Assembly: GCA_902582315.1 (NCBI GenBank) | Contig: CACHRP010000006.1 | Span: 3,713-67,712 of the forward strand | Reading direction: 5' to 3' | Source of the DNA: an uncultured Pelagibacteraceae bacterium | GTDB lineage: Bacteria > Pseudomonadota > Alphaproteobacteria > Pelagibacterales > Pelagibacteraceae | Length of the DNA stretch: 64,000 nucleotides | Shown: positions 1 to 64,000 of the stretch, in pieces | Layout: each line of letters opens with the position of its first letter | How positions within the stretch are numbered: position 1 is the stretch's first letter | Made by a program: the position numbers and the translations under genes | Notes under the pieces: generated by a model | The model's database searches: none | Told to the model about the DNA's origin: nothing | The model's input: the letters and a program-made list of their open reading frames with translations, nothing else

Positions 1-195
1 GAAGATGCGAGACCATTTAAAGTTGCAGAGAATATAACTCTTATGGTAATTGATCCAAAATCAGGGAAAAAAGCTTCATTTGGTTCAAAAAAAACTATAA
101 TTGAAGTTTTTAAAAAAAAAGATTTAGATCAAAACAATAAAAATATGATATTAAATAATAGATTAAATAATAATAATATTCTAAGATTTTATTAA
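1..195 (+). CDS. 3' end of a CDS truncated by the window start, probably penicillin-binding protein 1A
   Basis: Frame 1 is open from base 1 (EDARPFKVAENITLMVIDPKSGKKA...ILRFY*); its TAA (193-195) overlaps the prfB ATG. Identity inferred from the usual alphaproteobacterial pbp1A-prfB order. Confidence 0.5.
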   Translation, partial: EDARPFKVAENITLMVIDPKSGKKASFGSKKTIIEVFKKKDLDQNNKNMILNNRLNNNNILRFY

Positions 196-1284
196 TGGAT
201 AACGACTTTATAAAACAGAAGCAGGAAATTGAAAAAATTAATCAAAGAATAAAGGAGTTTCTTTGAAAAGAATAATATCCGTTCAACAGTTGAAAAAAAT
301 AACAAAAAAATATTAGAACCTGATTTTTGGAAGAATAAAGATTTAGCTCAAAAAGTAATTAAAGAAAAAAATTTTTACGAAGATTTATTAAAATCGTATG
401 AAAATTCCAAAAAAGAAATTCAAGACTTCTCTGATTTATACAATTTAGCAGCTGAGGAAAATAATCAAAATATAATAAAAGATTTAATTAAAAACTCTAA
501 AGAACTTAAGACTAAATGCAAAAAAAATGAGGTCAAATGCTTTTTATCAAACGAAAGTGATATTTTAGATTGTTATATTGAAATACACGCAGGTGCCGGA
601 GGCACAGAAAGCCAAGACTGGGCAGAAATGCTAAAAAGAATGTATCAAAAATGGGCTCAGAACAAAAAATATAAATCAGTGGTTATTAGCGAACACAAAG
701 GTGATGAGGCTGGCATAAAATCTTCAACTATTCAAATACACGGAGAATACTTATATGGATGGCTTAAATCAGAGTCTGGTATCCACAGGCTAGTGAGAGT
801 TTCACCTTTTGACTCTGGAGCACGAAGACACACTAGTTTTGCAAGTGTGTGGGTATATCCAATAATAGACGACAGCATAGAAATTGAGATAAAGGAAAAA
901 GATTTAAGAATTGATACTTACAGGTCTAGTGGTGCAGGTGGGCAACACGTGAATACAACTGATAGTGCAGTAAGAATAACTCACTTACCAACAAAAATTG
1001 TTGTTCAGTGTCAAAATGAAAGATCACAGCACAAAAATAAAGAAACTTGCATGAGAATGCTTAAGGCTAGATTGTATGATTTTGAATTAAAAAAAAAGGA
1101 AAAGGAGGCTCAAAACTTGGAGAGTGAAAAAACCGATATAGGTTGGGGGCACCAAATTAGGTCTTACATTTTACATCCATATAGACTTGTCAAAGACAAT
1201 AGGACTAATCATGAAAGCTCTGATCCGGATAAGGTTTTAAATGGAGAAATAGACTCTTTTTTAGAAAGCTCTTTATATAAATAG
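195..1284 (+). CDS. prfB: Peptide chain release factor 2, made via programmed +1 frameshift
   Basis: ATG at 195, 23 codons to CTT-TGA (261-266) with SD-like AAGGAG just upstream. The +1 frame stays open into track ORF 628-1284, which has the RF2 SPF tripeptide and GGQ motif (GAGGQHVN). Confidence 0.95.
252..267 (+). promoter_or_regulatory. prfB +1 ribosomal frameshift site (AAGGAG-TTT-CTT-TGA-A)
   Basis: Internal SD, CTT slippery codon and in-frame TGA match the known RF2 autoregulatory site. Confidence 0.9.
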
Positions 1285-3459
1285 ATGATTAAAAGAATAT
1301 TTTATATATTATTATTTTTTATTATAGGTTCAATTATTTACCTAAACTTTATAGGTATTAGTACCAGTAAATTAAATAAAATAATACAAACGGAAATTAG
1401 AGATAAATATCCACAAATCAATTTGAAATTAAATGACATTAAAATACTTCTAAATATTTCAACACTTTCTATTGATTTAGAGACTGATTATCCAATTATT
1501 TTATTAGAGAACGAGAAAATAAAATTAAAAAAAATTTCAACTACTTATGATCTGAAATCTTTTTTGAAAAGGGAATTTGCAATAAAATATTTATTTATAG
1601 ATAGTCAAAAAAATCAAATTAAAGAAATTACTAAACTTGCAAGATCTTATAAAGATAGTGCTCAATTATTAATAATTGAAAAAATTGTAAAAACTGGAGA
1701 AGTTGAAATTTCTATAAAATTAAATTTTGATCAAAATGGAGTATTAAAAGATGATAAATATGAGATTACAGCTGATGTTGAAAATTTATCCATAGATTTT
1801 TTTAATAAACAAAAAATTGGAAAAATATCAGGTAATTTAAAATATTCTGAAAATAAAATTCAAATTACAAATCTCGAATCTGAATATAAGGGCTTGAAGC
1901 TTCTTTCAAAAAAAATTCTTATAAGTAAAAAAAATCAAAATTATATAGTCGAAGGCACTATCGATAGTAAAGAAAACATAATACCGAAATCAATAACAAA
2001 TATATTTATTAAAAATGAAAATATAAAAAATATCCATTTATCTTCAAAAAATAATTTTAATTTTAATTTATCAAAAAAATTTAAAATAACAGATTTAAAA
2101 TTTAATTCTAAGATAAACCTAAAAAAAGCTGAATATGAGGATGAACGAAATATTAAAAAATATTTTCCAAATTATGATAATAAAATTACTCTTTTAGATC
2201 AAACTATAAATATTAATTTTGAAAAGAAAATATTAATAGAGGGTTTTGGTGATCTTCAAGTCGGAGAAAAATTAGATGATGTTAAATATAATTTAGAAAT
2301 AAATAAGGAAGATATAAAATTTGATATCAATTTAGATATCAGTGAAATTCCTTTTAAGATAGATCTTATTAATTTTGCAAAGAATGACAATGAAGTTGCA
2401 AATTTAAAAATTATTGGCGGGAAAAAGAACAACAATTTCTTTTTAAATAAAATAATTTTAAAAAAAAATAACGATATAATAAAATTAAATAATATTTATT
2501 TTTCAAAAAATTTTCAAATCACAGATTTTCAAAAAATTAATTTAAAATATCTAGATATTGATAATAAAAAAAATGACATCTCAATAGTTAAGAATAAAAA
2601 AAATAGTTATATTATTGAAGGTAATAGCTTTAATTTAAATAAGATAATAGATCAAATTTTGTTTGATAATACAAATGAAACAATGATCTTTGATAATAAA
2701 GAAAGAATTTTTGATTTAAAATTCAAAAAAAATTTTTTAGACTCAGACCATCATATTTTAAACCTGGAAGGAAACATTAAACTAAATGGTAATGATGTTT
2801 ATGATATGTCATTAAAATCCTCATTTCCAAATAAAGATACTGTATCAATTACCGTTAAGACAAAAGGTGGACAAAAAGTAACAACTTTTTATTCAGATCA
2901 AGCTAAGCCTTTTGTTAAAAAATATAAATTTGTTAAGGGTTTTGAAGGTGGAAAAATTGATTTTTATTCAGTTAAGGAAAATAGAGTTTCCAAATCACAA
3001 CTAAAGATTTTCGAATTCAGTCTCAAGGAGTTACCTGCGTTAACGAAAATTCTTACACTTGCATCTTTGCAAGGTATTGCGGATATTCTATCAGGAGAGG
3101 GGGTAGGGTTTGATGAATTAGAAATGAATTTTACAAACAAAAAAAACCTTATGGAGATTGATGAAATTTATGCCATTGGACCTGCAATTTCAATTTTAAT
3201 GGAAGGTTATGTTGAAAAAAATAAAATAATAAGTTTAAGAGGTACCTTAGTACCTGCAACTACAATTAATAAATTTGTTGGATCTATACCAATTTTGGGA
3301 GATATTTTAGTTGGAAAAAAAACAGGTGAAGGTGTATTTGGTGTAAGTTTTAAACTGAAGGGTCCACCTAAAAATATAAAAACAACAGTAAACCCAATTA
3401 AAACGTTAACACCTAGATTTATAACAAGAACATTAGAAAAAATTAAGAAAACAAACTAG
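1285..3459 (+). CDS. AsmA-like/YhdP-type envelope protein (N-terminal membrane anchor, AsmA_2-like C-terminus)
   Basis: 724 aa; N-terminal TM; C-terminal G.GF..L...F, GPAISI..EG.V, GTLVPA...N, GEG.FGVSF..KGP motifs. Confidence 0.65.
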   Translation: MIKRIFYILLFFIIGSIIYLNFIGISTSKLNKIIQTEIRDKYPQINLKLNDIKILLNISTLSIDLETDYPIILLENEKIKLKKISTTYDLKSFLKREFAIKYLFIDSQKNQIKEITKLARSYKDSAQLLIIEKIVKTGEVEISIKLNFDQNGVLKDDKYEITADVENLSIDFFNKQKIGKISGNLKYSENKIQITNLESEYKGLKLLSKKILISKKNQNYIVEGTIDSKENIIPKSITNIFIKNENIKNIHLSSKNNFNFNLSKKFKITDLKFNSKINLKKAEYEDERNIKKYFPNYDNKITLLDQTININFEKKILIEGFGDLQVGEKLDDVKYNLEINKEDIKFDINLDISEIPFKIDLINFAKNDNEVANLKIIGGKKNNNFFLNKIILKKNNDIIKLNNIYFSKNFQITDFQKINLKYLDIDNKKNDISIVKNKKNSYIIEGNSFNLNKIIDQILFDNTNETMIFDNKERIFDLKFKKNFLDSDHHILNLEGNIKLNGNDVYDMSLKSSFPNKDTVSITVKTKGGQKVTTFYSDQAKPFVKKYKFVKGFEGGKIDFYSVKENRVSKSQLKIFEFSLKELPALTKILTLASLQGIADILSGEGVGFDELEMNFTNKKNLMEIDEIYAIGPAISILMEGYVEKNKIISLRGTLVPATTINKFVGSIPILGDILVGKKTGEGVFGVSFKLKGPPKNIKTTVNPIKTLTPRFITRTLEKIKKTN

Positions 3460-4691
3460 TTTATCTTGATTATCACATGTTTTTTTTTTCCAAGTGATAG
3501 TTTTAAGAAATTATGGTTGTTAAAATTTTTTAATGATATCTCTAAATTTTGGTCTTCAATTGTTTGATTATTAATTTTTATACCTTTATTGTTAATTATT
3601 CTTCTTACCTCGCTTTTTGAAGCTAATAGATTTGAAACAATCACAAGATCAATAATTTTCATACCATTTTCTAATTTTTTTTTATCTATTTTGATTGTTG
3701 GCAAACCATCCCCAACCGAACCAGATCCAAAAGTTTTTTTTGCTGTTTGCTCTGCTTTTTCAGCAGATGATTTTCCATGTAACATTGCAGTCGCTTCATT
3801 TGCTAATAAAATTTTCAATTCATTAATATTATGGTTTTTAATTTCTTCAATTTTTTTTAAACTTAGGTCAGTAAACATTTTGAGAAATTTAATTACATCT
3901 CTGTCATCTGTATTTCTCCAAAATTGCCAATAATCATATGGAGACAATAATGATTTGTCTAACCATACTGCTCCACTTTCTGTTTTGCCCATTTTTGCTC
4001 CAGAGGCTAAGGTTATTAAGGGAGTTGTTAATCCAAAAGATTGTTTACCAGAGTATCTTTTTATTAGTTCAACTCCATTAACTATATTACCCCACTGATC
4101 AGAACCACCAATCTGCATAATACAATTTTTATTTTTATTTAGTTCTAAAAAATCGTATGCTTGAAGTATCATATAATTAAATTCCATGTAGCTCAAAGAC
4201 TGTTCGCGATCTAGCCTCAATTTTACACTGTCGAAGGTTAACATTTTATTAATTGTAAAATGTTTTCCTATTTCCCTCAAAAATTTAATGTAATTGAGTT
4301 TTCCAAGCCACTTGTAATTATTTACAAATATTGGCTTTATTTTTGTGTTACTAGTTTTTAAAAAAATATTAAATACTTTTTTAATGTTTTTAATGTTAGA
4401 TTCTATTTCTTTATCTGATAACATTTTTCTAGTTTCATCTTTACCAGATGGATCGCCAATTCTTGTTGTGCCACCTCCCAACAAAACTATCGGTTGATGT
4501 CCATACTTTTGAAGCATTCTTAAGCACATTATTTGCAAAAGACTGCCGACATGTAAACTTTTTGCTGTACAATCAAAACCTATGTAGGCCCTAATAGATT
4601 TTGTACTTATAAATTCATTTAATGCATCAAAATCAGTGCATTGATTGTAGTATTCTCTTTGTTTGAATTCTGTTAAGAACGATTTGTCCAT
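3456..4691 (-). CDS. tyrS: Tyrosine--tRNA ligase
   Basis: YIGFDCTAKSLHVGS, QIGGSDQWGN, KMGKT motifs and C-terminal S4 domain. Confidence 0.97.
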   Translation of the reverse strand: MDKSFLTEFKQREYYNQCTDFDALNEFISTKSIRAYIGFDCTAKSLHVGSLLQIMCLRMLQKYGHQPIVLLGGGTTRIGDPSGKDETRKMLSDKEIESNIKNIKKVFNIFLKTSNTKIKPIFVNNYKWLGKLNYIKFLREIGKHFTINKMLTFDSVKLRLDREQSLSYMEFNYMILQAYDFLELNKNKNCIMQIGGSDQWGNIVNGVELIKRYSGKQSFGLTTPLITLASGAKMGKTESGAVWLDKSLLSPYDYWQFWRNTDDRDVIKFLKMFTDLSLKKIEEIKNHNINELKILLANEATAMLHGKSSAEKAEQTAKKTFGSGSVGDGLPTIKIDKKKLENGMKIIDLVIVSNLLASKSEVRRIINNKGIKINNQTIEDQNLEISLKNFNNHNFLKLSLGKKKHVIIKIN

Positions 4692-4750
4692 TTTTTTAAA
4701 AAAAGTGTAAAATTAATATACTTGATATTTAAAGTAATTAAAAAATATTT

Positions 4751-5827
4751 ATGAGCAAAAATTTTTATTGTTTAGGTATGATGAGCGGAACGTCAATGGA
4801 TGGTATTGATGGGTCAATAATATATTCAAATGGTATTGATAATTTTGAGGTAATTGAAAACTTTTATTGCAAATACGATAATATTTTTAACAATAAACTG
4901 TCTGATATTAGAAATAAAATAGTCAATCTTAAAGACTTAAAATATCATGAAAACGAATTAAATAAGCTTGAGAGAGAAATAACTATTTTACATGCAAAAT
5001 TTGCTAATAAAATATTAAAAAATTCAAATAATGAAATCGATTTGATTGGTTTTCATGGACACACTATTTATCATAATCCAGAAGAAAAAATATCGAAACA
5101 ATTAGGAGATGGCAGACTTTTATCACAATTACTGAAAAAAAAAATAGCATATAATTTTAGAGAAAATGATATTAACAATAATGGAAATGGTGCTCCACTA
5201 GCACCAATTTATCATTCTGCAATAGCAAAAAAAATTAAAAAAAATAATATTGTTTTTTTAAATATAGGTGGGATTGCAAATGAAACTTTCATAGATGAAA
5301 AATATAAATTTAGCGCTAAAGATTTAGGACCAGGTAATTGTCTTTTAGATTTATGGATAAGACAAAAAACTAAAAATAGATATGATAAAAACGGTCTTGT
5401 CGCTAGATCAGGTAAAGTGAATAAAATTTTATTGGATCAATCATTAGACATTTATTTTAATAATGAAATAATCAATAAAAGAAGTTATGACATAAATGAT
5501 TTCGATATTTCAAGATTTAGAGGGTTAACTGTTGAAGATGGTGCTGCAACTATAGTTGAGTATACAATTGAAATAATTGCAAATAAAATAACCTCTAAAA
5601 ATATTATTGTTTGTGGCGGTGGTAGAAAAAATAAGTATTTATTGGAAAGATTAGAGAATAAAATTAAAAATAAAATAGTAAATATTGATGATTTTAAAAT
5701 AGATGGAGATTTTGTAGAGTCCCAAGCTTTTGCATACCTTGCTATCAGATCACTTCTAAATTTAGATATTTCTTTCCCTTCCACGACTGGGTGCAACAAT
5801 GATACGACAGGAGGAACAATTATTTGA
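4751..5827 (+). CDS. anmK: Anhydro-N-acetylmuramic acid kinase
   Basis: GMMSGTSMDGID, GFHGHT, GNGAPLAP, NIGGIAN, DLGPGN, CGGGRKN, ESQAFAYLA motifs. Confidence 0.93.
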   Translation: MSKNFYCLGMMSGTSMDGIDGSIIYSNGIDNFEVIENFYCKYDNIFNNKLSDIRNKIVNLKDLKYHENELNKLEREITILHAKFANKILKNSNNEIDLIGFHGHTIYHNPEEKISKQLGDGRLLSQLLKKKIAYNFRENDINNNGNGAPLAPIYHSAIAKKIKKNNIVFLNIGGIANETFIDEKYKFSAKDLGPGNCLLDLWIRQKTKNRYDKNGLVARSGKVNKILLDQSLDIYFNNEIINKRSYDINDFDISRFRGLTVEDGAATIVEYTIEIIANKITSKNIIVCGGGRKNKYLLERLENKIKNKIVNIDDFKIDGDFVESQAFAYLAIRSLLNLDISFPSTTGCNNDTTGGTII

Positions 5828-5831
5828 TTAT

Positions 5832-6488
5832 TTAAAAAATAGTTGTTTCTTTCTTTATATACTTGTTTATAGTTTTAACTAAATCTTTCTCCGACTTTGA
5901 AAAGAAATGATTAGCCTCAGACAATGACTGAAATTCAACCTTAATACCTTTTTGCGCACTTAATCTTTTATCTAACTCATTTATATATTCTACAGGTACA
6001 AGTTCATCTTTTTTTCCGTATACCATTAAACCTGAAGTGGGACAGGGTGAAAGAAAAGAAAAATCATATACATTTGGTTGAGGTGAAATTGCTATAAAGC
6101 GATTTATTTCAGGTCTTCTCATTAATAATTGCATAGCAATTAAAGAACCAAAAGAAAAACCAGATACCCAACATTGGGAATTATCTAAGTTTTCTCTTTC
6201 TAGCCAATCAAGAGCGGCAGCAGCGTCTGCAAGTTCACCTTGCCCATTGTCAAAATCTCCGTCGCTTCTTCCAACTCCTCTAAAGTTTACTCTACAAACG
6301 GAAAAATTATTTTCCATAAAAGTATGAAATGTATCAACCACAACTTTATTGTTCATTGTTCCACCATACTGAGGATGTGGTTGAAGCACTAAAGCAATTG
6401 GTGATGTATTTTTTTTACTCTTAAAATATTTTGCTTCTAGTCTGCCCGCTGGTCCCGGAATAAATATTTCTAAAATTTTACTATCCAT
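5832..6488 (-). CDS. Alpha/beta hydrolase, divergent from iscR-suf
   Basis: PHPQYGGTMNN, NFRGVG.S.G, GFSFG nucleophile elbow, catalytic D and ANHFF His. Confidence 0.85.
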   Translation of the reverse strand: MDSKILEIFIPGPAGRLEAKYFKSKKNTSPIALVLQPHPQYGGTMNNKVVVDTFHTFMENNFSVCRVNFRGVGRSDGDFDNGQGELADAAAALDWLERENLDNSQCWVSGFSFGSLIAMQLLMRRPEINRFIAISPQPNVYDFSFLSPCPTSGLMVYGKKDELVPVEYINELDKRLSAQKGIKVEFQSLSEANHFFSKSEKDLVKTINKYIKKETTIF

Positions 6489-6571
6489 AAATGTTAATGC
6501 GAACTATTCTCACAAAAAAACTTTGTTTAACACATACCCATGACAATTTGCGAGTCTTTTTAATTTTTGTA

Positions 6572-6596
6572 ATACTTGACTATTTTAGTCGGGTAT
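6572..6596. promoter_or_regulatory. Type-1 IscR binding site overlapping the -35 (TTGACT, 6576-6581) of the iscR-suf promoter
   Basis: ATACTTGACTATTTTAGTCGGGTAT matches ATASYYGACTRwwwYAGTCRRSTAT at every position. Confidence 0.88.
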
Positions 6597-6624
6597 ATAT
6601 ATAACCCGCGTAATTATTGATATT

Positions 6625-7047
6625 ATGAAGCTAAATACTAAATCTAGATATGCGGTTATGGCTTTGGCAGATATGTCAAAGTTTCCAATAAATAATCCTG
6701 TAAGTTTGAGGGATATTTCATTGAGACAAAGTATTTCATTGCTCTACCTAGAACAAATTTTTTTAAAATTAAAAAAAAATGAAATTGTAAAAAGTGTTCG
6801 TGGATCAAGTGGCGGATATGTTTTAAAAAGAGATCCAAAAAATATTAAGTTATCTGAAATATTCCAGGCTGTAGACCAAAAAGTAAAAACAGTTGGATGT
6901 AAAAAAGATTCAAAAAAAGGATGTAATGGAAAATCAGTAAAATGTATTACGCATGAGTTATGGGATGAACTTGATATATATATAAACAATTTTTTTGAGA
7001 ATAAAAATCTTAGTGATCTTTTAATGACTAAAGAGAGGAAAAACTAA
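6625..7047 (+). CDS. iscR: Rrf2-family Fe-S cluster regulator, IscR type
   Basis: RYAV.AL, YLEQIF, RG..GGY motifs; three Cys plus His (C-x7-C-x6-CITH). Confidence 0.85.
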
Positions 7048-8483
7048 TGGACGAAAAAAATTTAGATATTATTAAAGATTACAAGTACGGTTTTTCTACT
7101 GATATTGAAAATATAAAAGCACCAAAAGGTCTAAATGAAGAAGTAATCAAATTTATTTCAAATATAAAAAAAGAACCAAAATGGTTATTAGATTGGAGGC
7201 TTCAAGCTTACAAAAGATTAAAAGTTTTAAAAGAACCTGATTGGCAAAAACCTAAATATCCAAAAATAAATTATCAAGATTTGTATTATTATTCTGCACC
7301 AAAAAACTTTAATGAAAAGCCAAAAAAATTAGAAGACTTAGACCCTAAATTATTAGAAACTTACAAAAAACTGGGTATACCACTTGATGAACAAAAAAGA
7401 CTTAATGGTATTGCTGTAGATGCAGTATTTGACTCAGTATCAGTTGCTACGACATTCAAAGATACTTTAACTAAACATGGAATTATTTTTTGTTCAATAT
7501 CTGAGGCTGTTCAAAAACATCCAGACCTAGTTAAAAAATATTTAGGCACTGTGATTCCGATAACAGATCATTATTTTGCTACCTTGAATTCAGCAGTATT
7601 TACTGATGGTTCATTTGTTTACATCCCAGAGGGTGTTAGGTGTCCAATGGAATTGTCTACTTATTTTAGAATTAATGCGTCAGATACTGGACAGTTTGAA
7701 AGAACTTTAATTATTGCAGATAAAGGAAGTTATGTAAGTTATCTAGAAGGTTGTACAGCTCCTATGAGAGACGAAAATCAACTTCATGCAGCAAATGTTG
7801 AACTAATTGCATTAGATGATGCAGAAATAAAATATTCTACAGTTCAAAATTGGTACCCAGGAGATAAAGATGGGAAGGGTGGTATTTATAATTTTGTAAC
7901 GAAAAGAGGATTGTGCAAAGGAAGCAATTCAAAAATATCTTGGACACAAGTTGAAACTGGATCAGCTATTACTTGGAAATATCCAAGTTGCATACTCAAA
8001 GGTGATAATTCAATTGGTGAATTTTACTCAATCGCTATAACAAACAATCATCAAAAAGCAGATACTGGCACAAAAATGATACACTTAGGAAAAAATACGA
8101 AAAGTAAAATTATATCTAAAGGAATTAGTGCAGGGTTATCAGATATGACTTACAGAGGTTTGGTTGATATATCTCCTAATGCAGAAAATTCTAATAACTA
8201 TACTCAGTGCGACTCTCTTTTAATGGGAAACAAATGTGGAGCCCACACAATACCTTATATAAAAAATAAAAATTCAAATTCAAATATTGCTCATGAAGCA
8301 ACAACATCAAAGATTAGTGAAGACCAATTGCATTACTGTCAGCAGAGAGGCTTGAACCCAGAAGAGGCAGTTGGATTAATAGTAAATGGATTTTGTAAGG
8401 AAGTTCTCCAACAATTACCAATGGAATTTGCGGTTGAGGCTCAAAAACTAGTCGGTATCAGTCTAGAAGGAAGTGTAGGGTAA
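7047..8483 (+). CDS. sufB: Fe-S cluster assembly protein SufB
   Basis: [44 protein letters not shown] motifs. Confidence 0.97.
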
Positions 8484-9217
8484 TGTTAAAAATTAACAAT
8501 TTAAAAGCTAATATAGATAAAAAGTCTATCCTAAACGGGTTTAATTTGGAAATTAAAGCTGGTGAAGTTCATGCAATTATGGGCCCAAATGGATCAGGAA
8601 AAAGTACATTATCTAACATTTTATCAGGAAAAAAAGGATACGAAGTATCAGGCGAGGTACTATTTGAAAATAAAGATCTTTTTGAACTTGAAACAGAGGA
8701 AAGAGCTCATAAAGGTATCTTTTTAGCATTTCAATACCCACTAGAAATTCCAGGTGTAAATACAAATATTTTTCTTAAAACATCTTTAAACGCAATAAGA
8801 AAAGCAAGAGGAGAAAAAGAATTAGACGCAATTGAATTTCTTAAAGTTGTTAAAGAAAAATCAAAAGAATTGAAATTTGACGAAGAAAAATTAAGTAGAC
8901 AACTAAATGTAGGTTTTTCTGGAGGTGAAAAAAAGAAAAATGAAATTTTACAAATGTCTATATTGAATCCAAAATTATCAATTCTTGATGAAACAGATTC
9001 AGGATTAGACATTGATGCACTAAAAATAGTTGCTAATGGGGTAAACTCTTTAAGAAAGAAGAATAATGCATTCTTAATTATTACTCATTACCAAAGGCTG
9101 CTTGATTATATCAAACCTGATTTTGTCCATGTTTTAATTGATGGTAAAATTAAAAAATCAGGTGGACCTGAATTAGCATTGGAGCTTGAAAGTAAAGGAT
9201 ACGAAAATATTAATTAA
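8483..9217 (+). CDS. sufC: Fe-S cluster assembly ATPase SufC
   Basis: GPNGSGKST, FQYP.EIPG, FSGGEKK, LDETDSGLDIDAL motifs. Confidence 0.97.
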   Translation: MLKINNLKANIDKKSILNGFNLEIKAGEVHAIMGPNGSGKSTLSNILSGKKGYEVSGEVLFENKDLFELETEERAHKGIFLAFQYPLEIPGVNTNIFLKTSLNAIRKARGEKELDAIEFLKVVKEKSKELKFDEEKLSRQLNVGFSGGEKKKNEILQMSILNPKLSILDETDSGLDIDALKIVANGVNSLRKKNNAFLIITHYQRLLDYIKPDFVHVLIDGKIKKSGGPELALELESKGYENIN

Positions 9218-10462
9218 ATGGAAAATAAAATTAAAATAGATTTTGATAAAACCTTTAAAAATTATTCGTCAAATGATGAATTAGATTTTAAAAAGAATAA
9301 CTTAGAAAATTTTATAAAAGAAGGTTTACCAGGAAGAAAATTAGAAAGTTGGAAATTTTCAGATTTAAACCAAATTATAAATAAGAATATTGGAGAATTA
9401 AATTTTTATATAGATCAATCAAAAGAAAATTTAATTGATAATGCTTTAATTATTAAAGACTTTGATCACAATAAAATAGTATTTATTAACGGCAAAGTAG
9501 AAGAATTAGATTTTAGTTTTGAGGATAAAGATAAAGTAAAAATATTAAAAGAGTTTGATATGAGCATAAAAATTAAAAGTAAAAACTCACTCTTAAATTT
9601 AAATAATGCATTTTGTAAAAATTTTTACAAAATTAATATTTCAAAAAATTATACCATGAACAAGCCATTAATAATTTATCATGTTTCAACCAATAATATC
9701 AGTTCAACAACATTAAATTCCCAATTAAATTTTATTTTAGAAGAAAACAGTTCTTTAAAAATAGTTGATATTTATGAAGATAAAAGTGAAAAAAATTTTA
9801 TTAATACATTTTATAATTTTATTTTAAAAGAAAATGCAATCTTAAAAAACTTTAAAATTGATAAATTACAGAATAGTAATATAAAGTATTCGTATAATAA
9901 TATTGATCAATTAAAGAATAGTGTTTCAGAAACATTTATTTTATCCAATGGTTCAAAATTTTTAAAAAACGAAATCAATTGTAATTTAAATGGCCAATAT
10001 TCATCTGCATTTATAAATGGAGTATTTTCATTAGATGCTGATAAGCATCATGAAATTAGGACGTCTGTTAATCACTTAGTTGAAAATACAAAAAGTTATC
10101 AACTAATTAAAAGTGTTCTTGATGATAAATCTAAGTCTGTATATCAAGGTAAAATTTATGTAAGTCCAAATGCACAGAAAACTGATGGCTATCAATTAAG
10201 TAAATGTATTCTATTAGATAAAAATACTGAGTTTAATGCAAAGCCTGAACTAGAGATATATGCTGACGATGTAAAATGTTCACACGGTTCTGCATCTGGA
10301 AGCCTCAATGAAAATTCAATATTTTATTTAAGATCTAGAGGACTAAATTACAAGCAAGCCAAAAAACTTTTAATTAGTGGTTTTTTCCTTGATGTAATTG
10401 AGAAAATTACTGATGAGGAAATTAAAAGTTTTATAAAGAAAACTATGGAATTAAATCAATGA
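9218..10462 (+). CDS. sufD: Fe-S cluster assembly protein SufD
   Basis: E.WKFSDL, AQKTDGYQ, KPELEIYADDVKCSHG, FYLRSRG motifs. Confidence 0.93.
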   Translation: MENKIKIDFDKTFKNYSSNDELDFKKNNLENFIKEGLPGRKLESWKFSDLNQIINKNIGELNFYIDQSKENLIDNALIIKDFDHNKIVFINGKVEELDFSFEDKDKVKILKEFDMSIKIKSKNSLLNLNNAFCKNFYKINISKNYTMNKPLIIYHVSTNNISSTTLNSQLNFILEENSSLKIVDIYEDKSEKNFINTFYNFILKENAILKNFKIDKLQNSNIKYSYNNIDQLKNSVSETFILSNGSKFLKNEINCNLNGQYSSAFINGVFSLDADKHHEIRTSVNHLVENTKSYQLIKSVLDDKSKSVYQGKIYVSPNAQKTDGYQLSKCILLDKNTEFNAKPELEIYADDVKCSHGSASGSLNENSIFYLRSRGLNYKQAKKLLISGFFLDVIEKITDEEIKSFIKKTMELNQ

Positions 10463-11676
10463 ATATAAATAACATTAAAAAACAGTTTCCAATATTTAAT
10501 AATAAAGTTCACAACAACGATCTAGTTTATCTCGATAGTGCCAACTCGTCTCAGAAACCTCAGATGGTTGTCGATAGAATCTACGATTTTTATACAAAAG
10601 AATTTTCTAATGTTGGGAGAAGCGTGCATTATTTAGCTGTAGCTGCAACAAATTTATATGAAAACACCAGGACAATGATGCAAAAATATATAAACGCTAA
10701 AGATCCTAATGAAATAGTATTTACCAAAGGTGCAACAGAAGCAATTAATTTAGTAGCAAATACCTTTGGTCAAAAGTTTTTAAGAGAAGGGGATGAGATA
10801 CTTCTTACAGAACTAGAACATCATTCAAATTATGTTCCGTGGCATTATTTAAGAAAATTAAAGGGAGTTAAAATTAATTTTGCAGAAATAAATAATGATG
10901 GTGAAATAACTTTAGAAAGTATTGAAAAAAGTATAACACCCAAAACTAAAATGATTGCGATCACACATCTATCAAATGTTACTGGAGCAATTTTGCCAAT
11001 AAAAGAAATTACATCTTTGGCTCACTCAAAAAATATCCCTATATTGATAGATGGCTGTCAGGGAGCTCCTCATTTAAAATTAGACATGCAAGATATAGAT
11101 TGCGATTTCTATGCAATTTCGTGTCATAAAATGTACGGACCTACTGGTTTAGGTGTTCTATATGCTAAAAAAAAATGGCTTGATACTTTACCACCATATC
11201 AAGGTGGGGGAGGTATGATTAGAGAAGTAAAGAAAGAAGGTATATCTTTTGGAGATCTTCCAAACAAATATGAAGCAGGTACTATGGCAACAGCTCAGGT
11301 AATTGCATTTGGGGAGTCTATAAAGTTTCTAAATCAAATAGGCATTGAGAATATTGAAAAGCATGAGAGTGAACTTACAAAATACGGTGAAGAAGTATTA
11401 AGAAAAAATAACTCAGTTAAACTTGTAGGTAATCCAAAAAATAAAGGATCTGTCTTATCATTTACTTTAGATGGGATACATGCTCACGATATTGCAACTA
11501 TTTTAGATGAAGATGGAGTAGCTATTCGAGCAGGTCATCACTGTTGTCAAATACTGCATGATAAACTTGGATTGTCAGCTACAGCCAGAGCATCACTAGG
11601 TGTTTATAACACTAAAGATGATTTAGATAAATTAAATGAATCAATTAATAAATGTAAAAAAATATTCGATAGATAA
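10459..11676 (+). CDS. sufS: SufS-type cysteine desulfurase
   Basis: YLDSA..SQKP, LEHHSN, SCHKMYGPTG (PLP Lys), RAGHHC motifs. Confidence 0.95.
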   Translation: MNINNIKKQFPIFNNKVHNNDLVYLDSANSSQKPQMVVDRIYDFYTKEFSNVGRSVHYLAVAATNLYENTRTMMQKYINAKDPNEIVFTKGATEAINLVANTFGQKFLREGDEILLTELEHHSNYVPWHYLRKLKGVKINFAEINNDGEITLESIEKSITPKTKMIAITHLSNVTGAILPIKEITSLAHSKNIPILIDGCQGAPHLKLDMQDIDCDFYAISCHKMYGPTGLGVLYAKKKWLDTLPPYQGGGGMIREVKKEGISFGDLPNKYEAGTMATAQVIAFGESIKFLNQIGIENIEKHESELTKYGEEVLRKNNSVKLVGNPKNKGSVLSFTLDGIHAHDIATILDEDGVAIRAGHHCCQILHDKLGLSATARASLGVYNTKDDLDKLNESINKCKKIFDR

Positions 11677-12146
11677 TGGACTTAAAAGAATTATATCAGG
11701 AAATAATTTTAGAACATGGAAAAAATCCTAAGAACCTTGGTAAGTTTGAAAACTTTAATAAAGATGCCAAAGGGAACAATCCATTATGTGGTGACAAAGT
11801 TCACATCTATTTAAAAACTGATGAAAATAAAAAAATTTCAGATATTAAATTTGAAGGAGAAGGTTGTGCGATTACGATGGCATCTACTTCAATAATGACA
11901 GAATTAATGAAAGAAAAAAGTGAAACTGAAGTTAAGGAATTAATTGATGATTTTTTAAATATGATAAAAGAAAATTCTGAGCTTAAATCAAAAAATATCA
12001 ATGAAGATGATAAAATTAAGCTGATGTCATTATCAGGTGTGAAAAAATACCCAATGCGAGTAAAATGTGCAACATTACCATGGCATACTCTTATTTCTGC
12101 AATGTCAAATAAACCAGGAGAAGTGAATACAGAGAAAGAAGAATAA
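11676..12146 (+). CDS. sufU: SufU/NifU-like scaffold / sulfurtransferase
   Basis: LYQEIILEH, NPLCGD, GCAI..AS, RVKCATL.WH motifs. Confidence 0.88.
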   Translation: MDLKELYQEIILEHGKNPKNLGKFENFNKDAKGNNPLCGDKVHIYLKTDENKKISDIKFEGEGCAITMASTSIMTELMKEKSETEVKELIDDFLNMIKENSELKSKNINEDDKIKLMSLSGVKKYPMRVKCATLPWHTLISAMSNKPGEVNTEKEE

Positions 12147-12446
12147 ATGGATTTAAAAGAGAAAATAATTAACGAAATAAAGAAGATTTATGATCCAGAA
12201 ATCCCAGTCAATATATATGAGCTTGGTTTAATTTATGATATAAATGTTGAAAAAGACAATATGGTAAAAATCAAAATGACCCTAACTACACCTAACTGTC
12301 CAGTTGCAGAAAGTTTACCTAAGGAAGTTAAAGACAGTGTTAAAGAAATTAAAGACGTTAAAGATGTAGATTTAGAGCTAGTTTGGGATCCGCCATGGGA
12401 TAAGTCAATGATGTCAGAAGCAGCAAAATTGGAATTAAATTTATGA
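12147..12446 (+). CDS. SUF-associated DUF59 (SufT/PaaD-like) protein
   Basis: DPEIPVNIYELGLIY, MTLTTPNCP, WDPPW motifs. Confidence 0.9.
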   Translation: MDLKEKIINEIKKIYDPEIPVNIYELGLIYDINVEKDNMVKIKMTLTTPNCPVAESLPKEVKDSVKEIKDVKDVDLELVWDPPWDKSMMSEAAKLELNL

Positions 12447-12772
12447 CCCAAATAATATCTTTAAGTGATAGAGCAGCAGAAAGAATTAAAGAAATCATGT
12501 CAAAGGATCAAAATTCTTTAGGGGTAAGAGTTGGTGTTAAAAGTGGAGGTTGTGCAGGAATGGCCTACATTATGGAATATGCTAAAGAAAAAAAACCTAA
12601 TGATGAAATGATTGAAGACAAAGGTGTGAAAGTATTTATTGATCCTGCAGCTGTTATGTATTTATTAGGTACCCAAATGGATTATAAAAAAGACAAATTT
12701 TCATCCTCTTTCGTATTCAATAACCCAAATGAAACTGAAAGATGTGGGTGTGGAGAGTCCTTCAAAATATAG
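12443..12772 (+). CDS. sufA: A-type Fe-S carrier (SufA/IscA, HesB family)
   Basis: GGCAG, FNNPN...CGCGESF motifs. Confidence 0.9.
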   Translation: MTQIISLSDRAAERIKEIMSKDQNSLGVRVGVKSGGCAGMAYIMEYAKEKKPNDEMIEDKGVKVFIDPAAVMYLLGTQMDYKKDKFSSSFVFNNPNETERCGCGESFKI

Positions 12773-12830
12773 TATCCATTTTGAGCATATCAGCTTTGCG
12801 TAAAACGCATATCTATTATATAACTAAATC

Positions 12831-13001
12831 ATGAACGTTTTTGAATTTAGAAATTTGCTTAAATCAGAAGATAAGAAAGAAAGAAGAATGAATTTTTTTC
12901 GATCACTTATCAAATCTGTAGATATTGGAGCAAATGGAACTCAAGATTACGTTGTTAAAAAAGGGTCTGGTAAAAACAAAATTGCTTCTACCAGACAGTA
13001 A
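12831..13001 (+). CDS. Small hypothetical protein, 56 aa (not in ORF track)
   Basis: MNVFEFRNLLKSEDKKERRMNFFRSLIKSVDIGANGTQDYVVKKGSGKNKIASTRQ*. Fills the sufA-glnA gap; TTGCGT-N17-TATAAC lies 6 nt upstream of the ATG. Confidence 0.65.
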   Translation: MNVFEFRNLLKSEDKKERRMNFFRSLIKSVDIGANGTQDYVVKKGSGKNKIASTRQ

Positions 13002-13007
13002 TTTTAT

Positions 13008-14414
13008 TTAACAACTATAGTACATATCAAATTCTATTGGGTGAGGAGTGTGTTCAAAGTTGTGAATTTCCTCAAACTTCAAAGCGATATATGCATCAAT
13101 CTGGTCATCAGTAAATACATTTCCTTGTTTTAAGAAATCTCTATCTTTATCCAGGCTTTCCATTGCTTCTCTCAGAGACCCACAAACAGTTGGAATTTTT
13201 TTAACTTCGGATTCTGACAACGCGTATAAATCTTTGTCAAAAGATTTTCCTGGATCTATTTTGTTTTTAATTCCATCTAGTCCAGCCATTAACATAGCTG
13301 CAAAAGTTAAATAAGGGTTTCCAGCAGCGTCACCAAATCGTATTTCGCATCTTGCTGCTTTCTTACTCAATGTGATAGGTATTCTGCAAGATGCAGATCT
13401 GTTTCTAGCTGAATATGCTAAAAGAACTGGTGCTTCAAAACCAGGTATTAACCTTTTGTAACTGTTTGTTGTTGCGTTAGAAAATGCGTTGATTGCTTTA
13501 GCGTGTTTTAAAATACCACCAATGTAATTTAAAGCCACATCTGATAGTCCAGCATATTTGTCACCAGAAAATAATGCCTTATCACCTTTCCATATTGATT
13601 GGTGAACATGCATCCCTGATCCATTATCGCCTTTTACAGGCTTAGGCATAAAGGTAGCTGTTTTACCAAAAGAATGAGAAACCATATGAACAGCATATTT
13701 ATATAATTGTAAGTTATCTGCTTGGTCTACCAAAGTTCCGAAATACATTCCAAGTTCATGTTGGCTTGGTGCTACCTCGTGGTGATGTTTTTCAACTTTT
13801 ATTCCCATATCTTTCATAGCTTTTAAATATTCGCTACGCATATCTTGTGCACTATCAACTGGAGGAACAGGAAAATATCCACCTTTAACACCAGGTCTAT
13901 GCCCCATGTTACCATTTGGATAATCTTTTCCAGTATTATACGGGCCTTCAGTGCTATCTATTTTAAATCCTGTTTCATTCATATCATTTTTGTATTTAAC
14001 ATCATCAAACACAAAAAATTCTGCTTCTGGTCCAAAATATGCTTTGTCACCAATTCCTGATTTTTTTAAGTATGCTTCTGCTTTTTTTGCAGTTCCACGT
14101 GGATCCCTTTCGTATGGATCTTTCTTTATTGCATCCATAACATCGCAAAAAATATTCATAGTATTATGACTAGTGAAAGGATCAATTACTGTTCTAGATA
14201 AATCAGGCTTTAAAATCATGTCTGATTCATTGATTGCTTTCCAACCTGCTATAGACGATCCATCAAAAAATATACCTTCTTCCAACATCTCTTCATCCAC
14301 TACTTTTGAATCCATAGTAACATGCTGTAATTTTCCTCTAGGATCTGTAAATCTTAAGTCGACATATTCAATGTCTTTATCTTTCATTTGTTTTAACACA
14401 TTATTAGCGCTCAT
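13008..14414 (-). CDS. glnA: Glutamine synthetase type I
   Basis: [46 protein letters not shown] motifs. Confidence 0.98.
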
Positions 14415-14489
14415 ATTTACCCTTTCAATTTTTAACGTTTTCTAGCAAATAAAAGTATATTAATATCGCTTATTATATTGATATCTCCT

Positions 14490-14504
14490 ATGCAATTAGT
14501 GCAT
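14490..14504. promoter_or_regulatory. Palindrome ATGCA-N5-TGCAT upstream of glnA (candidate operator)
   Basis: Perfect 5-5-5 inverted repeat 76-90 bp upstream of the glnA start. Confidence 0.35.
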
Positions 14505-14551
14505 GGATTTTAATCAAAGTTATTAATATTTTACAAACAATTAATAGTTGT

Positions 14552-15034
14552 ATGGATGAGTTATTAAACAAAGAACCAGTCAAAAGGGCTCAAGATGCCT
14601 TACAAAGATTTGATAAATCATTAAAAGTCAAAGTTTTAGAAAAGACCGCAAGAACTGCAAAAGATGCATCGTTAGCTTTAGGTTGCGAGGTTGGTGCGAT
14701 TGTAAAAAGTTTGCTTTTTAGAGCTGAAAATAGTTTTATTCTTTGTCTAGTTTCTGGAGATAAAAAATGTTCCTTAAATAAACTTAAAAAGATTACCCAA
14801 AAAAATGATCTATGTATGGCTTCACCTGATCAAGTAAAAACCCAAACAGGTTATACTATTGGTGGAGTATCTCCAGTTGGTTTGTTAAATGAGATAGAAA
14901 TATTTATGGACAACACATTAAAAAGATTTGAAATACTTTATGCTGCAGCTGGACATCCAAATTGTATATTTGAAATAAATTTTAAAAAATTAAATGAGAT
15001 TACTTCATCAAAAGTGCTGGAAATAACAGAATGA
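14552..15034 (+). CDS. YbaK/EbsC aminoacyl-tRNA deacylase family protein
   Basis: IVKSL, TGY.IGGVSP, YAAAGHPN motifs. Confidence 0.9.
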   Translation: MDELLNKEPVKRAQDALQRFDKSLKVKVLEKTARTAKDASLALGCEVGAIVKSLLFRAENSFILCLVSGDKKCSLNKLKKITQKNDLCMASPDQVKTQTGYTIGGVSPVGLLNEIEIFMDNTLKRFEILYAAAGHPNCIFEINFKKLNEITSSKVLEITE

Positions 15035-15906
15035 GAAAACCAACAATAATTGATTATTCTCTTTTATGTTTTTTAGCACTGATATGGTCTTCCGCTTTTT
15101 TTAACATTAAAATTGCAACAGAGTCTTTTGGACCAGTAACCATTGCTTTTTTGAGAGTTTTTTTAGCATCAATACCTCTTATTATTTTATGTAATATTAA
15201 AAAAATTAAAATCGAAGTTTTTTCTAAAGACTGGTATTGGTTTGCATTGATCGGTTTCGTTAATCTTGTAATTCCATTTTTCTTTATATCTTATGGAATT
15301 AAAGCTGTTCAAAGTAATTTGGCTGCAATACTGATGTCGAGCACTCCATTAACCTCTACAATTTTAGGTCATTACTTTACAAAAAACGAAAAATTTAATT
15401 TAATTAAAACAATTGGAGTTTTAATTGGTTTTTCAGGAATTGTTTATTTATTTTCAGATAATATTTTAATAAATGAAAATAATTTCTATTCAGCACTTTT
15501 AATTCTACTAGGTGCGACTGGCTATGTTGTAGGAGGTGTTCTTACTTTAAAGATAAGTAATAAAAGAAATGAAAACGTAACAACATCCATATGTATTTGG
15601 GCATCAATAATTTTATTACCTTTAACTATGATTTTTGAACAGCCATGGAACAGTACTCCAAACACATTATCCATTATATCAGTTGTCTATCTTGGCTTAG
15701 TATCGACTGGTCTTGCTTGGTTATTAAGATTTTCTATTTTAAAGAAAAATGGATTAATTTTTCAATCTCAGGTGTCTTTTTTAATTCCAATTTTTGGAAT
15801 AATTTTAGGATATATTTTTTTAAAAGAGTTAATCACTCCTAAAATTATAGTTTCAGTAGTATTAGTTCTTGTTGGAATTTATTTAGCAAAAAAATCAAAT
15901 GATTAA
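15031..15906 (+). CDS. DMT/EamA family transporter
   Basis: About 10 hydrophobic segments with two EamA-like repeats. Confidence 0.85.
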   Translation: MRKPTIIDYSLLCFLALIWSSAFFNIKIATESFGPVTIAFLRVFLASIPLIILCNIKKIKIEVFSKDWYWFALIGFVNLVIPFFFISYGIKAVQSNLAAILMSSTPLTSTILGHYFTKNEKFNLIKTIGVLIGFSGIVYLFSDNILINENNFYSALLILLGATGYVVGGVLTLKISNKRNENVTTSICIWASIILLPLTMIFEQPWNSTPNTLSIISVVYLGLVSTGLAWLLRFSILKKNGLIFQSQVSFLIPIFGIILGYIFLKELITPKIIVSVVLVLVGIYLAKKSND

Positions 15907-15913
15907 ATAAATT

Positions 15914-16828
15914 TTATTTTAACTCAGACAAAGCAGAAATATGCTTTGGATTAGTTTCACAGCAACCACCTAATATAGTTGCACCATTATTGATAAAATT
16001 TTTACCCAACTTTTTAAACATTTCATCTGATACTTCTCTTTTTCCCATAACAGTGTTTAAGTTGACTGCATCTTCGTCGAATTTAGCTGAATTAATCTTT
16101 CTTACTGGAGATGGCTCATCATCACCCCAAAGATTAACCTTATACCCAAAGGGTAATTCATGAATTTTCAGCTCATTTATTGAATTTTCAGCAATTTCAA
16201 GTGATACGCATGAAGCAATAATACCAATCCAATTAGAGCTTTTATATTTTTTCATTACTTCATTAATGGTTTCACCCGAAGGTAATTTTCCGTTTTTTAG
16301 CAAATGGATACCGACAAGAATAGGTTTATTTAATTTCTCAATTATTTCAGTGGCTATAGCTATTTCCCTTCCACTAGAAATAACATCTAAATAAAAGACA
16401 TCTATAAAATCTTTTAAACAATTAATCTGATCGTAAAAATTTTGATGAATAATTTCACTAGATCTAGTGTCTTCCCTATAAGTATCTGATTGTGCTGGTA
16501 AACTTCCAGCTATTATAATTTCTTTTTTTGATTGTTCTTTTGCTTTTAGAGCAAGTTCACAAGCTTTTTTATTGGCAAATTCAAACAAATCATTAACTTT
16601 ATTTTGCTCCATTCTAATTCTTCTACTTGAGAAATTTGTCGTAGTAATAAGTTCTGCACCTGCCTCAATATAATCTAAATGTATATCAATCACAGATTGA
16701 TGATATCTTTCGTCTAAAATTGCACTTGTTGACCAAAGAGTTCCTTTTGAAACAAGACCGCGTGCATGTAACTCTTGCCCCATACCGCCATCTAAAATTC
16801 TTAATTTTTTAAAAAAATTTTTATCCAT
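15914..16828 (-). CDS. Homocysteine S-methyltransferase family protein
   Basis: ILDGGMGQEL, AGA..ITT.F, IAGSLP and Zn-ligand GGCC motifs. Confidence 0.88.
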   Translation of the reverse strand: MDKNFFKKLRILDGGMGQELHARGLVSKGTLWSTSAILDERYHQSVIDIHLDYIEAGAELITTTNFSSRRIRMEQNKVNDLFEFANKKACELALKAKEQSKKEIIIAGSLPAQSDTYREDTRSSEIIHQNFYDQINCLKDFIDVFYLDVISSGREIAIATEIIEKLNKPILVGIHLLKNGKLPSGETINEVMKKYKSSNWIGIIASCVSLEIAENSINELKIHELPFGYKVNLWGDDEPSPVRKINSAKFDEDAVNLNTVMGKREVSDEMFKKLGKNFINNGATILGGCCETNPKHISALSELK

Positions 16829-16931
16829 AAAATTTCACGTGAAACCATAATAAAACTTTTAATTGAATATTTCATGATTTTAAATTCTTGAATCAATTTC
16901 AAGTTGAAAATATTTTGTTACATTTACATTG

Positions 16932-16953
16932 CAATTAAAAATTGTTTTAATTG
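16932..16953. promoter_or_regulatory. 9-bp inverted repeat CAATTAAAA-attg-TTTTAATTG upstream of the aldB SD
   Basis: Perfect inverted repeat, all but one pair A-T, about 15 nt before GGAGG. Confidence 0.3.
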
Positions 16954-16976
16954 GAATTATAAAAAATGGAGGAAAA

Positions 16977-18521
16977 ATGAGTGCAGAAGCAATGAAAGTG
17001 TCTTCGGTTCTAGATACCTCTCATCTAAAGGTTAAATTTCCATTTAAAGCAAAGTATGGAAACTACATTAACGGTAAATTTGTAGAACCTCTATCTGGTA
17101 AATATTTTGACAATGTAAGCCCGATATCTAATGAGAAGATCTGTTCAGTTGCTCGTTCAAACGAGAAAGACGTGGAAGCTGCATTAGACGCGGCACACGC
17201 AGCTTTCCCTGAATGGGGAAAGACAGACATCACAACAAGATCAAACATCTTGTACAAAATCGCTGATGTTTTAGAAAAAAATCTAAACTTATTAGCTGTT
17301 GCTGAATGTTTAGATAATGGTAAACCGATTAGAGAATGTATGGCTGCTGACTTACCTTTAGTGATTGATCACTGGAGATATTTCGCAGGAGTAATAAGAG
17401 CTGAAGAAGGTTCTATTGCTGAGATTGCTAATAATCAATACTCATACAATTTTCATGAACCGCTAGGAGTAGTTGGTCAGATAGTTCCATGGAATTTCCC
17501 ATTATTAATGGCAACATGGAAATTAGCACCGGCTCTTGCTGCAGGAAACTGTTCAGTTTTAAAACCAGCTGAACAAACGCCAGCATCAATTATGGTAATG
17601 ATGGAACTTATTGGAGACTTATTACCGAAAGGTGTTGTTAACATTGTTAGCGGTTTTGGATTAGAAGCAGGTAAACCTTTGGCATCTTCTAAAAGAGTTG
17701 CGAAAGTTGCATTTACTGGTGAAACAACAACTGGAAGATTGATTATGCAGTATGCTGCACAAAACATAATTCCAATTACATTAGAATTAGGTGGAAAATC
17801 TCCTAATATCTTCTTTGAAGACGTCATGGATAAAGATGATGATTTCTTCGATAAATGTATTGAAGGTTTTGTAATGTTCAATCTAAACCAAGGTGAAGTT
17901 TGTACTTGCCCAAGTAGAGCTTTAATTCAAGAATCTATCTATGATAAATTCATGGAAAGAGCTATTGCTAGAACAAAAGCTGTTGTGCAAGATAATCCTT
18001 TAAAAATGGAAACAATGATTGGAGCTCAAGCGTCAGTAGAGCAAATGGAGAAGATTAAATCTTATCTAGAGCTAGGTAAAAAAGAAGGCGCTAAAGTTCT
18101 TACTGGTGGAAGTGTTGCTAAGCTTAATAGTGGCTTGGAAAAAGGTAATTATATCCAACCAACTGTTTTTGAGGCTAAAAACAACATGAGAATATCTCAA
18201 GAAGAGATCTTCGGACCAGTTGTATCTGTGATTAAATTTAAAGATGAGGCAGAAGCATTGAAAATTGCTAATGATACTCTTTATGGTTTAGGAGCAGCTG
18301 TATGGACAAGAAATGGAAATATAGCTCACAGAATGGGTAGAGCAATACAAGCAGGAATAGTATGGACTAATTGTTATCATGCTTATCCAGCTCACTCACC
18401 ATTTGGTGGATACAAACAATCAGGAGTTGGAAGAGAAACTCACAAAATGATGCTTAATCATTACAGACAGAATAAGAACTTACACGTTTCTTATGCTGAG
18501 AAAAAATTGGGCTTCTTTTAA
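16977..18521 (+). CDS. aldB: AldB-type aldehyde (acetaldehyde) dehydrogenase
   Basis: [55 protein letters not shown]. Start placed at ATG 16977 after GGAGG. Confidence 0.9.
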
Positions 18522-18532
18522 TCAATAATATA

Positions 18533-18564
18533 TACTGGCCCATGATTCTATATCATGGGCCGTA
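18533..18564 (+). terminator. GC-rich hairpin between aldB and the DUF779 gene
   Basis: GGCCCATGAT-tctat-ATCATGGGCC perfect 10-bp stem, extendable by TAC/GTA; only a short T run follows. Confidence 0.55.
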
Positions 18565-18572
18565 CTTTAAAA

Positions 18573-18923
18573 ATGAAAGTATCAGCAACACATTCAGCGC
18601 TAAGCCTTCTCTCTGAGCTTAAAGAAAAATATGGTGAAAAATTAATGTTTCACCAATCAGGTGGTTGTTGTGATGGAAGTGCTCCAATGTGTTTTCAAGA
18701 AGGAGAATTTCCATTAGGAGATAATGATATTAAGTTAGGTGAAATAGGTGGCGTACCTTTTTATATGAATGGTGATCAATATGAAAAATGGAAACACACT
18801 GATTTAACTATAGATGCCGTAAAAGGAATTGGTGGCATGTTCTCATTAGATAATGGAACAGGTCGCAGATTTCTGACTAAATCAGAAATCTGCTTAGTTG
18901 TTGATAACGAAAAAAAACAATAA
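18573..18923 (+). CDS. DUF779 family protein
   Basis: FHQSGGCCDGSAPMC, G..FSL..G.G.RFLT.S motifs; the family is typically next to aldB. Confidence 0.88.
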   Translation: MKVSATHSALSLLSELKEKYGEKLMFHQSGGCCDGSAPMCFQEGEFPLGDNDIKLGEIGGVPFYMNGDQYEKWKHTDLTIDAVKGIGGMFSLDNGTGRRFLTKSEICLVVDNEKKQ

Positions 18924-18928
18924 ATTTA

Positions 18929-19246
18929 TTACTGTCCTGGTGGTTTATAACCAATCTTGCTTGCTTTAGTCGTTGCTTTTGTAAAATCTATAGCTTCTAA
19001 CATTGTCATATTTTTTACAGCACCAGATGATTCCACAACTAGTTTTATAGCAGCAAAGTCATCAAACGATCCTACTTCTGTTACAACAATAAAATCATAT
19101 GAACCTCTAACGATATCCATACTGTGAATTGTTCCACCAACTGCTTTTGTTAATTGTTCTACAACTGCTTTTCTATCACTCGTTGGATCTTTCATAAAAC
19201 CTTGAAAAGCTTTTTCCGTGTAGTTCCCCATAATATATGCCTTCAT
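18929..19246 (-). CDS. GYD-domain protein
   Basis: Small alpha/beta protein with VEQL..AVGG and GSYDF; start reset to ATG 19246 after AAGGAG. Confidence 0.75.
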   Translation of the reverse strand: MKAYIMGNYTEKAFQGFMKDPTSDRKAVVEQLTKAVGGTIHSMDIVRGSYDFIVVTEVGSFDDFAAIKLVVESSGAVKNMTMLEAIDFTKATTKASKIGYKPPGQ

Positions 19247-19329
19247 ATGTTTCTCCTTTTTTTTTAAATCTAACACAAATGAGAGAAAATTATGAAATAA
19301 AATGTCTCATCAAATTTTTGCTTAAATAT

Positions 19330-20181
19330 TTATTTTCTTGTTGAAATAAACACGCCTGTAGATGCGATTATGAAACCAGCAATATCGATTTTCATCAATT
19401 CTTCTCCTAAAAATATCCAAGCCATCAATGCTGTAACCACTGGTATTAAAAAAAATAATGATACAGTCTTGCTCGCAGAATTGTTTTTAATTAAATACAT
19501 CAAAATAGAAAATGCTCCTAAAGATACAAGAAATACTTGATGACTCATTGCTAATAAAAAATCTGAATTTAAATTTATAAATGGGTCTTTAAATATAAAA
19601 ATAATAATTAACAAATGAAATAAAACTGCACCGACTGCTTGATACATATTATTTACAGATAAAGGAATATTATTACTTATTTTTTTTTGCCAAATTGTTG
19701 ATGTTGTAATTGCAATTAAAGCAACAAGTGAAGAAATAACCCCTTCGATGGGTAAAGATTTTCCAATATCAAATCCTAGAACCATTACTGCACCCGTGAA
19801 CCCTAATAAAACTCCTAACCATTGATTTAGTGAGACTTTTTCTTTTAAAAAATAACCTGCTAGTAAATTAGTTAAAATTGGCTGCATGGTAACTATAAGT
19901 GCAGTTAGACTTGTTGGAAAACCTATATATATTGAGTAAAAAACTCCACCTAAGTAAAGTCCATGAAACAAAATACCAGTGCCCAAAGAATTTACTAGGT
20001 CTTTCCTATTGATTGATATTTTAGTTTTTTTGTAAATTGAATATACAAAAAAACAAATAGCTACTAAGAAAAATCTAAAGGCTAAAGCAGAGAATGGATC
20101 ACTATTTTGAACAATTGGAAGGGTTGTTATAAAAGCAGAAGACCAAAGAAGTATAAACAGAAGAGGGAAAGACTTAGACAC
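19330..20181 (-). CDS. DMT/EamA family transporter
   Basis: FILLWSSAF, HGLYLGGV, QPILT motifs; about 10 TM. Confidence 0.85.
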   Translation of the reverse strand: MSKSFPLLFILLWSSAFITTLPIVQNSDPFSALAFRFFLVAICFFVYSIYKKTKISINRKDLVNSLGTGILFHGLYLGGVFYSIYIGFPTSLTALIVTMQPILTNLLAGYFLKEKVSLNQWLGVLLGFTGAVMVLGFDIGKSLPIEGVISSLVALIAITTSTIWQKKISNNIPLSVNNMYQAVGAVLFHLLIIIFIFKDPFINLNSDFLLAMSHQVFLVSLGAFSILMYLIKNNSASKTVSLFFLIPVVTALMAWIFLGEELMKIDIAGFIIASTGVFISTRK

Positions 20182-20250
20182 TTTATTTTTTACTTATTTA
20201 TAGATATATTCAAGGTTAATAGACCACTAATTAATCATAAATTAAAAATT

Positions 20251-21693
20251 ATGTATAGCAAATTTGGACAATTCATTAATGGAAAATGGCAACAGTCTTC
20301 AGATAAACAAACATACGAAGTAATTAATCCTGCAAATGAAGAAATTATTGGTCATGCTTCAAAAGCAAGTTCAAAAGATGTAGACGATGCTCTTAAGTCT
20401 GCACAAAAAGGTTTGGAAGTTTGGAAAAATACTCCACCCTGGCAAAGATCTTACACATTAAGAAAAATTGCAGACAAGATGAGAGAAAAACAAGATGTTT
20501 TAGCAAAGTGGATGACACTTGAAGTTGGAAAACCATTTGTAGAAGCAAAAGGTGAAGTTGGAGGATCAGCAGATATTTTTGAATGGAACGCAGAGGAGAC
20601 AAAAAGAATTTATGGTCAAACTGTTGAGAGTAGATTTAAAGACACAAGAGTACATGTATATTATCAACCAGTCGGAGTAGTAGCTGCACTATCGCCATGG
20701 AATTTTCCATTAGTTTTATCTTCAAGAAAAATTTCAACAGCATTAGCGGCTGGTTGTTCGGTAATTATTAAACCCGATGTTATAACACCTGGTACCGTTA
20801 TGGAACTAGTAGATATATGTAAGGAGTGTGGTGTTCCAGCTGGTGTTGTAAATTTACTTTCAGGAGATCCACCTAGTATTGCATCACAATTAATTTCATC
20901 AGATATAGTTAAAAAAATATCAATAACTGGTTCATCAAGAGTTGGTAAACTAATATTAAAACAAGCCGCAGATAAAGTTCAAAGAGTAACAATGGAACTA
21001 AGTGGACACTCTCCGTTTATTGTTTTCGAAGATGCTGATATTAAAAAAGCCACAGACATGGCTATCGCAGCAAAATTTAGAAACAATGGACAAGTATGTA
21101 TATCTCCAAATAGATTTTATATCCAAGAAAATAAAAAAGATGAATTTGTAAATTTATTTATTGAAAAAACAAAAAAATTGAAAATTGGTGATGGTATGGA
21201 TCCATCAGTTCAATTAGGACCTTTGACAACCAAAAAAAGGTTAAATGAAGTTGAAGAACTAGTTGAAACAACAAAAAAAGAAGGAGGAAAAGTTCTTCTT
21301 GGAGGAAAGAGACCTCAAGGATTCAATAAAGGATTTTATTATGAACCCACCATTTTTGATAACATTAAAGATGATTTTACAATAATGAAAGTTGAACCTT
21401 TTGGACCATTGGTTCCTATGTTGTCATTTAAAACATTTGATGAAGTTATTGAAAGAGCAAATAATCATGATTTAGGTTTATCAAGTTACATATGCACCAA
21501 TTCAATGGAAAAAGCTCATAGAGCTTCAGAGCTTATGGAAACAGGAACTGTTGCAGTAAATACTCCATTGGTAGCTATAGCTGAAGCACCTTTTGGTGGA
21601 ATAAAGCAAGCAGGCTATGGTAGAGAAGGCGGCTCTATGGCAATTAAAGATTATTTAAATGTAAAGTATACTCATCTTGGATTGAAAGGATAA
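20251..21693 (+). CDS. NAD-dependent semialdehyde dehydrogenase (succinate-semialdehyde / alpha-ketoglutaric semialdehyde type)
   Basis: SPWNFP, TGS..VGK, MELSGHSP, NNGQVCISPNR, EPFGP, PFGGIKQAGYGREGG. Start reset to ATG 20251. Confidence 0.8.
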   Translation: MYSKFGQFINGKWQQSSDKQTYEVINPANEEIIGHASKASSKDVDDALKSAQKGLEVWKNTPPWQRSYTLRKIADKMREKQDVLAKWMTLEVGKPFVEAKGEVGGSADIFEWNAEETKRIYGQTVESRFKDTRVHVYYQPVGVVAALSPWNFPLVLSSRKISTALAAGCSVIIKPDVITPGTVMELVDICKECGVPAGVVNLLSGDPPSIASQLISSDIVKKISITGSSRVGKLILKQAADKVQRVTMELSGHSPFIVFEDADIKKATDMAIAAKFRNNGQVCISPNRFYIQENKKDEFVNLFIEKTKKLKIGDGMDPSVQLGPLTTKKRLNEVEELVETTKKEGGKVLLGGKRPQGFNKGFYYEPTIFDNIKDDFTIMKVEPFGPLVPMLSFKTFDEVIERANNHDLGLSSYICTNSMEKAHRASELMETGTVAVNTPLVAIAEAPFGGIKQAGYGREGGSMAIKDYLNVKYTHLGLKG

Positions 21694-21696
21694 TAA

Positions 21697-21822
21697 ATGG
21701 TAAAAGTCAAAAAAAAAGAAGTTAAAACAGCCGCAAAAGCTTTATCGTCTTGGAAAAAGATGATGCCATTTTACTATGGTGCAGTTTGGGTAATATTACT
21801 TTTAATCGTATTTTTAAAATGA
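21697..21822 (+). CDS. Small single-pass membrane protein, 41 aa (not in ORF track)
   Basis: MVKVKKKEVKTAAKALSSWKKMMPFYYGAVWVILLLIVFLK*. Begins 3 nt after the upstream stop; its TGA overlaps the next ATG (ATGA). Confidence 0.7.
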   Translation: MVKVKKKEVKTAAKALSSWKKMMPFYYGAVWVILLLIVFLK

Positions 21823-22667
21823 AACTAGCAAGAATTGGAAATCCAGGTAAGGAAAAACCAATTATAGTTGATAAAGATAATAATTATAGAGACGTATCTT
21901 CTGTTATCAAAGATTTTAATTCAGATCATTTAAATTTCGAGACCTTAGAAAAATTAAGTAAAATAAAACCTGAAGATTTACCTATATTAGAAAAAAATCA
22001 AAGGATAGGAGCTTGTGTTAATAAACCTTCTAAATTTATTGGAATAGGTTTAAATTTTAAAGATCACGCAATAGAACAGAATATGCCTATTCCAAAAGAG
22101 CCTATAATATTTTCTAAATTCACTAACAGTGTATCTGGGCCTAATGATGATATTGAAATTCCAAAAAATTCTAATCATACAGATTGGGAGGTTGAATTAG
22201 GTTTTGTAATAGGAAAGAAATGTTCTTATGTCAGTGAAAAAGATGCGTTAAGTTATGTTTTAGGTTTTTTCCTGGTAAACGATGTAAGCGAGAGAAACTT
22301 TCAAAAGAATAAAGGTGGTTCTTGGGATAAAGGAAAAGGTTTTGACACTTTTGGACCTATAGGCCCCTACATATTAACAAAAGATGAAATTTCAGATGTT
22401 CATAATTTAAACATGTATTTAGATGTTGATGGAGAACGAATGCAAACAGGAAATACAAATCAAATGATTTTTAATATAAACCAACTAGTATCTTATATGA
22501 GCCACTGCATGACTTTATACCCTGGCGATATATGCTGCACAGGAACTCCTCCAGGTGTTGGAGAAAATAGAAAACCATCTAAATTTTTATTGGGTGGTGA
22601 AACTGTAAAACTTGGAATAGATAATTTAGGAGAACAGATACACAAAGTCGTTAACAACAATGCTTAA
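21819..22667 (+). CDS. Fumarylacetoacetate hydrolase family protein
   Basis: IGIGLNF.DH, DWEVEL, NDVSER, KGFDTF, TGTPPGVG motifs; start reset to 21819. Confidence 0.9.
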   Translation: MKLARIGNPGKEKPIIVDKDNNYRDVSSVIKDFNSDHLNFETLEKLSKIKPEDLPILEKNQRIGACVNKPSKFIGIGLNFKDHAIEQNMPIPKEPIIFSKFTNSVSGPNDDIEIPKNSNHTDWEVELGFVIGKKCSYVSEKDALSYVLGFFLVNDVSERNFQKNKGGSWDKGKGFDTFGPIGPYILTKDEISDVHNLNMYLDVDGERMQTGNTNQMIFNINQLVSYMSHCMTLYPGDICCTGTPPGVGENRKPSKFLLGGETVKLGIDNLGEQIHKVVNNNA

Positions 22668-25350
22668 AAGAGATTTATATTACGAGGGAATTCCAACCAA
22701 ATCGCAAAGAGACGACGCCAGGTATTTAGGGGATATACTTGGAAGAGTAATAAGAAAACAAGAGGGGCAAAACTTTTTTAATTTAGTTGAAAAAATTAGA
22801 CTTCTATCAAAAGCAAACGTCAAAAATATTAATAATAAAAAAAGATTTAAAATAATTATATCTGAAATAAATAAATTAAGTCCTATAAATATTTTTAAAT
22901 TATCCAGAGCGTTTACCCATTTTATGAATTTTGTAAATTTGACAGAGTCATTAGACTCATCTAGAAAACTAGACGAATTTGAAAATTCCAAAATAAAAGA
23001 TGAACATAAATATATTTTTATAGAAGAAATATTTGAAAATCTTTTCAAATCCAGAAAAGTTTCAAATAATAAAATTTATAATATTGCAAAAAATTTAGAT
23101 ATTGGAATTGTGTTAACTGCTCATCCAACTGAAGTAAAAAGAAGAACATTAATACAAAAATATCATAACATAACTGAGATTATGGAGCAGAGAGATTTAC
23201 TCAAACATTATCCGTCAAAAGTAAAAATTTTAGATAAAAAACTTTATGATGAATTTACAATTATTTGGAACACTGATGATCTAAAAAGATTTAGACCTAG
23301 CCCAACTGATGAGGCCAGATGGGGGCTTGCAGTAATAGAAGATAGTTTGTGGGAAACAATTCCAAAGGTTTATAGAAGACTAAATGGAATTTTTCTTAAA
23401 AATATGGGAAAGAATTTACCTAAAAATTTTAATCCAATTCAATTTGGATCTTGGATGGGTGGAGATAGAGACGGAAATCCAAATGTAACCTCCTCGATTA
23501 CAAAAGAAGTAATTTTATTATCACGATGGGAAGCCGCAAAATTATATGAAAAAGAATTAACAAAGTTAATTAGATCTTTTTCAATGGAAAAATGCTCCAA
23601 CAAAATTTTAAAAGTTACGGGAAAAACTTTTGAGCCATATAGAGTATTCTTAAGACCTCTTAGGGATAAAATGAGGTTGACGCATAGAGCAATAGAAAAT
23701 CATCTTGTAAGACACAAACCTCTAGATCAGAATAAACTATTATCCTCAAGAGAAGAAATCTTAAAACCTTTAAGGGTAGTAAGAGACTCTCTTGAGAAAA
23801 ACCAGAATGAAAATATAGCAAGTGGCGAATTACTTGACTTAATGAGAAGAGCAAAATGTTTTGGTATAAATCTTGCTAGACTAGATATTAGACAGGAATC
23901 ATCAAGACACTCACAATTACTTTATGAGTTTATCAAAAAGAAGTACAGAGCTGATTATTATAAATGGTCAGAAAAGCAGCGAATAAATTTTTTATCAAAA
24001 CATTTAAAAACAAATAAAAAAGTCATTAAAAATTTCAAATTTAAGAATAGAGAAAATCGTGAAGTTTGGTCTACTTTTAAGATTTTAGCTGATCAACCTG
24101 AGGAATGTTTAGGTGCATATATTATTTCAATGACATCGTCAGCCTCTGATATTTTAGCAGTTTCATTTTTACAAAAAGAAGCAAATATAAATAAAAGATT
24201 AAGAGTAGTTCCATTATTCGAAACCTTAGATGACTTAAAAAATGCAAAATCAATTATGGAAAATTTATTTTCATTAAGCTGGTACAGAAAATTAATTAAA
24301 AATAATCACGAGATTATGATTGGCTACTCAGACTCAAGTAAAGATGCTGGAAAACTTTCTGCGAGCTGGCATCAATATAAACTTCAAGAGGAAATTGTTA
24401 AGTTAGGAAAAAAATATAAAATTGATCTCACATTTTTTCATGGTAGAGGTGGATCTGCAGGAAGAGGGGGTGGTCCAATTCAATCTACTCTTAGATCTCA
24501 GCCTCCAGGATCTGTAAATGGTAAAATTAGAATTACGGATCAAGGTGAAATGATACAACAAAAATATGGCTATGAACCAATAGCAAAATATAACCTCTGC
24601 AGTTACATAGGTGCGGTAATGCAAGCAACACTTAATCCACCACCAAAACCAAAAGATAGTTGGAGAAATTTAATTGAGGATATGACACAGATTTCGACAA
24701 GATCCTACAGAAAAAATATTAGAGAAAATACAGATTTTATTAGATACTTTAAAACTGTAACACCACATCTTGCACTTGGAAAATTATCGATTGGATCAAG
24801 ACCATCTAAAAGAAAAAATGTTGATAATATAAAAGGACTTAGAGCAATACCATGGGTTTTTGCATGGACACAAATAAGATTAATGTTACCAGCATGGCTT
24901 GGAACAGGTGAGGCATTAAAATACTCTTCAGTTAAAAAATTTAAATCTATATTAGTTGATATGGAAAGGAATTGGCCTTTCTTTAATTCAACAATGGATA
25001 TTTTAGATATGGTTATTTCAAAAGTTGATCCTGAAATTTCAGAGGTTTACGAACAAGGATTGGCAGATGCTAAACTTAAAAAAGTTGGTGATAAATTAAG
25101 ATTGCAATTTAATAATATAAAAAAACTAAATCAATTTATAACTCCAACAGAAATTATTAATCAGAGGAAAAAGTTTAGATCATCAGTTATTGTAAGGAAT
25201 ATTTACACTGAAGTTCTTAATATTTTGCAAGCAGTAGTCATGAAAAAATTATCTAAAAAAGGAATACAGAAAAAGCATAGAAAATATTTAGATGATGCAA
25301 TGATGACTTCAATTGCTGGTATTGCTGCAGCAATGAAAAATTCAGGATAA
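22660..25350 (+). CDS. ppc: Phosphoenolpyruvate carboxylase
   Basis: VLTAHPTE, WMGGDRDGNP, VPLFET, GYSDSSKD, FHGRGGSAGRGG, LRAIPWVFAWTQ motifs. Confidence 0.97.
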   Translation: MLKRDLYYEGIPTKSQRDDARYLGDILGRVIRKQEGQNFFNLVEKIRLLSKANVKNINNKKRFKIIISEINKLSPINIFKLSRAFTHFMNFVNLTESLDSSRKLDEFENSKIKDEHKYIFIEEIFENLFKSRKVSNNKIYNIAKNLDIGIVLTAHPTEVKRRTLIQKYHNITEIMEQRDLLKHYPSKVKILDKKLYDEFTIIWNTDDLKRFRPSPTDEARWGLAVIEDSLWETIPKVYRRLNGIFLKNMGKNLPKNFNPIQFGSWMGGDRDGNPNVTSSITKEVILLSRWEAAKLYEKELTKLIRSFSMEKCSNKILKVTGKTFEPYRVFLRPLRDKMRLTHRAIENHLVRHKPLDQNKLLSSREEILKPLRVVRDSLEKNQNENIASGELLDLMRRAKCFGINLARLDIRQESSRHSQLLYEFIKKKYRADYYKWSEKQRINFLSKHLKTNKKVIKNFKFKNRENREVWSTFKILADQPEECLGAYIISMTSSASDILAVSFLQKEANINKRLRVVPLFETLDDLKNAKSIMENLFSLSWYRKLIKNNHEIMIGYSDSSKDAGKLSASWHQYKLQEEIVKLGKKYKIDLTFFHGRGGSAGRGGGPIQSTLRSQPPGSVNGKIRITDQGEMIQQKYGYEPIAKYNLCSYIGAVMQATLNPPPKPKDSWRNLIEDMTQISTRSYRKNIRENTDFIRYFKTVTPHLALGKLSIGSRPSKRKNVDNIKGLRAIPWVFAWTQIRLMLPAWLGTGEALKYSSVKKFKSILVDMERNWPFFNSTMDILDMVISKVDPEISEVYEQGLADAKLKKVGDKLRLQFNNIKKLNQFITPTEIINQRKKFRSSVIVRNIYTEVLNILQAVVMKKLSKKGIQKKHRKYLDDAMMTSIAGIAAAMKNSG

Positions 25351-25351
25351 A

Positions 25352-26059
25352 ATGACAGAAATTTTTATTGCATTTGGTGCTGGATTAATAAGCTTTTTAT
25401 CTCCATGTGTGTTGCCACTCATACCAGGTTATATTTCTTATATATCAGGTTCCACTTTAGAGAATCTATTAAAAAGTAAAAATGTAAATTTATTACCAAT
25501 AATTTTATTTACCCTAGGGTTTTCAGTTGTCTTTATTATATTTGGAGCATCAGCAACTGTTCTAGGAAAGATTTTATTAAAAAATTCTTTTCCATTAAGA
25601 ATAATTGCTGGTTTAATTATTATCATTTTCTCACTTCATATTTTAGGAGTGTTTAATCTTAATTTTCTTAACTACGAAAAAAGATTAGATGCAGAGAAAA
25701 ACAGTAATGTATTCAGCTCGTTTTTAGTAGGTATGGCTTTTGCATTTGGTTGGACACCTTGTATAGGTCCAATTCTTGGATCCATTTTAATTTTGGCATC
25801 AACAACTGAAAGCATTTATGAAGGAATAATGCTTCTTACATTTTATTCCTTAGGATTAGCTATTCCATTCATTTTAGCAGGTTATGCTATTCAAAAGTTT
25901 CTTCTTATTTCGAAAAATATTAAGCAAAAAATGAATATTATAACTAAAACTGGAGGTGTCCTCTTATTCCTAACTGGAATATTAATAATAACAAATCAAC
26001 TTCAAGCAATAGGCTTTTATCTACTAGAATACATTCCTTTTTTAGGAAAAATTGGGTAA
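25352..26059 (+). CDS. ccdA: Cytochrome c biogenesis CcdA family thiol-redox membrane protein
   Basis: SFLSPCVLPL and FGWTPCIGPIL motifs. Confidence 0.9.
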   Translation: MTEIFIAFGAGLISFLSPCVLPLIPGYISYISGSTLENLLKSKNVNLLPIILFTLGFSVVFIIFGASATVLGKILLKNSFPLRIIAGLIIIIFSLHILGVFNLNFLNYEKRLDAEKNSNVFSSFLVGMAFAFGWTPCIGPILGSILILASTTESIYEGIMLLTFYSLGLAIPFILAGYAIQKFLLISKNIKQKMNIITKTGGVLLFLTGILIITNQLQAIGFYLLEYIPFLGKIG

Positions 26060-26074
26060 ATTTTTAATATATTA

Positions 26075-26938
26075 TTAATTACTTTTTTTTTGTTTTGTAT
26101 AAACAATTAAAATAACTCCTATTAAAATTATAAAGCCTCCAAGGTAAAGTTCTGTTGTTGGTTTTTCACCAAGAAGAAGTATTGCAGCTAATAAGCCAGT
26201 CAAAGGTATTCCCATGGTAACAATGGGCAAAACTTTATATAATGGGTTATTTTTTAATACGTAATAAAAACACCCATAGGTAACTGGTTGCATAAAAAAT
26301 CCCAAATAAAACGCAATTGCCCAGCTATTAAAGTTTGCAGATTTAATATAATTAATCGTATTACCATCAAGGATTGATGATAAAAAAATTAATATTGGTC
26401 CAGAAAAAATAGCTAGCCATGCAACGAGTGTTAGCGGAGCTATTTCTTTACTTAATGGTTTTACTAATACTTGTCCTAATGCCCAAATAGCAGATCCTAG
26501 TATTGTAAGAAATATACCTAAAAATTTTCCCTCTAAATTAGGAGAGCCTGTTAAAATGTAAACTCCAACAAATGCAATTGTAATTCCAATTAAACTTCTT
26601 ATCGTAGGTTTTTCTTTAAGCATGAAGTAAGCAAATAAAACTCCAAATGGAACTTCTGTTTGAACCAGTAGAACAGCTGCAGAAGCATCGATCAAATTTA
26701 ATCCAGTGTAAGTAACGCTATACTGTAAAGTATTTGCAATCAAAGACGCTATAAAAATTTGCTTAAGGTAATCTTTTGGAATTGGAAACCACCAAATTAA
26801 AATTGATGCTGCAAAAGTAAATCTCAGACCCATCAAGAGTATAGGTGGAAAATGTTCCATTGCTGGTTTAGCAATTACGAAACCAAAACCTAAAAAAATT
26901 GGGACTAATGATGCGATTAAGGTATCTTTAAAAGTCAA
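26075..26938 (-). CDS. DMT/EamA family transporter
   Basis: About 10 TM; start overlaps the stop of the dioxygenase gene. Confidence 0.85.
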   Translation of the reverse strand: MTFKDTLIASLVPIFLGFGFVIAKPAMEHFPPILLMGLRFTFAASILIWWFPIPKDYLKQIFIASLIANTLQYSVTYTGLNLIDASAAVLLVQTEVPFGVLFAYFMLKEKPTIRSLIGITIAFVGVYILTGSPNLEGKFLGIFLTILGSAIWALGQVLVKPLSKEIAPLTLVAWLAIFSGPILIFLSSILDGNTINYIKSANFNSWAIAFYLGFFMQPVTYGCFYYVLKNNPLYKVLPIVTMGIPLTGLLAAILLLGEKPTTELYLGGFIILIGVILIVYTKQKKSN

Positions 26939-28038
26939 AGATTAAATTTTCTTTTTAAGTGTCTTAATTTACCCTCTGTACTATCAAAATCTAAATAACA
27001 ACCTTGTAAAAATCTACTTCCTTCATTTACGTCAAATTCTGTTCTACCATGTAATAGTCTATAATTATCCATCATTAAAAGATCTTTTGGTTGAAGTTTA
27101 AATTCAATTCTATATTTATCAGAATTGTACATAGCGGATAGTTTCTTTCTCGCTTTATAGTACAAATCTAATTCACTTTTTTCTAAAATTGGAACAAAGT
27201 CTAATCTTGGACTAAATCTTACCTGTTTTAATTTTTTGTTTTCATCTAACTGAATTAATTCAGCCCAATGCTCTAAGACAACATCTTTATCTATAAATTT
27301 AAATTTAACCTTTACTTTGGTAAGAATATTATAAAACTCTGGATTTTCTTTTTTTAAATCCTCGGTAACAGTGTATCCATCTACTAAAGTTGAAAGACCA
27401 CCAGAAACTTCATTTATAATACAATGTAATAATTGAATACATGGCACAGGATTTCTGTAAGGATTGTCTGTATGTGGTGCAAGAGGAAGAGACGTATAAG
27501 CTAAATCATTCGGGCTTGGAATTGATTTAACATTAAAATGTTCACCGAAATTTGTTCGTCTTACACTTCCAACTTTATTTGCAAATTTTACTAAGAAGTT
27601 ATCCTCAGTTGGAACATTCTTTATAATTACAAATCCATATTTATAAAAGGACAATAATAAATCATACATTTCTTGAGTTTCGAAAAGTTCATCAGAATAT
27701 TTATATTTTTTAAAATCTGCAAAAGATGAATTCCACTTAACTTTTTCTATTCCGTAAATCACTTCATCTTCTTTTGAAAATTCTTCAGCAATTTTTTCAA
27801 TATTTAGTTTAGAATTAACACCATCATTGAAATCGATCTCTAATAAGTCATTATTAATTCGAGCACTTTTGATTGCAATTTCGACATTTAAGGAAGTTGG
27901 ATCAAAAAGTCTTTGCTGTGTTTTTTTATCTAAGTATTTTTCACCATTGGCTCTTTCTCTCAACCAAAATGGATGTATCTCCTGTACTGATGAGCCATTT
28001 TTATAGAAAATTTTGTTATTATTCAGTTCTATTTTCAT
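26935..28038 (-). CDS. TauD/TfdA-family Fe(II)/2-oxoglutarate dioxygenase, gamma-butyrobetaine hydroxylase-like
   Basis: N-terminal WLRE domain, HTD.PY (HxD), QLLHC, DNYRLLHGR motifs. Confidence 0.85.
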   Translation of the reverse strand: MKIELNNNKIFYKNGSSVQEIHPFWLRERANGEKYLDKKTQQRLFDPTSLNVEIAIKSARINNDLLEIDFNDGVNSKLNIEKIAEEFSKEDEVIYGIEKVKWNSSFADFKKYKYSDELFETQEMYDLLLSFYKYGFVIIKNVPTEDNFLVKFANKVGSVRRTNFGEHFNVKSIPSPNDLAYTSLPLAPHTDNPYRNPVPCIQLLHCIINEVSGGLSTLVDGYTVTEDLKKENPEFYNILTKVKVKFKFIDKDVVLEHWAELIQLDENKKLKQVRFSPRLDFVPILEKSELDLYYKARKKLSAMYNSDKYRIEFKLQPKDLLMMDNYRLLHGRTEFDVNEGSRFLQGCYLDFDSTEGKLRHLKRKFNL

Positions 28039-28104
28039 AGTTTATTCTAGGATTATTTAAAATTTGTCTTTAATCAAGATAAATAAAATAGTAAGTGACT
28101 ATTT

Positions 28105-28911
28105 ATGTCAGAGATAAATTCAAAGAAAATTAAAGTATTTTCAAGCTTTTTAAACAGTTTAGCTAAGGACTTAACAAGACTTTATTATAAAAAGCTTAAC
28201 AAGCCTTTTAAGGTAAATAATAAACTCAAAGGCAAAGGTTATGACCCCGTAACATCAGCAGATAAGGCATTTGAAAAATTTATAAGAGCTAAAATACAAA
28301 ATAAATTTCCAAATCATCAAATAATTGGCGAAGAATTTGGACATAAAAAGGTTAAAAGTGATTTTGCGTGGATTATAGATCCAATAGATGGAACAAGATC
28401 TTTTGTGATAGGAAATCCCACTTGGAGCAATTTAATCTCATTAAATTATAAAGGAGATCCAATTGTAGGTTTGGCAAATTTTCCTAAATTAAAAAAATAC
28501 TACTACAATGTTTCTAACAAAGTTGCCTATGTAGTTGATAATGGAAAAAAATCAAAATTAAGTATCAATAAAAAAGCAACATTTAAAAATATGAAAGTGT
28601 CTGCAGCTTTTCATGGATATTTATCCTTAAACAAACAAAAGAAAATTCCAAAGATTTTAAAAATGATGCAGTTCCCTTGTTCTGATGCATTAAGTTATGC
28701 GCATTTTTGTGAAGGAAGATTAGATGTTGTTATTCAATGTATGAATAAAATCTGGGATATTCATCCATTAATTCCAATAATTAAAGCATCAGGTGGGATC
28801 GCTTCTACTTGGCGTAACGAAAGCGCAAATAAAGCAGGTAATGTCTTAATTTCTGCAAATAAGTCTATACATAATAAAATGTTGAGGCTTTTAAAACCTG
28901 CGTTAAAATAA
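28105..28911 (+). CDS. Inositol monophosphatase family protein (histidinol-phosphatase-like)
   Basis: DPVT.AD, GEEFG, WIIDPIDGTRSF, WDI motifs. Confidence 0.85.
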   Translation: MSEINSKKIKVFSSFLNSLAKDLTRLYYKKLNKPFKVNNKLKGKGYDPVTSADKAFEKFIRAKIQNKFPNHQIIGEEFGHKKVKSDFAWIIDPIDGTRSFVIGNPTWSNLISLNYKGDPIVGLANFPKLKKYYYNVSNKVAYVVDNGKKSKLSINKKATFKNMKVSAAFHGYLSLNKQKKIPKILKMMQFPCSDALSYAHFCEGRLDVVIQCMNKIWDIHPLIPIIKASGGIASTWRNESANKAGNVLISANKSIHNKMLRLLKPALK

Positions 28912-28924
28912 AAATTATTATATT

Positions 28925-31150
28925 ATGAAAAAATTAAAATTTCTTACCTTTTGTTTATTTTTTTTATTTAATATAAATGTATCTGTTGCCGAGCTCACTA
29001 AAACTCAAGATACCGCTGAAAGACCTGGTAGTAGTTCCTATACAGATTTGGGAGGTAACCCAAATGAAATTAGAGATGCCCTTGAAGTTCCCCAGGGAGG
29101 TACATTCAACAATGATGGAACAAAAGTTTTTTTTATAAACAAAAGAGTTGGACATACCGATTCAATAACTGTAATGCGTGTGAGCACACCCTATGACTTG
29201 AGAACTGTTTCAACTATAATTGAAGGCGGAGATCCAATTATAGATATAGCGGGGAATACAACCGCGAATGACCAAAGAGTTACTGATATAGATTTTAACA
29301 ACGACGGTACAAAACTGTTTTTAACAGGGCAGTCAGGGAAAGTTTTCCCATTTGATTTAATAATTCCATATAGTTTTGCTTTCGGCAGTGGAATGTCTTT
29401 TACTACAGGCTCAGAAGTAAGTCTTGGGGGTGCCCCAGCTGGAGAATTAGAATTTAATAACGATGGAACTAAAATGTACTTTATCGATGGAGGTGAAAAC
29501 CCAACAGTTGACGAATATAATTTAACAACTGCATTTGATATGAGTACAAGATCATTGATTAGCACAACAACTTTATCAGCAGATATCAGTGACAGTGCAA
29601 GTGGACAAGTAGTAGGTTTTGAATTTAATGATACAGGAACAGGTATGCATGTTTTGATTCAGGATACAGCGGGAGGGGGATTCAATGATACAATATTTCA
29701 ATATAGGCTTACGGTAGCGTTTGATACATCAACAGCTGTTTTTGTTGGTAAAGCAGATCTCGATTCTGGTCTAAAGCTTGGTACATTTAAAGATCAAAAT
29801 AATGATGCAAATGTAAGTCATGTCCTTACTGGTTTATTTTTTGATGCTACTGGTTCAAAAATGTATATATCCAATGATGCTCCAGATCTTATGCATCAAA
29901 TTAGCTTACCTTGCAGTTTTGGTGTTGCTGTATGTATGGCTGATACGGCTTCAAATATAGTCTCAAATGTTGAATTTGCAAAAAAAAATATACATTATAA
30001 TAATTCAACACTGTTTAAACGTTTTGAGTGGATAAAAAGAAATAGAGAAAACGAAAACTTAAATAGCTTCAATATAAATCTTAAATCGTATAATCCAATT
30101 TTAGCATCATTAACAAATAAACTTCAGGCATCTTTAGATAATAATTCATCTAAAATCAAAAGTTCAACATGGTCGTTTTGGAGTACAGGAGATGTCTCAA
30201 TGGGAAGACAGGATGCAACTATAACTGATAAACCAAAAAAAATTCATACATCAGGATTAACTTTTGGCGCAGATAAAAAACTTGGAGATGATAAATTTGC
30301 CGGCTTTGCATTAAGGTATGCTCAAAACGACTCTAGCGTAATAAATACAAATCAAAGTAGCGATATGGAGTCATTAACTTTAAACTTTTATGGAACTATT
30401 CCAAAAAATGAAACTAATTACGTCAATATGATATTGGGTTATAGCTTGCTTAGAATTGATCAAAAATATCTTGGAAAAAAAACAGGTAATAGAAATGGCC
30501 ATCAATTATTTACCTCAGCAAACTTTAGATCAAAAAATAAAAGTGGAAGATTTAATTTTTCTCCGTCTGGGAAATTTTCATATGGAATAACTAAATTATC
30601 TGATTATACAGATTTTATTTCATCAGTTACCACAGGGTTAAATGATCAGCATAACGATAAAACTATAAAAAATGGTAATTTAGCATTTGGCTTTTTATTT
30701 GATATGGACTCGTATAATTTTCCTGACAGCACTGTAATTCCTAACGGAGGATTTGAATTTGTGTGGGATGTTTCTCCTGAGACAAGATTTACTTATGACA
30801 ATGGACAAAGTAATACCATAGTTGATGTTTACTCTGCAAAAAATATAAAAGGTAACTTAGGATTTGAGGTTATTTTTACAAACGACTCAACACTATCACT
30901 AAACTATGAAAGGTTTCAGCATCTAGATCTACATAGATCAGGTAAAACTGAAACGTTTATTATTAAAATTGGTAAAATTATTGAAGGAGACTCTGAGTTT
31001 GCATTTAATTACAATCCTTTAAATACTCATGAGTCTAGTTTAAGTTATAATAAAAATATCAATGGTTTTGATTTTTCAATTAATCACAATCATATATTTG
31101 ATAACTCGCTCGAGTACGATACAAACGTAGAAGTTTCAACTAATTTTTAA
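28925..31150 (+). CDS. Autotransporter-like outer-membrane protein with beta-propeller repeat passenger (paralog 1)
   Basis: Signal peptide; five F(N/D)xxGTK-type repeats; W..W..G and GLTFGAD barrel motifs; C-terminal Phe (NVEVSTNF). Confidence 0.7.
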   Translation: MKKLKFLTFCLFFLFNINVSVAELTKTQDTAERPGSSSYTDLGGNPNEIRDALEVPQGGTFNNDGTKVFFINKRVGHTDSITVMRVSTPYDLRTVSTIIEGGDPIIDIAGNTTANDQRVTDIDFNNDGTKLFLTGQSGKVFPFDLIIPYSFAFGSGMSFTTGSEVSLGGAPAGELEFNNDGTKMYFIDGGENPTVDEYNLTTAFDMSTRSLISTTTLSADISDSASGQVVGFEFNDTGTGMHVLIQDTAGGGFNDTIFQYRLTVAFDTSTAVFVGKADLDSGLKLGTFKDQNNDANVSHVLTGLFFDATGSKMYISNDAPDLMHQISLPCSFGVAVCMADTASNIVSNVEFAKKNIHYNNSTLFKRFEWIKRNRENENLNSFNINLKSYNPILASLTNKLQASLDNNSSKIKSSTWSFWSTGDVSMGRQDATITDKPKKIHTSGLTFGADKKLGDDKFAGFALRYAQNDSSVINTNQSSDMESLTLNFYGTIPKNETNYVNMILGYSLLRIDQKYLGKKTGNRNGHQLFTSANFRSKNKSGRFNFSPSGKFSYGITKLSDYTDFISSVTTGLNDQHNDKTIKNGNLAFGFLFDMDSYNFPDSTVIPNGGFEFVWDVSPETRFTYDNGQSNTIVDVYSAKNIKGNLGFEVIFTNDSTLSLNYERFQHLDLHRSGKTETFIIKIGKIIEGDSEFAFNYNPLNTHESSLSYNKNINGFDFSINHNHIFDNSLEYDTNVEVSTNF

Positions 31151-31220
31151 TAAATAAAGCCTAATATAAATATAATTGATCTAGAATAATAGATTACATT
31201 AATATAATTTTCCCAGATAA

Positions 31221-33356
31221 ATGAGATTAGCAAGATTCATATCATATTTATTTTTAATGCTTTTTTTAAACATAAAAGCTTTTGCATTTACAGATCCTAA
31301 TCATGTCGATGATTTTGATTTTAGTGCATCAGAAACAATTTCGACTACGGTAAAATTTAGTCCAGATGGCAAGACAATGTTTGTAATAGGTGTAAGTTCT
31401 GATACTTTAAGACAATATTCGCTAGGCACTGCATTTGATTTATCCTCTTCACCAACACTAGTACATGAAAAATTTATAAGAACAATTCAAAATGCAGCTC
31501 AAGATATAGAATTTAATTCGGACGGAACAATTATATATATTATTGGAACTGATGGCGATGATATCGATCAATGGACGTTAAGCTCACCTTATGATATTGG
31601 CTCAATTTCAACGACAGCATCATCAAAAAATATAAATATTGGTGGTAATCCAAGAGGTTTAAAATTTTCTAATGATGGAAAAAAATTATTCATTGTTCAT
31701 CAAGTAAGTACCGCTAAAGGAAGAGTAGATGAATTCACTTTAACAACTCCATATGATCTTGACACTAGAACAAAAACAAATGAATTGACATTATCCTACA
31801 CTGGAATTGGTGGTAGACGACAAGGTATAAATTTTAGTTCAGATGGTTATAAGTTATTTATTACAAATTCAGCAACTGATAGTTCAGATCCTGAGGCCTC
31901 AAGAAATTTGATTAGAGAATATTCTCTAGACTCACCATTTAATATTTCTAATCCTACTAACAATGGTGACTTTCAGCCTAGTTATGCTGCAAAGTTTAGA
32001 CTTACTGGTCTAACATTCAATAATGATGGTTCAAAAATGTTTCATACTGATTTTACCAATCATAAAGCATATGAATATACTTTATTTTGTGCATTTGGAG
32101 TTAAAACATGTACCGACCCAACTTCAGATAATGATGATGTTGGTTCAGTTGAAGCACAATCCAGTGCCACAAAAAAACTTATACAGCATACATCCTATCC
32201 AGTTCTAAATCGTATGGAATGGCTTAGAAGAAATAAAGATAGTGTTAATTTAACTAATCAAAATTTAAAATTACAATTTTCAAATGAAATTTTAGCCTCA
32301 TTATCAAACTTATTAATGCCATCTAGTTTAACTAATGACAATACATCTTCAAATCAATCTATATCAACAAATTGGTCGTATTGGAGTGAAGGAACGATTA
32401 GTATTGGTAAAGTAGGAGACTCACTTTCTTCCTCAGCAAAAAGTATAAACACTAGCGCTATTACAATTGGTGCTGATAAAAAAGTAGATAAAGATAGAAT
32501 TCATGGTTTTGCCTTAAGATTTGGTAATGATGATGTGAAGGTTGGAAAACTTGGTAGCGCTTTAGATATGAATTCTTTAAGTTTAACCATATATGAAACT
32601 CGTCCAACAAGTGACAATATGTTTATGGATATTCTTCTTGGCGCAAGTGCGATCAAAACTGATCTCATAAATAATAGTGGCACTGTATCAACTAATGGAA
32701 AAAGAAATGGACAGCAAGTATTCTCCTCTATTAAATTTAGAGAAACTTTTACAAAAGAAAAAATTAATTTTACACCTAATATTAAATTAGATTTAGGATT
32801 AACAACTCTTTCTGATTACAAAGAAAAAGGAGCAGAAGGTTTAAATTTAAGATTTGGTAGACAAAATATTGGGACAATCGTAAGCTCATTAGGTTCAACG
32901 ATAGATAATACAATTAATATAAATAATGGAATTTTAAAACCTAAGATCCAGTTGCAATATAATGCTGATCTTAGTCCATCATCTAGTCAAGTATTTGAAT
33001 ACGCTTCAAATGGAACAAGCTATGTTATTGAAAACATCAATAATTCAACACATAACATTAATGGTAGTTTTGGTTTTGATTTAATAACAGATAATGGTCT
33101 TTCAATAACTTCGAATTATGAAAGAAGTCAAAATAAAGGTGCTGGTCATACAGATGCTTTTTATTTTGCTGGAAAATTATCATCTAGAAAAGATGAAACA
33201 TACACTTTAAGTTTAGATGGAATTCAAAGTTTTAATACAAAATTAGATTACAAAAGAAGCTTAAATGGTTTTGATATTACATTTTCCTCAAATTATAACT
33301 TAACGAGTCTCATTCCTGACTATGGAGCAAACATAGAAGTTTCAACCAATTTTTAG
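31221..33356 (+). CDS. Autotransporter-like outer-membrane protein with beta-propeller repeat passenger (paralog 2)
   Basis: Signal peptide; five F(S/N)xDG repeats; WSYWSEG and ITIGAD; ends NIEVSTNF. Confidence 0.7.
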   Translation: MRLARFISYLFLMLFLNIKAFAFTDPNHVDDFDFSASETISTTVKFSPDGKTMFVIGVSSDTLRQYSLGTAFDLSSSPTLVHEKFIRTIQNAAQDIEFNSDGTIIYIIGTDGDDIDQWTLSSPYDIGSISTTASSKNINIGGNPRGLKFSNDGKKLFIVHQVSTAKGRVDEFTLTTPYDLDTRTKTNELTLSYTGIGGRRQGINFSSDGYKLFITNSATDSSDPEASRNLIREYSLDSPFNISNPTNNGDFQPSYAAKFRLTGLTFNNDGSKMFHTDFTNHKAYEYTLFCAFGVKTCTDPTSDNDDVGSVEAQSSATKKLIQHTSYPVLNRMEWLRRNKDSVNLTNQNLKLQFSNEILASLSNLLMPSSLTNDNTSSNQSISTNWSYWSEGTISIGKVGDSLSSSAKSINTSAITIGADKKVDKDRIHGFALRFGNDDVKVGKLGSALDMNSLSLTIYETRPTSDNMFMDILLGASAIKTDLINNSGTVSTNGKRNGQQVFSSIKFRETFTKEKINFTPNIKLDLGLTTLSDYKEKGAEGLNLRFGRQNIGTIVSSLGSTIDNTININNGILKPKIQLQYNADLSPSSSQVFEYASNGTSYVIENINNSTHNINGSFGFDLITDNGLSITSNYERSQNKGAGHTDAFYFAGKLSSRKDETYTLSLDGIQSFNTKLDYKRSLNGFDITFSSNYNLTSLIPDYGANIEVSTNF

Positions 33357-33381
33357 TATAATAATTATAAATGGAGGTAAT

Positions 33382-33774
33382 ATGTCAGTATTTAAATTAG
33401 TGAGTGAGCAAAGAGTAAAAGGAAAAGTTAAAAAAGTTTTTGATGATATTAAGCGGACTAGAAATATAAAAAAAATTCCTAATTTTTGGCGAGCGATAGC
33501 AAATAATCCTGAGACACTGGAGAGAACTTGGAATAATTTAAAACAAATTATGAAAAAGGGTACACTTGATCCTGTTACGAAAGAACTAATCTATGTTGCA
33601 GTTTCAATAACAAATAGTTGTGAATACTGTATTAGATCTCATACTGCAGCTGCTAAAAAAAAAGGAGCTTCAGATCAAATGATTAAAGAGATGATTGATG
33701 TTGTTGGGATAGCCAATCAAAATAATAAGTTAGTTGAGTCTTATCAAGTAGAGGTAGATAAAATCTATAAATAA
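33382..33774 (+). CDS. Carboxymuconolactone decarboxylase / AhpD-like protein
   Basis: KELIYVAVSITNSCEYCIRSH motif. Confidence 0.88.
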   Translation: MSVFKLVSEQRVKGKVKKVFDDIKRTRNIKKIPNFWRAIANNPETLERTWNNLKQIMKKGTLDPVTKELIYVAVSITNSCEYCIRSHTAAAKKKGASDQMIKEMIDVVGIANQNNKLVESYQVEVDKIYK

Positions 33775-33795
33775 TTTTCTAAAGTAAATTTTAAA

Positions 33796-34506
33796 TCAGG
33801 ATAATGTTGATCTTCCACCATCAACACCAATAACTTGTCCTGTAACCCAAGAACTTTCATCAGTTATTAAAAACTTTGCAAGCGAAGCGCTATCAGCACC
33901 TTCACCAACTCTTTTTAGAGGGTGAGCTTTTGCAATACCTTCTGCAAGTGCAGCATTTTTTAACATTGGTTCAGCAATTTTTGATTTTGACAAGCTCGGT
34001 GCAATGCAATTTACTCTTACATTTGGTGCAAGTTCAGAAGCCAAACTTACAGTTAATCCTTCAACAGCAGCTTTAGCTGATGCAATTATTCCATGATTAC
34101 TAAAACCTCTTCTAACTGCAACAGTTGAAAATAAAACTACTGATCCTTTACCTTTTTTTAAACTGTCTTGGTATCCTCTAATTACTTCTAATGCAGAATA
34201 ACAATTTAATTTCATACATTGGTTAAATTCATCTTCTTTTATCATTCTAAGTGGTTTTAAAACTATTGAACCAACACAATAAGCAATACCTTTTACATCT
34301 GGAACATCTGTTTTAACTTTATCAACAAATCCATTTTCAAGAACATCTGCAACAGTAAAAGTACAACCTAATTCTTCTGAGAGTTTTTTAACTTCACTTT
34401 CATTTCTTGCAACCAAATGAATTTCTTTTCCAGACTCTTTAAGTTGTCTTGATAAACTTGAACCGATCGAACCTGTCGCACCAAAAATTAAATATTTTTC
34501 TGACAT
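33796..34506 (-). CDS. Short-chain dehydrogenase/reductase
   Basis: GATGSIG, VNCIAPSL, WVTGQVIGVDGG motifs. Confidence 0.88.
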   Translation of the reverse strand: MSEKYLIFGATGSIGSSLSRQLKESGKEIHLVARNESEVKKLSEELGCTFTVADVLENGFVDKVKTDVPDVKGIAYCVGSIVLKPLRMIKEDEFNQCMKLNCYSALEVIRGYQDSLKKGKGSVVLFSTVAVRRGFSNHGIIASAKAAVEGLTVSLASELAPNVRVNCIAPSLSKSKIAEPMLKNAALAEGIAKAHPLKRVGEGADSASLAKFLITDESSWVTGQVIGVDGGRSTLS

Positions 34507-34534
34507 ATATTTTTTTTAAAGCTATATTAGCTCT

Positions 34535-36025
34535 ATGAAGTTATTTTTTATACTTGGAAATCAACTATTTCCACCAAAATATCTAGACCGCTTCAAAAAT
34601 GATCACCTGTTTTTTATGTCAGAAGACTACGAATTATGCACATATGAAAAGCATCATAAGTTAAAGATACTACTATTTTTGTCAGCTATGAGATCTCATG
34701 CAGATCATTTAAAAAAAAATAAATTTAAAGTTGAATATACAAAGATCGACTCAGCAGATTTTAAAAAAGATTATTTAGAAAAAGTTAAGAGGGTTATTAA
34801 GTCAAAAAAAATTAAGGAGATCACAACATTTGAAATTGAAGACAAATTCTTTGAAAAAAAAGTACAAAATTTCGTTAAAAAAAATGATTTGGTTTGGCAC
34901 CAAATAAAATCTCCAATGTTTTTAAACACAAGAGAAGAATTTAACAACTATCTTTCAAAAAACAAAAGACCATTCATGGCAACTTTTTATAAAGGTACAA
35001 GACAAAAACTAAATATTCTTATGAAGAAAGATGGAACGCCAGAGGGTGGCAAATGGAGTTTTGATGAAGATAATAGAAAAAAACTTCCAAAAAATACAAA
35101 AATACCAAAGTTTCCAAATATCAGTGAAACAAAACACACAAAAAACTTAAAACCTATTGTTGAAAAAACATTTAAAGATCATCCAGGAAATACAAAAAAT
35201 TTTTGGTTTGCAACTGAATACAATGATGTTGTGAAACTTTTAAGTTTTTTTCTTAAAGAAAAATCAAATTTATTCGGTGATTATGAGGATGCAGTTGATC
35301 AAAGTAATAATATTTTATTTCATAGTGCTTTAAGCCCATATATAAACTTAGGACTTATAACCCCTGAATTTATTATCTCTAAAACTTTAGAATTTCACAA
35401 AAAAAGTAAAATCCGATTAAATTCTTTAGAAGGTTACGTAAGACAAGTTATTGGTTGGCGAGAATTCATGCGAGGCGTTTATCAAAAGTATAGTAATGAA
35501 ATGGAAACAAGAAATTTCTTTAAACAAAATAGAAAAATGAGAGACTCATGGTATGAAGGTACAACAGGTTTACCACCTTTAGACTACGCAATTAAAAATG
35601 CATTAAATCATGGATGGTCCCATCATATTGAAAGATTAATGATACTCTCAAATATTATGAACTTATGTGAGATAAAACCTCAAATTGTTTACAAATGGTT
35701 TATGGAAATGTTTGTAGATTCATCTGATTGGGTAATGGTGCCAAATGTTTATGGAATGGGTTTATTCAGCGATGGAGGAATTTTTGCGACCAAACCTTAT
35801 ATTTGTGGATCAAGTTATTTCATGAAAATGATGGATTTTAAAAAAGGCGAATGGTGCAACACTATGGACGGTTTGTACTGGAGATTTATAAATAGAAATA
35901 GATCTTTTTTTTTAAAAAATCCAAGACTTTCAATGATGGTAAGAATTTTTGATAAAATGAAACCAGAAAGAAAAAAATTAATTCTTTCTGAAGCAGAAAA
36001 GTTTATTAAAGCAAATACTATTTAA
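34535..36025 (+). CDS. PhrB/CryB-like (FeS-BCP family) bacterial (6-4) photolyase/cryptochrome lacking Fe-S Cys ligands
   Basis: ILGNQLF, HHK.K, GGKWSFD.DNR, LFHS.LSPYINLGL, EGYVRQVIGWREFMRG, HHIERLM, FVDSSDWV..PNVYGM motifs. Confidence 0.88.
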   Translation: MKLFFILGNQLFPPKYLDRFKNDHLFFMSEDYELCTYEKHHKLKILLFLSAMRSHADHLKKNKFKVEYTKIDSADFKKDYLEKVKRVIKSKKIKEITTFEIEDKFFEKKVQNFVKKNDLVWHQIKSPMFLNTREEFNNYLSKNKRPFMATFYKGTRQKLNILMKKDGTPEGGKWSFDEDNRKKLPKNTKIPKFPNISETKHTKNLKPIVEKTFKDHPGNTKNFWFATEYNDVVKLLSFFLKEKSNLFGDYEDAVDQSNNILFHSALSPYINLGLITPEFIISKTLEFHKKSKIRLNSLEGYVRQVIGWREFMRGVYQKYSNEMETRNFFKQNRKMRDSWYEGTTGLPPLDYAIKNALNHGWSHHIERLMILSNIMNLCEIKPQIVYKWFMEMFVDSSDWVMVPNVYGMGLFSDGGIFATKPYICGSSYFMKMMDFKKGEWCNTMDGLYWRFINRNRSFFLKNPRLSMMVRIFDKMKPERKKLILSEAEKFIKANTI

Positions 36026-36737
36026 CAAATAATCTATTTAAAGTTAAAATTGCCAAATTTATTAAAGTTCTAAAAATTTCAAGTTTTGGAATTTTAGAAA
36101 CACCTAGTTGTCTATCCGTAAATATTATCGGGATTTCTTTAATTTCAAATTTTTTTTTATCTATTTCAAATAGAGTACCCATGAAGAAACTATATCCAGT
36201 TTGTTTTACTAAATTTAAGTGAAAATCTCCTAACTTTTTTAAATTAAATCCTCGATAAGATGTAGTAAACTCATTACAGTTAATTCTTGAAAAAAATTTA
36301 ATCATTGAATTTCCCAATTTACTCATTGTAAGTCTTGAACCTTTCATAAGGCATTTTCCACCTGGCACATATCTTGAACCGATCACAAATGGGTAGATTT
36401 CAAGATTTTGTTTAAAATTTATAAGTTCTTTTGGATCATGAGATAAATCAGCATCCATCGTTATTAAATAATCGTAGTTTTTTTCAATTGCTAATTGATA
36501 AGCAAGTTTGTGAGCTGTGTCTAATCCTAGCTTTTTATCCCTTATAACTAAATCTAATTTAGAATCATTTTTTTGTAATTCTTTTACCACCCCACTTGTG
36601 TTGTCTGGAGAGTTGTCATCAATTATTAAAATGGATGAAAATGGAAGGTATTCACGAATTTTTAATATTAATTTTTTAATATTTTCTTTTTCGTTGTAAC
36701 AAGCTGTAAATACTAATATTCTTTTTTCATCGATCAT
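36018..36737 (-). CDS. Polyprenol monophosphomannose synthase-like GT2 glycosyltransferase
   Basis: YNEKENI, IDDNSPD.T, MDADLSHDP, GSRYVPGG, EIPI.F.DR..G.SK motifs. Confidence 0.88.
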   Translation of the reverse strand: MIDEKRILVFTACYNEKENIKKLILKIREYLPFSSILIIDDNSPDNTSGVVKELQKNDSKLDLVIRDKKLGLDTAHKLAYQLAIEKNYDYLITMDADLSHDPKELINFKQNLEIYPFVIGSRYVPGGKCLMKGSRLTMSKLGNSMIKFFSRINCNEFTTSYRGFNLKKLGDFHLNLVKQTGYSFFMGTLFEIDKKKFEIKEIPIIFTDRQLGVSKIPKLEIFRTLINLAILTLNRLFVK

Positions 36738-36778
36738 ATGCTTTTAAATTTTATATATGAAGATTTGATATTTTAGAA

Positions 36779-37975
36779 ATGAATAAAAAACTTGATATAT
36801 ATTTATTGATTTATCTTTTAACATTACTTATTTTTTCTTATTTCTTTTTATTTATTAAGCACAACGTTGGAAATGATTCTACCATTTCTGAGTGGTTAAT
36901 AAATTATGAAGGTGGCTTTACGAAAAGAGGTCTTATTGGACAAATAGCAATAGAACTATCAAGATATTTTCAAACAAATTTAAGATGGATGATTTTTTTG
37001 TTACAATCATTTACTTTAACACTATATTTTATTTTATTATTTAATCTTCTTAAACAACTTCATTATGAGAGAATTATAATTTTATCAATTTTTACTCCAA
37101 TTTTTATTTTATATCCTGTGGCTGAAATTGAGGTATTGGCTCGAAAAGAGGTAATTGTTTTTACACTATTTTTAACTTACTTATTTATACCAAGAAATAG
37201 TAATTATAAAATATCTTCATTTACTATTTTTTTAGTCTTAGCAATTTTAATCTGGGAACCTATTGTGTTTTTTTTTCCTTTAATTTTTCTATTTGAAATT
37301 ATTGAAAATAAAATTGAAAACATTGATAAGAAATTAATAAAATTAATTTTAAGTTTTCTTCCAAGTTTTTTAATTGCATTATTAATAATATTTGATCCAA
37401 TAACGCCAGAACAGCACAAGATTATGGCTCTCACTTTAAAAAATGAATTTGGTGAAAGTTGTTATATGTCATGTGGAAGATTAATTACGGTATCCTCCAT
37501 TGCTCAGCAATTTCAAGGACAAATTGAAAGATATTCGCTAGAAGTTTTCGTAAGATATTCATTAATAATTTTCATAGGATTTTTTCCTTTATTTATTCTT
37601 TTTAAAAATTCTAAATTAAATAATAAAAAACTATTCTTGTTTAAAAACTTTAATAATCCAATTAATACTTTTTATTTAGGAGTTTTGCCTGTCTCTGTAC
37701 TTTTTGCAATGGGCTTTGATTGGGGAAGATGGGTGAATATTTTTTACGTAATATTAGCATTAATTTATTTTCAGCTTTTAATTAAAGAGCATTTGTCTTT
37801 AAATTTAGAAGCACTAAGACAAAACTTTCTTTACAAGATAAAGGGTAAAGCATTTGTAATTTTATTTATTTTATTTTGCTTTGGGTGGAATCCTAAAACA
37901 GTAATAACAGGGGATGTTGCTTCATTTCCTGGATATCGAATACCATATAAAGTTTTTAAAACTCTTTCCAACTAA
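36779..37975 (+). CDS. Multi-pass membrane protein of unknown function
   Basis: 398 aa, about 10 TM; EWLINYEGGF.KRGLIG loop and D(W)GRW motif. Confidence 0.6.
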   Translation: MNKKLDIYLLIYLLTLLIFSYFFLFIKHNVGNDSTISEWLINYEGGFTKRGLIGQIAIELSRYFQTNLRWMIFLLQSFTLTLYFILLFNLLKQLHYERIIILSIFTPIFILYPVAEIEVLARKEVIVFTLFLTYLFIPRNSNYKISSFTIFLVLAILIWEPIVFFFPLIFLFEIIENKIENIDKKLIKLILSFLPSFLIALLIIFDPITPEQHKIMALTLKNEFGESCYMSCGRLITVSSIAQQFQGQIERYSLEVFVRYSLIIFIGFFPLFILFKNSKLNNKKLFLFKNFNNPINTFYLGVLPVSVLFAMGFDWGRWVNIFYVILALIYFQLLIKEHLSLNLEALRQNFLYKIKGKAFVILFILFCFGWNPKTVITGDVASFPGYRIPYKVFKTLSN

Positions 37976-38058
37976 GCCTTTAATAAAAAATAAAAATTAA
38001 ATCTTTAATTAGCAAAAAGTTGTTGAATTAAGTATTTTAAGTTAAGATAAAATCTCAT

Positions 38059-38409
38059 ATGACAATTAAGGTATTTTTTAATAATTCATGTAACGTTTGC
38101 AGATTGGAGATTAATCATTACAAAAAAATTGCAGATAGCAATCTTGAGTGGATAGATATCACAAATAACGATGATGCTTTAAGGTTAACCTCTAAATCTC
38201 AAGAAGAATTACTGAGAAGACTACATGTAATAGATGATGGGAAGGTGATAGGGGGTGCAAAAGCATTTATTATAATTTGGTCAAAAATCCCAAAATATAA
38301 TTTTCTTGCAAAAATATTTTCAATTAAGCCTTTGTATTTTTTATTCCATTATGGCTATGAAATAGTTGCTTATTTTTTATTTTTGAAAAATAAAAATCAA
38401 CTTAAATGA
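38059..38409 (+). CDS. DCC1-like thiol-disulfide oxidoreductase (DUF393)
   Basis: FFNNSCNVC, LHV, G..AF..IW motifs. Confidence 0.85.
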   Translation: MTIKVFFNNSCNVCRLEINHYKKIADSNLEWIDITNNDDALRLTSKSQEELLRRLHVIDDGKVIGGAKAFIIIWSKIPKYNFLAKIFSIKPLYFLFHYGYEIVAYFLFLKNKNQLK

Positions 38410-38531
38410 AAAAACAAAATTTACCCTCTAAAATTTGTCCTATTTGTAAAAGACCATTTGTTTGGAGAAAAAAGTGGAGACTGAACTGGGACCGTGTAAA
38501 GTATTGCTCAAAAAGATGTTCTTCTAAATAA
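38406..38531 (+). CDS. DUF2256 family small protein, 41 aa (not in ORF track)
   Basis: MKKQNLPSKICPICKRPFVWRKKWRLNWDRVKYCSKRCSSK*. Has LP.K.C..C.RPF.WRKKW...W..V.YCS.RC; ATGA overlap with the upstream gene. Confidence 0.9.
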   Translation: MKKQNLPSKICPICKRPFVWRKKWRLNWDRVKYCSKRCSSK

Positions 38532-39666
38532 ATTCTTGTACTATATTCGGTATATAACTCTTAAAATTAAAAAAACCTTTGTTACAATATTTCCAAGAAT
38601 ATTGGTCTATCTTTCTATACAAAAAATTAATATTCTTTAAGTTATTTTTGTTTAAGTAATCAAGATTTTCACCAATAGAAGGGTATAAGGCCAATAAATT
38701 TTCTTCCATACTTTTTAAATATTGAATATTAATAATTTCGCAATTTATAGATTTATTCTTTAAATTTTTAATTTGATCTTCTATTAGAGACTTCTTGAAA
38801 GTTAAAACCTTTTGATCAAGCTTTATTTGTCTTGTTGGATTTTCATTATATATAAAATAAATATTCTTAAAAGATTGATCTTTGAAATCTGTTTGATCAA
38901 ATGAAAGATTGTTTTCAAATATTAATAAACTTTGATCATTTGATAAATTTGCGTTTAAAAAGTTATTATTTACAATCGAATAATTCCTATCATCTATTAT
39001 TGGAACAGAGTTTTCATTAAGTTTTATGTTGTTAAATCTATTATTAGTAAATTTTTTTATATTCCACTCTGATGCAACATAGTTTTTACCTTTAGTTTGA
39101 ACACCAGCCACCCATCTCCATCCCAGAGTATTTGAAGCACTATCGCCATCAAAAAGATATTTCATGAAAAACTCGGCACCTAATTGCCAAGGTAAACCGA
39201 GAGTAAAAATCCAAATACTGGCGAACCACATCCTTGAATGATTATGCAGATAATTATGATTTTTTAATTCATTCACCCAAGTGTTAAAACATTCAATGCT
39301 TGTTTTACCCTCGATTGCATTCAAGTAATCTTTGTTATCTTTATATTCTAGCTTTAGATTATTTAAATCTATTATGTAATCCATCCAGACATTTGGTCTA
39401 AGCTCAAGCCATCCTTTCCAATAAACACGCCACAAAATCTCTTGAATAAATTTTTCAATTTTTGGTAATGAATATTTTTTCAAGGATAGTTTCATTACTT
39501 CTTGTTCAGTTAAAATACCATGAGTTATGTATGGTGATAGACAAGAAATATTTGATCTTTTATTCGGACCAAAGTCAAAATTTCTTAGTTTAGAATATTC
39601 AACTAGGTTATTATCAATAAAGTTTGTTAATTTTTTAACGGCAAAATCTCTTCTAGGTTCAAACAT
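38524..39666 (-). CDS. Short photolyase with N-terminal FAD domain (NewPHL/SPL-like)
   Basis: 380 aa starting directly with the FAD domain (S.LSPYITHG, KFIQEILWR.YWKGWLE, LHNHSRMWFASIW, DGDSASNTLGWRWVAG), followed by a C-terminal extension. Confidence 0.8.
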   Translation of the reverse strand: MFEPRRDFAVKKLTNFIDNNLVEYSKLRNFDFGPNKRSNISCLSPYITHGILTEQEVMKLSLKKYSLPKIEKFIQEILWRVYWKGWLELRPNVWMDYIIDLNNLKLEYKDNKDYLNAIEGKTSIECFNTWVNELKNHNYLHNHSRMWFASIWIFTLGLPWQLGAEFFMKYLFDGDSASNTLGWRWVAGVQTKGKNYVASEWNIKKFTNNRFNNIKLNENSVPIIDDRNYSIVNNNFLNANLSNDQSLLIFENNLSFDQTDFKDQSFKNIYFIYNENPTRQIKLDQKVLTFKKSLIEDQIKNLKNKSINCEIINIQYLKSMEENLLALYPSIGENLDYLNKNNLKNINFLYRKIDQYSWKYCNKGFFNFKSYIPNIVQEFI

Positions 39667-39690
39667 TTAAAATTGTGCTTTTAGAAATTA

Positions 39691-39930
39691 TTAATTTCCC
39701 TTTTTCCTAGGATCTTTAAGATTTTGAAGCACCCCAGCTAACCCAGATAACTTTATACTTATGTAAATTATATAGACTAATGTTAAACCAAGAGCCATTG
39801 TAGAGAAAAATACAAATATTGCGGTTAAGAATTTTTCAGTGAACCAGTTTTCAACATCAGAGTTAGATAAATATAATATATTCCAGAATGCTAAAAATAT
39901 TAGTTCGTAGGTAATTATAACTTTGTACAT
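39691..39930 (-). CDS. Small membrane protein
   Basis: 79 aa, two hydrophobic segments. Confidence 0.55.
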   Translation of the reverse strand: MYKVIITYELIFLAFWNILYLSNSDVENWFTEKFLTAIFVFFSTMALGLTLVYIIYISIKLSGLAGVLQNLKDPRKKGN

Positions 39931-39931
39931 T

Positions 39932-40153
39932 TCAATTGCTTATATTATCTACAAATTTTTTTGCAATAGGCCCCACAACTAATGAGACAATAATTGCTAT
40001 AGGTAATCCTACGGACCATGCTTTTAAAAACCTTTTAAAATAGTCATTATCGTAACCAGTATTAATAAAAGTTATAATTAGAGTCATTAACAGACTCATA
40101 CCAAATCCCATTATTAAAATATAAACAAAATTTGAATACTTTTTAGGAATCAC
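39932..40153 (-). CDS. DUF2798-like small membrane protein
   Basis: M...MSLLMT.I.T.IN.G....F..AW.....IA pattern. Confidence 0.75.
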   Translation of the reverse strand: MIPKKYSNFVYILIMGFGMSLLMTLIITFINTGYDNDYFKRFLKAWSVGLPIAIIVSLVVGPIAKKFVDNISN

Positions 40154-40488
40154 GATGAAGTTTTACCAAGTAAATTTACAATTAAAACACCTGATATAAT
40201 TAATACCATTCCCAAAATAGTATATAAATCTGGCATTTGATTAAATTTAATAATACCAATAACGATTGTAGCTATAATACACAATCCAGCAAAAGAGGCA
40301 TATGTAACACCAACTGGAATTGTTTTCATAACTAAAGACAAAGTATACATGCAGCCAACAATTGTTACTGCAGTCATTAAACTTGGCACTAATACCGTGA
40401 AGCCTTGAGCGCCTTTTGCAAAACCATTTGCAGCTGTTCCTAATGCTACAGCAAAAATAAGAATTATATAAGGTAAAATATTACTCAT
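40150..40488 (-). CDS. SMR/DMT family small efflux-type transporter
   Basis: 112 aa, 4 TM, IPVGVTYASFAG; the usual membrane Glu14 is not evident. Confidence 0.75.
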   Translation of the reverse strand: MSNILPYIILIFAVALGTAANGFAKGAQGFTVLVPSLMTAVTIVGCMYTLSLVMKTIPVGVTYASFAGLCIIATIVIGIIKFNQMPDLYTILGMVLIISGVLIVNLLGKTSS

Positions 40489-40495
40489 TTAAGAA

Positions 40496-40714
40496 CTATA
40501 AATGAAATATCAAAAAATAAAAATAAATTATCCATAAGAAGCAAGCTGCCATAGTAACAAAAATAATAGTTACACCTGTAGCTGTTTCATTTTTATATTT
40601 TTTATTAACCTTATTTCTCCATTTTTGTGGGTACAGAGGAATTGTTATTGCATAAATGATAAGAAAAATATCAAGTGCTGTAATTATTATAGAAAGAAAA
40701 AGTAATTGATCCAT
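40496..40714 (-). CDS. Small membrane protein
   Basis: 72 aa, two hydrophobic segments flanking a basic loop. Confidence 0.55.
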   Translation of the reverse strand: MDQLLFLSIIITALDIFLIIYAITIPLYPQKWRNKVNKKYKNETATGVTIIFVTMAACFLWIIYFYFLIFHL

Positions 40715-40720
40715 TAATTC

Positions 40721-41272
40721 TCATATACTTTCTTTTTTAATAATCTCTTTCAATCTTTCAATCATCATTAAAGGTGTTTCCATTGCTGGATATACCTTAT
40801 GAGCCTCTATGTAACTATCAATAGCTTTTTGATAATTTTTCATCGCAGTTTGAACAAGTCCTTGTCCAGATAAAGCACCAAAATGCCTTTTCTCTAATTT
40901 CAAAACCATGTCTATATCATTTTGTGATAACTCAAGGTTCCCCATTAAATAAAGAACTGTAGCTCTTTTATTCCAAGCTTCAGCCCAATTAGGATCAAGT
41001 TCGATTGCTTTTGAAAATACATTATGTGCACTAGTTAATTGGTTTTGAGCCATATATTTTGAACCTTTCGCTAAAAGATTTGTTAAGCTTTCCTGCGAAG
41101 GGTGTGTTGTCCATAATTTCCAGATTTTTCCCTCAATTTGTTTCGCAGACATCGGATTATTTGTTTTTTTTAATCTTTCAAATAATTCATCTAGTTTTGC
41201 AGCAGTTTCATTCTGGGCTAAAGTTCCAGAAGAAAATAAAAATATGAAAAATATTAAAAATATTTTTTTCAC
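40721..41272 (-). CDS. TPR-repeat protein with signal peptide
   Basis: P.WAEAWNKRAT..YL.G, L.LE.RHFGALSG.G motifs. Confidence 0.85.
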   Translation of the reverse strand: MKKIFLIFFIFLFSSGTLAQNETAAKLDELFERLKKTNNPMSAKQIEGKIWKLWTTHPSQESLTNLLAKGSKYMAQNQLTSAHNVFSKAIELDPNWAEAWNKRATVLYLMGNLELSQNDIDMVLKLEKRHFGALSGQGLVQTAMKNYQKAIDSYIEAHKVYPAMETPLMMIERLKEIIKKESI

Positions 41273-41593
41273 TTATTTCGACATAGGTGTGGCACCTGTC
41301 TCCAAGCTTACAATTTTACCATCTTTAAACTTATAAACAGCCATAACCGCTTCGACATTTCCATCGTCAAAAGTCACGATTGCATGATGAACACCAACCT
41401 CATTATTTTCATAAACTATTCTTGACTTATCTTGTTTTATATCACCACTCATGGCCCATTTAATTACATCTGCTTTGCCAAGAGTATTTCCAGATTTATG
41501 CATAGTAAATTTAAAATCATCATGCAAAAGTTGGTTCATTACTGCTTCGTCCTTATTTTTTATAGCATTACTGTAGTTTTCTAATATAGACAT
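41273..41593 (-). CDS. NTF2/SnoaL-like protein
   Basis: 106 aa; LLHDDF, FKDGKI pattern; strong SD AAGGAG. Confidence 0.7.
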   Translation of the reverse strand: MSILENYSNAIKNKDEAVMNQLLHDDFKFTMHKSGNTLGKADVIKWAMSGDIKQDKSRIVYENNEVGVHHAIVTFDDGNVEAVMAVYKFKDGKIVSLETGATPMSK

Positions 41594-41613
41594 TTTATCT
41601 CCTTTATTAATTA

Positions 41614-42030
41614 TTAAACGTAAATTTTATCAGCTAAACCATAGCACAGAATTGCACTCAGAATAGTTAAAACTAATGGTGCATATATTCCATCATCTCG
41701 AGTTTTTTTGTTTATACCTGTCTTGTCAATTTTTAGTGAATAAAAATTTATAACTAGGATTGATGCATTAATTATAAAAATTAAATTAAAGAAAGCCCAA
41801 GTTGCTTCTAAACCCCCCGATCTAACAAAAGCAACGTAGATAGCCATAATCACTGTTGCAACCATAAATGAACCACCAAACCGTGTTAATAAGGTTGCAG
41901 ATTTGTCTACCCCTCTACCTTTAAGAAAGTTTTTAGTATCGAATACTAGTTGGTAAGCATAAGCTCCCACTATTCCAAAATGAACCAAGTAAATAATTAA
42001 ATAAAAAATATTATTAAATTTTTCAATCAT
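41614..42030 (-). CDS. Membrane protein of unknown function
   Basis: 138 aa, four hydrophobic segments. Confidence 0.6.
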   Translation of the reverse strand: MIEKFNNIFYLIIYLVHFGIVGAYAYQLVFDTKNFLKGRGVDKSATLLTRFGGSFMVATVIMAIYVAFVRSGGLEATWAFFNLIFIINASILVINFYSLKIDKTGINKKTRDDGIYAPLVLTILSAILCYGLADKIYV

Positions 42031-42319
42031 TAGAATCTCCTTTTATTATTATTAAGTTACCTTCAGAATTATTTAATCGCAAATGCTTAATTAACTCATA
42101 CTCTTCTGAATTGTACCACTCCAAAGCTTTTTCATATGTTGGAAATTTAATTACTACATTTCTTGAGTAATCCCATTTACCTTCTAAATGTTTGAATTCA
42201 CCAGCTCTAACAAGATATTTTCCCCCAAATGAAGCAATAGATTTAGGAACTTTTTCCGCGTATTCTCTATAACCTTCTTTGTGTTTGAGATTTATTTGAG
42301 CAATAACGTAACCAGACAT
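42023..42319 (-). CDS. DUF1330 family protein
   Basis: FGGKYLVRAG...LEG.W, VVIKFPTYEKALEWYNSEEY motifs. Confidence 0.9.
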   Translation of the reverse strand: MSGYVIAQINLKHKEGYREYAEKVPKSIASFGGKYLVRAGEFKHLEGKWDYSRNVVIKFPTYEKALEWYNSEEYELIKHLRLNNSEGNLIIIKGDSND

Positions 42320-42329
42320 TTTTTAATAT

Positions 42330-42707
42330 TTAATATAAAGTCTGAACTACTTTTTCTACTCTTGCTTTTCCATCTGGAATAGTTTTTTCTAAAAAAGCAT
42401 GGCAACCATCAGTTAACTCTTTATTATATTTAGAACCATAATGTTTATCTACAGCTTTGTTAGTTCCTTCATCCCAATCTTTCTCTTTAATACCAATCTC
42501 TAAAGCATATGCTTTCCATACTTTAACTGATGAAATAGACTTTTCTTTCATACTGTACTCAAACGTCTCTCCTGAAGGCAAAAAGTAGTTAGCCATATAT
42601 ATACCAACACAATCCCATGCTTTTTCCATATCTTTCTTGCTTAAATCTCCTGCATTAGCAGAATTAATAAAAACGATGCTAAATAAAATTAAAAATAATT
42701 TTTTCAT
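42330..42707 (-). CDS. Secreted hypothetical protein
   Basis: Signal peptide ending ANA; two Cys. Confidence 0.65.
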   Translation of the reverse strand: MKKLFLILFSIVFINSANAGDLSKKDMEKAWDCVGIYMANYFLPSGETFEYSMKEKSISSVKVWKAYALEIGIKEKDWDEGTNKAVDKHYGSKYNKELTDGCHAFLEKTIPDGKARVEKVVQTLY

Positions 42708-42709
42708 AA

Positions 42710-43000
42710 TTAAACCTCTACTTTAGATAATTCCCATAATTGTACATTGTCCACGCATTCAGCATAAATCGCTTTAGCTTTTGGGTTATTTCCAGAAACG
42801 AATTCTTTCATTCCTGCCTCGTTATGAACTGAAACTTTAAATAGAATGCCACTTTTGTCAGGCTTCATTCCTCCAATAGTTTTTTCAGGATAAGCAACAC
42901 TTTTCCTTACCTCCATACCTTCATCAGATTGCATCCATCCCATAAAAGTTTCTAGTTTACCTTCTTTAAGATTAACTAAAGCTAACATTTCTTTTTCCAT
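42710..43000 (-). CDS. Small hypothetical protein
   Basis: 96 aa, 7 Met; SD AAGGGAG. Confidence 0.65.
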   Translation of the reverse strand: MEKEMLALVNLKEGKLETFMGWMQSDEGMEVRKSVAYPEKTIGGMKPDKSGILFKVSVHNEAGMKEFVSGNNPKAKAIYAECVDNVQLWELSKVEV

Positions 43001-43029
43001 TTTATTTCTTCTCCCTTGTTGTAAATGAT

Positions 43030-43413
43030 TTATTTTTTCATCGCGTTAAACATGCTTAGAGTATCATCAAAAGTCATCATAATTTTTGTTTTTCCATTAT
43101 CACTAACTTCAAAATAATGACCAAACATAGTATCCATGTTGTCAGCAGTTGCATGTACTCTAACAAATACTTTATTACCTTCACTGATCATATCTAAAAT
43201 TTTTAAATGGAAATTTGGCCATGTTGCTGGAATTTTTGACATTGCAGCCATCATTGCTTGTTTACCTTTGTGAACTCCTGATAATGGGTGAACTCCTTCT
43301 TTACCTGGAAATGTCCATACGATATTGTCATCAATCATATCATTAAAAAAAGTTTCCATATCGCCTTTACCAAAAAGCTCGTAAGCTTTTCTTGTTTGTT
43401 CTTTAACGTCCAT
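43030..43413 (-). CDS. NTF2/SnoaL-like protein, Met-rich
   Basis: YELFGKGD, VW..PG...P.SG.H.GK, EG.KVFV pattern; 13 Met in 127 aa. Confidence 0.75.
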   Translation of the reverse strand: MDVKEQTRKAYELFGKGDMETFFNDMIDDNIVWTFPGKEGVHPLSGVHKGKQAMMAAMSKIPATWPNFHLKILDMISEGNKVFVRVHATADNMDTMFGHYFEVSDNGKTKIMMTFDDTLSMFNAMKK

Positions 43414-43450
43414 TTTCCCTCCTTTTGTTTATATTTTTGTATTGCTTGAT

Positions 43451-43735
43451 TTACATTTTTGAAAAGTCCATAACCTGCGAACATTCTTCAGAAGTAGTGT
43501 CAAAAAAATTGTTCATATCTCCTAATTGATCAATAATTGCTTGAGGACTTTCTGCTTGCCATTTACAATACATGTTCATTGAATCACCTGCACACATCAT
43601 GGTCATATGGCATACAGCTTTTTCACCGTTTACTCCCTTTTTTAAATCCTCAGGAGAAGTAGACCCTACAACCTCATGAAATTTCTTCTTCATTTCTTCA
43701 GATTTGAATACGTGTGTTGCTAAATAGTCTTTCAT
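43451..43735 (-). CDS. Small Met/Cys-rich protein, possibly DUF4242-like
   Basis: 94 aa from ATG 43735; YC.WQA.SP.A pattern; 10 Met and 4 Cys. Confidence 0.6.
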   Translation of the reverse strand: MKDYLATHVFKSEEMKKKFHEVVGSTSPEDLKKGVNGEKAVCHMTMMCAGDSMNMYCKWQAESPQAIIDQLGDMNNFFDTTSEECSQVMDFSKM

Positions 43736-43736
43736 A

Positions 43737-43786
43737 ATACATCCTTTCAATATTACATTTAACCTTAATATAATGTTGGAATGTAT
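43737..43786 (-). promoter_or_regulatory. 5'-UTR hairpin sequestering the SD of the 43735 gene
   Basis: Minus strand ATACATTCCAACATTATATT-aaggtta-AATGTAATATTG-aaa-GGATGTAT-T-ATG; 19 of 20 positions pair, including two G-U pairs. Confidence 0.5.
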
Positions 43787-43815
43787 AGATTTTATTACAA
43801 TGCAGGTATGCGGTC

Positions 43816-44817
43816 TTATATCCAGTTGGGAAAAGGAAGGCCCTTTTCTTGAAGAAATTTTTTATTAAACAGCTTTGAGTTGTATTTATCTGATCGATCA
43901 CAGAGTATTGTTACAATAGTTTTTCCTGGTCCAAGCTTTTTACCCAATCTAATAGCTCCTGCAATATTTACCCCACAACTTGTTCCTAGACTTAAACCTT
44001 CATTCTGAATTAGATCATATAAAATTGGTAGTGATTCTTTATCTTCAATTGAAAAAGCTCCGTCAATTTTAGCCTCTGCAAAATTAGCTGTTACTCTACT
44101 TGAGCCAATACCTTCGGTTATTGAATTTCCTTCTCCTTTAAGTTCTCCATTTTCTATATAATTGTATAAAGAAGATCCAGCGGGATCAGATAAATAAATT
44201 TTTACATCTTTACTTTTTTCTTTTAAATAACTGCTCACACCTGCAATTGTTCCCCCAGTTCCAGAAGCGCAAACAAATGCATCTACCTTTCCATCTGTTT
44301 GATCCCAAATTTCAGGTCCAGTTGTTTCATAATGGCCTTTTGAATTAGCAGTATTATCAAATTGATTTGCCCAAACTACACCATGATTGTTTGAACTTTT
44401 TAACTCATCAGCAAGTCTTCCTGCAACTTTTACGTAATTTCCATCATCTTTATATGGTTTTGGCGGAACAAGTCTTAAATCTGCACCAATATTTTTTAGC
44501 ATATCTTTTTTTTCTTGTGTTTGATTATCGTTCATTACAATTACAGTTTTATAGCCAACTGAATTTCCTATCAAACATAGACCAATACCTGTATTTCCAG
44601 CAGTGCCCTCAACTATGGTTCCACCTTTTGATATTAGTTTTTTTTCTTCTGCGTCTTTAATTAAAGCTAAAGCTGCTCTATCTTTTACTGATCCACCCGG
44701 ATTTAAATATTCAGCTTTTCCGTAAATATTACAGCCAGTAATTTCTGAGGCTGCTTTTAGTTTTACTAATGGAGTGTTTCCAATACCAGAGATAAAGTTA
44801 TTCTGAGTGTTCTTCAT
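43816..44817 (-). CDS. cysK: Cysteine synthase (O-acetylserine thiol-lyase family)
   Basis: [15 protein letters not shown] (PLP Lys), [22 protein letters not shown] motifs. Confidence 0.85.
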
Positions 44818-45382
44818 TTTTTTCTTCGTTACTTATACCATAAGGTTTAAATTCTTCCGTTGCAGTTCCAACATTTTTAGCTGGTATCCCTACCATAACA
44901 CCATTTTCAGGAACATCTTTTGTCACTACGGCGTTAGCTCCAATTTTTGCATTCTTTCCAATGGTTATTGGTCCTAAAACTTGTGCACCTGATCCGACTA
45001 CAACATTATCTTGTAGGGTAGGGTGTCTTTTAATTTCTCTTTGACTATCGGAATTTATACTTGGTGAGATACCACCAAGTGTCGCCATATGATAAATTGT
45101 AACGTTGTCTCCTATATCTGATGTTTCACCTATTACAACTCCCATACCGTGATCAATAAATAAATTTTTTCCAATTTTTGCTTTTGGATGAATTTCAATG
45201 CCAGTCATAAATCTTGAAAACTGTGAAATTATTCTTGCAACCAAATCAAATTTTGCAATTGCAAAAAAATTTGCAATCCTATGCATAAATACAGCCTTCA
45301 CTCCTGGATATGTTAAAATCACTGACAGCTTTGATTTTGCTGCAGGATCTCTTTTTATAATAGATTCTAAAAATTCATTCAT
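44798..45382 (-). CDS. cysE: Serine O-acetyltransferase
   Basis: [39 protein letters not shown] motifs. Confidence 0.95.
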
Positions 45383-45420
45383 AATTCTTTTTATTTTTTA
45401 GGATTAACTAAAAATTACTT

Positions 45421-45534
45421 TTAACAACAGCAACAAGTGTTTTCTGGTTTGCACAAACATTCTTGGCCGTTTTCACAAGCACAAGTGTCATTAGTGCAAT
45501 TGGTACAAATGCATTTTGGATTTTCGCATGCCAT
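45421..45534 (-). CDS. Metallothionein-like Cys-rich peptide, 37 aa, 12 Cys (not in ORF track)
   Basis: MACENPKCICTNCTNDTCACENGQECLCKPENTCCCC*. ATG 45534, TAA 45421-45423; Cys codons are mixed TGT/TGC; same strand as both neighbours. Confidence 0.85.
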   Translation of the reverse strand: MACENPKCICTNCTNDTCACENGQECLCKPENTCCCC

Positions 45535-45587
45535 GATTAAGATATAAATATTAATTGGCTAATTACAATACTTTTATTTACCGCAAA

Positions 45588-46280
45588 TTATAACTGTTCT
45601 AAAGTAAGCCCTTTAACATTAGCGGGGACTGCAACATCCATCATCTTAGGATTTGCTAGTTTTAGATTCTCCATTATCTCAGCATACTCTTCTTTTGAAC
45701 TCACTTGTAATCTTGGGTTATTATTTCTCTCTGTTTCAATCGTTGAAAACTTTTTACCGTTATAATCATGTGCTGGATAAACTAGGGTTTTTTCAGGAAG
45801 TTTTAATAATTTATTAAACAGTGAGTCGTAAGCATCAAATGAGCTGCCATTTTGAAAATCTGTTCTTCCTGTGCCATTTATTAACAAAGTATCTCCAGTA
45901 AAAACTCTATCCTTCATAAAATAACTGTAGGAACAATCCGTATGACCAGGTGTGTACATAGCTTTTAATTCTATGTTCTCAATATTAATTTTTTCGTTAT
46001 CTTTAACTTTAATATCTATAACTTCTGATTTAGAATTTTCTCCCATTATTCGTGTACAGCTAGTTCTTTTATTTAACTCGTTAAGGGCAGTAATATGATC
46101 AGCGTGAATATGTGTATCTATTACTTTAACTAATTTTAATTTTAGCTTTTCCAAAATTTTTAAATATTCATTAGTGTGTTCAATAACTGGATCAATAATT
46201 AATGCCTCTCGCCCTTCACCGCTTGATATAATGTAAGTGTAAGTTGAAGATTTAGTATCAAATAACTGCTCAAAGATCAT
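45588..46280 (-). CDS. ETHE1-like persulfide dioxygenase (metallo-beta-lactamase fold)
   Basis: STYTYI, THIHADHITA, TPGHT, FTGD.LL..G.GRTDFQ, YPAHDY, NPRL motifs. Confidence 0.85.
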   Translation of the reverse strand: MIFEQLFDTKSSTYTYIISSGEGREALIIDPVIEHTNEYLKILEKLKLKLVKVIDTHIHADHITALNELNKRTSCTRIMGENSKSEVIDIKVKDNEKINIENIELKAMYTPGHTDCSYSYFMKDRVFTGDTLLINGTGRTDFQNGSSFDAYDSLFNKLLKLPEKTLVYPAHDYNGKKFSTIETERNNNPRLQVSSKEEYAEIMENLKLANPKMMDVAVPANVKGLTLEQL

Positions 46281-46289
46281 GATTTCCTA

Positions 46290-46331
46290 ATATTATAAAA
46301 AATTGCAAGGCAAATCAATCTTGCATATAAT
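46290..46331. promoter_or_regulatory. Overlapping divergent sigma70 promoters with inverted repeat TGCAAG-N10-CTTGCA
   Basis: Plus strand TTGCAA(46303)-N17-TATAAT(46326); minus strand TTGATT-N17-TAATAT; inverted repeat at 46304-46325. Confidence 0.55.
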
Positions 46332-46363
46332 TTAATTATAAAAACTAATCGAGGGTAATTATT

Positions 46364-47026
46364 ATGACACTTAAAATAAATAGCTTAGCTCCTGATTTTA
46401 AAGCAAAAACTCAAGAAGGCGACATATCGTTTCATGAGTGGCTTGGTGATAGTTGGGGTGTTTTGTTTTCACATCCAAAAGATTTTACACCAGTTTGCAC
46501 AACTGAATTAGGTTCATTAGCAAAAATGAAACCAGAGTTTGACGCAAGAAACGTAAAAGTTTTAGGACTTAGTGTAGATCCAGTTTCTGACCACGTAAAA
46601 TGGTTAGAAGACATTAAAGATGTTTGTGGAATGAAACCAACTTATCCAATCATTGCAGATGAAAAATTGGAAGTGGCAAAACTTTACAATATGTTAGAAG
46701 GTGATGCTGGCGTTACTTCAATGGGAAGAACAGCTGTAGACAATGAAACAGTAAGAACTGTTTATATAATTAGACCGGATAAAAGAATTGGTTTATTTTT
46801 AACATATCCAATGACAACAGGAAGAAACTTTGCAGAAATACTAAGAGCAATAGACTCTATGCAGAGAACTGCTAAACATAAAATAGCTACTCCTGCTGAT
46901 TGGAAACCAGGAGAGGATGTAATTATTGTTCCCAAGGTAACTAACGAGGAAGCAAAGAAAATATATCCTGATGGATGGGAAACCGTAAAACCTTACTTAA
47001 GAAAAGTTCCAGATCCAAATAAATAA
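46364..47026 (+). CDS. 1-Cys peroxiredoxin (Prx6 family)
   Basis: FSHPKDFTPVCTTELG, YPMTTGRNF.E, ATPADW motifs. Confidence 0.93.
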   Translation: MTLKINSLAPDFKAKTQEGDISFHEWLGDSWGVLFSHPKDFTPVCTTELGSLAKMKPEFDARNVKVLGLSVDPVSDHVKWLEDIKDVCGMKPTYPIIADEKLEVAKLYNMLEGDAGVTSMGRTAVDNETVRTVYIIRPDKRIGLFLTYPMTTGRNFAEILRAIDSMQRTAKHKIATPADWKPGEDVIIVPKVTNEEAKKIYPDGWETVKPYLRKVPDPNK

Positions 47027-47034
47027 TTTTAAGA

Positions 47035-47076
47035 TTAAAACCGACGACTTTTGTTAAAAAAAGTTGTTGGTTTTAA
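47035..47076 (+). terminator. Intrinsic terminator hairpin after the peroxiredoxin gene
   Basis: TTAAAACCGACGACTTTT-gttaaa-AAAAGTTGTTGGTTTTAA; 18-bp stem whose two non-Watson-Crick positions are G-U pairs only in the plus-strand RNA. Confidence 0.7.
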
Positions 47077-47771
47077 TTTATTATTTTAAAAATATCTTTC
47101 TCATCCACTATACGCATAAATTTATTATGATGAGTATAATAGTCTTCAAATGTTAAATTTTTAAAATTCTTTATTTCGTGAGTTAGAATATCTTTATTTG
47201 TTCTTTTAAGAACAAGACCTAATCCTTGATCAGCTTTAATTGTATAGGTATCAATATCTTCTCTTGTTCTAGATTTTACAATTGATTTCCAAACGTCACC
47301 ATTCCAACTCGAGTGTGTTTGAGGAATAGTTTGGTGCCAAATTTTTGAAGGTAAGCAATCGTGAATTAAAATAACACCATTGTCATTTAATACTTTTAGA
47401 GAGTTATCTATATCCTTTAATACTTGCTCGTATACATGTAGGCCATCAATAAATATAAGATCAAAAGTACTTTTGTTTTCTGCAAAAAATTGATCACTAG
47501 TCATTCTGTGCGTACCTCCTGATTGTGGATCTACTCCTACTTTTTCATTAATAATAATCTTAGAAAAGTTAACATCACTTTGACAACCAACTTCTAAATA
47601 AGAATTAAATTGTTTCTTTTTTATAATTTGGTTTATTAAATCAAACCTACTTGACGTTTTATGCCAATCATAATTTAGTTTCTTTGAAAATCTTTCTTTA
47701 GTTAGGAAATATAAAAATCTTCTTAAATATAAGGTAAACTTACTTGGTAAATCGTCATTTCTAATTATCAT
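47073..47771 (-). CDS. Class I SAM-dependent methyltransferase (Methyltransf_24-like)
   Basis: YLEVG, MTSD.FF, FDLIFIDGLH.YEQV, LIHDC.P, WNGDVWK motifs. Confidence 0.8.
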   Translation of the reverse strand: MIIRNDDLPSKFTLYLRRFLYFLTKERFSKKLNYDWHKTSSRFDLINQIIKKKQFNSYLEVGCQSDVNFSKIIINEKVGVDPQSGGTHRMTSDQFFAENKSTFDLIFIDGLHVYEQVLKDIDNSLKVLNDNGVILIHDCLPSKIWHQTIPQTHSSWNGDVWKSIVKSRTREDIDTYTIKADQGLGLVLKRTNKDILTHEIKNFKNLTFEDYYTHHNKFMRIVDEKDIFKIIN

Positions 47772-48469
47772 TTTGAGTATTTTTTCATAGAAATTTGAGC
47801 TAGTAACAAGTTTGGATCGATAAATATTTTAGACTCTTTTACTTTCTTAAATGATTTATAAGCAAATATTGCAATTGGTATCTCAGTGCATCCTAAAATT
47901 ATTTTTTTACACTTCATTTTAAGAAGATAATTTACCGCTGGCCTCAATACTCTTTCTGCATCTTTTACTTTACCCATCTTCACAAGGTTAATAGCTTTAT
48001 TTACACTTTTTTTTTGAATAAATTTGTTTGGACTTATCAAACTAAAATTTTTATCAAAGTATTTATTATAAACCTTTGTTTCAAGCGTTGCCTCAGTACA
48101 AAGTATTCCAATTTTAGAATTGTTTTTACAAGTCTTTTTTGCATGTAAAAAAACTTCTTTTGGCATACTTAATATTGGAATTTTAATGTGTTTTTGAATA
48201 TCTTTGTGCCAATAGTGAGCCGTATTACAAGGCATAACAATAAATTTACATTTATTTTTTTGCAGAAGTCTACAGCCTGCAATTAAGCTTTTAAGAACAT
48301 TTTTATATTTTTTTAAATTTTTTATTCTGTTCGGAATTTTTGATTTATTATAAAGCATGAACATAGGATATTTTTGATCAATTTTTCCTCTATTGATCAC
48401 TGCCAGCTTGTTACAAAAGTCTAAACCTGCCCTGGTACCCATTCCACCTAGAATTCCAATCATAAGCAA
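47768..48469 (-). CDS. Aspartate/glutamate racemase family protein
   Basis: IGILGGMG, PCNTAH, ILGCTEIP two-Cys motifs. Confidence 0.88.
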   Translation of the reverse strand: MLMIGILGGMGTRAGLDFCNKLAVINRGKIDQKYPMFMLYNKSKIPNRIKNLKKYKNVLKSLIAGCRLLQKNKCKFIVMPCNTAHYWHKDIQKHIKIPILSMPKEVFLHAKKTCKNNSKIGILCTEATLETKVYNKYFDKNFSLISPNKFIQKKSVNKAINLVKMGKVKDAERVLRPAVNYLLKMKCKKIILGCTEIPIAIFAYKSFKKVKESKIFIDPNLLLAQISMKKYSK

Positions 48470-48546
48470 TGTTGATATTATTTTTAAAAATATTGCAAGA
48501 TATTTATCTCAATTAAGATAAAAGGTACCAAATAGAATTATTATTT

Positions 48547-49164
48547 ATGAGTTTTTTGTTTTTAGGTTTTTTTACAGGACTTAGTTTAATCTTAGCTTTG
48601 GGCGCCCAAAATATTTTTGTTATAGAACAAGGTCTTAAAAAAAATTACATATTCATTGTTTGTTTAATATGCTCTTTATCCGACCTTATTTTAATATTTT
48701 TTGGAATTTTCCTTTTTAATTTTTTTGAAAATTATCTATCAGGGATAGTTGAATTTATTTTAAATATTTTATTATTGATATTTTTAATTTATTTTATATT
48801 TGAAAAAATAAAGTCAAATTATAAAAATGTTAGTTTTGATGAACAAAAAAGAACCTTATCTTTTAAAAGCGTAACAATAAAAACTCTTGGATTTACCTAT
48901 TTGAACCCACATGTTTATTCAGATACTGTTTTTTTTCTTGGAAATTTTTCTAAAAATTTTGAAATTTTTAATAAATATTATTTCGGTATTGGAGCAGCAA
49001 TTTCATCATTTATCTTCTTTTTTTCATTAGGATATATGTCAAAATTTTTTTCAAATTATTTAAAAGGTGAAAAAATTTGGAAATATATAAATAACTTTAT
49101 AATTATTTTTATGAGTGGCTTATGTATATATATTTTGAGTGATTTGTATGATTATTTTATTTAA
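48547..49164 (+). CDS. LysE/ArgO family amino-acid exporter
   Basis: LILALGAQN.FV..QG, TYLNPHVY.DT motifs. Confidence 0.85.
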   Translation: MSFLFLGFFTGLSLILALGAQNIFVIEQGLKKNYIFIVCLICSLSDLILIFFGIFLFNFFENYLSGIVEFILNILLLIFLIYFIFEKIKSNYKNVSFDEQKRTLSFKSVTIKTLGFTYLNPHVYSDTVFFLGNFSKNFEIFNKYYFGIGAAISSFIFFFSLGYMSKFFSNYLKGEKIWKYINNFIIIFMSGLCIYILSDLYDYFI

Positions 49165-49289
49165 GAAAAGTTAATAAATCCAAGCCAAGCCAAAATAAAA
49201 ACTGCTAACCAAAGCAAACCTTTTATTAAAAAAAATAAAAAACTCCCAGTAATAAGATACTTGATAATTTTTTTAATTTGATTTTTCAA
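49161..49289 (-). CDS. Small membrane protein, 42 aa, TTG start (not in ORF track)
   Basis: MKNQIKKIIKYLITGSFLFFLIKGLLWLAVFILAWLGFINFS*. Fills the gap after the hpsN-like gene; contains FLFFLIKGLLWL. Confidence 0.65.
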   Translation of the reverse strand: MKNQIKKIIKYLITGSFLFFLIKGLLWLAVFILAWLGFINFS

Positions 49290-49301
49290 TATATACTAAA
49301 C

Positions 49302-50588
49302 TTAATTTGAATATCCGTATTTTCTCAATCGAACATCACCAGTTCTTGCGTGTGCTTCCATACCTTCATATCTTGAAATTCTAGCAGCTGCGGCACCAAC
49401 TTCTTTAGTAGACTCTTTAGTCATTCTTTGGAAGCTCAATGTTTTAATAAATTTTCCTACAAATAAACCACCAGTATATTTTCCTGCACCTTTTGTTGGT
49501 AAAATATGATTTGTACCTGAACACTTATCTCCATAAGCAACAGTAGTTTCTTCACCAATAAATAATGATCCATAGTTTTTTAGACGATCATGAAACCATT
49601 TTAGATTTTTTGTTTGTACTTCTAAGTGTTCTGGAGCATATTCATCACTTATTTTTGCCATTTCTTCATCAGTGTCACAAAGAATTACTTCACCATAATC
49701 TTTCCAAGCAGCTTCAGCACTTGTTCGTGGTAATTCTGGAAGTTCAGAAATTAATTCAGGAACTCTTTTCATAACTTGCTCAGCAAGTTTTTTACTTGTC
49801 GTGTAAAGCCATGCTGGTGAATTATATCCATGTTCTGCTTGTCCAACTAAATCCACAGCAACAATTTCTGGGTCAGCACTTTCGTCTGCTATAATTGCAA
49901 TTTCTGTTGGCCCAGCAAACAAATCAATACCAACCTTTCCAAATAAAATTCTTTTTGCTTCTGCAACAAATTGATTACCAGGTCCAACTAATATATCTGC
50001 AGGTTCATTTCCGAACAATCCATAAGTCATTGCAGCAATAGCTGGAACTCCACCAAGATTTAAAATTACATCTGCTCCACAAAGATTTGCAGTATATATA
50101 ATAGCTGGATGCGCGCCCATTTTTTCTTTTGGAGGACTGCAAGCAATTATATTTTTTACACTGGCGACTTTTGCAGTTGTTACACTCATAACAGCTGACG
50201 CTATATGGGCATACCTTCCACCAGGTATGTAACATCCTGCAGTATTAACAGGAACTAATTTTTGACCTGCATAAAGTCCTTTTGAAAGCTCTACCTCAAA
50301 ATCTTGTCCATAATTTTTCAGTTGTGCTTCTGCAAATTTTCTTACTCTTTCATATGAGAATTGAATATCATCCTTAGTTTTTTGATCTAGCGACTTATTT
50401 ATCTCATTAATTTTTTCTTTAGAGACAACTATCTCTCCATCAAATTTATCAAATTTTTTTGTAAGCTCTTTACAACCATCTTCTTTAGATTTTTCTAATT
50501 CAGATAATAAATTTTGAACTATATCTCGAGTTTTTGTATCATCTGTTGACGCAGTTTTGACGGCTTTTTTTAAGTATTGAATTCCCAT
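49302..50588 (-). CDS. hpsN: Histidinol dehydrogenase family protein, HpsN (sulfopropanediol 3-dehydrogenase)-like
   Basis: GCYIPGGRYAHIASAVM, DLFAGPTE, QAEHGYNSP, YGDK..GTNHILPT resemble HpsN more than HisD (recalled pattern). Confidence 0.65.
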   Translation of the reverse strand: MGIQYLKKAVKTASTDDTKTRDIVQNLLSELEKSKEDGCKELTKKFDKFDGEIVVSKEKINEINKSLDQKTKDDIQFSYERVRKFAEAQLKNYGQDFEVELSKGLYAGQKLVPVNTAGCYIPGGRYAHIASAVMSVTTAKVASVKNIIACSPPKEKMGAHPAIIYTANLCGADVILNLGGVPAIAAMTYGLFGNEPADILVGPGNQFVAEAKRILFGKVGIDLFAGPTEIAIIADESADPEIVAVDLVGQAEHGYNSPAWLYTTSKKLAEQVMKRVPELISELPELPRTSAEAAWKDYGEVILCDTDEEMAKISDEYAPEHLEVQTKNLKWFHDRLKNYGSLFIGEETTVAYGDKCSGTNHILPTKGAGKYTGGLFVGKFIKTLSFQRMTKESTKEVGAAAARISRYEGMEAHARTGDVRLRKYGYSN

Positions 50589-50613
50589 TTTGGCAGTATT
50601 TATATTTTGATTA

Positions 50614-51525
50614 TTAATCTAATGCAACTACTGCAGCTGCTATAGATGCCATCCTAGCAGTTGCCTCATCAGATCTACTTGTTATTACTACTGGAACTTT
50701 TCCACCAACCACAACTCCAGCTGCACATGCACCCATAAAATATATCATCATTTTTACTAATGCGTTACCAGCCTCAACATTAGGGACCAATAAAACATCA
50801 GCGTGGCCAGCAACTGAATTTTTAATACCTTTAATTCCTGATGATTTTTTAGATACACTATTGTCAAAAGCTAATGGTCCAAAGACATCTGCTTTAAGAT
50901 TTTCTTTTTTAGCAAGCTCAGTTATTTCTTTTGCATCAATAGAACTTTGAACACTATCTAAAACTTCTTCAGTAGCTGAAAGAACAGAAACTTTTGGTTT
51001 TTCAATACCAATTCTGTGACAAAAATTTATTACATTTTTTAAAATATGCATTTTTGTTTTTACATTTGGTGAAACATTTAAAGCGCCATCAGTTATTATT
51101 ATTGGCTTATCATTCTTTTCTAATGTCATGTGCCAAATATGGCTTAGTCTAGTCTTTCCTAACAAATTATATTCTTTTTTAATTACCTCTTTCATTAAAA
51201 CATCTGTATGAATATGACCTTTAACTATAATTTTTATTTTTCCTTGAGAAGCTAGTTTTGCAGCTATTTTAGCTGTTGAGTTTTCTTTAGGTTCATGAAT
51301 AATTTCATATTTTGAAATATCAAATTGTAATTCCTCAGCACATTTTTGAATTTCATCTTTATCACCAATTAAAATAGGATTTATCAAATTCTCTTTGACA
51401 GCATCTATTACTGATAGCATCGGAAGCATTTTTCCAGCATTTACAATTCCTGCAGGAATATCTTTTTTTTTATGTGCAACATCTAGAAGGTTAATTGGAC
51501 AAATTATTTCTTTATTTGAAAGCAT
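50614..51525 (-). CDS. Phosphate acetyl/butyryltransferase
   Basis: KGH.HTD, ITDGALN..P, GPLAFDN, PNVEAGN, PVVITSRSD motifs. Confidence 0.88.
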   Translation of the reverse strand: MLSNKEIICPINLLDVAHKKKDIPAGIVNAGKMLPMLSVIDAVKENLINPILIGDKDEIQKCAEELQFDISKYEIIHEPKENSTAKIAAKLASQGKIKIIVKGHIHTDVLMKEVIKKEYNLLGKTRLSHIWHMTLEKNDKPIIITDGALNVSPNVKTKMHILKNVINFCHRIGIEKPKVSVLSATEEVLDSVQSSIDAKEITELAKKENLKADVFGPLAFDNSVSKKSSGIKGIKNSVAGHADVLLVPNVEAGNALVKMMIYFMGACAAGVVVGGKVPVVITSRSDEATARMASIAAAVVALD

Positions 51526-51580
51526 AAGTTTTTTTTACATATATTTACGATGTCTATATAATAAGTTAATATGGCATAAA

Positions 51581-52429
51581 ATGGAAATTGTAACTAAAAT
51601 TGCACCAATTGCATTAGCTTTGATAATGTTAACTCTAGGATTAGGACTAACAATCAAAGATTTTACAAGAGTTGTTAGTCAACCAAAGGATTTTCTTTTA
51701 GGTGTCATTTGTCAATTAATTATTCTTCCAATTGTTGCTTTTATATTAATCAAAATATTTAAAACACCTTTAGAACTAGCGTTAGGTGTGATGATTATAG
51801 CAGCTGCCCCAGGTGGGGTAACCTCAAATGTGCTAACTAAATTTGCCAATGGTGATGTTGCATTATCTGTTTCATTAACAGCAATCATAAGTTTAGTAAG
51901 TATTATTTCAGTCCCATTTATAGTTTTTAAATCAGCAGATCTTTTACAAGTAAATTATTCAATTAAAGAAATATCAATGATTGGAATTTCAATAAAGATG
52001 TTTTTGGTTGTAACTTTACCTGTAATTATTGGTATGGTAATTAGAAAGTTTGCTACAATATTTATTTCATCAAATGAAAAATTAATTCAAAGGATTTCAC
52101 TTTTACTATTTGTTTTTGTTTTTTTAGCGATTTGGATTGAGGAATGGGAAAATATTACATCTTATTTAAAACAGGCAGGAGTTATTACGTTTGCGCTAAA
52201 TATAGTGATGATGATTATTGGATACTTCATGGCTAAGATATTTGCAACAGGAATAGAGCAAAGAAAATGTATTTCTTTAGAATGTGGTTTGCAAAATGGA
52301 ACTCTTGCAGTTTTTGTAGCATCTCAAATTTTTAAAGATGTTGTATATCTTGTACCTACAGCAGCATACGCTCTCATAATGTTCGTAACTTCAATATTTT
52401 TTGTTCTTTTTTTAAAGAATAAAAATTAA
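51581..52429 (+). CDS. Bile acid:sodium symporter (BASS) family transporter
   Basis: MLTLGL.L, QLIILP, PGG.TSN, ECGLQNG motifs; start reset to ATG 51581. Confidence 0.88.
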   Translation: MEIVTKIAPIALALIMLTLGLGLTIKDFTRVVSQPKDFLLGVICQLIILPIVAFILIKIFKTPLELALGVMIIAAAPGGVTSNVLTKFANGDVALSVSLTAIISLVSIISVPFIVFKSADLLQVNYSIKEISMIGISIKMFLVVTLPVIIGMVIRKFATIFISSNEKLIQRISLLLFVFVFLAIWIEEWENITSYLKQAGVITFALNIVMMIIGYFMAKIFATGIEQRKCISLECGLQNGTLAVFVASQIFKDVVYLVPTAAYALIMFVTSIFFVLFLKNKN

Positions 52430-52483
52430 ATTACGGACATTTTGTATCTATTTAGATAAAAAAAAATCGGTATACAATTAAGA

Positions 52484-52867
52484 ATGCAAATCGAGATAAT
52501 TTTACCATCTGTAGTTCTTGGTATTATGCTATTTTTTTCTTTTGCAGTTGCGCCTGTAATTTTTAAAGTACTTGAGGAAAATGATGCAAGAAAATTTGTA
52601 AGAACAATATTTCCGTATTATTATTTAATAAACCTAATATTAGTTTTATTAATTTGTATATTTTTATTTTATAAAAATTTTATCAGTTTTGATTTTTACT
52701 TGTTAGCAATTGTGGCAATAATGTTTGCTATTTCACTATTTATTTTGATGCCAATGATTAATAATGCAAGGGATCAAGGAAAAGAGAAAAAGTTTAAGTA
52801 CTTGCATGCCTTTTCGGTAATAATTAATTTTCTACAAATTATTATTCTAATTTATGTTTTGGTTTAA
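52484..52867 (+). CDS. DUF4149-like membrane protein
   Basis: FFSFAVAP.IF, FP.YY, F..LH..SV..N pattern. Confidence 0.75.
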   Translation: MQIEIILPSVVLGIMLFFSFAVAPVIFKVLEENDARKFVRTIFPYYYLINLILVLLICIFLFYKNFISFDFYLLAIVAIMFAISLFILMPMINNARDQGKEKKFKYLHAFSVIINFLQIIILIYVLV

Positions 52868-53414
52868 GAAATTTTCTATTTCTTTTTTCATCTTGTTATC
52901 TTTTTTTTTTGACAATGTATTTGCAAACGATGAAATATTAAATTCTCTTAAAGAAGGTAATAAAATAATATTTATAAGACATGCTCTCGCGCCAGGTAAT
53001 GGGGACCCTGATAATTTTGTTATCAATGACTGTTCTACACAAAGAAACCTTAGTCAAAAGGGTATAGAGCAATCAAAAAATATAGGCAATTTTTTTAGAG
53101 AAAATAAAATTAAAATAGATGCAGTTTTAAGTAGTGAGTGGTGTAGATGTAAAGATACCGCTTTTCATGCTTTTGAAAATTTTATTACTTTTGACGCTCT
53201 GAACTCTTTCTATGATCCAAAATTTTCAAAAAATGAGGAGTTGCAAATTGCTAAAATCAAAAAACTAATTGAAAGTTGGGAAAGTGATAAGAATTTGATT
53301 CTCGTTACTCATTTCGTAGTAATTTCATCTTTGTTGAATACTGGCTCATCATCTGGAGAAATTATTGTAGTTAATAAAGACCTTAAGATACAAGGTAGAA
53401 TGGAGACTTTTTAA
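52854..53414 (+). CDS. Histidine phosphatase family protein with signal peptide
   Basis: RHA, C.TQRNL, SS.WCRC.DTA, VTH motifs. Confidence 0.85.
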   Translation: MFWFKKFSISFFILLSFFFDNVFANDEILNSLKEGNKIIFIRHALAPGNGDPDNFVINDCSTQRNLSQKGIEQSKNIGNFFRENKIKIDAVLSSEWCRCKDTAFHAFENFITFDALNSFYDPKFSKNEELQIAKIKKLIESWESDKNLILVTHFVVISSLLNTGSSSGEIIVVNKDLKIQGRMETF

Positions 53415-53474
53415 ATATAAGCTAGGACAATTATTCCCATTATATAATAAAAATAAATTTATTAATTTAAGCCT

Positions 53475-53618
53475 ATGGTACCTGTTATATTTTCTTTGAC
53501 TGTTGTTACAGTAATTTTATTTATCGCGTTTATGTTTAGAAAACCCTCAAAAAAAGAAATAAACAAGTTTGTGAATAAAACACAGGAAAAAAGTAGTTGG
53601 TCTAAATTTGGATTTTAA
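53475..53618 (+). CDS. Small single-pass membrane protein, 47 aa (not in ORF track)
   Basis: MVPVIFSLTVVTVILFIAFMFRKPSKKEINKFVNKTQEKSSWSKFGF*; N-terminal TM then basic tail. Confidence 0.6.
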   Translation: MVPVIFSLTVVTVILFIAFMFRKPSKKEINKFVNKTQEKSSWSKFGF

Positions 53619-53622
53619 ACTT

Positions 53623-53724
53623 GTGAAGAAAAAAATAAAATTTTTTATTTATTTTGTAGTTTATATAGCTCTAATATTAATTTTAGCAGTAATATTTTAT
53701 GTCAATGGAATAAGTTTAATTTAA
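53623..53724 (+). CDS. Small membrane peptide, 33 aa, GTG start (not in ORF track)
   Basis: MKKKIKFFIYFVVYIALILILAVIFYVNGISLI*; 4 nt after the previous stop and 6 nt before msrB. Confidence 0.45.
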   Translation: MKKKIKFFIYFVVYIALILILAVIFYVNGISLI

Positions 53725-53730
53725 AATATA

Positions 53731-54192
53731 ATGAAAAAAAGAAAGTTCATTAAATTACTATTTTCAACTTTTTCATCATTTTTTTTTATCCCCTTATCAT
53801 CTTTATACGCGACCATAGAAAAAAAAATTATAAATAAATCACTAACTGAAGAACAAAAAAAAATAATGTTTAAGGAGGGAACCGAAAGGCCATTTACAAG
53901 CAGTTTGAATTATGAGACTAGAGAAGGTTTTTATCACTGCGCAAATTGTAATGCTAAACTTTTTTCTTCAAGCGCAAAGTTTGACAGTGGAACAGGGTGG
54001 CCATCGTTTTCTGAAGCTCTTCCAGGTGCATTTAAAACAAAAGTAGATTATTCATTTGGAATGAAACGTATTGAATATCATTGTGCGAATTGTGGCGCAC
54101 ATCATGGGCACGTATTCGATGATGGACCTTCAGAAACAGGAAAAAGATTTTGTAATAACGGTCTTTGTTTAATCTTTATTCCATCTAATTAA
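53731..54192 (+). CDS. msrB: Peptide-methionine (R)-S-oxide reductase with N-terminal signal-like peptide
   Basis: GTERPF, two CxxC, KFDSGTGWPSF, HHGHVFDDGP, RFCNNG motifs. Confidence 0.95.
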   Translation: MKKRKFIKLLFSTFSSFFFIPLSSLYATIEKKIINKSLTEEQKKIMFKEGTERPFTSSLNYETREGFYHCANCNAKLFSSSAKFDSGTGWPSFSEALPGAFKTKVDYSFGMKRIEYHCANCGAHHGHVFDDGPSETGKRFCNNGLCLIFIPSN

Positions 54193-54632
54193 TCTATAAA
54201 ATTAAGCTTAATCAATTTTTCTCTTTTTATTTCTTTACACCAAAGTTCATAAGTTTCACACATTCTCCAAACTAGACCAAAAGCATTTTGTGAACTGGAC
54301 AACGGAAAGGAACTTTTTGCAAAATAAGTTTCACTATTTTCTTGAAATTGTTTAATAACAGTATTCTTTTGTAAATTAAGTAAATCAATAGTTTCTTTTG
54401 GTATTTTAATTCCTGTTTCTTGATTAATGAAATTATTGTCTTTTATTTTAGAAAAAAGACTATCATGAAAATTACCCTTTTTAATTTCATCAAATTCTTT
54501 AGTTGCTAAAAATCTTTCTATAAGTTCAACGTTTGTTATACCTGGTTCTAATTCTTTTATTTTAATTAATTGTAAATAAATAGATTCTGCTAAATAGAGC
54601 ATCAAAGGTTTTGAGGTGTCTTTTTTTTTCAT
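54189..54632 (-). CDS. Hypothetical protein, preceded by a Fur box
   Basis: 147 aa; no family recognised. Confidence 0.65.
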   Translation of the reverse strand: MKKKDTSKPLMLYLAESIYLQLIKIKELEPGITNVELIERFLATKEFDEIKKGNFHDSLFSKIKDNNFINQETGIKIPKETIDLLNLQKNTVIKQFQENSETYFAKSSFPLSSSQNAFGLVWRMCETYELWCKEIKREKLIKLNFID

Positions 54633-54642
54633 TTTATTTTTT

Positions 54643-54661
54643 GTTAATGATAATCATTACT
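54643..54661. promoter_or_regulatory. Fur box 1
   Basis: GTTAATGATAATCATTACT matches 16 of 19 positions of GATAATGATAATCATTATC. Confidence 0.75.
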
Positions 54662-54699
54662 AACTAAATTTTTTTTATCAATTTTATGCATTTTTTTTA

Positions 54700-54719
54700 T
54701 GATAATGATTATCATTAGT
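54700..54719. promoter_or_regulatory. Fur box 2
   Basis: TGATAATGATTATCA (54700-54714) is a perfect TGATAAT-N-ATTATCA core; 54701-54719 matches 16 of 19 positions of the classical box. Confidence 0.8.
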
Positions 54720-54785
54720 TTTGAGATTTATTATCAAAAAATTTTAAAATGTTGAAAAAATATTTTTTTTTCTTATTTTATTCAC

Positions 54786-54965
54786 ATGGAACTAGAAACT
54801 CACAATTGTAGAAAATGTGGTTTAACTATATCGGCAACATGTTCAAAATGTCATAGAGTTGTTGATGTTAAGAAACTTGATGACGGATGTATCGTAAAAG
54901 TTACTAAGTGCGGTGATTGTGCTAATACCCCAGTAATTAAAGATATCTGTACTAATCAAGCTTAA
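54786..54965 (+). CDS. Small Cys-rich metal-binding protein, 59 aa, 8 Cys (not in ORF track)
   Basis: MELETHNCRKCGLTISATCSKCHRVVDVKKLDDGCIVKVTKCGDCANTPVIKDICTNQA*; three CxxC motifs. Confidence 0.8.
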   Translation: MELETHNCRKCGLTISATCSKCHRVVDVKKLDDGCIVKVTKCGDCANTPVIKDICTNQA

Positions 54966-54971
54966 GTTAAA

Positions 54972-56552
54972 TCAATTAAGAACTAATTCTGAACCTTTTT
55001 CAGCAATCATAAGGACTGGTGCGTTTAAATTTGCACTTGGTATTTCTGGTATTACCGATGCATCAATTACTCTTAAATTTTCAATACCTTTTACTTTTAA
55101 GTTTTCATCAACTACAGCCATATCATCAACTCCCATTTTACATGTTCCACATGGATGATAAGCAGTATCTGCTTTAGATTTTATATAATCATCTAATTCA
55201 TCATCGGATTTTGCATCTGTGCCAGGACCAATTTCTTTTCCAGCATGCTCTGAAAGAGCAGGTTGAGATAATATTTTTCTTGCAACATGAATACACTCTC
55301 TAGTTTGTTTTAAATCTTCATCCTCTTTCAAATAATTAAATAATATTTTTGGATATTCATATGGATCAGAAGAATTTAATGTAATTTGACCTCTACTTTT
55401 TGGATGATTCGGACTTGCATGTAATTGATAACCATGAGTATCAGGGTCAACCAGACCATGATTTATTACAAATGATGGAAAGAAATGAAATTGAATATTT
55501 GCAACCTTTCTCTGAGGATTTGATTTTGCAAATCCACCTGCTTCTAAAAATGATTTAGAACATGGTCCAGACTTGAACATAAACCACTGAATTCCTGCTA
55601 ATACTTTTGGTATTAGTTTTGTATAGGTATACAATGTATTCGGCGTCTTACACTCCTGTTGAATGTAAGTTTCCAAATGATCTTGCAAGTTTTTACCAAC
55701 CCCTTTTAGATCGTTTATTACTTCAATACCTTTTTCTTTTAAATGATCTGCATCACCAATTCCAGATACCATTAATAATTGAGGTGAATTAATTGAACCA
55801 CCACTAAGTATAACTTCTTTATTTGCATAAATTTTTTTGACTTCATTTTTTATTTTTACTTGTAATCCTATCGCTTTTTTTCCCTCAAATAATATTTTTT
55901 CTACATATGAATTTTTTAAAATATTTAAATTTTTTCTATTTTTAACTGGGTTTAAATAATATTTACCTACGCCGGCTCTTTCTCCTTTATGCATGGTTGT
56001 ATCAAACATACCAAAACCTTCTTGCTCTTCACCATTCATATCAATATTTGTTTTATGACCAGCCTGACCTGCGGCATCAATAAAAGCTTTGAATAGTGGA
56101 TTTGAATTTTTAGATAAATTTATTGGTAGAGGACCAAGAGAACCTCTATATTGATTTTCGCCCTCAGACCACGTCTCAATTTTTTTAAAATAAGGTAAAA
56201 CTTTTTCATATGACCAATTTTTTAAACCAAAACTTTCCCACCTTGAGTAATCGTCTTTATTTCCTCTTACAAAAACCATTCCATTATGAGAGGAACAACC
56301 ACCAATCATTTTACCTCTTGGACAAAAAACTCTTCTATTATTAAGGTAAGGTTCTGGTTCTGAATAATATTTCCAATTATACTTTGGATCATGCATAGTA
56401 TAAAGGAGGGCAAGGGGCATTTTTACTTTCCAAATATCGCTTGAACCACCAGCTTCAAAAATTGCAACTTTATTTTTACTATCTTCTGACAACCTATTAG
56501 CAAGCACACATCCCGCAGATCCAGCACCAACTATCAAATAATCATAATTCAT
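54972..56552 (-). CDS. betA: Choline dehydrogenase (GMC oxidoreductase)
   Basis: GAGSAGC.LANRLSE, CPRGK.IGG.SS.NGM, GKNLQDHLE, YHPCGTCKMG, SANLNAP motifs. Confidence 0.85.
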   Translation of the reverse strand: MNYDYLIVGAGSAGCVLANRLSEDSKNKVAIFEAGGSSDIWKVKMPLALLYTMHDPKYNWKYYSEPEPYLNNRRVFCPRGKMIGGCSSHNGMVFVRGNKDDYSRWESFGLKNWSYEKVLPYFKKIETWSEGENQYRGSLGPLPINLSKNSNPLFKAFIDAAGQAGHKTNIDMNGEEQEGFGMFDTTMHKGERAGVGKYYLNPVKNRKNLNILKNSYVEKILFEGKKAIGLQVKIKNEVKKIYANKEVILSGGSINSPQLLMVSGIGDADHLKEKGIEVINDLKGVGKNLQDHLETYIQQECKTPNTLYTYTKLIPKVLAGIQWFMFKSGPCSKSFLEAGGFAKSNPQRKVANIQFHFFPSFVINHGLVDPDTHGYQLHASPNHPKSRGQITLNSSDPYEYPKILFNYLKEDEDLKQTRECIHVARKILSQPALSEHAGKEIGPGTDAKSDDELDDYIKSKADTAYHPCGTCKMGVDDMAVVDENLKVKGIENLRVIDASVIPEIPSANLNAPVLMIAEKGSELVLN

Positions 56553-56556
56553 AAAC

Positions 56557-57618
56557 TTATATTTTTTCCATTACCCATAAACTTTCTTTACTTAAAAAAT
56601 AGATCTTACCATTTTTAGGATGAACTTGAATATCTCTTATTCTTCCAATTTTTCTTTGAAAAATGATATCTTCTTTAACACTTTCTAAATTAGTAAAATC
56701 TAATTTTCTTAGAGACATATCTTTTAAAGAAGTAATTAAAGCATTACCATTCCATTCTTTAAATTCTTCTCCCTTATAAATAGTTATCGCGCTAGTTGCT
56801 ATTGATGGAACCCAATACTGAATCGCTTTTGTGAAACCTGGTTTCCATTTAGGACCAATTTTAGTTCCTGAATAATTTGTTCCTCCCCATCCTAAAATTT
56901 TCCAACCATAGTTTTCACCTTTTTTTACCTCTCCAAACCAATCTCCACCTTTCGCTCCATGGTTACTAATATAAATTTTCTGATCAAATGGCGATAAGGT
57001 AAGTCCCTGAGGGTTTCTTACTCCAATTTGAAATATTTCTGGTAGCCAATCTTTTTTGTCTAAAAATTTTGGATTATCTATAGGAATTTTACCATCAATA
57101 TGAATTCTAATTATACTCCCTGGGTGCTTTGAAGCATCTTGAGCAATCATTCCTTGACCTCTCTCACCAACTGAGGCAAATAAATAATCACCTTTTATGG
57201 CTAGCCTTGATCCAAAATGATAAGGAGAATCAATTGGTGGATAAGCTTGAAATATATTTTCAAATATTATGTTGTTTCTATTAAAATCACCTCTAGCAAT
57301 AGAGGTACTAGTTTTGTAATTACCTCTATCCTCAGAATATGAAACCCATACTATATTGTCTCTAAAAATAATATCTAGCAATCCTCCTTGACCGTATTCT
57401 AAAACTTTAAGATTATGGTTAATAATTTTACTTTTTTGGTTCTTCAAGTTAACAATTAAAATTTTTCCAGATTTTTCTGTAATTAGTAATTCATTATTAT
57501 TTAAAAACGTAGATCCCCATGGTTCGTTTAAATTAGTTATTTTTTTAAGAGTAAAATCTGAAGCGTTTAAATTTATTGATATAAAAAAAATAATTAGAAA
57601 ATTTATTAAAATTTTCAT
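56557..57618 (-). CDS. PQQ-dependent sugar dehydrogenase (YliI/Asd family)
   Basis: PWG..F, GQGGLLD, HFGSRL, G.RNPQG, HG.KGGD, NYGW, GRIRD motifs. Confidence 0.88.
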   Translation of the reverse strand: MKILINFLIIFFISINLNASDFTLKKITNLNEPWGSTFLNNNELLITEKSGKILIVNLKNQKSKIINHNLKVLEYGQGGLLDIIFRDNIVWVSYSEDRGNYKTSTSIARGDFNRNNIIFENIFQAYPPIDSPYHFGSRLAIKGDYLFASVGERGQGMIAQDASKHPGSIIRIHIDGKIPIDNPKFLDKKDWLPEIFQIGVRNPQGLTLSPFDQKIYISNHGAKGGDWFGEVKKGENYGWKILGWGGTNYSGTKIGPKWKPGFTKAIQYWVPSIATSAITIYKGEEFKEWNGNALITSLKDMSLRKLDFTNLESVKEDIIFQRKIGRIRDIQVHPKNGKIYFLSKESLWVMEKI

Positions 57619-58619
57619 AGACTATTAATATCTTTCAATATTTCATGTGGGATATTAATTTTTTTATTCATATTTTTTTTATATCTTTTATATTTATTTT
57701 GACCAGGGTACATAATATCTTTTACACCTTTTATTTTCGGGAGTTTTTTTACTCTTTTTAAATTTTGTTTAATTCTTGCAATATAATTACTCAAAAAAAG
57801 ATTTGATTTAAAAGTTATAAATAAATGACCAATATTTTGAGGTCCAGAAAAATCATCAAAAGGATCTTTTGCTTTTCCACCATGACTAGCCCCAGTTAAA
57901 ACACCTGACAAAATATCTACCATCCACGCCAAACCAGATCCTCTAAATCCTGCAATAGGTAACTGCACTCCAGCAAGAGCCTTAAAAGCATCTGTAGTTG
58001 GATTTCCATTTTTGTCCAAAGCAGAACCTTCTGGGATTTTTGTCTTCATCTTTTTAGCAAGTCTTATCTTGCCTCTATTAACTTTTGACATGGATGTATC
58101 TAATATAAAAGGGACATTATTACCCGTAGGACTACCAAAGCATATTGGATTGGTGCCAAATAAACTTTTTTTTGCACCATGGGGTGCTAGTGCTGGAGGC
58201 GCGTTTGTAAAACATAGAACTAATAAATTTTTTTTTACTGCTTGCTCTGCATAAAAGCTTGATAATCCATAGTGACCACTATTTTTAACAGCTACAATTC
58301 CAATACCAGAGGATTTTGCATTTTTAATTGCTTGTTTTATACCTATGTCGCCACTTACAAATCCTATTGAATTATCCGCATCAATCAACGAAGCCGATTT
58401 TGAAATTTTTTTTATTTTAATTTTTGGTTTTCTATTAATTAAATTTTTTTTTATTCTATCACAATACATTTTTAATCTTGATAATCCGTGTGATTGTGCT
58501 CCAACTAATTCTGCTTTTATTATTGCTTCAGCAGATATTTTTGCATGTGTACTGCTAAGTGAATATTTTTTAAAAATGTATATTAATTTTTTTTTTAAAA
58601 CTTTAGCTGAAACTTTCAA
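57615..58619 (-). CDS. Ldh_2 (Malate/L-lactate/sulfolactate dehydrogenase type 2, ComC-like) oxidoreductase
   Basis: SHGLSRL..Y, NSGHYG, FGTNPI, GSGLA.MVDILSG motifs. Confidence 0.85.
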   Translation of the reverse strand: MKVSAKVLKKKLIYIFKKYSLSSTHAKISAEAIIKAELVGAQSHGLSRLKMYCDRIKKNLINRKPKIKIKKISKSASLIDADNSIGFVSGDIGIKQAIKNAKSSGIGIVAVKNSGHYGLSSFYAEQAVKKNLLVLCFTNAPPALAPHGAKKSLFGTNPICFGSPTGNNVPFILDTSMSKVNRGKIRLAKKMKTKIPEGSALDKNGNPTTDAFKALAGVQLPIAGFRGSGLAWMVDILSGVLTGASHGGKAKDPFDDFSGPQNIGHLFITFKSNLFLSNYIARIKQNLKRVKKLPKIKGVKDIMYPGQNKYKRYKKNMNKKINIPHEILKDINSL

Positions 58620-59652
58620 TTAGTTCTCCTAGAATCTTTTTTGTATTATATTTCTGCTTCCATTTAGGGTAGTGGTTTCTGAATTTTTTTAAATTTGAAA
58701 TATACCAGATATGATCACCTATTCGAGGAATACGAACCACATTTCTACTAATTGAAATATTAGATATTTTTTCTACTAAATCTAAAGCTTCCAAAATAGA
58801 ACAGTTAGAATATCTACCACCACCAATATTATAAACCTCTCCTCTCTTTGGTTTTTTAAAAAATTCCCAAAAGCAATTTACCAAATCATAACTATGTAAA
58901 TTATCTCTTACTTGTTTTCCTTTATATCCAATAAGTGAATATTTTCTTGTAGCTAATGTTACCTTAACTAAATATGATAAAAATCCGTGAAGCTTCGCAC
59001 CACTATGATTTGGTCCAGTTATACAGCCAGCTCTAAAACAGACTGTTTTTAGTCCAATATTTTTCCCATATTCTTGTACTATTAAATCAGCGTAGGTTTT
59101 TGAAACACCAAAAAAACTATGTGTACAGTGATCAATTGAAAACTTTTCATCGATACCATTATAATATTTATTATTTTTTTTTAACTCCCATCGGTTTTTA
59201 GTTTCAATTATTGAGAGTTTATTTGGATTATCTCCGTATACTTTATTTGTAGATGTGAATATGAATGGCGCATTAGGACAATATATTTTTGTTAATTCTA
59301 ATAGATTTAAAGTTCCAGTAGCATTAACGTTAAAGTCTAAAACTGGAAATTTTTTTCCATAATCATGAGATGGTTGTGCAGCGCAATGTATAATTAAAGA
59401 TATATTTTTACGATATTTTTTAAAAATTTTCTCCAGTCCATTAAAATTTCTTATGTCAATATTAAAATTTTTAAATTTTTTATTTCTTTTAATAAGATTA
59501 TTTTTTATCCATAGAGTAGATCCGTCTCGTCCGAAAAAAAATTTTCTAAGGTTGTTATCAATTCCTATTACGTCAAAACCTTTGTCACAGAAAAAATTTA
59601 CCGCTTCAGATCCAACCAGCCCAGAGGAGCCTGTGATTATGACAATAGACAT
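58603..59652 (-). CDS. NAD-dependent epimerase/dehydratase, CDP-paratose epimerase-like, FxxxK variant
   Basis: GSSGLVG, H.AAQPSHD, STNKVYGD, SFFGVSK, GKQVRDN motifs. Confidence 0.8.
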   Translation of the reverse strand: MSIVIITGSSGLVGSEAVNFFCDKGFDVIGIDNNLRKFFFGRDGSTLWIKNNLIKRNKKFKNFNIDIRNFNGLEKIFKKYRKNISLIIHCAAQPSHDYGKKFPVLDFNVNATGTLNLLELTKIYCPNAPFIFTSTNKVYGDNPNKLSIIETKNRWELKKNNKYYNGIDEKFSIDHCTHSFFGVSKTYADLIVQEYGKNIGLKTVCFRAGCITGPNHSGAKLHGFLSYLVKVTLATRKYSLIGYKGKQVRDNLHSYDLVNCFWEFFKKPKRGEVYNIGGGRYSNCSILEALDLVEKISNISISRNVVRIPRIGDHIWYISNLKKFRNHYPKWKQKYNTKKILGELIESFS

Positions 59653-60675
59653 CTAAAAGTACTTTTTTATATTTTTTTTGTTTTTAGATAACCATATATA
59701 CGTATCTTTAACTATGCTATAAATGTTTTTTTTTGGTCTCCATTTATATACTTTTGAAACTTTACTATTATCACTTATATAACAAGGGATATCATAAATA
59801 GACGTTTTGGGTTTTTTTGTTAATGATATTTTATTTTTTGTAATTTTTTGGCAAATAAATGTCAATTTTTTCAACGATGTATAGCTGGCTGTTGATCCAC
59901 CAACTACAAAAAGTTTGTTATAAATTTTTGAAATATTTTTAATTTGAAGTATTAATAAATTACATAAATCTTCAACATGAAGAACGTCTCTGGTTTGGTT
60001 TCCGTGCCCACCATAACCAATATAGGATAATTTTGATTTATTTATATGTTTCCAAATCCAATGACTGACAAACCCTTGATCTTGTTTGCCAAATTGCAAA
60101 GGACCAGATATTACACCACACCTATTAATGATATATTTAATATTATATGCATAACCGAATTCTTCAATTAACATTTCTGATGCTAATTTAGTAAACCCAT
60201 AGATTGTTCTAGCTCCCTGGATAGAACTATCTTCATTTATTTTTTTTTTGGTGTTTATACTTTTTTTAAAACTTTTAAACTTATAAGATTTATTTAATAA
60301 CTCTATTGGGTAAACACGACTAGAAGATAAAAATATAACTTTTGATTTATCCTTTTTTGCTTTTTTTAAAATATTAAGTGTACCGACCAGGTTGGTATCA
60401 AACACCCTGTCTAATTCATCTCTTGATACCTCAACCGCAGCCTCAGCACAACAATCAATAATCAAGTCAAATTTAGGGATTTTTTTTATTTTCTTATAAT
60501 TGCCAATATCTATTTTATAATTTTTTATTTTACTTTGTCTTAATAATTTTAAATTAAATAAAGATCCTTTTCTCGATAGATTATCTAATGAACTTACTGA
60601 AAAATTTCTCTTTTTTAAAAAAATTGCAACGTTGGATCCAACAAAACCACATCCACCTGTAATTAAAACTTTCAT
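59653..60675 (-). CDS. NAD-dependent epimerase/dehydratase, CDP-paratose epimerase-like
   Basis: GGCGFVG, FLSSSRVY, IYGFTK (YxxxK), QFGKQDQG motifs. Confidence 0.8.
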   Translation of the reverse strand: MKVLITGGCGFVGSNVAIFLKKRNFSVSSLDNLSRKGSLFNLKLLRQSKIKNYKIDIGNYKKIKKIPKFDLIIDCCAEAAVEVSRDELDRVFDTNLVGTLNILKKAKKDKSKVIFLSSSRVYPIELLNKSYKFKSFKKSINTKKKINEDSSIQGARTIYGFTKLASEMLIEEFGYAYNIKYIINRCGVISGPLQFGKQDQGFVSHWIWKHINKSKLSYIGYGGHGNQTRDVLHVEDLCNLLILQIKNISKIYNKLFVVGGSTASYTSLKKLTFICQKITKNKISLTKKPKTSIYDIPCYISDNSKVSKVYKWRPKKNIYSIVKDTYIWLSKNKKNIKKYF

Positions 60676-60679
60676 GTAA

Positions 60680-61396
60680 CTATCTTTTTTTTAATAATAT
60701 TTTTTCTATGAAGCAATATAAAAGAGTAAATATATACATTGAACCTAGTTCACTAATTTTAAACTTAGAAACTCCAATTTTACGACCTTTCCAGCTAATA
60801 GGAATAATTTTATATTTATATTTTCTTATAATAATTTTTAATGGAAGTTCTAGAAAAACATTAAAGTGATCTGAAACTATAGGCATTAATTCCTTAAGGG
60901 TTTTTTTTTTATAAATTTTAAATGCATTAGTAAAATCATTATAATTTGATAGAAATATTATCTTAACAATGTAGTTAAAAATTCTATTTAATACCATTTT
61001 TAAAATAGGATAATTTGTTATTCTAGAATTTTTTAGAAATCTAGAGCCCAGAACTGCATCTAAATTATTTTTATTAATTATCTTATAATACTCCATTAAA
61101 TCACTTAAATCATCTGAGTTATCACACATGAATATACAAACAAATTTTTTTGTTGATTTATTTATCCCCAATCCTATAGCAGAGCCTAGACCTTTTTTAA
61201 TATTTTTATAGTACTTAATTTTTTTGTTAGATCTGATTGATTTTTTTATAATTTGCTTAGTATTATCCGTACTAAAATCATCAATAAAAACAATCTCGTA
61301 ATCTTTAATTCTTTTACTAATTTTGTTAATTTTTTTAACAGTATTATGTAATTGCTTATCTTCATTATAGACTGGAATTACTATTGATAAAGACAT
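60680..61396 (-). CDS. GT2 family glycosyltransferase
   Basis: VIPVYNE, IDDFSTD.T, MCD.SDD, GSRF, W.GR..G.SK motifs. Confidence 0.88.
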   Translation of the reverse strand: MSLSIVIPVYNEDKQLHNTVKKINKISKRIKDYEIVFIDDFSTDNTKQIIKKSIRSNKKIKYYKNIKKGLGSAIGLGINKSTKKFVCIFMCDNSDDLSDLMEYYKIINKNNLDAVLGSRFLKNSRITNYPILKMVLNRIFNYIVKIIFLSNYNDFTNAFKIYKKKTLKELMPIVSDHFNVFLELPLKIIIRKYKYKIIPISWKGRKIGVSKFKISELGSMYIFTLLYCFIEKILLKKR

Positions 61397-61419
61397 ATAT
61401 CGGTTTTAAACAAATATTT

Positions 61420-63225
61420 ATGAAATTTCAAAAAAAATATATTTTTGTTATTACTCTTTGTATTTTATCAATTTTCATTTGCTCCCAGCTTTGGTCATTT
61501 ATTAAATTCCCAATAAATAGGTATGACATCATTGGAGAATATTATTTAAATAATTATAGTCCGTTAAATGATGTAATTAAATATTTAATATTCATTTTTA
61601 TACCTTTAGTAGTTTTTTTAATTAGCAAAAAAATTATTTTCAAAATACCTTTCTCAAATATTTTGACTGGATTAAAAATTAAAGATGAAAGTTATAATTC
61701 TGAAAAAAAGATCTATTTTTTACTATTTTTTTTGATAATTTATTTGGCTACTGAATTTTTATCATTAACATTTTCAACACATCCTATTGATATTTATCAT
61801 GAAGGCCAAAGATTGAGTTCAGCTTTCAAAAGTTTGTTAGATGATAGTTTGTGGAGTGGTTCATACGTCACCATTGGAATTATATATGAAACAATTGGTA
61901 CCAAGTTCATTTGGCAAATGTTTAATAACGAGTCAATTGGTTTAATGAGATTTTTGGATATCGTTTATATTTTAATAACAAAAATTTTATTAGTAGTTTT
62001 TTTCTTCGAAGTAACTAGAAATATTAAGTTTAATTTAAATTATAGATTAATTTTTTTTTTAGTTACTAGCTTGGTAGGTTTAAGTTTAATCAATTATAAT
62101 TTATATAGTACTGACAATATACACTTTAGAGAAATACCTATTTTATTATCATTAATTGTCATAATAAGATCTTTAAATAAAAGTTCTCTGATTTCAAATT
62201 TAATTTTGGGTTTATTGAGTGTTTTAGTTTTTTTATGGAGCATAGACAGAGGAATAGTTTTTTGTTTATTTTTAATATTTTTTTTTCTATTTCTTATTTT
62301 AAATAAAAGATTTAAAGATATTTTGTATATTGTTTTTTCTGTAATTTTATTTTGGTCTATATTTTATTTTACAAACAACGAATTTAATTATTTTATAAAA
62401 AATACATATCTAGTTTTGAAGGAACTAAATTATGTCCATGGTATTATACATCCAACGCCTTTTTCAGATGAAGAAAATTCATGGAGAGCAACTAAAAATA
62501 TTCTTACTATTATCTTCTGTTTGATTTTTTCTATGAATTTTATGTTTAATAAGACTAATGAAGGTAATTATAATAAATTTAATTTTATTTTATTATTTTT
62601 AAGCATTATTTGTTTTTTAAGTTACATTTACTCTTTGGGGAGATCAGATGGGCCACATTTAAAACAATCTTATGGTTTTCCAGCAATTTTTTTAATTATT
62701 GTGATTACAAATTATAGTCTGTTTTTTTTATCAAAATTAAATCTTAAGTTATTTGAAAATTTTAAATCTTTCTACTTGATGCCTTTTATATTTATAATTT
62801 TTTTAATTTCTACTAAATCAAATTTTAAAAATATAATTACCTATAATGATAGATTTTTAAATTATGTTAAATTTGAGGATAGTAAATTTTTAAATAATGG
62901 GGATCAACTTTTTATTAAACAAGCCTCAAAAATATTAAAAAATGAAAAATGCATTCAGTTATTTTCAAATGACTCAGCTCTACTTTATTTGTTAAAAAAA
63001 CCCAGTTGTTCAAAATATTATTTTTTTTGGTCAGTGGGATCAGAGAAGAACCAAAAAAATTTAGTTAGTGAATTAAATTCCTCAAACTTTATCATTACTG
63101 GAGGAACCACTGATAATTGGTCTTTGCCATTAAGTATTAAATATCCTTTATTAAACAAGTTCTTAGAAGATAAATTTAAAGATAAGATCATAATAGAAAA
63201 AAGAACAATATTTTATAATAAATAA
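61420..63225 (+). CDS. Large multi-pass membrane protein, possibly a GT-C-like glycosyltransferase
   Basis: About 12 TM; DIYHEG loop after TM2, WSIDRG, GRSD..H motifs. Alternative upstream start at 61384. Confidence 0.55.
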   Translation: MKFQKKYIFVITLCILSIFICSQLWSFIKFPINRYDIIGEYYLNNYSPLNDVIKYLIFIFIPLVVFLISKKIIFKIPFSNILTGLKIKDESYNSEKKIYFLLFFLIIYLATEFLSLTFSTHPIDIYHEGQRLSSAFKSLLDDSLWSGSYVTIGIIYETIGTKFIWQMFNNESIGLMRFLDIVYILITKILLVVFFFEVTRNIKFNLNYRLIFFLVTSLVGLSLINYNLYSTDNIHFREIPILLSLIVIIRSLNKSSLISNLILGLLSVLVFLWSIDRGIVFCLFLIFFFLFLILNKRFKDILYIVFSVILFWSIFYFTNNEFNYFIKNTYLVLKELNYVHGIIHPTPFSDEENSWRATKNILTIIFCLIFSMNFMFNKTNEGNYNKFNFILLFLSIICFLSYIYSLGRSDGPHLKQSYGFPAIFLIIVITNYSLFFLSKLNLKLFENFKSFYLMPFIFIIFLISTKSNFKNIITYNDRFLNYVKFEDSKFLNNGDQLFIKQASKILKNEKCIQLFSNDSALLYLLKKPSCSKYYFFWSVGSEKNQKNLVSELNSSNFIITGGTTDNWSLPLSIKYPLLNKFLEDKFKDKIIIEKRTIFYNK

Positions 63226-64000
63226 TTATTTTATTTTTGTATTGAAAGTATTTAAAAATTCTAATTTCACAAAATTAAAGAATACCATCATATTTAGACG
63301 AAAATCTTTAAAGTCTAATTTTCTTATATCTTTAAATATTCTAATTAATAAAAATTTTAATTGTTTAACAGATAGTTTTAAAAACCTAATTGTTGAGGGT
63401 TTTTTTATTTTATATCCGAGAGAGTGATACCTCCATACTCTTTCACTCAAAGTTTGAAGATCATCATTCTGCAAATGATAACACTTTGCTTTTGAAGAGT
63501 AATACAAATTTGCATTGCTTTGTTGTCTTACTTTTGCTGAGTACTCCATGTCTTCTCCATTCGTAGTACAATTTTCGTTATAACCACCAATTCTATCCCA
63601 TAATTCCTTTGTTTGTATTGTATTGCAGCCATATAAAAATGGTGGATTTAAAAGATCTTTGTTTCCCCAATTTTGGCTATAATGTTTTGCTCTCCAAAGA
63701 TTACATTCGTTGTTAATTAATTTTTCGATCATATTACCTCCACACATTTTTATGTCATTTCTTGTTATTTCATTTAGCAAAATTTCCAACCAGAATTTAT
63801 CTAAAACTACATCGGCATCAATACTTGCTACAATATTATTTTTAGAGTTTTTAATTCCAATATTTCTACAATATCCAAGCCCTTTATTATTTTCATTCTC
63901 GATAATTTTAATTGTAGAATATTTTTCCAAAATATTTTTGGTACTATCTTTGGATGCATCATTTATGACAATTATTTCATTTACCTTAACACTTTGATTC
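63226..64000 (-). CDS. GT2 family glycosyltransferase, 5' end beyond the window
   Basis: The frame continues upstream of the track start (NQSVKVNEIIVINDASKDST); N.GL...RN.G, IDADV, GED motifs. Confidence 0.85.
   Translation of the reverse strand, partial: NQSVKVNEIIVINDASKDSTKNILEKYSTIKIIENENNKGLGYCRNIGIKNSKNNIVASIDADVVLDKFWLEILLNEITRNDIKMCGGNMIEKLINNECNLWRAKHYSQNWGNKDLLNPPFLYGCNTIQTKELWDRIGGYNENCTTNGEDMEYSAKVRQQSNANLYYSSKAKCYHLQNDDLQTLSERVWRYHSLGYKIKKPSTIRFLKLSVKQLKFLLIRIFKDIRKLDFKDFRLNMMVFFNFVKLEFLNTFNTKIK

Follow-up and report, generated by a model that had tools for sequence, protein, structure and literature searches.

A metallothionein-like, cysteine-rich peptide encoded ahead of cysE and cysK in SAR11 bacteria: a probable new family

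The 64,000-nucleotide stretch of DNA from an uncultured Pelagibacteraceae bacterium analysed here as a whole and called the window (GenBank assembly GCA_902582315.1, contig CACHRP010000006.1, positions 3,713 to 67,712) carries a short open reading frame (ORF) between a gene for a predicted persulfide dioxygenase (PDO) and two genes of cysteine synthesis. Its product contains 12 cysteines in 37 residues, i.e., one third of the peptide, compared with 1.06% cysteine in the long ORFs of the window. The question raised by this locus is whether such a peptide is a real gene product and, if so, whether its thiols bind metal, hold reduced sulfur, or serve during translation to sense the supply of cysteine. 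The features of the locus are collected in Table 1.

Table 1. Features of the peptide locus, in positions of the window
Feature	Position	Strand	Basis or detail
1-Cys peroxiredoxin (Prx6-type)	46364..47026	+	divergent from PDO; Pfam AhpC-TSA 3.9e-29, 1-cysPrx_C 7.9e-13
PDO, predicted type I (ETHE1-like) persulfide dioxygenase, 230 aa	45588..46280	-	PDB matches, THIHADH motif
Cys-rich peptide MACENPKCICTNCTNDTCACENGQECLCKPENTCCCC, 37 aa, 12 Cys	45421..45534	-	112 distinct homologues
cysE, serine O-acetyltransferase, short-form CysE, 194 aa	44798..45382	-	TIGR01172, NF041874, PDB
cysK, PLP-dependent cysteine synthase of NF007989 type (CysK-like)	43816..44817	-	NF007989, PDB
Peptide promoter (predicted)	45541..45568	-	-35 TTGTAA (45568-45563), 16-nt spacer, -10 TATATC (45546-45541)
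Prx/PDO spacer block	46292..46331		Prx promoter, candidate operator and PDO TATAAT

The original prediction listed five ORFs, with gaps of 53, 38, and -20 bp between the four co-oriented ones, and recomputation from the coordinates gave the same values: 53 bp from the PDO stop (45588) to the peptide ATG (45534), 38 bp from the peptide stop (45421) to the cysE ATG (45382), and an overlap of 20 bp between cysE and cysK (44798-44817). The peroxiredoxin (Prx) gene, divergent in most related loci as well, is separated from PDO by 83 bp. The identities proposed for PDO, CysE, CysK, and 1-Cys Prx agreed with the PDB, TIGR01172, NF007989, and Pfam matches, respectively. The closest PDB entry to PDO is the Myxococcus PDO (4YSB, E=6e-68), followed by 2GCU (6e-51) and human ETHE1 (4CHL, 1e-49), while glyoxalase II (1QH3) is a weaker match (4e-16); together with the MBL fold motif HxHxDH, readable in the sequence as THIHADH, these matches uphold the classification as a type I persulfide dioxygenase, the activity being predicted. 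CysE reached 215.9 bits with TIGR01172 (cut-off 210.65) and 227 bits with NF041874, and matched the PDB serine acetyltransferases at 5e-34. The search for CysE homologues returned only matches of 97-100% identity, within a narrow range of SAR11 lineages; there was also one anomalous entry of 264 aa, which matched 82% of the query at 77% identity. The CysK-like protein scored 520.6 bits with NF007989 (cut-off 387) and matched PDB 5I7W/5JIS, named "cysteine synthase," at 1e-122; it scored 274 bits with the CBS model TIGR01137 and 261 bits with the CysK model TIGR01139, and its sequence fits either sulfide or homocysteine as the substrate.

The peptide gene was found in at least 152 fetched loci with 112 distinct sequences, all from Pelagibacteraceae or marine metagenomes among the matches listed, and because of this conservation the ORF lies far beyond chance. 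The view that it is a spurious or decaying frame, a chance product of the intergenic spacer, could draw on the facts that the gene is left uncalled in most public annotations and that the exact window peptide is missing from a collection of 15 billion proteins. Against it, the frame is intact in 150 of the 152 loci (the two exceptions being low-coverage or chimeric contigs), its dN/dS of 0.15-0.21 is well below 1, if higher than the 0.02-0.08 of the neighbour genes, its promoter is conserved, and it is transcribed in the ocean. Both TGT and TGC are used at every cysteine position, and both synonymous codons are found at each of the invariant residues N5, N12, and D16. Indels are absent from codons 1-33, whereas the flanking spacers range from 25 to 39 nt, and C-ending codons are twice as frequent in the peptide genes (0.39-0.46) as in the long ORFs of the window (0.17-0.24). 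The spurious-ORF view, to which we leave a vanishingly small chance, is refuted by the conservation data, and the ORF is a genuine protein-coding gene under purifying selection on its product.

The family members are 37-43 aa long with a mean cysteine content of 29% (range 25.6-32.5% over the 112 distinct sequences) and share the scaffold C-x4-CxC-x2-C-x4-CxC-x5-CxC-x5/6-CCC(C), in which CxC occurs three times, CxxC once, and CCC(C) at the end; a run of CCC or CCCC is present in 111 of 112. Outside the search pattern C3, C18, C20, C26, C28, P30, and the CCC tail are 95-100% conserved, and the residues between the scaffold positions vary freely; for residues 5-13, the scan pattern itself accounts for part of the invariance seen in the locus sets. 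Aromatic residues and histidine together make up 0.9% of residues (Y 0.7%, F 0.1%, H 0.1%, W 0%), a minority of sequences having Tyr or Phe, chiefly at position 15. Since hydrophobic runs never exceed two residues, no signal peptide is expected. A RiPP precursor or a secreted toxin was also considered and rejected, there being no signal peptide, modifying enzyme, or dedicated exporter nearby. AlphaFold2, run without ions on a four-sequence alignment, gave a pLDDT of only 58.6.

Searches with the peptide revealed little that is named. Six diverse family members had no Pfam match even at E<=10, NCBIfam gave zero matches, and the metallothioneins of the PDB were not found by single sequence or by profile; the sole family or PDB match, the mucin C8 domain, was compositional and was discarded. 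Among 5.8 billion proteins the family forms only 48 clusters, all of them unnamed, and no further polycysteine small ORF is present in the 64-kb window. Judged by these searches the family is new, being previously unannotated and missed by standard annotation, and the peptide most likely founds a metallothionein-like family confined to SAR11. The searchable literature yielded no description of the module, in agreement with the original prediction.

The region upstream of the peptide points to a promoter of its own. In all clades the A of the ATG (45534) lies 7 nt past the -10 hexamer and a Shine-Dalgarno (SD) sequence is absent. In 56 distinct upstream sequences anchored at the ATG, with TTG at -34 and TATAT at -12, the conserved positions are T-34 (55/56), G-32 (43), T-12 (50), A-11 (49), T-10 (54), A-9 (54), T-8 (52), and T-1 (44). 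From the position of the -10 element relative to the ATG, the peptide mRNA is probably leaderless. The 83-bp Prx/PDO spacer holds a second regulatory region: a Prx promoter, TTGCAA-17-TATAAT (46303-46331, + strand, 10/12 match in the promoter scan), faces a PDO TATAAT (46297-46292, - strand), and the block GCAAGATTGATTTGCyATGCAATTTTTTATA has been retained even between clades that can no longer be aligned on either side of it. The unusually conserved spacer there contains the dyad GCAA-N7-TTGC, which is suggested as a candidate operator.

Transcription data agree with this layout. Contigs from ocean metatranscriptomes span the peptide-cysE junction, and in two runs they extend from cysE across the spacer into the peptide gene as far as 45525, i.e., 9 nt inside the ORF, with zero depth at 45538-45700. 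In a second clade RNA depth rises 10-40-fold at the peptide start, above weak read-through from PDO. The peptide and cysE are thereby co-transcribed, and because of the internal promoter the peptide-cysE-cysK segment appears as the main transcription unit. Co-transcription, a check named in the original prediction, is confirmed by the RNA contigs for the peptide and cysE, whereas a single simple operon of the four genes is not, given the peptide's own promoter and the weak read-through from PDO.

The gene order is stable among relatives. A cysE gene follows the peptide within 80 nt in 136 of 143 loci, PDO precedes it in 104 of 115, and cysK follows cysE in 99 of 111; the synteny of the peptide with these three genes is conserved. 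Seven genome loci contain a gene for a human-type (type II) sulfide:quinone oxidoreductase (SQR), which in some relatives stands directly upstream of PDO. Two loci (L037 and L039) have the order peptide-cysE-msrB, other neighbours having replaced PDO and cysK, and in seven loci cysE does not follow the retained peptide gene, the next gene being convergent in six of them. In six of these seven the cysteine scaffold and the CCC tail are complete, and the seventh (L109) has the single change C20Y. The exceptional contexts still adjoin PDO, msrB, or glutaredoxin genes, so that the unrelated surroundings which would have spoken against a functional module were not encountered. With PDO, CysE/CysK, Prx, and, in some relatives, SQR around the peptide, the locus as a whole appears to handle sulfide and thiol chemistry.

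What the peptide itself does can be approached by comparison with known thiol peptides. In composition it agrees with the definition of a metallothionein (below 10 kDa, 15-35% Cys in CxC, CC, and CxxC motifs, few aromatics and His), while a significant profile match to the established families (Pfam models named Metallothio, and PF02069) is lacking. The bacterial metallothioneins SmtA/BmtA (PF02069), Mycobacterium MymT, and Pseudomonas PmtA, whose presumed role is the buffering of Zn, Cd, Cu, or oxidative stress, are likewise small, cytoplasmic, signal-less, and cysteine-rich, with CxC and CxxC motifs. The SAR11 peptide differs from them in showing no detectable sequence similarity, in lacking His ligands (SmtA uses Cys9His2), in having no SmtB-like, metal-sensing repressor beside it, and in heading a cysE-cysK operon, an arrangement for which no description was found. 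Fungal copper thioneins of the Neurospora/Agaricus type have about 25 aa and three CxC motifs, and single-domain eukaryotic metallothioneins are known by the M4Cys11 alpha-domain. The SAR11 peptide, with 11-12 Cys in 37-39 aa, presumably comes near to these in size, cysteine count, CxC repeats 2-5 residues apart, and scarcity of aromatics; its lineage is unrelated, and only the SAR11 family has the terminal CCC(C) and the conserved N5, K7, N12, D16, and P30.

The reading we prefer, with a probability of about one half, is that the locus encodes a metallothionein-like thiolate peptide, new and specific to SAR11, and expresses it together with the enzymes that supply its cysteine. From its near-consensus promoter a probably leaderless mRNA would run through the peptide into cysE and cysK; as the mRNA continues into these genes, each transcript would yield a cysteine-hungry peptide along with the two enzymes of cysteine synthesis from serine and sulfide, and the link between the three genes would be one of supply and demand. 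The peptide would fold around a thiolate cluster, for which d10 metals are the likeliest ligands, roughly 4 Zn/Cd or 6-8 Cu(I) per 11-12 thiolates. The 12 Cys codons might conceivably, as a secondary effect, act in cis on the translation of cysE.

The ligand may be a metal or sulfane sulfur, and the second of these options leads to another interpretation, also offered in the original prediction, namely, that the peptide is metal-free and acts as a sulfane-sulfur/cysteine reservoir or redox buffer, storing reduced sulfur from CysE/CysK or carrying per- and polysulfide among sulfide-producing reactions, SQR/PDO, and CysK, and so buffering an organism incapable of sulfate reduction. No metal-handling gene, metal sensor, pump, or chaperone was found near the peptide locus; the recurrent neighbours (PDO, SQR, CysE, CysK, Prx, MsrB, glutaredoxin) all belong to sulfide, persulfide, and thiol redox chemistry, the peptide stays beside PDO where cysE is missing, and SAR11 relies on exogenous reduced sulfur (PMC5069961). 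These facts, of which the lack of metal genes also speaks against the preferred reading, favour a reservoir; however, the Pfam and NCBIfam searches gave no match to sulfur carriers of the rhodanese, TusA, DsrE, or SoxY types, and 12 free thiols would be highly prone to oxidation in an aerobic cell unless bound to metal. Moreover, the fixed CxC spacing is the one typical of metal clusters, as in metallothioneins. On balance the reservoir is regarded as a doubtful alternative, though one with a real share of the probability. The SQR-PDO clusters of heterotrophs (Xia et al. 2017, PMC5702731) share with this locus the type I PDO and, in some of its relatives, the type II SQR directly upstream; in SAR11, where SQR and PDO are rare according to the same study, PDO is followed by the thionein-like gene and cysE-cysK instead of the rhodanese or sulfite exporter found in those clusters.

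The position of the ORF immediately before cysE brings in a further rival, in which it is translated mainly to sense cysteine: when Cys-tRNA is scarce, ribosomes would pause at its 12 Cys codons, chiefly at the terminal CCC(C), 25-39 nt ahead of cysE, and expression of cysE-cysK would rise. The ORF would then work like the leaderless polycysteine sORFs of the mycobacterial "Cys ribulon," which include Ms5788A and, with the same gene set, Rv2334A before cysK1-cysE (Canestrari et al. 2020, 10.1101/834739). Like these sORFs, the SAR11 ORF is unannotated, ends in a conserved Cys run, opens an mRNA that is predicted to be leaderless, and stands near-obligately upstream of cysteine-biosynthesis genes, cysE being retained even in L037 and L039; cysE itself has no evident SD, and SAR11 is reported to have few transcription factors (PMC13198564). 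In having two or more Cys codons in succession ahead of cysE, in one transcript with it, the locus shows a feature of such attenuators.

Other features of the locus do not fit such a leader. In contrast to the mycobacterial sORFs, the ORF persists in the seven loci without cysE, and it is therefore not confined to the cis position of a regulated gene; six of the seven are followed just by a convergent gene, so nothing is there to regulate. It also has eight further, dispersed Cys, fixed individually and in spacing, and conserved P30 and D16, none of which a stalling sensor needs. No RNA duplex that would sequester the ribosome-binding site and hide the cysE initiation region was detected by junction folds or start accessibility: the peptide-cysE spacer has no significant hairpin (z from -2.7 to +1.7, most near 0, in 49 distinct junctions), and the cysE start is about as likely to be unpaired (0.478) as the starts of 365 control genes (0.473, p=0.70). 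Rfam gave zero known RNA families across the whole window. RNA depth in one run (X1) is steady from the peptide into cysE, with no drop between them. In HTCC1062, a strain not known to carry the ORF, sulfur limitation did not induce cysE or cysK (PMC5069961). Given the cysE-less loci and a cysE start no more structured than in controls, a pure cysteine-sensing leader is disfavoured, and we hold it to be improbable. An attenuator of the terminator type based on a CCC hairpin was rejected too, since upstream stalling would favour the hairpin and lower cysE, and the hairpin occurs in one clade only.

Storage and sensing could also be combined. The peptide might be a thionein that banks reduced sulfur, and perhaps sulfide-bridged metal, when sulfide from the catabolism of DMSP or methanethiol is present, and whose 12 Cys codons, at the head of a leaderless mRNA, gauge the Cys-tRNA pool and by their translation tune CysE/CysK. 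We consider such a dual device unlikely; if true, it would unite storage and sensing in one gene in the most abundant sulfur auxotroph of the ocean.

SAR11 is the most abundant bacterial group of the surface ocean, incapable of sulfate reduction and equipped with a minimal genome, and for such an organism a conserved and expressed peptide with 29% Cys is an unexpected investment. Its gene, unnamed among 5.8 billion proteins, is absent from current SAR11 metabolic reconstructions. With its conserved promoter, the peptide gene is a clear case on which leaderless translation in SAR11 can be tested. If the peptide is a reduced-sulfur store or sensor, it would bear on how these bacteria cope with patchy DMSP, methionine, and sulfide. 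If it is a metallothionein, it would provide SAR11 with an intracellular buffer for Zn, Cd, or Cu and could bear on trace-metal cycling and copper tolerance in the open ocean.

In the window the Cys-rich ORF is placed between a putative persulfide dioxygenase (PDO) and a cysE-cysK pair, with a divergent 1-Cys peroxiredoxin (Prx) on the PDO side. When recomputed from coordinates, the gaps between the four co-oriented genes agreed with the original prediction (53 and 38 bp, then a cysE/cysK overlap of 20 bp), and the Prx/PDO divergent spacer was 83 bp. The G+C content of the window is about 30%, and the window is most closely related to single-cell genomes from uncultured Pelagibacteraceae, with 95–100% protein identity for the neighbour genes. 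The best solved relative of the 230-aa protein is Myxococcus xanthus PDO (4YSB, E=6e-68), while ETHE1 structures matched at 6e-51 (Arabidopsis) and 1e-49 (human) versus just 4e-16 for glyoxalase II; by these similarities the protein is an ETHE1-type persulfide dioxygenase.

Features of the locus and its surroundings (window coordinates)
Feature	Position	Strand	Remarks
1-Cys peroxiredoxin, 220 aa	46364-47026	+	ORF; divergent
PDO, 230 aa	45588-46280	-	ORF
Cys-rich peptide, 37 aa	45421-45534	-	ORF
CysE, 194 aa	44798-45382	-	ORF; TIGR01172
CysK-like, 333 aa	43816-44817	-	ORF; NF007989
99-aa ORF	43451-43750	-	65 nt downstream of cysK, co-oriented
Nine small co-oriented genes	40150-43413	-	run downstream of cysK
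LysE-family exporter	48547-49164	+	1.5 kb from locus

The peptide gene is a real gene. Its product, MACENPKCICTNCTNDTCACENGQECLCKPENTCCCC, contains 12 Cys, and the Cys content of the window's long ORFs is 1.06%. Five related clusters emerged when 1.84 billion representative proteins were searched exhaustively with HMMER; scanning genomes, one per species, revealed at least 63 loci, all in Pelagibacteraceae, and a metagenome scan a further 80. Pooled, these scans, which were pattern-based so that divergent members or other contexts may have escaped, gave 112 distinct peptides of 37–43 aa. Outside the scan pattern C3, C18, C20, C26, C28, P30, and the terminal CCC are 95–100% conserved among them and D16 is conserved in 88%, with highly variable residues between the conserved positions, while the invariance of positions 5–13 is partly circular since they belonged to the pattern. 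In the HMMER-derived sets, which are free of this pattern, N5 is invariant and K7 and N12 are nearly so. Both Cys codons are found at each Cys position, N5, N12, and D16 are likewise each encoded in both synonymous ways, and codons 1–33 contain no indels, the peptide-cysE spacer meanwhile ranging from 25 to 39 nt. Identity across relatives is 49–97% for the peptide versus 75–100% for its neighbours, and pairwise dN/dS is 0.15–0.21 versus 0.02–0.08 when PDO, cysE, and cysK are compared between the same genomes; from these comparisons the peptide evolves faster than its neighbours, yet is clearly under purifying selection. The peptide gene uses C-ending Cys, Asn, and Asp codons at roughly double the rate of the window's long ORFs, which suggests selection for efficient translation. 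The metagenome variants P0160, P0003/L008, P0186, and P0001/L009 include one with a 9-residue internal duplication (DNCQCDGTN/K), two frameshifted copies with CCCC read as VVVV, and a low-coverage contig, probably a chimera of assembly, in which residues 1–32 of the peptide are fused to a GNAT acetyltransferase.

Since the composition and motif pattern satisfy the compositional definition of metallothionein while no known metallothionein sequence family is matched, the product may be read as a new metallothionein-like thiolate peptide, and its large cysteine demand would explain co-transcription with cysE-cysK. The expected synteny with PDO, cysE, and cysK was borne out in a survey of 152 loci: in 136 of 143 evaluable loci the peptide gene has cysE no more than 80 nt downstream, in 104/115 PDO is no more than 150 nt upstream, and cysK follows cysE in 99 of 111. 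One lineage carries peptide-cysE-msrB beside dimethylglycine dehydrogenase, without PDO or cysK. Seven genome loci have a further gene between Prx and PDO, for a type II sulfide:quinone oxidoreductase of 413 aa (SQR; E=3e-98 to human SQOR). It is co-oriented with PDO in the order SQR-PDO-peptide-cysE-cysK (L027:2982-4223, L017, L041, L047, L057, L063, and L067), and the insertion also occurs in several metagenome loci; the window genome has no SQR at this place. Because the neighbours of the peptide are all sulfur or thiol-redox genes, with no metal gene found among them, the "sulfur reservoir" alternative of the original prediction, in which the thiolates would carry sulfane sulfur rather than metal, is kept alive.

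An alignment of 56 distinct upstream regions anchored on the peptide ATG showed a promoter with a 16-nt spacer, in which TTG occupies -34 to -32 and TATAT(a/t) -12 to -7; position -1 is a pyrimidine. The A of the ATG follows the -10 hexamer by 7 nt, which is the canonical start-site distance, and no Shine-Dalgarno sequence was found at the peptide start. This geometry is kept in clades with unalignable surroundings and at loci with different upstream genes, so a leaderless peptide mRNA is predicted from it together with the contig ends. Metatranscriptome contigs from two runs extend over the 5' part of cysE, across the spacer and into the peptide ORF as far as window position 45525, confirming the anticipated co-transcription for peptide and cysE, while none covers 45538-45700 and little covers PDO. 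At L033, a locus of a second clade, low-depth contigs extend from the PDO 3' end via the peptide into cysE, and in one run depth, a rough measure of transcription, rises 10–40-fold at the peptide start. Thus the main unit comprises peptide and cysE and probably cysK, with weak read-through from PDO.

The chief rival to a chelator or reservoir peptide is a cysteine-sensing leader peptide for cysE. In mycobacteria leaderless short ORFs with polycysteine tracts, such as Rv2334A ahead of cysK1-cysE, act through paused ribosomes that open the RNA duplex concealing the following gene's ribosome-binding site (10.1101/834739). The SAR11 gene resembles them in its predicted leaderless start, terminal Cys run, and downstream cysE; however, the peptide-cysE junction has no significant structure (z -2.7 to +1.7, 49 distinct sequences), the region of cysE initiation is no less accessible than in 365 control genes (p=0.70), and every dispersed Cys and inter-Cys spacing is individually fixed. 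Moreover, the gene with its CCC tail persists with nothing downstream to regulate: at seven loci no cysE lies behind it, the Cys scaffold and CCC tail being complete in six of them, with a single change (C20Y) in L109. In six the next gene is convergent (glutaredoxin, ATP-grasp protein, SoxG-like gene, or ABC ATPase), and in the seventh (L109:65-647, a metagenome contig) a DUF4396 membrane protein follows the C20Y gene after 25 nt. These tests go against a leader as the main function, while a secondary cis effect of the ORF is possible. For a terminator-type attenuator no workable logic was found. In the 39-aa clade (L004:1345-1377 and others, the last seven codons of the gene) the CCC codons together with the two that follow make up an 8-bp hairpin, AGUUGUUG-UUG-UAACAACU, with apparently compensatory changes (TGC with AGC, AGC...AGC, ACT...AAG); no comparable stem was found in the 37- and 38-aa clades, the window included.

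Several other elements accompany the locus. The Prx/PDO spacer contains a 33-bp block (window 46292-46331) conserved across clades with unalignable flanks. Within it are the Prx promoter and a promoter spacer, also conserved, whose dyad GCAA-N7-TTGC is a candidate operator for some regulator. The 99-aa ORF contains a Met/Cys/His-rich stretch, CHMTMMCAGDSMNMYC, and has no Pfam or NCBIfam matches; it occupies the same position in the closest clades, is farther off in others, and possibly encodes a metal- or redox-related small protein. The run of small genes includes two SnoaL-like proteins, DUF1330, a TPR protein, an SMR-family transporter, and several family-less ORFs, and SnoaL and the 99-aa ORF accompany the locus in related genomes. 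In E. coli some LysE-superfamily members are exporters of cysteine or O-acetylserine; an ORF resembling a LysE-family exporter, judged by eye, is also found near the peptide-cysE-msrB locus (L037:9346-9960).

Among 5.8 billion proteins none of 48 related clusters carries a name or Pfam domain, the members of the peptide clusters being nearly all from metagenome assemblies, and full-text literature searches yielded no description of metallothionein or cysteine-rich proteins in Pelagibacter or of PDO in SAR11; SQR and PDO were stated to be rare in this clade (PMC5702731). What emerges is thus a known class of peptide represented by a new sequence family, which sits in a new operon arrangement and in an organism of very high abundance.

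CysE clears the curated threshold set for the serine O-acetyltransferase model. It is a short form ending in ...EEKNEEHSE, without the terminal Ile. In the classical cysteine synthase complex of E. coli and Salmonella the C-terminal Ile of CysE docks into CysK, and formation of such a complex by the window pair appears doubtful from sequence. The CysK-like protein exceeds the cut-off of the "cysteine synthase A" model, and its closest structures (1e-122) are deposited as cysteine synthases; since the cystathionine beta-synthase model (274 bits) scores about as high as the CysK models (261–271; 223–271 with CysM), its sequence is compatible with either sulfide or homocysteine as substrate. If the enzyme had O-acetylserine-dependent cystathionine beta-synthase activity, it would supply the cystathionine step that has been called unclear in Pelagibacter (PMC5069961).

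What the first reader, a model, noticed from the sequence alone, without database searches (positions are those of the whole stretch)
45421..45534. Unannotated 37-aa, 12-Cys metallothionein-like peptide
Seen: MACENPKCICTNCTNDTCACENGQECLCKPENTCCCC. It is 32 percent Cys in the pattern C-x4-CxC-x2-C-x4-CxC-x5-CxC-x5-CCCC, with no His or aromatic residues and mixed TGT/TGC codons (7/5). A TTGTAA-N18-TATCTT element 4 nt before the ATG suggests a near-leaderless mRNA. Established: cyanobacterial SmtA/BmtA use a different Cys/His zinc-finger pattern; CxC-rich, aromatic-free sequences are typical of eukaryotic-style metallothioneins. I do not recognise this as a described SAR11 protein. Twelve Cys could bind about 3-4 divalent or more monovalent ions (inference).
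Basis: partly seen in the sequence, partly recalled or inferred. Interest (0 to 1): 0.88.

Follow-up and report, generated by a model that had tools for sequence, protein, structure and literature searches.

The report
Cysteine-rich mini-protein heading SAR11 cysE-cysK operon
A real, conserved and transcribed 37-codon gene in the abundant ocean bacterium SAR11 encodes a peptide that is one-third cysteine, belongs to an unnamed mini-protein family also found in marine phages, and opens the cysteine-synthesis operon, so it is probably a new metallothionein-like metal/thiol binder and may also gauge cysteine supply.

Summary
The ORF is real. It lies on the minus strand at 45534..45421 and encodes 37 aa with 12 Cys, which is not a chance result (P about 6e-11 per window).

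About 220 Pelagibacteraceae loci carry a 36-40 aa homologue:
- 11 Cys columns are at least 99% conserved, with mixed TGT/TGC codons.
- N5, N12 and P30 are conserved.
- The total is always 10-12 Cys.
- Aromatic residues make up 0.6% of non-Cys positions.

The ORF is the first cistron of a leaderless sORF-cysE-cysK mRNA. A conserved promoter (TTGnnn-16-TATATn-6-ATG) precedes it. Metatranscriptome contigs start at the ATG and run into cysE. A persulfide dioxygenase gene lies upstream.

This context raises a rival reading: a Cys-sensing leader peptide like the mycobacterial polycysteine sORFs. Four observations argue against a purely regulatory role:
- The same Cys register occurs in small ORFs of marine phages, archaea and actinobacteria that have no cys genes nearby (hhalign 97%).
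- The window's clade has no significant RNA switch.
- Modelled ribosome stalls do not expose the cysE start.
- One genome keeps the sORF without cysE-cysK.

No known metallothionein family matches by sequence.

Verdict: most likely a new metallothionein-like mini-protein family co-expressed with cysteine synthesis. Metal binding is untested, and a dual sensor role is not excluded.

The parts
45563..45568 (-). -35-like hexamer TTGTAA of the sORF promoter
   Evidence: TTG at -34..-32 is conserved in 99/88/85% of 74 unique homologous upstream regions. The sequence was read.
45541..45546 (-). -10 hexamer TATATC, 16 nt after the -35 element and exactly 6 nt before the ATG
   Evidence: TATAT at -12..-8 is 91-95% conserved at a fixed distance from the ATG. 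This geometry predicts a transcription start at or next to the A of ATG.
45532..45537 (-). Inferred transcription start: a leaderless mRNA, or a leader of at most 3 nt
   Evidence: In four metatranscriptomes the contigs end at 45525-45534 (one extends 3 nt further) and depth is zero over 45539-45750. The same drop is seen.
45421..45534 (-). sORF of 37 aa with 12 Cys (MACENPKCICTNCTNDTCACENGQECLCKPENTCCCC), stop codon included
   Evidence: Homologues occur in about 220 Pelagibacteraceae loci. 11 Cys columns are >=99% conserved with mixed codons.
45424..45435 (-). C-terminal CCCC tract (TGT TGC TGT TGT), the SAR11-specific extension that phage and archaeal relatives lack
   Evidence: CCC or CCCC is present in 99% of SAR11 homologues and in none of the 48 viral ORFs.
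45383..45420 (-). 38-nt A/T-rich spacer between the sORF stop and the cysE start, with no Shine-Dalgarno motif and no significant structure in this clade
   Evidence: Lack of an SD motif is normal here: 11 of 59 genes have one, against 10% background.
44798..45382 (-). cysE (serine O-acetyltransferase), second cistron
   Evidence: TIGR01172 at 3e-64 and NF041874 at 1e-67. RNA contigs join it to the sORF: X8 covers 45284-45534 and X9 covers 45260-45496.
43816..44817 (-). cysK (cysteine synthase A), overlapping the cysE end by 20 nt
   Evidence: NF007989 at 1.5e-156.
45588..46280 (-). Upstream neighbour: an ETHE1-type persulfide dioxygenase with MBL fold, on a separate transcript
   Evidence: PDB matches 4ysb at 6e-68, human ETHE1 4chl at 1e-49 and 2gcu at 6e-51. 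RNA depth is about 0 in runs X2, X5, X8 and X9 where the sORF and cysE are covered.
46364..47026 (+). Divergent 1-Cys peroxiredoxin, conserved as part of the neighbourhood
   Evidence: Pfam AhpC-TSA plus 1-cysPrx_C. It is present in 123 of 133 sORF loci.

Best explanation
The sORF is a bona fide gene for a small, probably metal-thiolate-forming (metallothionein-like) peptide. It belongs to a previously unnamed mini-protein family with the register M-x-C-x-N-x2-C-x-C-x2-C-x4-C-x-C-x5-C-x-C. SAR11 members add a C-terminal CCC(C), giving 11 invariant Cys plus one facultative Cys.

In SAR11 it is transcribed from its own conserved promoter as the first, leaderless cistron of an sORF-cysE-cysK mRNA. 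The cell therefore makes the enzymes that supply cysteine together with a product that is one-third cysteine.

Shown here: the ORF, its conservation pattern, the operon structure, transcription, and the wider family.

Inferred: translation; folding around metal ions (11-12 thiolates would suit about 4 divalent or more monovalent ions); and the physiological role, which would be buffering or storing Zn/Cu/Cd and/or thiols.

The polyCys tail may additionally make translation of this cistron sensitive to Cys-tRNA supply. That secondary role is not excluded.
For: 1. Selection acts on the peptide. In 100 unique ORFs, 11 Cys columns are >=99% conserved with TGT/TGC mixed at every one. N5 is 100% conserved (AAT 66, AAC 34), N12 92%, P30 96%, K/H7 98% and D/E16 92%.
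2. The Cys total is 11 or 12 (10 in two sequences, never 13). The facultative Cys is at column 15 or column 34, never both.
3. Non-Cys pN/pS is 0.33 in close pairs.
4. Composition is metallothionein-like. Aromatic residues are 0.6% against 10.8% in the window's proteome, aliphatic residues 8.7% against 26.8%, and TGC use is 40% against 23%.
5. The family exists outside any cys context. 48 viral contigs carry ORFs such as MACENEKCKCENCTCDPCECTENNQCSCPKEQTDE with the same register, including C26 and C28, which the search pattern did not require. None is next to cysE or the dioxygenase, and they sit in packed phage operons with terminase, portal and RNR genes.
6. hhalign of the SAR11 profile against the phage/archaeal profile gives probability 97.4% and E 1.3e-11. 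A permutation test restricted to unforced positions gives z 4.8 (1/5000). Without any Cys column it gives z 2.3.
7. The wider family has 119 further unnamed clusters.
8. One SAR11 genome (L111) keeps the promoter and an intact sORF although cysE-cysK are gone from the locus.
9. The gene is expressed. Metatranscriptome contigs cover the sORF at depths similar to cysE in three clades.
10. The only PDB sequence hit of the family profile is a fish metallothionein (1m0j), at a non-significant E of 4.
Against: - There is no direct evidence of translation or metal binding.
- No recognised metallothionein family matches: Pfam and NCBIfam give nothing, PDB profile searches give only chance-level hits, and the AlphaFold model (best pLDDT 80, the other four 56-67, no secondary structure) has no Foldseek match.
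- The link to cysE-cysK is nearly absolute in SAR11 (about 219 of 220 loci). Together with the leaderless start and a terminal CCC(C) run, this is what a Cys-sensing leader peptide would look like.
- Most xCCC clades have a covarying hairpin over the Cys codons and the stop codon. This shows RNA-level selection at the 3' end.
- The L111 exception is a single single-cell genome.
- Homology to the phage ORFs rests partly on a pattern that I imposed.
- A large SAR11 clade lacks the sORF altogether.
Confidence: 0.55

Rival explanations
1. Pure regulatory leader peptide. The sORF is a cysteine-sensing upstream ORF. When Cys-tRNA is scarce, ribosomes stall on its Cys codons, above all the terminal CCC(C), and this raises expression of cysE-cysK on the same leaderless mRNA. 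This is the mechanism of the mycobacterial polycysteine leaderless sORFs. Under this reading the peptide itself has no function.
For: - The sORF is always 25-38 nt upstream of cysE-cysK and on the same transcript.
- The start is leaderless.
- There are 3-4 consecutive Cys codons at or near the C-terminus.
- There are published precedents. Ms5788A has 9 Cys, 8 of them consecutive at the C-terminus, on a leaderless mRNA upstream of cysteine genes (bioRxiv 10.1101/834739). A predicted Cys-codon uORF with a terminator lies upstream of cysS in Rhodobacterales (PMC8632094).
- In the xCCCNx, SCCC and 36-aa clades a hairpin encloses the Cys codons and the stop. It has z of -1.6 to -2.7 against shuffles and is also more stable than synonymous recodings. 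In the 39-aa xCCCNx sequences tested for covariation, 90% of cells pair, 7 of 13 pairs change on both sides, and 0/500 shuffles reach this. In some clades a T-run follows it.
Against: - Eight further Cys at fixed positions from codon 3 onward are as conserved as the CCC tract, and so are N5 and P30. A sensor needs only the run. Early Cys codons would stall ribosomes far from any switch.
- The window's own clade (CCCC-stop) and the CCCCN clade have no significant structure. WIN folds at -4.1 kcal/mol against -5.0 for shuffles.
- Constrained folding of 45 homologues, with a ribosome parked at each codon in turn, changes predicted accessibility of the cysE start by <=0.02 for stalls at Cys codons, from a baseline of 0.44.
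- RNA contigs read through the hairpin.
- Homologues occur in phages and archaea without cys genes.
- L111 keeps the sORF without the operon.
- In strain HTCC1062, cysE and cysK were not induced by sulfur limitation (PMC5069961). I could not establish whether that strain has the sORF.
Confidence: 0.25
2. Thiol or sulfane-sulfur buffer, or cysteine reservoir, rather than a metal binder. The peptide stores reduced sulfur as Cys, persulfide or polysulfide, or scavenges oxidants. It would act as part of a sulfide-handling locus made up of the persulfide dioxygenase, the sORF, cysE, cysK and the divergent peroxiredoxin. SAR11 cannot reduce sulfate.
For: - The neighbourhood is conserved, with an ETHE1-type persulfide dioxygenase and a 1-Cys peroxiredoxin.
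- The sORF is in an operon with the two cysteine-synthesis enzymes.
- SAR11 depends on exogenous reduced sulfur (PMC5069961).
- The peptide holds about 29 times the proteome-average Cys content.
Against: - The strictly conserved CxC/CxxC spacing and the fixed Cys number fit a defined cluster geometry better than bulk storage.
- Phage homologues occur in unrelated contexts.
- The dioxygenase is not co-transcribed with the sORF in runs X2, X5, X8 and X9.
- L096 and L108 have a different upstream gene.
Confidence: 0.12
3. Precursor of a modified peptide (a RiPP, such as a ranthipeptide or sactipeptide of the SCIFF type), or a secreted disulfide-rich peptide.
For: The only support is the small size and the many Cys residues.
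Against: - No radical SAM, YcaO, lanthipeptide synthetase, protease or transporter gene lies within about 5 kb. The neighbours are a methyltransferase, an Asp/Glu racemase, LysE, a SnoaL-like protein and hisD.
- The peptide has no leader/core architecture and no signal peptide. Conservation starts at residue 1.
Confidence: 0.03

Closest known systems
Metallothioneins in the descriptive sense (for example vertebrate beta/alpha domains; the fish MT of PDB entry 1m0j)
   Same: - Under 10 kDa and about 30% Cys, arranged as CxC, CxxC and CC(C).
- Virtually no aromatic residues or His, with polar Asn/Lys/Asp/Ser/Thr filler.
- The Cys number is fixed: 9 in the phage forms and 11-12 in SAR11. From my own knowledge, this is the same as the 9-Cys and 11-Cys domains of vertebrate MT.
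- Local motifs resemble the fish MT (DPCEC-x5-CxC and CxCxNCxC).
   Different: - There is no significant sequence or fold match to any MT family (E of 4 at best).
- The motif order is permuted relative to fish MT.
- Metal binding is not demonstrated.
- No MT that I know of, or that the literature searches turned up, is encoded as the leaderless first cistron of a cysE-cysK operon.
Bacterial metallothioneins SmtA/BmtA (Pfam PF02069)
   Same: Both are small bacterial Cys-rich proteins. From memory of the SmtA sequence, which I did not test, the phage and archaeal relatives share a CxC[DE]PCxC motif with the SmtA N-terminus.
   Different: - There is no Pfam PF02069 hit.
- SmtA does not appear in the PDB profile searches at E<=10.
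- The SAR11 peptide has no His ligands and no aromatic residues, and it is shorter.
Mycobacterial polycysteine leaderless sORF attenuators (Ms5788A and others; Canestrari et al., bioRxiv 10.1101/834739)
   Same: - It is the leaderless first cistron.
- It has a run of Cys codons at the C-terminus.
- It lies directly upstream of cysteine-metabolism genes on one mRNA.
   Different: - In Ms5788A the Cys codons pair with the Shine-Dalgarno region of the next gene. Here no such pairing is predicted, and a modelled stall does not expose the cysE start.
- The SAR11 peptide has eight further invariant, spaced Cys residues and conserved non-Cys residues.
- It has homologues in phages without cys genes.
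uORFC-8-2 motif upstream of cysS in Rhodobacterales (Brewer et al. 2021, PMC8632094)
   Same: It is alphaproteobacterial. It is a uORF with tandem Cys codons lying inside a stem, followed by a U-run. This is similar to the hairpin seen in the xCCCNx SAR11 clades.
   Different: - That motif has only two Cys codons in an otherwise unremarkable peptide.
- It has a clear terminator.
- It sits upstream of cysS, not cysE.
- The SAR11 hairpin contains the stop codon itself, is missing in two clades including the window's, and is read through in RNA contigs.

Membership tests
Metallothionein (descriptive superfamily) | Low molecular mass (<10 kDa) and very high Cys content in CxC/CxxC/CC motifs | tested here: met
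   The peptide is 37 aa and 32% Cys. 11 Cys columns are invariant across 100 unique ORFs.
Metallothionein (descriptive superfamily) | Few or no aromatic residues | tested here: met
   The window peptide has none. Across the family, aromatic residues are 0.6% of non-Cys positions, against 10.8% in the window's proteome.
Metallothionein (descriptive superfamily) | Binds metal ions in thiolate clusters with defined stoichiometry | not testable with these tools
   This needs ESI-MS/ICP-MS on expressed or synthetic peptide. The AlphaFold model carries no metals and is only moderately confident.
Metallothionein (any recognised sequence family, including Pfam PF00131 and PF02069 SmtA/BmtA) | Significant sequence or fold similarity to a recognised MT family | tested here: not met
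   Pfam and NCBIfam give no hit at E<=1. The PDB profile searches give LDL-receptor repeats at E of about 1 and fish MT 1m0j at E of 4. Foldseek against the PDB gives 0 hits.
Polycysteine leaderless sORF attenuator (Canestrari et al.) | First cistron of a leaderless polycistronic mRNA | tested here: met
   The spacing TATATn-6 nt-ATG is conserved. RNA contigs end at the ATG and continue into cysE. This rests on assembled contigs, not on 5'-end mapping.
Polycysteine leaderless sORF attenuator (Canestrari et al.) | Two or more consecutive Cys codons, upstream of cysteine-metabolism genes | tested here: met
   CCC or CCCC is present in 99% of homologues. cysE-cysK follow in about 219 of 220 loci.
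Polycysteine leaderless sORF attenuator (Canestrari et al.) | An RNA structure that couples a stall in the Cys tract to expression of the next gene | tested here: not met
   This holds for the window and its clade. The 3' end has no significant structure, and modelled stalls change cysE start accessibility by <=0.02. In other clades a covarying hairpin covers the Cys codons, but it does not pair with the cysE start, so the result there is inconclusive.
Polycysteine leaderless sORF attenuator (Canestrari et al.) | Cysteine-dependent change in downstream expression that requires translation of the sORF | not testable with these tools
   This needs reporter or proteomic experiments. The only related datum is that cysE and cysK were not induced by sulfur limitation in HTCC1062 (PMC5069961), a strain whose sORF status is unknown.
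RiPP precursor (SCIFF/ranthipeptide-like) | An adjacent maturase (radical SAM or similar) and a leader/core architecture | tested here: not met
   No such gene lies within about 5 kb. Conservation runs from residue 1.
Unnamed 'MxCxN-CxC-x2-C' mini-protein family (phage, archaeal, actinobacterial; defined here) | Shared register M-x-C-x-N-x2-C-x-C-x2-C-x4-C-x-C-x5-C-x-C, with similarity beyond the Cys residues | tested here: met
   hhalign gives probability 97.4%. The permutation test on positions not imposed by the search gives z 4.8, and z 2.3 without Cys columns. A2, D/E/N4, P6, N12, T/I14 and D16 are shared. Caveat: the relatives were found with a pattern that I imposed.

The most novel reading that the evidence does not exclude
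The element is dual-function. An ancient metal-thiolate mini-protein, shared with marine phages and possibly exchanged with them, was placed in SAR11 at the 5' end of a leaderless cysE-cysK mRNA and acquired a polyCys tail. In most xCCC clades it also acquired a hairpin over that tail. As a result, translating the Cys-hungry product itself gauges Cys-tRNA supply and tunes cysteine synthesis. It would be a protein that is at once the main cysteine sink and the sensor for its own precursor, in the ocean's most abundant bacterium, which has very few regulators.
Probability: 0.2. Interest if true: 0.88.

Novelty: new variant of a known kind. Interest (0 to 1): 0.74.

Why it matters
SAR11 is the most abundant heterotroph in the ocean. 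It has a minimal regulatory repertoire, cannot reduce sulfate, and keeps its proteome poor in cysteine (1.1% in this window).

A well-transcribed gene whose product is one-third cysteine, hard-wired to the cysteine-synthesis enzymes, would be a significant item in the cell's sulfur budget. If it binds metals, it would also matter for how Zn, Cd and Cu are held in surface-ocean biomass.

The same mini-protein register occurs in many marine phage contigs and in archaea, with no name in any library searched. The finding therefore points to a widespread, unstudied family of 20-50 aa Cys-cluster proteins that gene callers usually miss.

If the rival reading is right instead, this would be, as far as the literature searched here shows, the first cysteine-sensing leader peptide upstream of cysE-cysK and the first ribosome-mediated attenuator reported in SAR11.

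Either outcome is directly testable with a synthetic peptide and simple reporter constructs.

Tried and rejected
1. **Chance ORF.** Rejected on statistics and conservation.

2. **Four-region translational attenuator.** I proposed this from T-run/A-run complementarity in the spacer and cysE codons 3-5. Partition-function folding at 20 C of 45 diverse homologues, with a ribosome footprint parked at every codon, gave no rise in accessibility of the cysE start for stalls at Cys codons: <=0.02 from a baseline of 0.44. Only a ribosome at the stop codon gave +0.05. The first two attempts timed out.

3. **Whole-mRNA structure.** For WIN the z-score is 0.11, and most representatives are near 0.

4. **Hairpin as an efficient terminator.** RNA contigs in two hairpin clades run through it into cysE. 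The scan of the window found no terminator here.

5. **Missing Shine-Dalgarno motif before cysE as evidence for translational coupling.** Rejected. Only 11 of 59 genes in the window have an SD-like motif, against 10% background.

6. **Rfam.** Nothing in 44700-46400 apart from a chance snoRNA hit.

7. **Structure route.** The AlphaFold model has no secondary structure, and Foldseek against the PDB returns nothing.

8. **Phage genome collection.** tblastn with a phage homologue, and blastn with 3 kb of a viral contig, found nothing. The low-complexity filter and divergent uncultured phages probably explain this.

9. **PHROGs and Pfam on phage homologues.** No family matched.

10. **Conserved neighbours of the phage homologues.** None is shared across phage groups.

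11. **Literature.** No paper links SAR11 or Pelagibacter with a metallothionein or a leader peptide at this locus.

12. **Whether cultured HTCC1062 carries the sORF.** Not determined. The collection scans return at most 80-120 rows and cannot be filtered by strain.

13. **First homology search.** A 37-aa query is below the tool's 40-aa minimum. I used an alignment led by a 40-aa homologue instead.
Full report
**Observation.** The ORF exists as described, but on the minus strand (ATG 45534, TAA 45423-45421). It encodes MACENPKCICTNCTNDTCACENGQECLCKPENTCCCC. That is 12 Cys of 37, with 7 TGT and 5 TGC codons and no His or aromatic residues. Proteins in this 28.8% G+C window are 1.1% Cys. With the six-frame Cys frequency of 2.5%, the chance of 12 Cys in 37 residues is 6e-11. 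Every window with 9 or more Cys in the 64 kb lies on this ORF. Pfam and NCBIfam give no hit.

The gene order on the minus strand is:
- an MBL-fold gene (46280-45588);
- 53 nt;
- the sORF;
- 38 nt;
- cysE (45382-44798);
- cysK (44817-43816), overlapping cysE by 20 nt.

A 1-Cys peroxiredoxin is divergent at 46364-47026. The MBL-fold protein is an ETHE1-type persulfide dioxygenase: best PDB matches are 4ysb at 6e-68, human ETHE1 4chl at 1e-49 and Arabidopsis 2gcu.

**Conservation in SAR11.** I fetched loci through cysE, through a peptide profile and through a DNA pattern. This gave 235 loci with a homologous 36-40 aa ORF, some of them the same contig fetched more than once. All that resemble the SAR11 form are from Pelagibacteraceae.

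Among 100 unique nucleotide versions (86 peptides):
- 11 Cys columns are at least 99% conserved, and each column uses both TGT and TGC.
- N5 is invariant with both Asn codons.
- N12 is 92% conserved, P30 96%, K/H7 98% and D/E16 92%.
- Total Cys is 11 in 45 sequences, 12 in 53 and 10 in 2, never 13. The twelfth Cys sits at column 15 or column 34, never both.
- Non-Cys positions have pN/pS of 0.33 in close pairs, against 0.03 for cysE in the same genomes.
- Non-Cys positions are 0.6% aromatic, against 10.8% in the window's proteome.

So selection acts on the encoded amino acids, on each Cys individually and on some other residues, while most filler positions drift. This is the pattern known for metallothioneins.

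A large clade (cysE about 84% identical) has no sORF. There the dioxygenase gene is followed after about 55 nt by cysE, with TATATA 8 nt before its ATG.

**Operon and transcript.** Where the contig allows, cysE follows the sORF after 25-38 nt in about 219 of 220 loci. In 74 unique upstream regions, TTG is fixed at -34..-32 and TATAT at -12..-8. That gives TTGnnn-16 nt-TATATn-6 nt-ATG, a geometry that puts the transcription start on or next to the A of the ATG.

Four ocean metatranscriptomes show this directly. Contigs cover the cysE 5' end, the spacer and the sORF without a break: X8 covers 45284-45534, X9 covers 45260-45496 and X5 covers 45366-45525. They end at 45525-45534, one with 3 extra nt, and depth is zero from 45539 to 45750. 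The same picture holds for two other clades.

The sORF is therefore the first cistron of a leaderless or nearly leaderless sORF-cysE-cysK mRNA, and in those runs the dioxygenase is not part of it. These are assembled contigs without strand information, so the 5' end is approximate and depths are crude.

**The leader-peptide rival.** This architecture is what Canestrari et al. describe for mycobacteria. There, leaderless sORFs with consecutive Cys codons precede cysteine genes, and ribosomes stalled in the Cys tract break a duplex that hides the next gene's ribosome-binding site (bioRxiv 10.1101/834739). A Cys-codon uORF with a terminator is also predicted upstream of cysS in Rhodobacterales (PMC8632094). 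I therefore looked for a switch.

The results were as follows:
- In the 39-aa xCCCNx, SCCC-stop and 36-aa clades there is a real hairpin over the last Cys codons, the C-terminal Asn-x codons and the stop codon. Its z is -1.6 to -2.7 against shuffles, and it is more stable than synonymous recodings. In 35 distinct xCCCNx sequences, 90% of cells pair, 7 of 13 pairs change on both sides, and 52 compensated cells are seen against 24 expected (0/500 shuffles reach this). In some clades a T-run follows it.
- The window's own CCCC-stop clade and the CCCCN clade have no significant structure. WIN folds at -4.1 kcal/mol against -5.0 for shuffles.
- RNA contigs read through the hairpin into cysE.
- A partition-function scan placed a ribosome footprint at every codon of 45 homologues. 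For stalls at Cys codons it changed predicted accessibility of the cysE start by at most 0.02, from a baseline of 0.44.
- Absence of a Shine-Dalgarno motif before cysE is not informative, because only 11 of 59 genes in the window have one.
- The logic is also poor. Cys codons begin at codon 3, so a starved ribosome would stall far from the 3' end, where it cannot affect any structure there.
- In strain HTCC1062, cysE and cysK were not induced by sulfur limitation (PMC5069961). I could not determine whether that strain has the sORF.

**Evidence that the peptide has a life of its own.** A pattern requiring only M1, C3, N5, C8, C10, C13, C18 and C20 was scanned over the viral collection. It found 48 contigs with small ORFs such as:
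- MACENEKCKCENCTCDPCECTENNQCSCPKEQTDE
- MACENEKCKCENCTCDPCLCTEDKQCECAKE
- MPCNNPNCQCENCTCENCTCRE

None of these is next to cysE or the dioxygenase. They sit a few bases from their neighbours in contigs that carry terminase, portal, ribonucleotide reductase and tail genes. Their neighbours differ between phage groups.

The genome scan also found:
- a conserved 51-aa archaeal form (L195, L204, L213, L266);
- a 46-aa actinobacterial tandem form (L207);
- the motif fused to the N-terminus of a BlaI/CopY-family repressor (L196; Pfam PF03965 at 1e-14).

These relatives share features the pattern did not impose: C26 and C28 in the same register, C15 as in one SAR11 clade, A2, D/E/N4, P6, N12, T/I14 and D16. 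Profile-profile comparison gives 97.4% probability and E 1.3e-11 over 32 columns. A permutation test restricted to unforced positions gives z 4.8 (1/5000), and z 2.3 (115/5000) when all Cys columns are left out.

The wider family comprises at least 119 further protein clusters. All are unnamed or labelled 'hypothetical' and have no Pfam domain. Some lie on Tara Oceans contigs with phage-like genes. The SAR11 subfamily itself is narrow: 19 representatives at 50% identity among 1.84 billion proteins.

Finally, in L111 (single-cell genome AG-343-N15) the promoter, an intact 11-Cys sORF and its hairpin with TTTT are kept. There cysE, cysK and the next two genes are missing, and the homologue of window gene 42710-43000 follows.

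**Comparison with known families.** Descriptively the peptide meets the sequence-level criteria for a metallothionein: size, Cys content and motifs, and lack of aromatic residues. By homology it belongs to none:
- Pfam and NCBIfam give no hit for the SAR11 or phage forms.
- PHROGs gives no hit.
- The PDB profile search with the SAR11 alignment returns only LDL-receptor repeats at E of about 1.
- The search with the phage/archaeal alignment returns one entry, the fish metallothionein 1m0j, at a non-significant E of 4, through the motifs DPCEC-x5-CxC and CxCxNCxC.
- The AlphaFold model is a coil of moderate confidence without Foldseek matches.
- No RiPP maturase is nearby.

**Conclusion.** The best-supported reading (about 0.55) is a functional, metallothionein-like Cys-cluster mini-protein of a new, unnamed family, which SAR11 expresses together with the two cysteine-synthesis enzymes. 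A purely regulatory leader peptide (about 0.25) is the main rival. A thiol or sulfane-sulfur buffer (about 0.12) and other roles share the rest. A combined role, with the product also acting as a Cys-tRNA gauge through the SAR11-specific polyCys tail and hairpin, is not excluded.

Translation, metal binding and any regulation remain to be shown experimentally.

Noticed in passing
L084:3085-3135, L099:2030-2085 and about 50 other loci (alignment A2); absent at window 45400-45460: A covarying RNA hairpin covers the last Cys codons, the C-terminal Asn-x codons and the stop codon of the sORF. It is present in clades ending xCCC(+0-2 aa). In 35 xCCCNx sequences 90% of cells pair, 7 of 13 pairs are compensated, and 0/500 shuffles reach this. 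Some clades have a T-run after it. Clades with four consecutive Cys, including the window's, lack it. The stop-codon choice (TAG in 52% of sORFs, against 9 of 54 in window genes) follows the pairing. Its function is unknown: it could be a leaky terminator, an mRNA stabiliser or part of an attenuator.
   Followed up: partly
L278-L325 (IMG/VR viral contigs), for example L291:6337-6396(-) and L298:2897-2965(+); also L326-L330: Marine phage contigs carry 21-62 aa ORFs with the same Cys register as the SAR11 peptide (9 Cys, no CCC tail). They have no PHROG or Pfam family and no name. At least 119 protein clusters exist. In L291 the downstream ORF looks, by eye only, like a NifU/Nfu-type Fe-S scaffold protein; this was not checked against Pfam.
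   Followed up: partly
L196:1210-1653(-); L207:1054-1194(+); L195, L204, L213, L266: The N-terminal motif MTC[DE]NPxCxCxxCxCxxCxCG is fused to a BlaI/CopY-family (Penicillinase_R) repressor in an Acidimicrobiaceae MAG. It occurs as a tandem repeat in a 46-aa actinobacterial ORF. It also heads a conserved 51-aa archaeal protein. This may be a portable metal-sensing module.
   Followed up: partly
L111:2950-3480: One SAR11 single-cell genome keeps the promoter, an intact sORF and the hairpin with TTTT, but lacks cysE, cysK and the two following genes at this locus. The next gene, which has a GAGGGGG Shine-Dalgarno motif, is the homologue of window 42710-43000.
   Followed up: partly
L010, L011, L013, L016-L018, L020, L021 and others (upstream of cysE): A large SAR11 clade has no sORF. 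There cysE follows the dioxygenase gene after about 55 nt, with ACTATATA 8 nt before its ATG. cysE itself looks nearly leaderless in these genomes. Relative to them, the sORF plus spacer reads as an insertion of about 150 nt, or a deletion in this clade, between the promoter and cysE.
   Followed up: partly
window, all 59 long ORFs: Shine-Dalgarno-like 4-mers occur upstream of only 11 of 59 genes, against 10% at random positions. Translation initiation in this genome is mostly SD-independent.
   Followed up: no
window 46303-46331 (+): The best sigma-70-like match in the region (TTGCAA-17-TATAAT, 10 of 12) lies 32 nt upstream of the peroxiredoxin ATG. It overlaps a 7-bp stem-loop (46304-46325).
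   Followed up: no
window 43451-43750 (-): A 99-aa ORF just downstream of cysK has 5 Cys and only a weak hit (E 0.013) to the SCO4226-like 'nickel responsive protein' family. It is conserved next to cysK in related loci.
   Followed up: no
P0025, P0044, P0045, P0050, P0052, P0054, P0055: Metagenomic variants of the sORF include an internal 9-aa duplication (P0025). Some have frameshifts that turn CCCC into VVVV (P0044, P0050). Others are chimeras or read-throughs into unrelated sequence. These could be sequencing errors, assembly errors or real decay; this was not resolved.
   Followed up: no
window 45386-45472: One metatranscriptome contig (run X4, depth 4) joins 45386 to 45472, skipping 85 nt: the 3' part of the sORF plus the spacer. 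It could be a strain variant or a mis-join.
   Followed up: no

What the first reader, a model, noticed from the sequence alone, without database searches (positions are those of the whole stretch)
54189..54965. Tandem Fur boxes controlling a divergon of two unknown genes
Seen: two 15-bp palindromic cores, TAATGAT-W-ATCATTA (54645-54659 and 54703-54717), 58 bp apart and reverse complements of each other. The second also contains a perfect TGATAAT-N-ATTATCA. Box 1 lies about 10 bp upstream of the 147-aa hypothetical; box 2 lies about 35 bp upstream of the likely -35 of the 59-aa Cys-rich gene. I saw no iron-uptake gene nearby. Inference: an undescribed iron- (or Mn-) responsive pair.
Basis: partly seen in the sequence, partly recalled or inferred. 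Interest (0 to 1): 0.72.

Follow-up and report, generated by a model that had tools for sequence, protein, structure and literature searches.

The report
Fur boxes guarding a tiny SAR11 gene
The two palindromes are real, conserved Fur-type iron-regulator binding sites, but they belong first of all to a 59-residue, eight-cysteine protein gene found across SAR11 ocean bacteria; this looks like a second, undescribed conserved target of iron regulation in that group.

Summary
TAATGATAATCATTA (54645-54659) and TAATGATTATCATTA (54703-54717) are exact, and none is expected by chance. The second also holds a perfect TGATAATGATTATCA.

The window is Pelagibacteraceae (SAR11) DNA. The boxes match a matrix built from published SAR11 Fur boxes in front of the iron-limitation-induced sfuC gene.

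They travel with the 59-aa, 8-Cys gene (54786-54965). That gene occurs in at least 312 species-level SAR11 genomes and in eight or more gene neighbourhoods. In 147 of 156 distinct upstream regions a Fur 7-1-7 site has at most 2 mismatches, although synonymous sites are saturated.

A conserved TTGAAA-N16-TATTTT promoter sits 34-35 nt before the ATG, which predicts a leaderless mRNA. The boxes lie upstream of its -35.

The 147-aa gene is found in only 19 genomes. It carries no box when it lies elsewhere, so the "divergon" is a lineage-specific by-product. Here box 1 does overlap its predicted promoter.

The sign of regulation is open; I favour repression by Fe-Fur. The function of both proteins is unknown. 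Earlier work credited SAR11 Fur boxes only to iron transporters.

The parts
54645..54659 (.). Fur box 1 (distal to the small gene). The palindrome is TAATGATAATCATTA, inside the 19-mer 54643-54661.
   Evidence: Matrix score 10.6 bits at 54640-58 and 9.3 bits at 54646-64. It is conserved in the 14 loci of the window's clade, with one arm degraded in L005 and L007. It corresponds in position to the distal box of the L029 clade, which lacks the 147-aa gene.
54700..54717 (.). Fur box 2. It holds a perfect 7-1-7 TGATAATGATTATCA (54700-54714) overlapping the palindrome TAATGATTATCATTA (54703-54717).
   Evidence: At 19.2 bits it is the best hit of the whole 64-kb window to the SAR11 sfuC-box matrix. 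It is invariant in the clade.
54722..54736 (.). Weak third Fur-like box, TGAGATTTATTATCA. It occupies the position of the 'proximal' box of other clades (about -66 from the ATG).
   Evidence: 9.9 bits; 2 mismatches to the 7-1-7 consensus. Its position matches the -61 to -68 class seen in other loci.
54752..54779 (+). Predicted sigma-70 promoter of the small gene: TTGAAA (54752-57), 16 nt, TATTTT (54774-79). The -10 ends 6 nt before the ATG, which predicts a leaderless mRNA.
   Evidence: TTG is present in 80/80 loci and lies exactly 34 or 35 nt before the ATG in 75/80. A conserved TATTT element lies 16 nt downstream of the hexamer. No transcript 5' end was mapped.
54786..54965 (+). Gene for a 59-aa protein with 8 cysteines that are invariant in alignment A4: C8xxC11-x7-C19xxC22-x12-C35-x6-C42xxC45-x9-C55.
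   Evidence: pN is 0.08-0.18 against pS 0.5-0.8. Found in 312 species genomes. No Pfam, NCBIfam or PDB family. Metatranscriptome contigs cover the coding sequence of an orthologue.
54189..54632 (-). Gene for a 147-aa all-helical protein of unknown function. Conserved features are H56 and the motif FPLSxSQNAFxLxWRMCETYELWC.
   Evidence: AlphaFold2 pLDDT 83 with six helices. No fold match in PDB or BFVD. Present in only 19 species genomes, and next to the small gene in 16 of them.
54653..54681 (-). Candidate promoter of the 147-aa gene: TTGATA (54681-76), 17 nt, AATGAT (54658-53). Its -10 lies inside box 1.
   Evidence: 9 of 12 consensus positions. A better-scoring alternative is TTGATA (54737-32), 18 nt, GATAAT (54713-08), whose -10 lies inside box 2 (10 of 12). 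Both are consensus matches only.

Best explanation
The intergenic region 54633-54785 is a Fur operator array of two strong boxes and one weak box. It belongs to the promoter of a small, SAR11-specific, eight-cysteine (probably metal-binding) protein gene. That gene is transcribed from a conserved TTGAAA-N16-TATTTT promoter, probably as a leaderless mRNA. Fe(II)-Fur is inferred to bind the boxes, which lie immediately upstream of the -35. I think the most likely outcome is repression when iron is plentiful, either by occupying the upstream (UP-element) DNA or by spreading along the AT-rich promoter, so that the small protein is made under iron scarcity. In the window's lineage only, a 147-aa gene lies head-to-head with this array. 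Any promoter for it must lie within the boxes, so it is probably co-repressed as a secondary consequence of where it sits. Shown: the boxes exist, they match lineage-specific Fur boxes, they are conserved with the small gene across contexts, and the small ORF is under purifying selection. Inferred: Fur binding, the promoter and the leaderless start, the sign of regulation, and metal binding by the protein.
For: The boxes are exact and not expected by chance. A matrix built only from published SAR11 boxes in front of Fe3+ transporter and FTR1 genes ranks box 2 first in the window. It finds a hit of at least 12 bits within 200 nt upstream of the small gene in 80/80 loci, against 10 such hits in 375 kb elsewhere. 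In a second set, 107 hits of at least 14 bits lie near the gene and 4 lie elsewhere in 907 kb. Of 156 distinct upstream regions, 147 hold a 7-1-7 Fur site with at most 2 mismatches, while 155 have at least 3 mismatches to the Irr ICE consensus. The boxes persist in at least eight gene neighbourhoods and in a deeply divergent clade, although synonymous sites are saturated. sfuC, which carries the same kind of box, rose 16-fold under iron limitation in strain HTCC1062. At the syntenic position in HTCC1062 (fabB, fabA, Fur-family gene, then rbr and glpC, then SAR11_0401 and 0402, then moeB, dut, dfp, aarF, ubiE, mutM), SAR11_0401 falls in the 'early iron stress' mRNA cluster and its protein was 2.2-fold up in iron-limited cultures. 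Box 1 and box 2 overlap the -10 of the two candidate promoters of the 147-aa gene.
Against: No binding or expression data exist for this locus. The identity of SAR11_0401 with the small gene rests on synteny alone, because I could not fetch its sequence. It is also not among the 23 transcripts listed as at least 1.5-fold up in Table 1 of that paper. The boxes lie upstream of the predicted -35 rather than over the core promoter. In Caulobacter, another alphaproteobacterium, that geometry goes with activation by Fur. The promoter and the leaderless start are predictions; metatranscriptome contigs were too sparse to place a 5' end. Box 1 scores only 10.6 bits on the SAR11 matrix. Rodionov et al. 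predicted a single Fur operon in P. ubique.
Confidence: 0.6

Rival explanations
1. The operators and regulator are the same, but the sign is opposite. Fe-Fur bound upstream of the -35 activates the small gene when iron is sufficient, and the eight-cysteine protein is an iron-using or iron-buffering protein (rubredoxin-like or Fe-S) that is switched off to spare iron.
For: The proximal box ends 8-14 nt upstream of the -35 in all clades and never overlaps the -10 of the conserved promoter. In Caulobacter, Fur sites upstream of the -35 (nuoA, sdhC, acnA) activate, while overlapping sites repress. The published SAR11 sfuC boxes lie much closer to the start codon, at -15 to -52 with one at +7. The CxxCG knuckles fit an Fe(Cys)4 or Zn(Cys)4 site. 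In two genomes a 23-bit Fur-like box lies in the same upstream position before katG, which encodes a haem enzyme.
Against: SAR11_0401, if it is the orthologue, behaves as an iron-stress-induced gene. Activation by Fur is the minority mode. With two or three boxes, Fur could spread into the promoter. The promoter assignment is itself only predicted.
Confidence: 0.25
2. One reading: the 147-aa and 59-aa genes form a functional, co-regulated pair (a true divergon).
For: Of the 19 species genomes with a relative of the 147-aa gene, 16 have it directly beside the small gene. This occurs in two different arrangements, divergent (13) and convergent (3), with proteins only 45-47% identical between the arrangements. 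Within the window's clade the whole intergenic region is conserved, and box 1 and box 2 overlap its candidate promoters.
Against: The small gene occurs with its boxes in at least 312 genomes, and about 95% of these lack the 147-aa gene. The two-box array predates the juxtaposition (L029 clade). Convergent and unlinked copies of the 147-aa gene have no Fur box upstream. The flanks of the small gene are generally variable, so adjacency may reflect an insertion hot spot.
Confidence: 0.2
3. The boxes are read by another Fur-family paralogue (Irr, Zur, or a Mur- or PerR-like protein). The signal would then be haem, zinc, manganese or peroxide rather than iron.
For: SAR11 genomes carry several Fur-family genes. 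In most genomes the small gene lies 3.7 kb downstream of an Irr-like gene and next to katG, peroxiredoxin or other oxidative-stress genes. In the window, msrB is the next gene but one. An eight-cysteine protein could equally be zinc-related.
Against: The boxes match the Fur 7-1-7 consensus and the boxes of the iron-induced sfuC gene. ICE-like (Irr-type) motifs do occur in the same loci, but before irr and katG and not before the small gene. I made no scan with a Zur or Mur matrix, so those two are excluded only by the good fit to Fur.
Confidence: 0.1
4. The palindromes are chance AT-rich sequence with no function.
For: The genome is 71% A+T, so Fur-like hexamers are common. A 15-bit matrix hit occurs inside an aldehyde dehydrogenase ORF at 18264.
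Against: The expected number of exact matches is 0.00. The boxes are conserved in 156 distinct upstream regions although neutral sites are saturated. The density of hits upstream of the gene is several hundred to more than a thousand times that of the rest of the same loci.
Confidence: 0.02

Closest known systems
Fur boxes of the SAR11 sfuABC (fbp) Fe3+ transporter operon and FTR1 (Rodionov 2006, PMC1698941; Smith 2010, PMC2864753; Hogle 2016, PMC4771312)
   Same: Same 19-bp / 7-1-7 motif family (TGA[T/G]AAT-N-ATT[A/C]TCA) in the same organisms. sfuC carries such a box and is induced 16-fold by iron limitation.
   Different: Those boxes are single and lie close to the start codon of a transporter gene (-15 to -52, with one at +7). 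Here there are two or three boxes further upstream of a predicted leaderless promoter, in front of a 59-aa protein of unknown function. This target is not in the published lists, which state that P. ubique has one Fur operon and that SAR11 Fur boxes always precede Fe3+ ABC transporter or FTR1 genes.
IsiE of Synechocystis (PMC8634477)
   Same: A previously overlooked 59-aa protein with 8 cysteines, encoded inside the Fur-controlled isiA-isiB iron-starvation operon. It is conserved in more than 100 cyanobacteria and its function is unknown.
   Different: It belongs to a different phylum. Its hallmark motif is reported as CXCC/CXXC, and it is co-transcribed with isiA rather than having its own promoter. 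I could not assign any hit of the profile search over 1.84 billion proteins to cyanobacteria.
Fur-activated promoters of Caulobacter crescentus (nuoA, sdhC, acnA; PMC2724300), and, from my own knowledge, E. coli ftnA, where Fe-Fur bound at several upstream sites relieves H-NS silencing
   Same: The Fur sites lie upstream of the -35 rather than over the core promoter. At ftnA there are several tandem sites.
   Different: Those genes encode known iron-using or iron-storage proteins, and the regulation has been shown experimentally. Here neither the sign of regulation nor the function is known.
Small zinc-finger or zinc-ribbon micro-proteins, such as DUF1610 HVO_2753 (PDB 6ydh) and Pfam DZR (double zinc ribbon)
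   Same: About 60 residues with paired CxxC knuckles.
   Different: The matches are below threshold only (6ydh E = 0.13; DZR 17.5 bits against a cut-off of 27.3). The AlphaFold2 model is poor (pLDDT 54).
Fur-regulated small basic proteins FbpA/B/C of Bacillus subtilis (Gaballa 2008, cited in PMC2864753)
   Same: Very small proteins that are direct members of a Fur regulon.
   Different: They are basic and not cysteine-rich, they act together with a small RNA in iron sparing, and there is no sequence relation.

Membership tests
Fur operator (Fur box) | Match to the 19-bp consensus GATAATGATAATCATTATC or the 7-1-7 TGATAATNATTATCA | tested here: met
   16/19 and 16-17/19. Box 2 has 0 mismatches to the 7-1-7; box 1 and box 3 have 2.
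Fur operator (Fur box) | Resemblance to the lineage's own Fur boxes in front of a gene known to respond to iron | tested here: met
   Matrix built from SAR11 sfuC/FTR1 boxes: box 2 scores 19.2 bits (training sites 22.8-27.2), box 1 scores 10.6 (weak) and box 3 scores 9.9.
Fur operator (Fur box) | Conserved in front of orthologous genes across diverged genomes | tested here: met
   80/80 loci, 88/118 at a stricter cut-off, and 147/156 distinct upstream regions. Also present in a divergent clade.
Fur operator (Fur box) | Position in or next to a promoter | tested here: inconclusive
   The boxes end 8-34 nt upstream of the conserved predicted -35 of the small gene. They overlap the predicted -10 of the 147-aa gene. 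No transcription start was mapped.
Fur operator (Fur box) | Bound by Fur with metal, with metal-dependent expression of the target | not testable with these tools
   Only an indirect hint: the syntenic HTCC1062 gene SAR11_0401 is in the early iron-stress cluster and its protein was 2.2-fold up. Its identity with the small gene is unverified.
Fur operator (Fur box) | A fur gene in the same genome | not testable with these tools
   No Fur-family gene was found among the window ORFs scanned. The literature reports Fur in SAR11 genomes.
Irr operator (ICE, TTTAGAA-N3-TTCTAAA) | Match to the ICE consensus | tested here: not met
   No site with 3 or fewer mismatches in 54600-54790. 155/156 upstream regions have at least 3 mismatches. 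ICE-like sites lie before irr and katG instead.
Divergon (two genes sharing one operator region as a conserved unit) | Head-to-head genes with operators between them | tested here: met
   Window, and 13 further species genomes of its clade.
Divergon (two genes sharing one operator region as a conserved unit) | Both partners keep the operator when the arrangement changes | tested here: not met
   The small gene keeps its boxes in every context. The 147-aa gene has none when it is convergent (L057, L059, L061) or unlinked (L013, L014, L016).
Zinc-ribbon / rubredoxin-like small metalloprotein | Paired CxxC knuckles conserved | tested here: met
   C8xxC11, C19xxC22 and C42xxC45 plus C35 and C55 are invariant in alignment A4 (32 sequences).
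Zinc-ribbon / rubredoxin-like small metalloprotein | Significant match to a curated family or a solved structure | tested here: not met
   Pfam DZR 17.5 bits against a cut-off of 27.3. No NCBIfam match. Best PDB match E = 0.13. Model pLDDT 54.

The most novel reading that the evidence does not exclude
The 59-aa eight-cysteine protein is a SAR11-wide, Fur-controlled metalloprotein made from a leaderless mRNA, and it is a second universal output of iron sensing in the ocean's most abundant heterotroph, beside the sfu transporter. It would act in iron sparing, iron or redox buffering, or regulation, much as proposed for cyanobacterial IsiE. Its transcript would be a lineage-specific marker of SAR11 iron status in metatranscriptomes.
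Probability: 0.35. Interest if true: 0.7.

Novelty: new member of a known kind. Interest (0 to 1): 0.55.

Why it matters
SAR11 is thought to have a minimal iron-response system. The literature credits it with one predicted Fur operon (the Fe3+ ABC transporter), and with Fur boxes found only before transporter genes. A second Fur target that is kept in hundreds of SAR11 species genomes, and that moves between genomic contexts together with its operators, would mean the cells do something beyond importing more iron. The product is a tiny cysteine-rich protein that standard annotation calls hypothetical. It gives a concrete gene to test in cultured strains. If it responds to iron, it also gives a marker that could be read in existing ocean metatranscriptomes. 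The predicted leaderless start and the fixed position of the operators upstream of the -35 also offer a simple system for asking whether SAR11 Fur represses or activates.

Tried and rejected
(1) Function of the two proteins. Pfam, NCBIfam, PHROGs and PDB sequence searches gave nothing above threshold. Foldseek against PDB and BFVD found no match with E <= 0.001 for the confident 147-aa model. The 59-aa model was too poor to search.

(2) Distant relatives of the small protein. A profile search of 1.84 billion representatives found about 30 strong hits, all close relatives, many of them fragments. It also found a weakly related 'MATYECxKCGMSVNATCGKC' family on short contigs with uninformative neighbours.

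(3) The loci named in Smith 2010 as functionally unclear iron-stress genes (SAR11_1157, 1158, 1163, 1164) are unrelated: a methyltransferase, nrdF and others.

(4) Verifying that HTCC1062 SAR11_0401 is the small gene. Cluster look-ups, a degenerate DNA pattern scan, context classification and exact-protein look-ups never returned the HTCC1062 record or an rbr-glpC context.

(5) Mapping the transcript start from public metatranscriptomes. Only assembled contigs at depth 2-20 were available. They cover the coding sequence of an orthologue and not its promoter, but in the window they also cross the intergenic region. No 5' end can be called.

(6) A known RNA element in the spacer: no Rfam match and no tRNA.

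(7) Irr (ICE) as the motif: rejected.

(8) Homology to IsiE: not testable, because no sequence was held.
Full report
**What is in the sequence.** Between a 147-aa ORF on the minus strand (54189-54632) and a 59-aa ORF on the plus strand (54786-54965) lies a 153-bp spacer.
- It contains TAATGATAATCATTA at 54645-54659 and TAATGATTATCATTA at 54703-54717. Both are perfect 7-1-7 palindromes, they are reverse complements of each other, and their starts are 58 bp apart.
- The second overlaps a perfect TGATAATGATTATCA at 54700-54714.
- Exact matches to TAATGATWATCATTA in the window number 2, against a mean of 0.00 in 100 dinucleotide-preserving shuffles.
- The classical 19-mer Fur consensus matches both places at 16-17 of 19. 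There are 4 matches at up to 3 mismatches, against 0.15 expected.
- I add a third, weaker site, TGAGATTTATTATCA at 54722-54736.

**Whose DNA it is and what surrounds the site.**
- All relatives of both ORFs come from Pelagibacteraceae (SAR11) single-cell genomes, MAGs and marine metagenomes.
- The neighbours are msrB (53731-54192), a GMC oxidoreductase (54972-56552) and a PQQ-type sugar dehydrogenase. Further off lie a histidine-phosphatase-family gene, DUF4149, an SBF transporter and hisD.
- An iscR-sufBCDS-nifU operon lies 42 kb away at 6625-12146.
- No Fur-family gene was found among the window ORFs I scanned.

**Are these Fur boxes?** Hogle et al. 2016 list the Fur boxes found in cultured SAR11 genomes, all in front of the Fe3+-binding protein sfuC/futA, an Fe3+ ABC ATPase or FTR1. 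sfuC rose 16-fold under iron limitation in strain HTCC1062. I built a position matrix from the eight distinct published sites, so it owes nothing to the locus under study.
- Box 2 is the best hit in the 64-kb window at 19.2 bits (training sites score 22.8-27.2).
- Box 1 scores 10.6 bits and the third box 9.9 bits.
- The Irr operator consensus (ICE) does not match anywhere in the spacer.

- The 59-aa gene is found in 312 species-representative genomes, all Pelagibacteraceae.
- In the 80 best loci, every one has a matrix hit of at least 12 bits within 200 nt upstream of the gene. The rest of those loci hold 10 such hits in 375 kb.
- In the loci from the pattern scan, 107 hits of at least 14 bits lie within 300 nt of the gene and 4 lie elsewhere in 907 kb.
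- After removing duplicates, 147 of 156 distinct upstream regions hold a TGATAATNATTATCA site with at most 2 mismatches, and 46 of them are perfect.
- Most loci have two sites: a proximal one starting 61-68 nt before the ATG and a distal one at about -90 to -123.

**The boxes persist across unrelated neighbourhoods.**
- The commonest context is fabB-fabA, then an Irr-like Fur-family gene, katG, an Asp/Arg hydroxylase-family gene and DUF2061, then the boxes and the small gene, followed by SH3, thiF, dut and dfp.
- Other contexts have a peroxiredoxin downstream, a membrane protein and an SBF transporter, a creatinase-like gene, dapB with a methyltransferase, or recJ with an HslV-like gene.
- The last of these belongs to a divergent relative that lies on a 1.17-Mb contig and still carries a 17.6-bit box.
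- Between these lineages the small ORF shows pN 0.08-0.18 against pS 0.5-0.8.
- So it is a real coding gene under purifying selection. Neutral positions are saturated, yet the non-coding boxes survive.

**The 147-aa gene behaves differently.**
- A scan with its two most conserved motifs found it in only 19 species genomes.
- In 13 it lies head-to-head with the small gene, as in the window. In 3 it lies tail-to-tail downstream of the small gene, at 45-47% identity. In 3 it is elsewhere.
- None of the six copies outside the divergent arrangement has a Fur-like site of 9 bits or more upstream of its start.
- In the closest clade that lacks it (L029-L039), the small gene keeps a distal and a proximal box about 60 bp apart, behind a co-directional membrane-protein gene.
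- The tandem boxes are therefore the small gene's own regulatory region. The "divergon" arose when the 147-aa gene came to lie in front of that region.
- In the window its ATG is 12 nt from box 1, so its promoter has to lie within the box region. The two consensus candidates place their -10 hexamers inside box 1 or box 2. Co-repression in this lineage is thus plausible, but it is an inference.
- Adjacency in 16 of 19 genomes, in two orientations, is unexplained. It may reflect a functional tie or an insertion hot spot.

**Promoter geometry.**
- Aligned on the start codon, all 80 loci have TTG(A/T)(A/T). In 75 it begins exactly 34 or 35 nt before the ATG.
- A conserved TATTT(T/A) follows after a 16-nt spacer. 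In the window these elements are TTGAAA 54752-57 and TATTTT 54774-79.
- The -10 ends 6 nt before the ATG, so the predicted start is the A of the ATG: a leaderless mRNA. The fixed promoter-to-ATG distance is what such a transcript would require.
- The divergent clade instead has an AGGAG ribosome-binding site and a promoter further up, but its Fur box again lies 14 nt upstream of the -35-like TTGTTA.
- The conserved rule is therefore that the Fur box sits just upstream of the -35.
- Metatranscriptome contigs cover the coding sequence of an orthologue and leave its promoter region empty. They are too thin to place a 5' end, and in the window a few contigs cross the spacer.

**Sign of regulation.** Two readings remain.
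- For repression: it is the usual mode of Fur, several sites would allow spreading, and there is one experimental hint.
  - In HTCC1062 the gene order is fabB, fabA, Fur-family gene, rbr, glpC, SAR11_0401, SAR11_0402, moeB, dut, dfp, aarF, ubiE, mutM.
  - This matches the commonest context on both sides and puts SAR11_0401 where the small gene lies.
  - SAR11_0401 is in the "early iron stress" mRNA cluster, and its protein was 2.2-fold more abundant in iron-limited cultures at day 28.
  - I could not obtain its sequence, so the link is by synteny only.
- For activation: in Caulobacter, Fur sites upstream of the -35 activate iron-using genes while overlapping sites repress. The SAR11 sfuC boxes lie much closer to the start codon.
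- I put repression at roughly twice the likelihood of activation.

**The proteins.**
- The small protein keeps eight cysteines: C8xxC11-x7-C19xxC22-x12-C35-x6-C42xxC45-x9-C55, with the first knuckle CxxCG. That is enough for two tetrahedral metal sites.
- It has no family in Pfam, NCBIfam, PHROGs or the PDB, and its model is poor. Public records call it "hypothetical protein".
- The 147-aa protein folds confidently into six helices. It matches no solved or viral predicted structure.

**Comparison with what is known.**
- The regulatory device is an ordinary Fur operator array. What appears to be new is the target.
- Rodionov et al. predicted a single Fur operon in P. ubique. Hogle et al. state that SAR11 Fur boxes always precede Fe3+ ABC transporter components or FTR1.
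- Full-text searches found no description of this gene.
- The nearest parallel is IsiE of Synechocystis: also 59 aa with 8 cysteines, also overlooked, and encoded in the Fur-controlled isiA-isiB operon. Homology could not be tested.

**Verdict.** It is a new member of a known kind of system, of moderate interest.

Noticed in passing
window 6496-12146: An Rrf2 (IscR-like) regulator followed by sufB, sufC, sufD, sufS and a NifU-like gene, i.e. the Fe-S assembly operon. A weak Fur-matrix hit (AATGCGAACTATTCTCACA, 10.4 bits) lies at 6496-6514, just upstream of the regulator gene.
   Followed up: partly
L098 2287-5880 (also L099, L100, L162): In most SAR11 genomes the small gene closes a cluster made of an Irr-like Fur-family gene (132 aa, no CxxC, HHH motif) next to fabA-fabB, then katG, an Asp/Arg hydroxylase-family gene and DUF2061. 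ICE-like motifs (TTTAGAA-N3-TTATAAA) lie before the irr-like gene and katG, so two different Fur-family motif classes sit in one locus.
   Followed up: partly
L162 4311-4329; L177 71-89: A very strong Fur-like palindrome (ATTGAGAACGATTCTCAAT, 23 bits) lies in L162 between the irr-like gene and katG, about 24 nt upstream of a TTGACT-N16-TATAAA promoter. This is the same 'upstream of the -35' geometry as at the small gene. The L177 site scores the same; I did not inspect its neighbourhood.
   Followed up: partly
Loci L018-L249; window 46364-47026 and 53731-54192: Oxidative-stress genes recur beside the small gene in otherwise different contexts: katG, a 161-aa peroxiredoxin, an AhpC/GSHPx gene, msrB in the window, and rubrerythrin in HTCC1062. 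A 1-Cys peroxiredoxin lies 8 kb away in the window. This may point to a redox-related role.
   Followed up: no
window 54697-54790 and 54632-54660: Gene callers often start both proteins too early, reading through the Fur boxes. ATGATAATGATTATC... gives 'MIMIIIS...' (P0121, 88 aa) and ATGATTATCATTAAC... gives 'MIIIN...' (P0083, 157 aa). These extended forms in public protein sets are artefacts.
   Followed up: yes
window 54230-54269: The 40 nt that encode the WRMCETYELWC motif of the 147-aa protein match much deeper metatranscriptome contigs (1.3-1.5 kb, depth 22-28) that otherwise differ from the window. More distant members of this family therefore seem well expressed in the sea.
   Followed up: no
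window 18264-18282: A Fur-matrix hit of 15.1 bits (ATTGCTAATGATACTCTTT) lies inside the aldehyde dehydrogenase ORF 16929-18521. It is probably chance and serves as a reminder of the background in this AT-rich genome.
   Followed up: partly
proteins P0296-P0329: A weakly related family of proteins of about 64 aa, 'MATYECxKCGMSVNATCGKCDxPLVxD...VQISKCPNxHGKIKSPxCCG', shares the first two CxxC knuckles with the SAR11 protein. It also has no Pfam family and lies on short contigs with unrelated neighbours.
   Followed up: partly

Follow-up and report, generated by a model that had tools for sequence, protein, structure and literature searches.

No bacterial group in the ocean is more abundant than SAR11, and large areas of this habitat are limited by iron. 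The iron regulon of these bacteria has been thought to be minimal: an earlier reconstruction named the fbp/sfu operon, encoding an Fe3+ ABC transporter, as the sole predicted Fur target in P. ubique (PMC1698941). FTR1 permeases were added to the regulon later, and the genes for both the transporter and FTR1 are preceded by the same 7-1-7 motif that we describe below (PMC4771312). Under iron limitation, the Fe3+ ABC transporter is induced up to 16-fold (PMC2864753). Outside SAR11, Fur has also been described as a direct activator acting from upstream sites, at norB, pan1 and nuoA of Neisseria and at acnA, sdh and nuo of Caulobacter (PMC2724300). A further parallel is offered by FbpA/B/C of B. 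subtilis, Fur-controlled microproteins of the low-iron response (Gaballa et al. 2008, as introduced through ref. 24 in PMC2864753), which are similar in length to the product of the SAR11 gene analyzed here. This likeness is regulatory only and does not extend to sequence. To our knowledge, the Fbp proteins are basic and have no core of conserved Cys4 metal sites; they act together with the sRNA FsrA, and no FsrA-like RNA is known in the system of the SAR11 gene. We read this gene, which encodes a 59-aa protein with eight cysteines, as a previously unlisted, second predicted Fur target in SAR11, because the earlier reconstruction predicted one Fur operon only (PMC1698941). Neither Smith 2010, Hogle 2016 and Rodionov 2006 nor a 2025 SAR11 'unknome' preprint mentions the ORF. 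It is also missing from the published arrays and proteomes of iron-limited SAR11, perhaps because the strain used lacked the gene or because it was unannotated there (PMC2864753).

The window, i.e., the whole 64-kb stretch of DNA that was analyzed, comes from a member of SAR11 (Pelagibacteraceae). In the ORF listing, the coding sequence occupies positions 54786–54965 of the plus strand including the stop codon, with the start ATG at 54786 and the stop at 54963–54965, and the product reads MELETHNCRKCGLTISATCSKCHRVVDVKKLDDGCIVKVTKCGDCANTPVIKDICTNQA. Translation of the ORF bore out exactly the reading frame and the eight cysteine positions (8, 11, 19, 22, 35, 42, 45, and 55) of the original prediction. 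Cysteine makes up 13.6% of the residues. Given the cysteine content of the window's long ORFs (1.1%), the probability of finding at least eight cysteines in 59 residues is about 3e-7, and in random sequence of the window's composition (29% G+C) it is about 2e-4. A six-frame scan of the window found only two small ORFs with at least two CxxC motifs.

When one genome per species was scanned, relatives of the 59-aa protein turned up in 312 genomes. The best 80 of these 312 all belong to the Pelagibacteraceae or Pelagibacterales, three of them with 100% identity, and at each of these 80 SAR11 loci the ORF is intact and retains all eight cysteines. In the protein alignment, the eight cysteines are invariant or nearly so, and G12, L13, T14, D32, D33, G34, V37, K41, and P49 are conserved in addition. 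Pairwise comparison of 79 distinct coding sequences gives a median dN/dS of 0.073. First, second and third codon positions vary at 23, 16, and 52 of 55 sites, respectively, and mean dS is 1.4; third positions are thus near saturation with the protein kept, which places the constraint on the protein and not on the RNA. The original prediction had allowed that the ORF might turn out not to be conserved, and the intact loci and low dN/dS speak plainly to the contrary. The ORF is a real gene under strong purifying selection across SAR11, and it is transcribed in the sea.

The gene had also been called unannotated, which holds insofar as it falls under the 60-aa cutoff of the annotation track; the exact protein, however, has already been called by gene callers in 499 blocks of public assemblies, where it is nameless. 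Likewise, the 84 clusters that the family forms in the protein database at 90% identity are all without a name. Marine archaea and phages had been proposed as places to look for homologs, and neither yielded any: no relatives were found in a scan of viral contigs, and the organism-labeled relatives are all bacterial.

Upstream of the ORF lie several Fur-like sites, for which no strand is given. The window's best Fur match is a perfect 7-1-7 inverted repeat, TGATAATGATTATCA, at 54700–54714 (15/15), and the 19-mer at 54701–54719 scores 17/19 against the Fur consensus. Together with a distal box, GTTAATGATAATCATTACT, at 54643–54661 (16/19), it represents the top two Fur-consensus matches of the 64 kb. 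Sites scoring at least 16/19 occur three times in the window, compared to 0.15 times per window in mononucleotide shuffles. A weaker site, TGAGATTTATTATCA, at 54722–54736 (13/15) starts at -64 from the ATG, which is the offset (about -64) of the promoter-proximal Fur box of other clades, and the 54700–54714 box is found at the same offset throughout the window's own clade (loci L001–L011 and L016). Every SAR11 clade has two or three Fur-like boxes directly 5′ of the -35 element, one starting at about -64 and the others at -86, -94, -114 or -144 from the ATG. The near-perfect 7-1-7 boxes within 663 kb of DNA taken from 83 SAR11 loci number 90, and every one of them lies no more than 200 nt upstream of the 59-aa ORF. 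The link to Fur boxes made in the original prediction is therefore real and holds across SAR11 clades. ORF, promoter and boxes move as a unit through at least five genomic contexts.

The 54700–54714 box contains an ATG of its own, from which longer gene models have been drawn. Models of 86–88 aa that begin at this ATG ('MIII...') were dropped, since their N-terminal extension is unconserved and bears indels; they are also ruled out by a stop codon in the window that closes the extension. Automatic callers have often produced spurious models of 79–96 aa from the same Fur-box ATG, where ATGATTATCATT is read as 'MIII'. Such long calls, all starting within the box, are P0001, P0002, P0015, P0020, and P0026.

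The promoter scan identified a -35 hexamer TTGAAA at 54752–54757 on the plus strand. On the same strand, the sequence has a -10 hexamer TATTTT at 54774–54779, separated from the -35 hexamer by 16 nt and placed 6 nt 5′ of the ATG, as read in the original prediction. This arrangement is widely kept: each of 77 distinct upstream sequences from SAR11 has a TTG at position -34 or -35 relative to the ATG, 44 of the 77 carry TTGAAA or TTGAAT at -34 to -29, and the commonest hexamer at -12 to -7 across clades is TATTTT or TATTTA. The commonest layout across clades is TTGAA(A/T)-N16-TATTT(T/A)-N6-ATG. Since this sigma-70-type promoter is in register with the ATG, transcription is expected to start at the A of the start codon.

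Marine metatranscriptomes show where RNA contigs begin. In three runs from one study, contig 5′ ends lie at 54785 (X5, depth 134), 54786 (X10, depth 60), and 54787 (X4, depth 22), with zero depth 5′ of these positions; the ends come from assembled, strandless contigs, and since assemblers can break at variable or low-complexity sequence, they are suggestive and do not amount to primary-end mapping. They fall where expected, 6–8 nt past the -10 hexamer, and place the inferred start of transcription on the first letter of the ATG ± 1 (54785–54787, plus strand). Because these starts agree with the conserved promoter register, a leaderless mRNA is the best reading and is well supported, in line with what had been proposed from the promoter spacing. 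Altogether, RNA contigs cover the ORF in 10 of 12 RNA runs. Coverage is partial in X8, where it extends to 54888, and in the oligo-dT library X6, where it reaches 54879 only; the matches of X6 are merely low-complexity poly-T and were rejected. Other runs contain lower-depth contigs inside the ORF. In two low-depth runs, contigs span the intergenic region, and these may reflect DNA carry-over or read-through.

Toward the 3′ end, an apparent untranslated stretch extends over 54966–55080 on the plus strand. Contigs end at 55064 in X3, X4, and X5, at 55080 in X10, and at 55055 in X7, which gives an abundant transcript of about 280–300 nt. As the contigs carry no strand, part of the signal in this stretch may originate from the mRNA of the convergent GMC-oxidoreductase gene. 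A weak terminator-like hairpin at 55018–55037 was rejected as unconvincing, its folding being no better than that of shuffled sequences (z = 0.69). A scan of positions 54000–55400 against Rfam detected no known RNA family.

To judge from profile searches, the 59-aa protein matches no described family: no Pfam family scored above threshold, NCBIfam and PHROGs returned nothing, and two profiles searched against PDB sequences had no match below E = 0.15. In its overall plan, the protein resembles zinc-ribbon/DZR and FYVE/RING/PHD modules. Like them, it packs four cysteine pairs into about 50 residues and places CxxC knuckles where beta-hairpin turns are predicted, and it bears a weak resemblance to them in profile and fold. 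It differs from these zinc-ribbon and cross-braced modules in that its matches stay sub-threshold and pairs 3 and 4 are irregular (C-x6-CxxC-x9-C). The match to DZR (PF12773) reaches only 17.5 bits against a cutoff of 27.3 (E = 0.005) and is confined to residues 5–29, and the best distant relative scores 20.2 bits. The double zinc ribbon envisaged in the original prediction is accordingly not borne out by the profiles. The protein also has in common with rubredoxin its size, a CxxCG knuckle capable of tetrathiolate coordination and a possible link to peroxide-detoxifying enzymes. Rubredoxin builds a single Fe(Cys)4 site from a CxxCG and a CPxCG knuckle about 30 residues apart. The SAR11 protein, in contrast, has eight cysteines instead of four and almost no aromatic core, and only its first knuckle, C8-R-K-C11-G12, conforms to CxxCG; the second reads K-C42-G-D-C45-A and not CPxCG. 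A Pfam-A hmmscan of the SAR11 protein and six relatives found no match to rubredoxin (PF00301) at E ≤ 1, and the rubredoxin-like NCBIfam hits of distant relatives remain sub-threshold (11–14 bits against cutoffs of 32–45), so the rubredoxin-like carrier suggested earlier finds no family to belong to. Neither the Bfd-like [2Fe-2S] domain nor bacterial metallothionein is among the Pfam matches at E ≤ 1.

Structure prediction, which had been recommended as a check, yielded models of low confidence, with an AlphaFold2 pLDDT of 50.3 from 34 sequences and 60.5 from 125 sequences. The low-confidence model shows four short strands, and its CxxC motifs lie at the turns. Foldseek searches of the PDB with the model gave nothing significant (best E = 1.5); the top non-significant matches are cross-braced two-zinc domains, with the FYVE domain of EEA1 first, and ribosomal zinc ribbons. 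The check thus produced models, but no structural match with E < 1. It is plausible that the eight cysteines form two four-ligand metal sites, arranged either sequentially or cross-braced, and in this respect the invariant cysteines fit the two sites foreseen in the original prediction. We read the protein as a member of a new family of small, putatively metal-binding proteins that has not been described so far.

An exhaustive profile search showed that the SAR11 family itself is narrow and uncovered an unnamed cysteine-rich family, about 63 aa in length, with members in marine Flavobacteriia and further bacteria. The few labeled members carry the organism labels Flavobacteriaceae, Polaribacter, and Myxococcales. 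The family is uncharacterized and absent from Pfam and NCBIfam, and its consensus is MxTYxCxKCGMSVNATCGKCxxPLxNDxLxLDDGxxVQISKCPxC/HxGKIKSPxCCGxDMxC. HHalign aligned the SAR11 protein with this family over residues 4–48 (45 columns) with 97.9% probability and E = 5e-13, and hmmsearch gave matches with E values of 1e-5 to 1e-4 at positions 4–44. By these profile comparisons, the family of about 63 aa is homologous to the SAR11 protein, which is a lineage-specific branch of it. Both have the CxxC-x7-CxxC motif, the DDG turn, V-Q-x-[ST]-K-C and a similar length, and some members of the wider family adjoin katG, as the gene does in SAR11. Identity between the two is only 26–37%, however. Cys35 of the SAR11 protein corresponds to Ser, Thr or Asn in the wider family, and a CCG...C tail is present in the wider family but not in the SAR11 branch. 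At the position of Cys45, the relatives have C-P-x-C or C-P-N-x-H, in knuckles of the form C-P-x-C-x-G or C-P-N-x-H-G, whereas the SAR11 proteins do not alternate between Cys and His. About half of the relatives carry His in place of one ligand Cys, and this swap suggests that a zinc-type site fits better there than a rubredoxin-type Fe(Cys)4 site. With eight ligands each, the wider family and the SAR11 branch would both suit two tetrahedral centers. By eye, no obvious Fur boxes were seen in three distinct upstream regions of these relatives.

At the SAR11 gene, the Fur boxes lie wholly 5′ of the -35 element, and the nearest 7-1-7 repeat ends at about -45 to -50. This is the geometry of the Fur-activated promoters of Neisseria and Caulobacter (PMC2724300), which makes the sign of regulation uncertain. 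In contrast to those promoters, that of the 59-aa gene has a good and conserved -35 element. Because of this -35 element and because the RNA is abundant in iron-poor seawater, we favor repression by Fur over activation; derepression at low iron agrees with the high in situ depth of the RNA there. We give a little better than an even chance to the reading that this is a monocistronic, leaderless, Fur-controlled gene whose product is a cytoplasmic microprotein of 59 aa folding around two four-ligand metal centers. In such a system, the promoter would be kept off by Fe(II)-Fur sitting on the boxes, whose centers lie about 55 to 135 nt 5′ of the start; Fur would block the A/T-rich UP-element region beside the -35 element and also spread along the DNA. 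Once iron runs low, it would depart, and the leaderless mRNA would be made and translated directly by 70S ribosomes. The protein would most likely bind zinc, at least at its C-terminal site.

The alternative that survives best, a more specific form of the original prediction that we nevertheless consider unlikely, reverses the sign: holo-Fur bound upstream of the -35 element would turn the promoter on when iron suffices, and the product would be an iron-binding protein of iron-replete cells, i.e., a rubredoxin-like Fe(Cys)4 protein serving as an electron carrier (for example to a peroxidase such as KatG or rubrerythrin) or as a buffer of labile iron. It draws on the position of all Fur boxes upstream of -35 and on the precedent of Caulobacter and Neisseria, in which Fur activates genes of iron-using proteins directly from upstream sites (PMC2724300). 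Ferritin is absent from P. ubique (PMC2864753), the first knuckle is CxxCG, the C-P-x-C-x-G of the relatives recalls the CPxCG of rubredoxin, and three arrangements place katG next to the gene. Against these points, a good, conserved TTGAA(A/T) is untypical of activator-dependent promoters, and the RNA reaches high depth in seawater, an environment usually poor in iron. On the side of the protein, a match to the rubredoxin family is missing even at E ≤ 1, the aromatic core is nearly nil, and His replaces one ligand Cys in about half of the relatives. As two iron atoms per protein would be negligible as a reserve, the iron store that figured in the original prediction can hardly be meant either.

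Returning to repression by Fur and a protein with two metal sites, the gene neighborhoods suggest the process in which this protein would take part. The commonest context, at 45 of the 80 SAR11 loci, consists of katG, an AspH-like gene and the small gene, with the AspH-like gene (E = 2e-9) directly upstream of the small gene; a peroxiredoxin gene follows the small gene in about a third of these loci. The window's own context, with MsrB, the 147-aa gene, the small gene and GMC-oxidoreductase, is found at 12 of the 80 loci. The gene lies next to PsiE at 10 loci, next to a 152-aa gene of unknown function and an M24 peptidase at nine, and next to DUF2784 and the 147-aa gene at three. The 3′ flank of the small gene is not conserved between contexts. 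Within the wider family, one low-G+C marine lineage (L092:843–3689, L093:1–2196, L094:3–2462) has katG followed head to tail by an unknown 169-aa gene and then by a relative of 62 aa, with gaps of 10–15 nt that resemble an operon, and at L160 another relative is divergent from katG. Taking the SAR11 branch and the wider family together, adjacency to katG is thus seen in three independent arrangements. In other contexts, the neighbors include genes for peroxiredoxin, CMD/AhpD-like proteins, GSHPx, and MsrB. The recurrent katG/peroxide-defense neighborhood did not feature in the original prediction.

In the wider family, katG adjacency is confined to a minority of neighborhoods, and clustering of the neighbors at 95 loci revealed mostly lineage-specific synteny and no universal partner. 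Since most of these neighborhoods are lineage-specific, we regard the link of the 59-aa protein and the wider family to peroxide defense as suggestive. From the gene neighborhoods and the Fur boxes, the protein probably acts in a combined iron and peroxide stress response of SAR11. There, it would most likely be a small thiolate-rich partner, because its gene is found repeatedly beside katG, peroxiredoxin, AhpD-like, glutathione-peroxidase, and MsrB genes. In a narrower version, which we think quite unlikely, this protein and the wider family serve KatG specifically, for example as the physiological peroxidatic electron donor that has long been sought or as a thiolate/metal cofactor chaperone. 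If true, Fur control in SAR11 would tune peroxide defense to the iron supply, in a cell without ferritin or a large regulatory network, and the transcript would also be a specific in situ marker of SAR11 iron status.

Some minor features accompany the katG contexts. The stretch between katG and the small gene (L024:3026–3881 and equivalent SAR11 loci) includes the gene for a 203-aa Asp/Asn beta-hydroxylase-like protein of the 2OG-Fe(II) type. After this AspH-like gene, L024 contains a short ORF (at about 3639–3881) whose product appears hydrophobic by eye and seemingly membrane-embedded. In L098 and L156, a 2OG-Fe(II)-oxygenase-like gene lies directly upstream as well (weak match, E = 0.003). 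Frameshifts or assembly errors interrupt both katG and the 169-aa gene in L092.

We consider it very unlikely that the protein is a metallothionein-like general buffer of Zn, Cd or Cu with only an incidental link to Fur. Its cysteine share of 13.6% and a more cysteine-rich 37-aa ORF 9 kb away would suit such a role, but the ordered CxxC knuckles, predicted beta strands and conserved non-cysteine residues point to a defined fold, no metallothionein family is matched, and the Fur boxes are kept in every clade and context. Least credible of all is a transcript that acts chiefly as a RyhB-like, iron-sparing sRNA regulated by Fur, with the ORF secondary or untranslated: it is short (about 280–300 nt), abundant and under predicted Fur-box control, Rfam is empty here and we know of no RyhB-type RNA in SAR11, but 52 of 55 third positions vary at a mean dS of 1.4 with a dN/dS of only 0.07, the 3′ flank is unconserved between contexts and stable structure is absent (z = 0.69). 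A dual-function sRNA was dropped for the saturation of the synonymous sites.

The 37-aa ORF is located at 45421–45534 on the minus strand, about 9 kb from the 59-aa gene, and encodes a metallothionein-like sequence with 13 cysteines, MACENPKCICTNCTNDTCACENGQECLCKPENTCCCC. A Pfam search with it gave no match. The statement that the 59-aa gene is the second tiny cysteine-rich gene within 10 kb refers to this ORF and is correct.

As a second autonomous Fur-box unit, the gene would add a new piece to the SAR11 iron response. The unit is kept in hundreds of SAR11 species and abundantly transcribed in seawater, and its product comes from an undescribed family. Its transcript is a candidate marker of SAR11 iron status for metatranscriptomes, and the gene is a clean natural case in which a streamlined genome conserves a leaderless gene. 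With two predicted metal sites, the protein is small and tractable, and its putative link to KatG and peroxide defense is directly testable.

The intergenic region that harbors the Fur boxes is shared with a divergent gene of 147 aa at 54189–54632 on the minus strand. No family could be assigned to its product, which had no match above the curated cutoff or at E < 0.05 in Pfam, NCBIfam, and PHROGs; the best match is DUF5871 (E = 0.059, 13.6 against 26.9 bits). The distal Fur box at 54643–54661 sits 11 nt upstream of the ATG of this gene and overlaps a minus-strand promoter-like site that runs from TTGATA at 54681 to AATGAT at 54653. Because the box overlies this site, it is probably the operator of the 147-aa gene, which would then be Fur-controlled as well. 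The 147-aa gene adjoins the small gene in two ways: it is divergent in the window's clade, and in L040, L042, and L044 a homolog with 45–47% identity lies convergently downstream of the small gene. Downstream of the 59-aa gene, the minus strand encodes a GMC oxidoreductase, a glucose/sorbosone dehydrogenase-like protein (GSDH) and an Ldh_2-family dehydrogenase (54972–58619). Further along follow sugar epimerase and glycosyltransferase genes, and as these differ among close relatives, this part of the window looks like a variable region.
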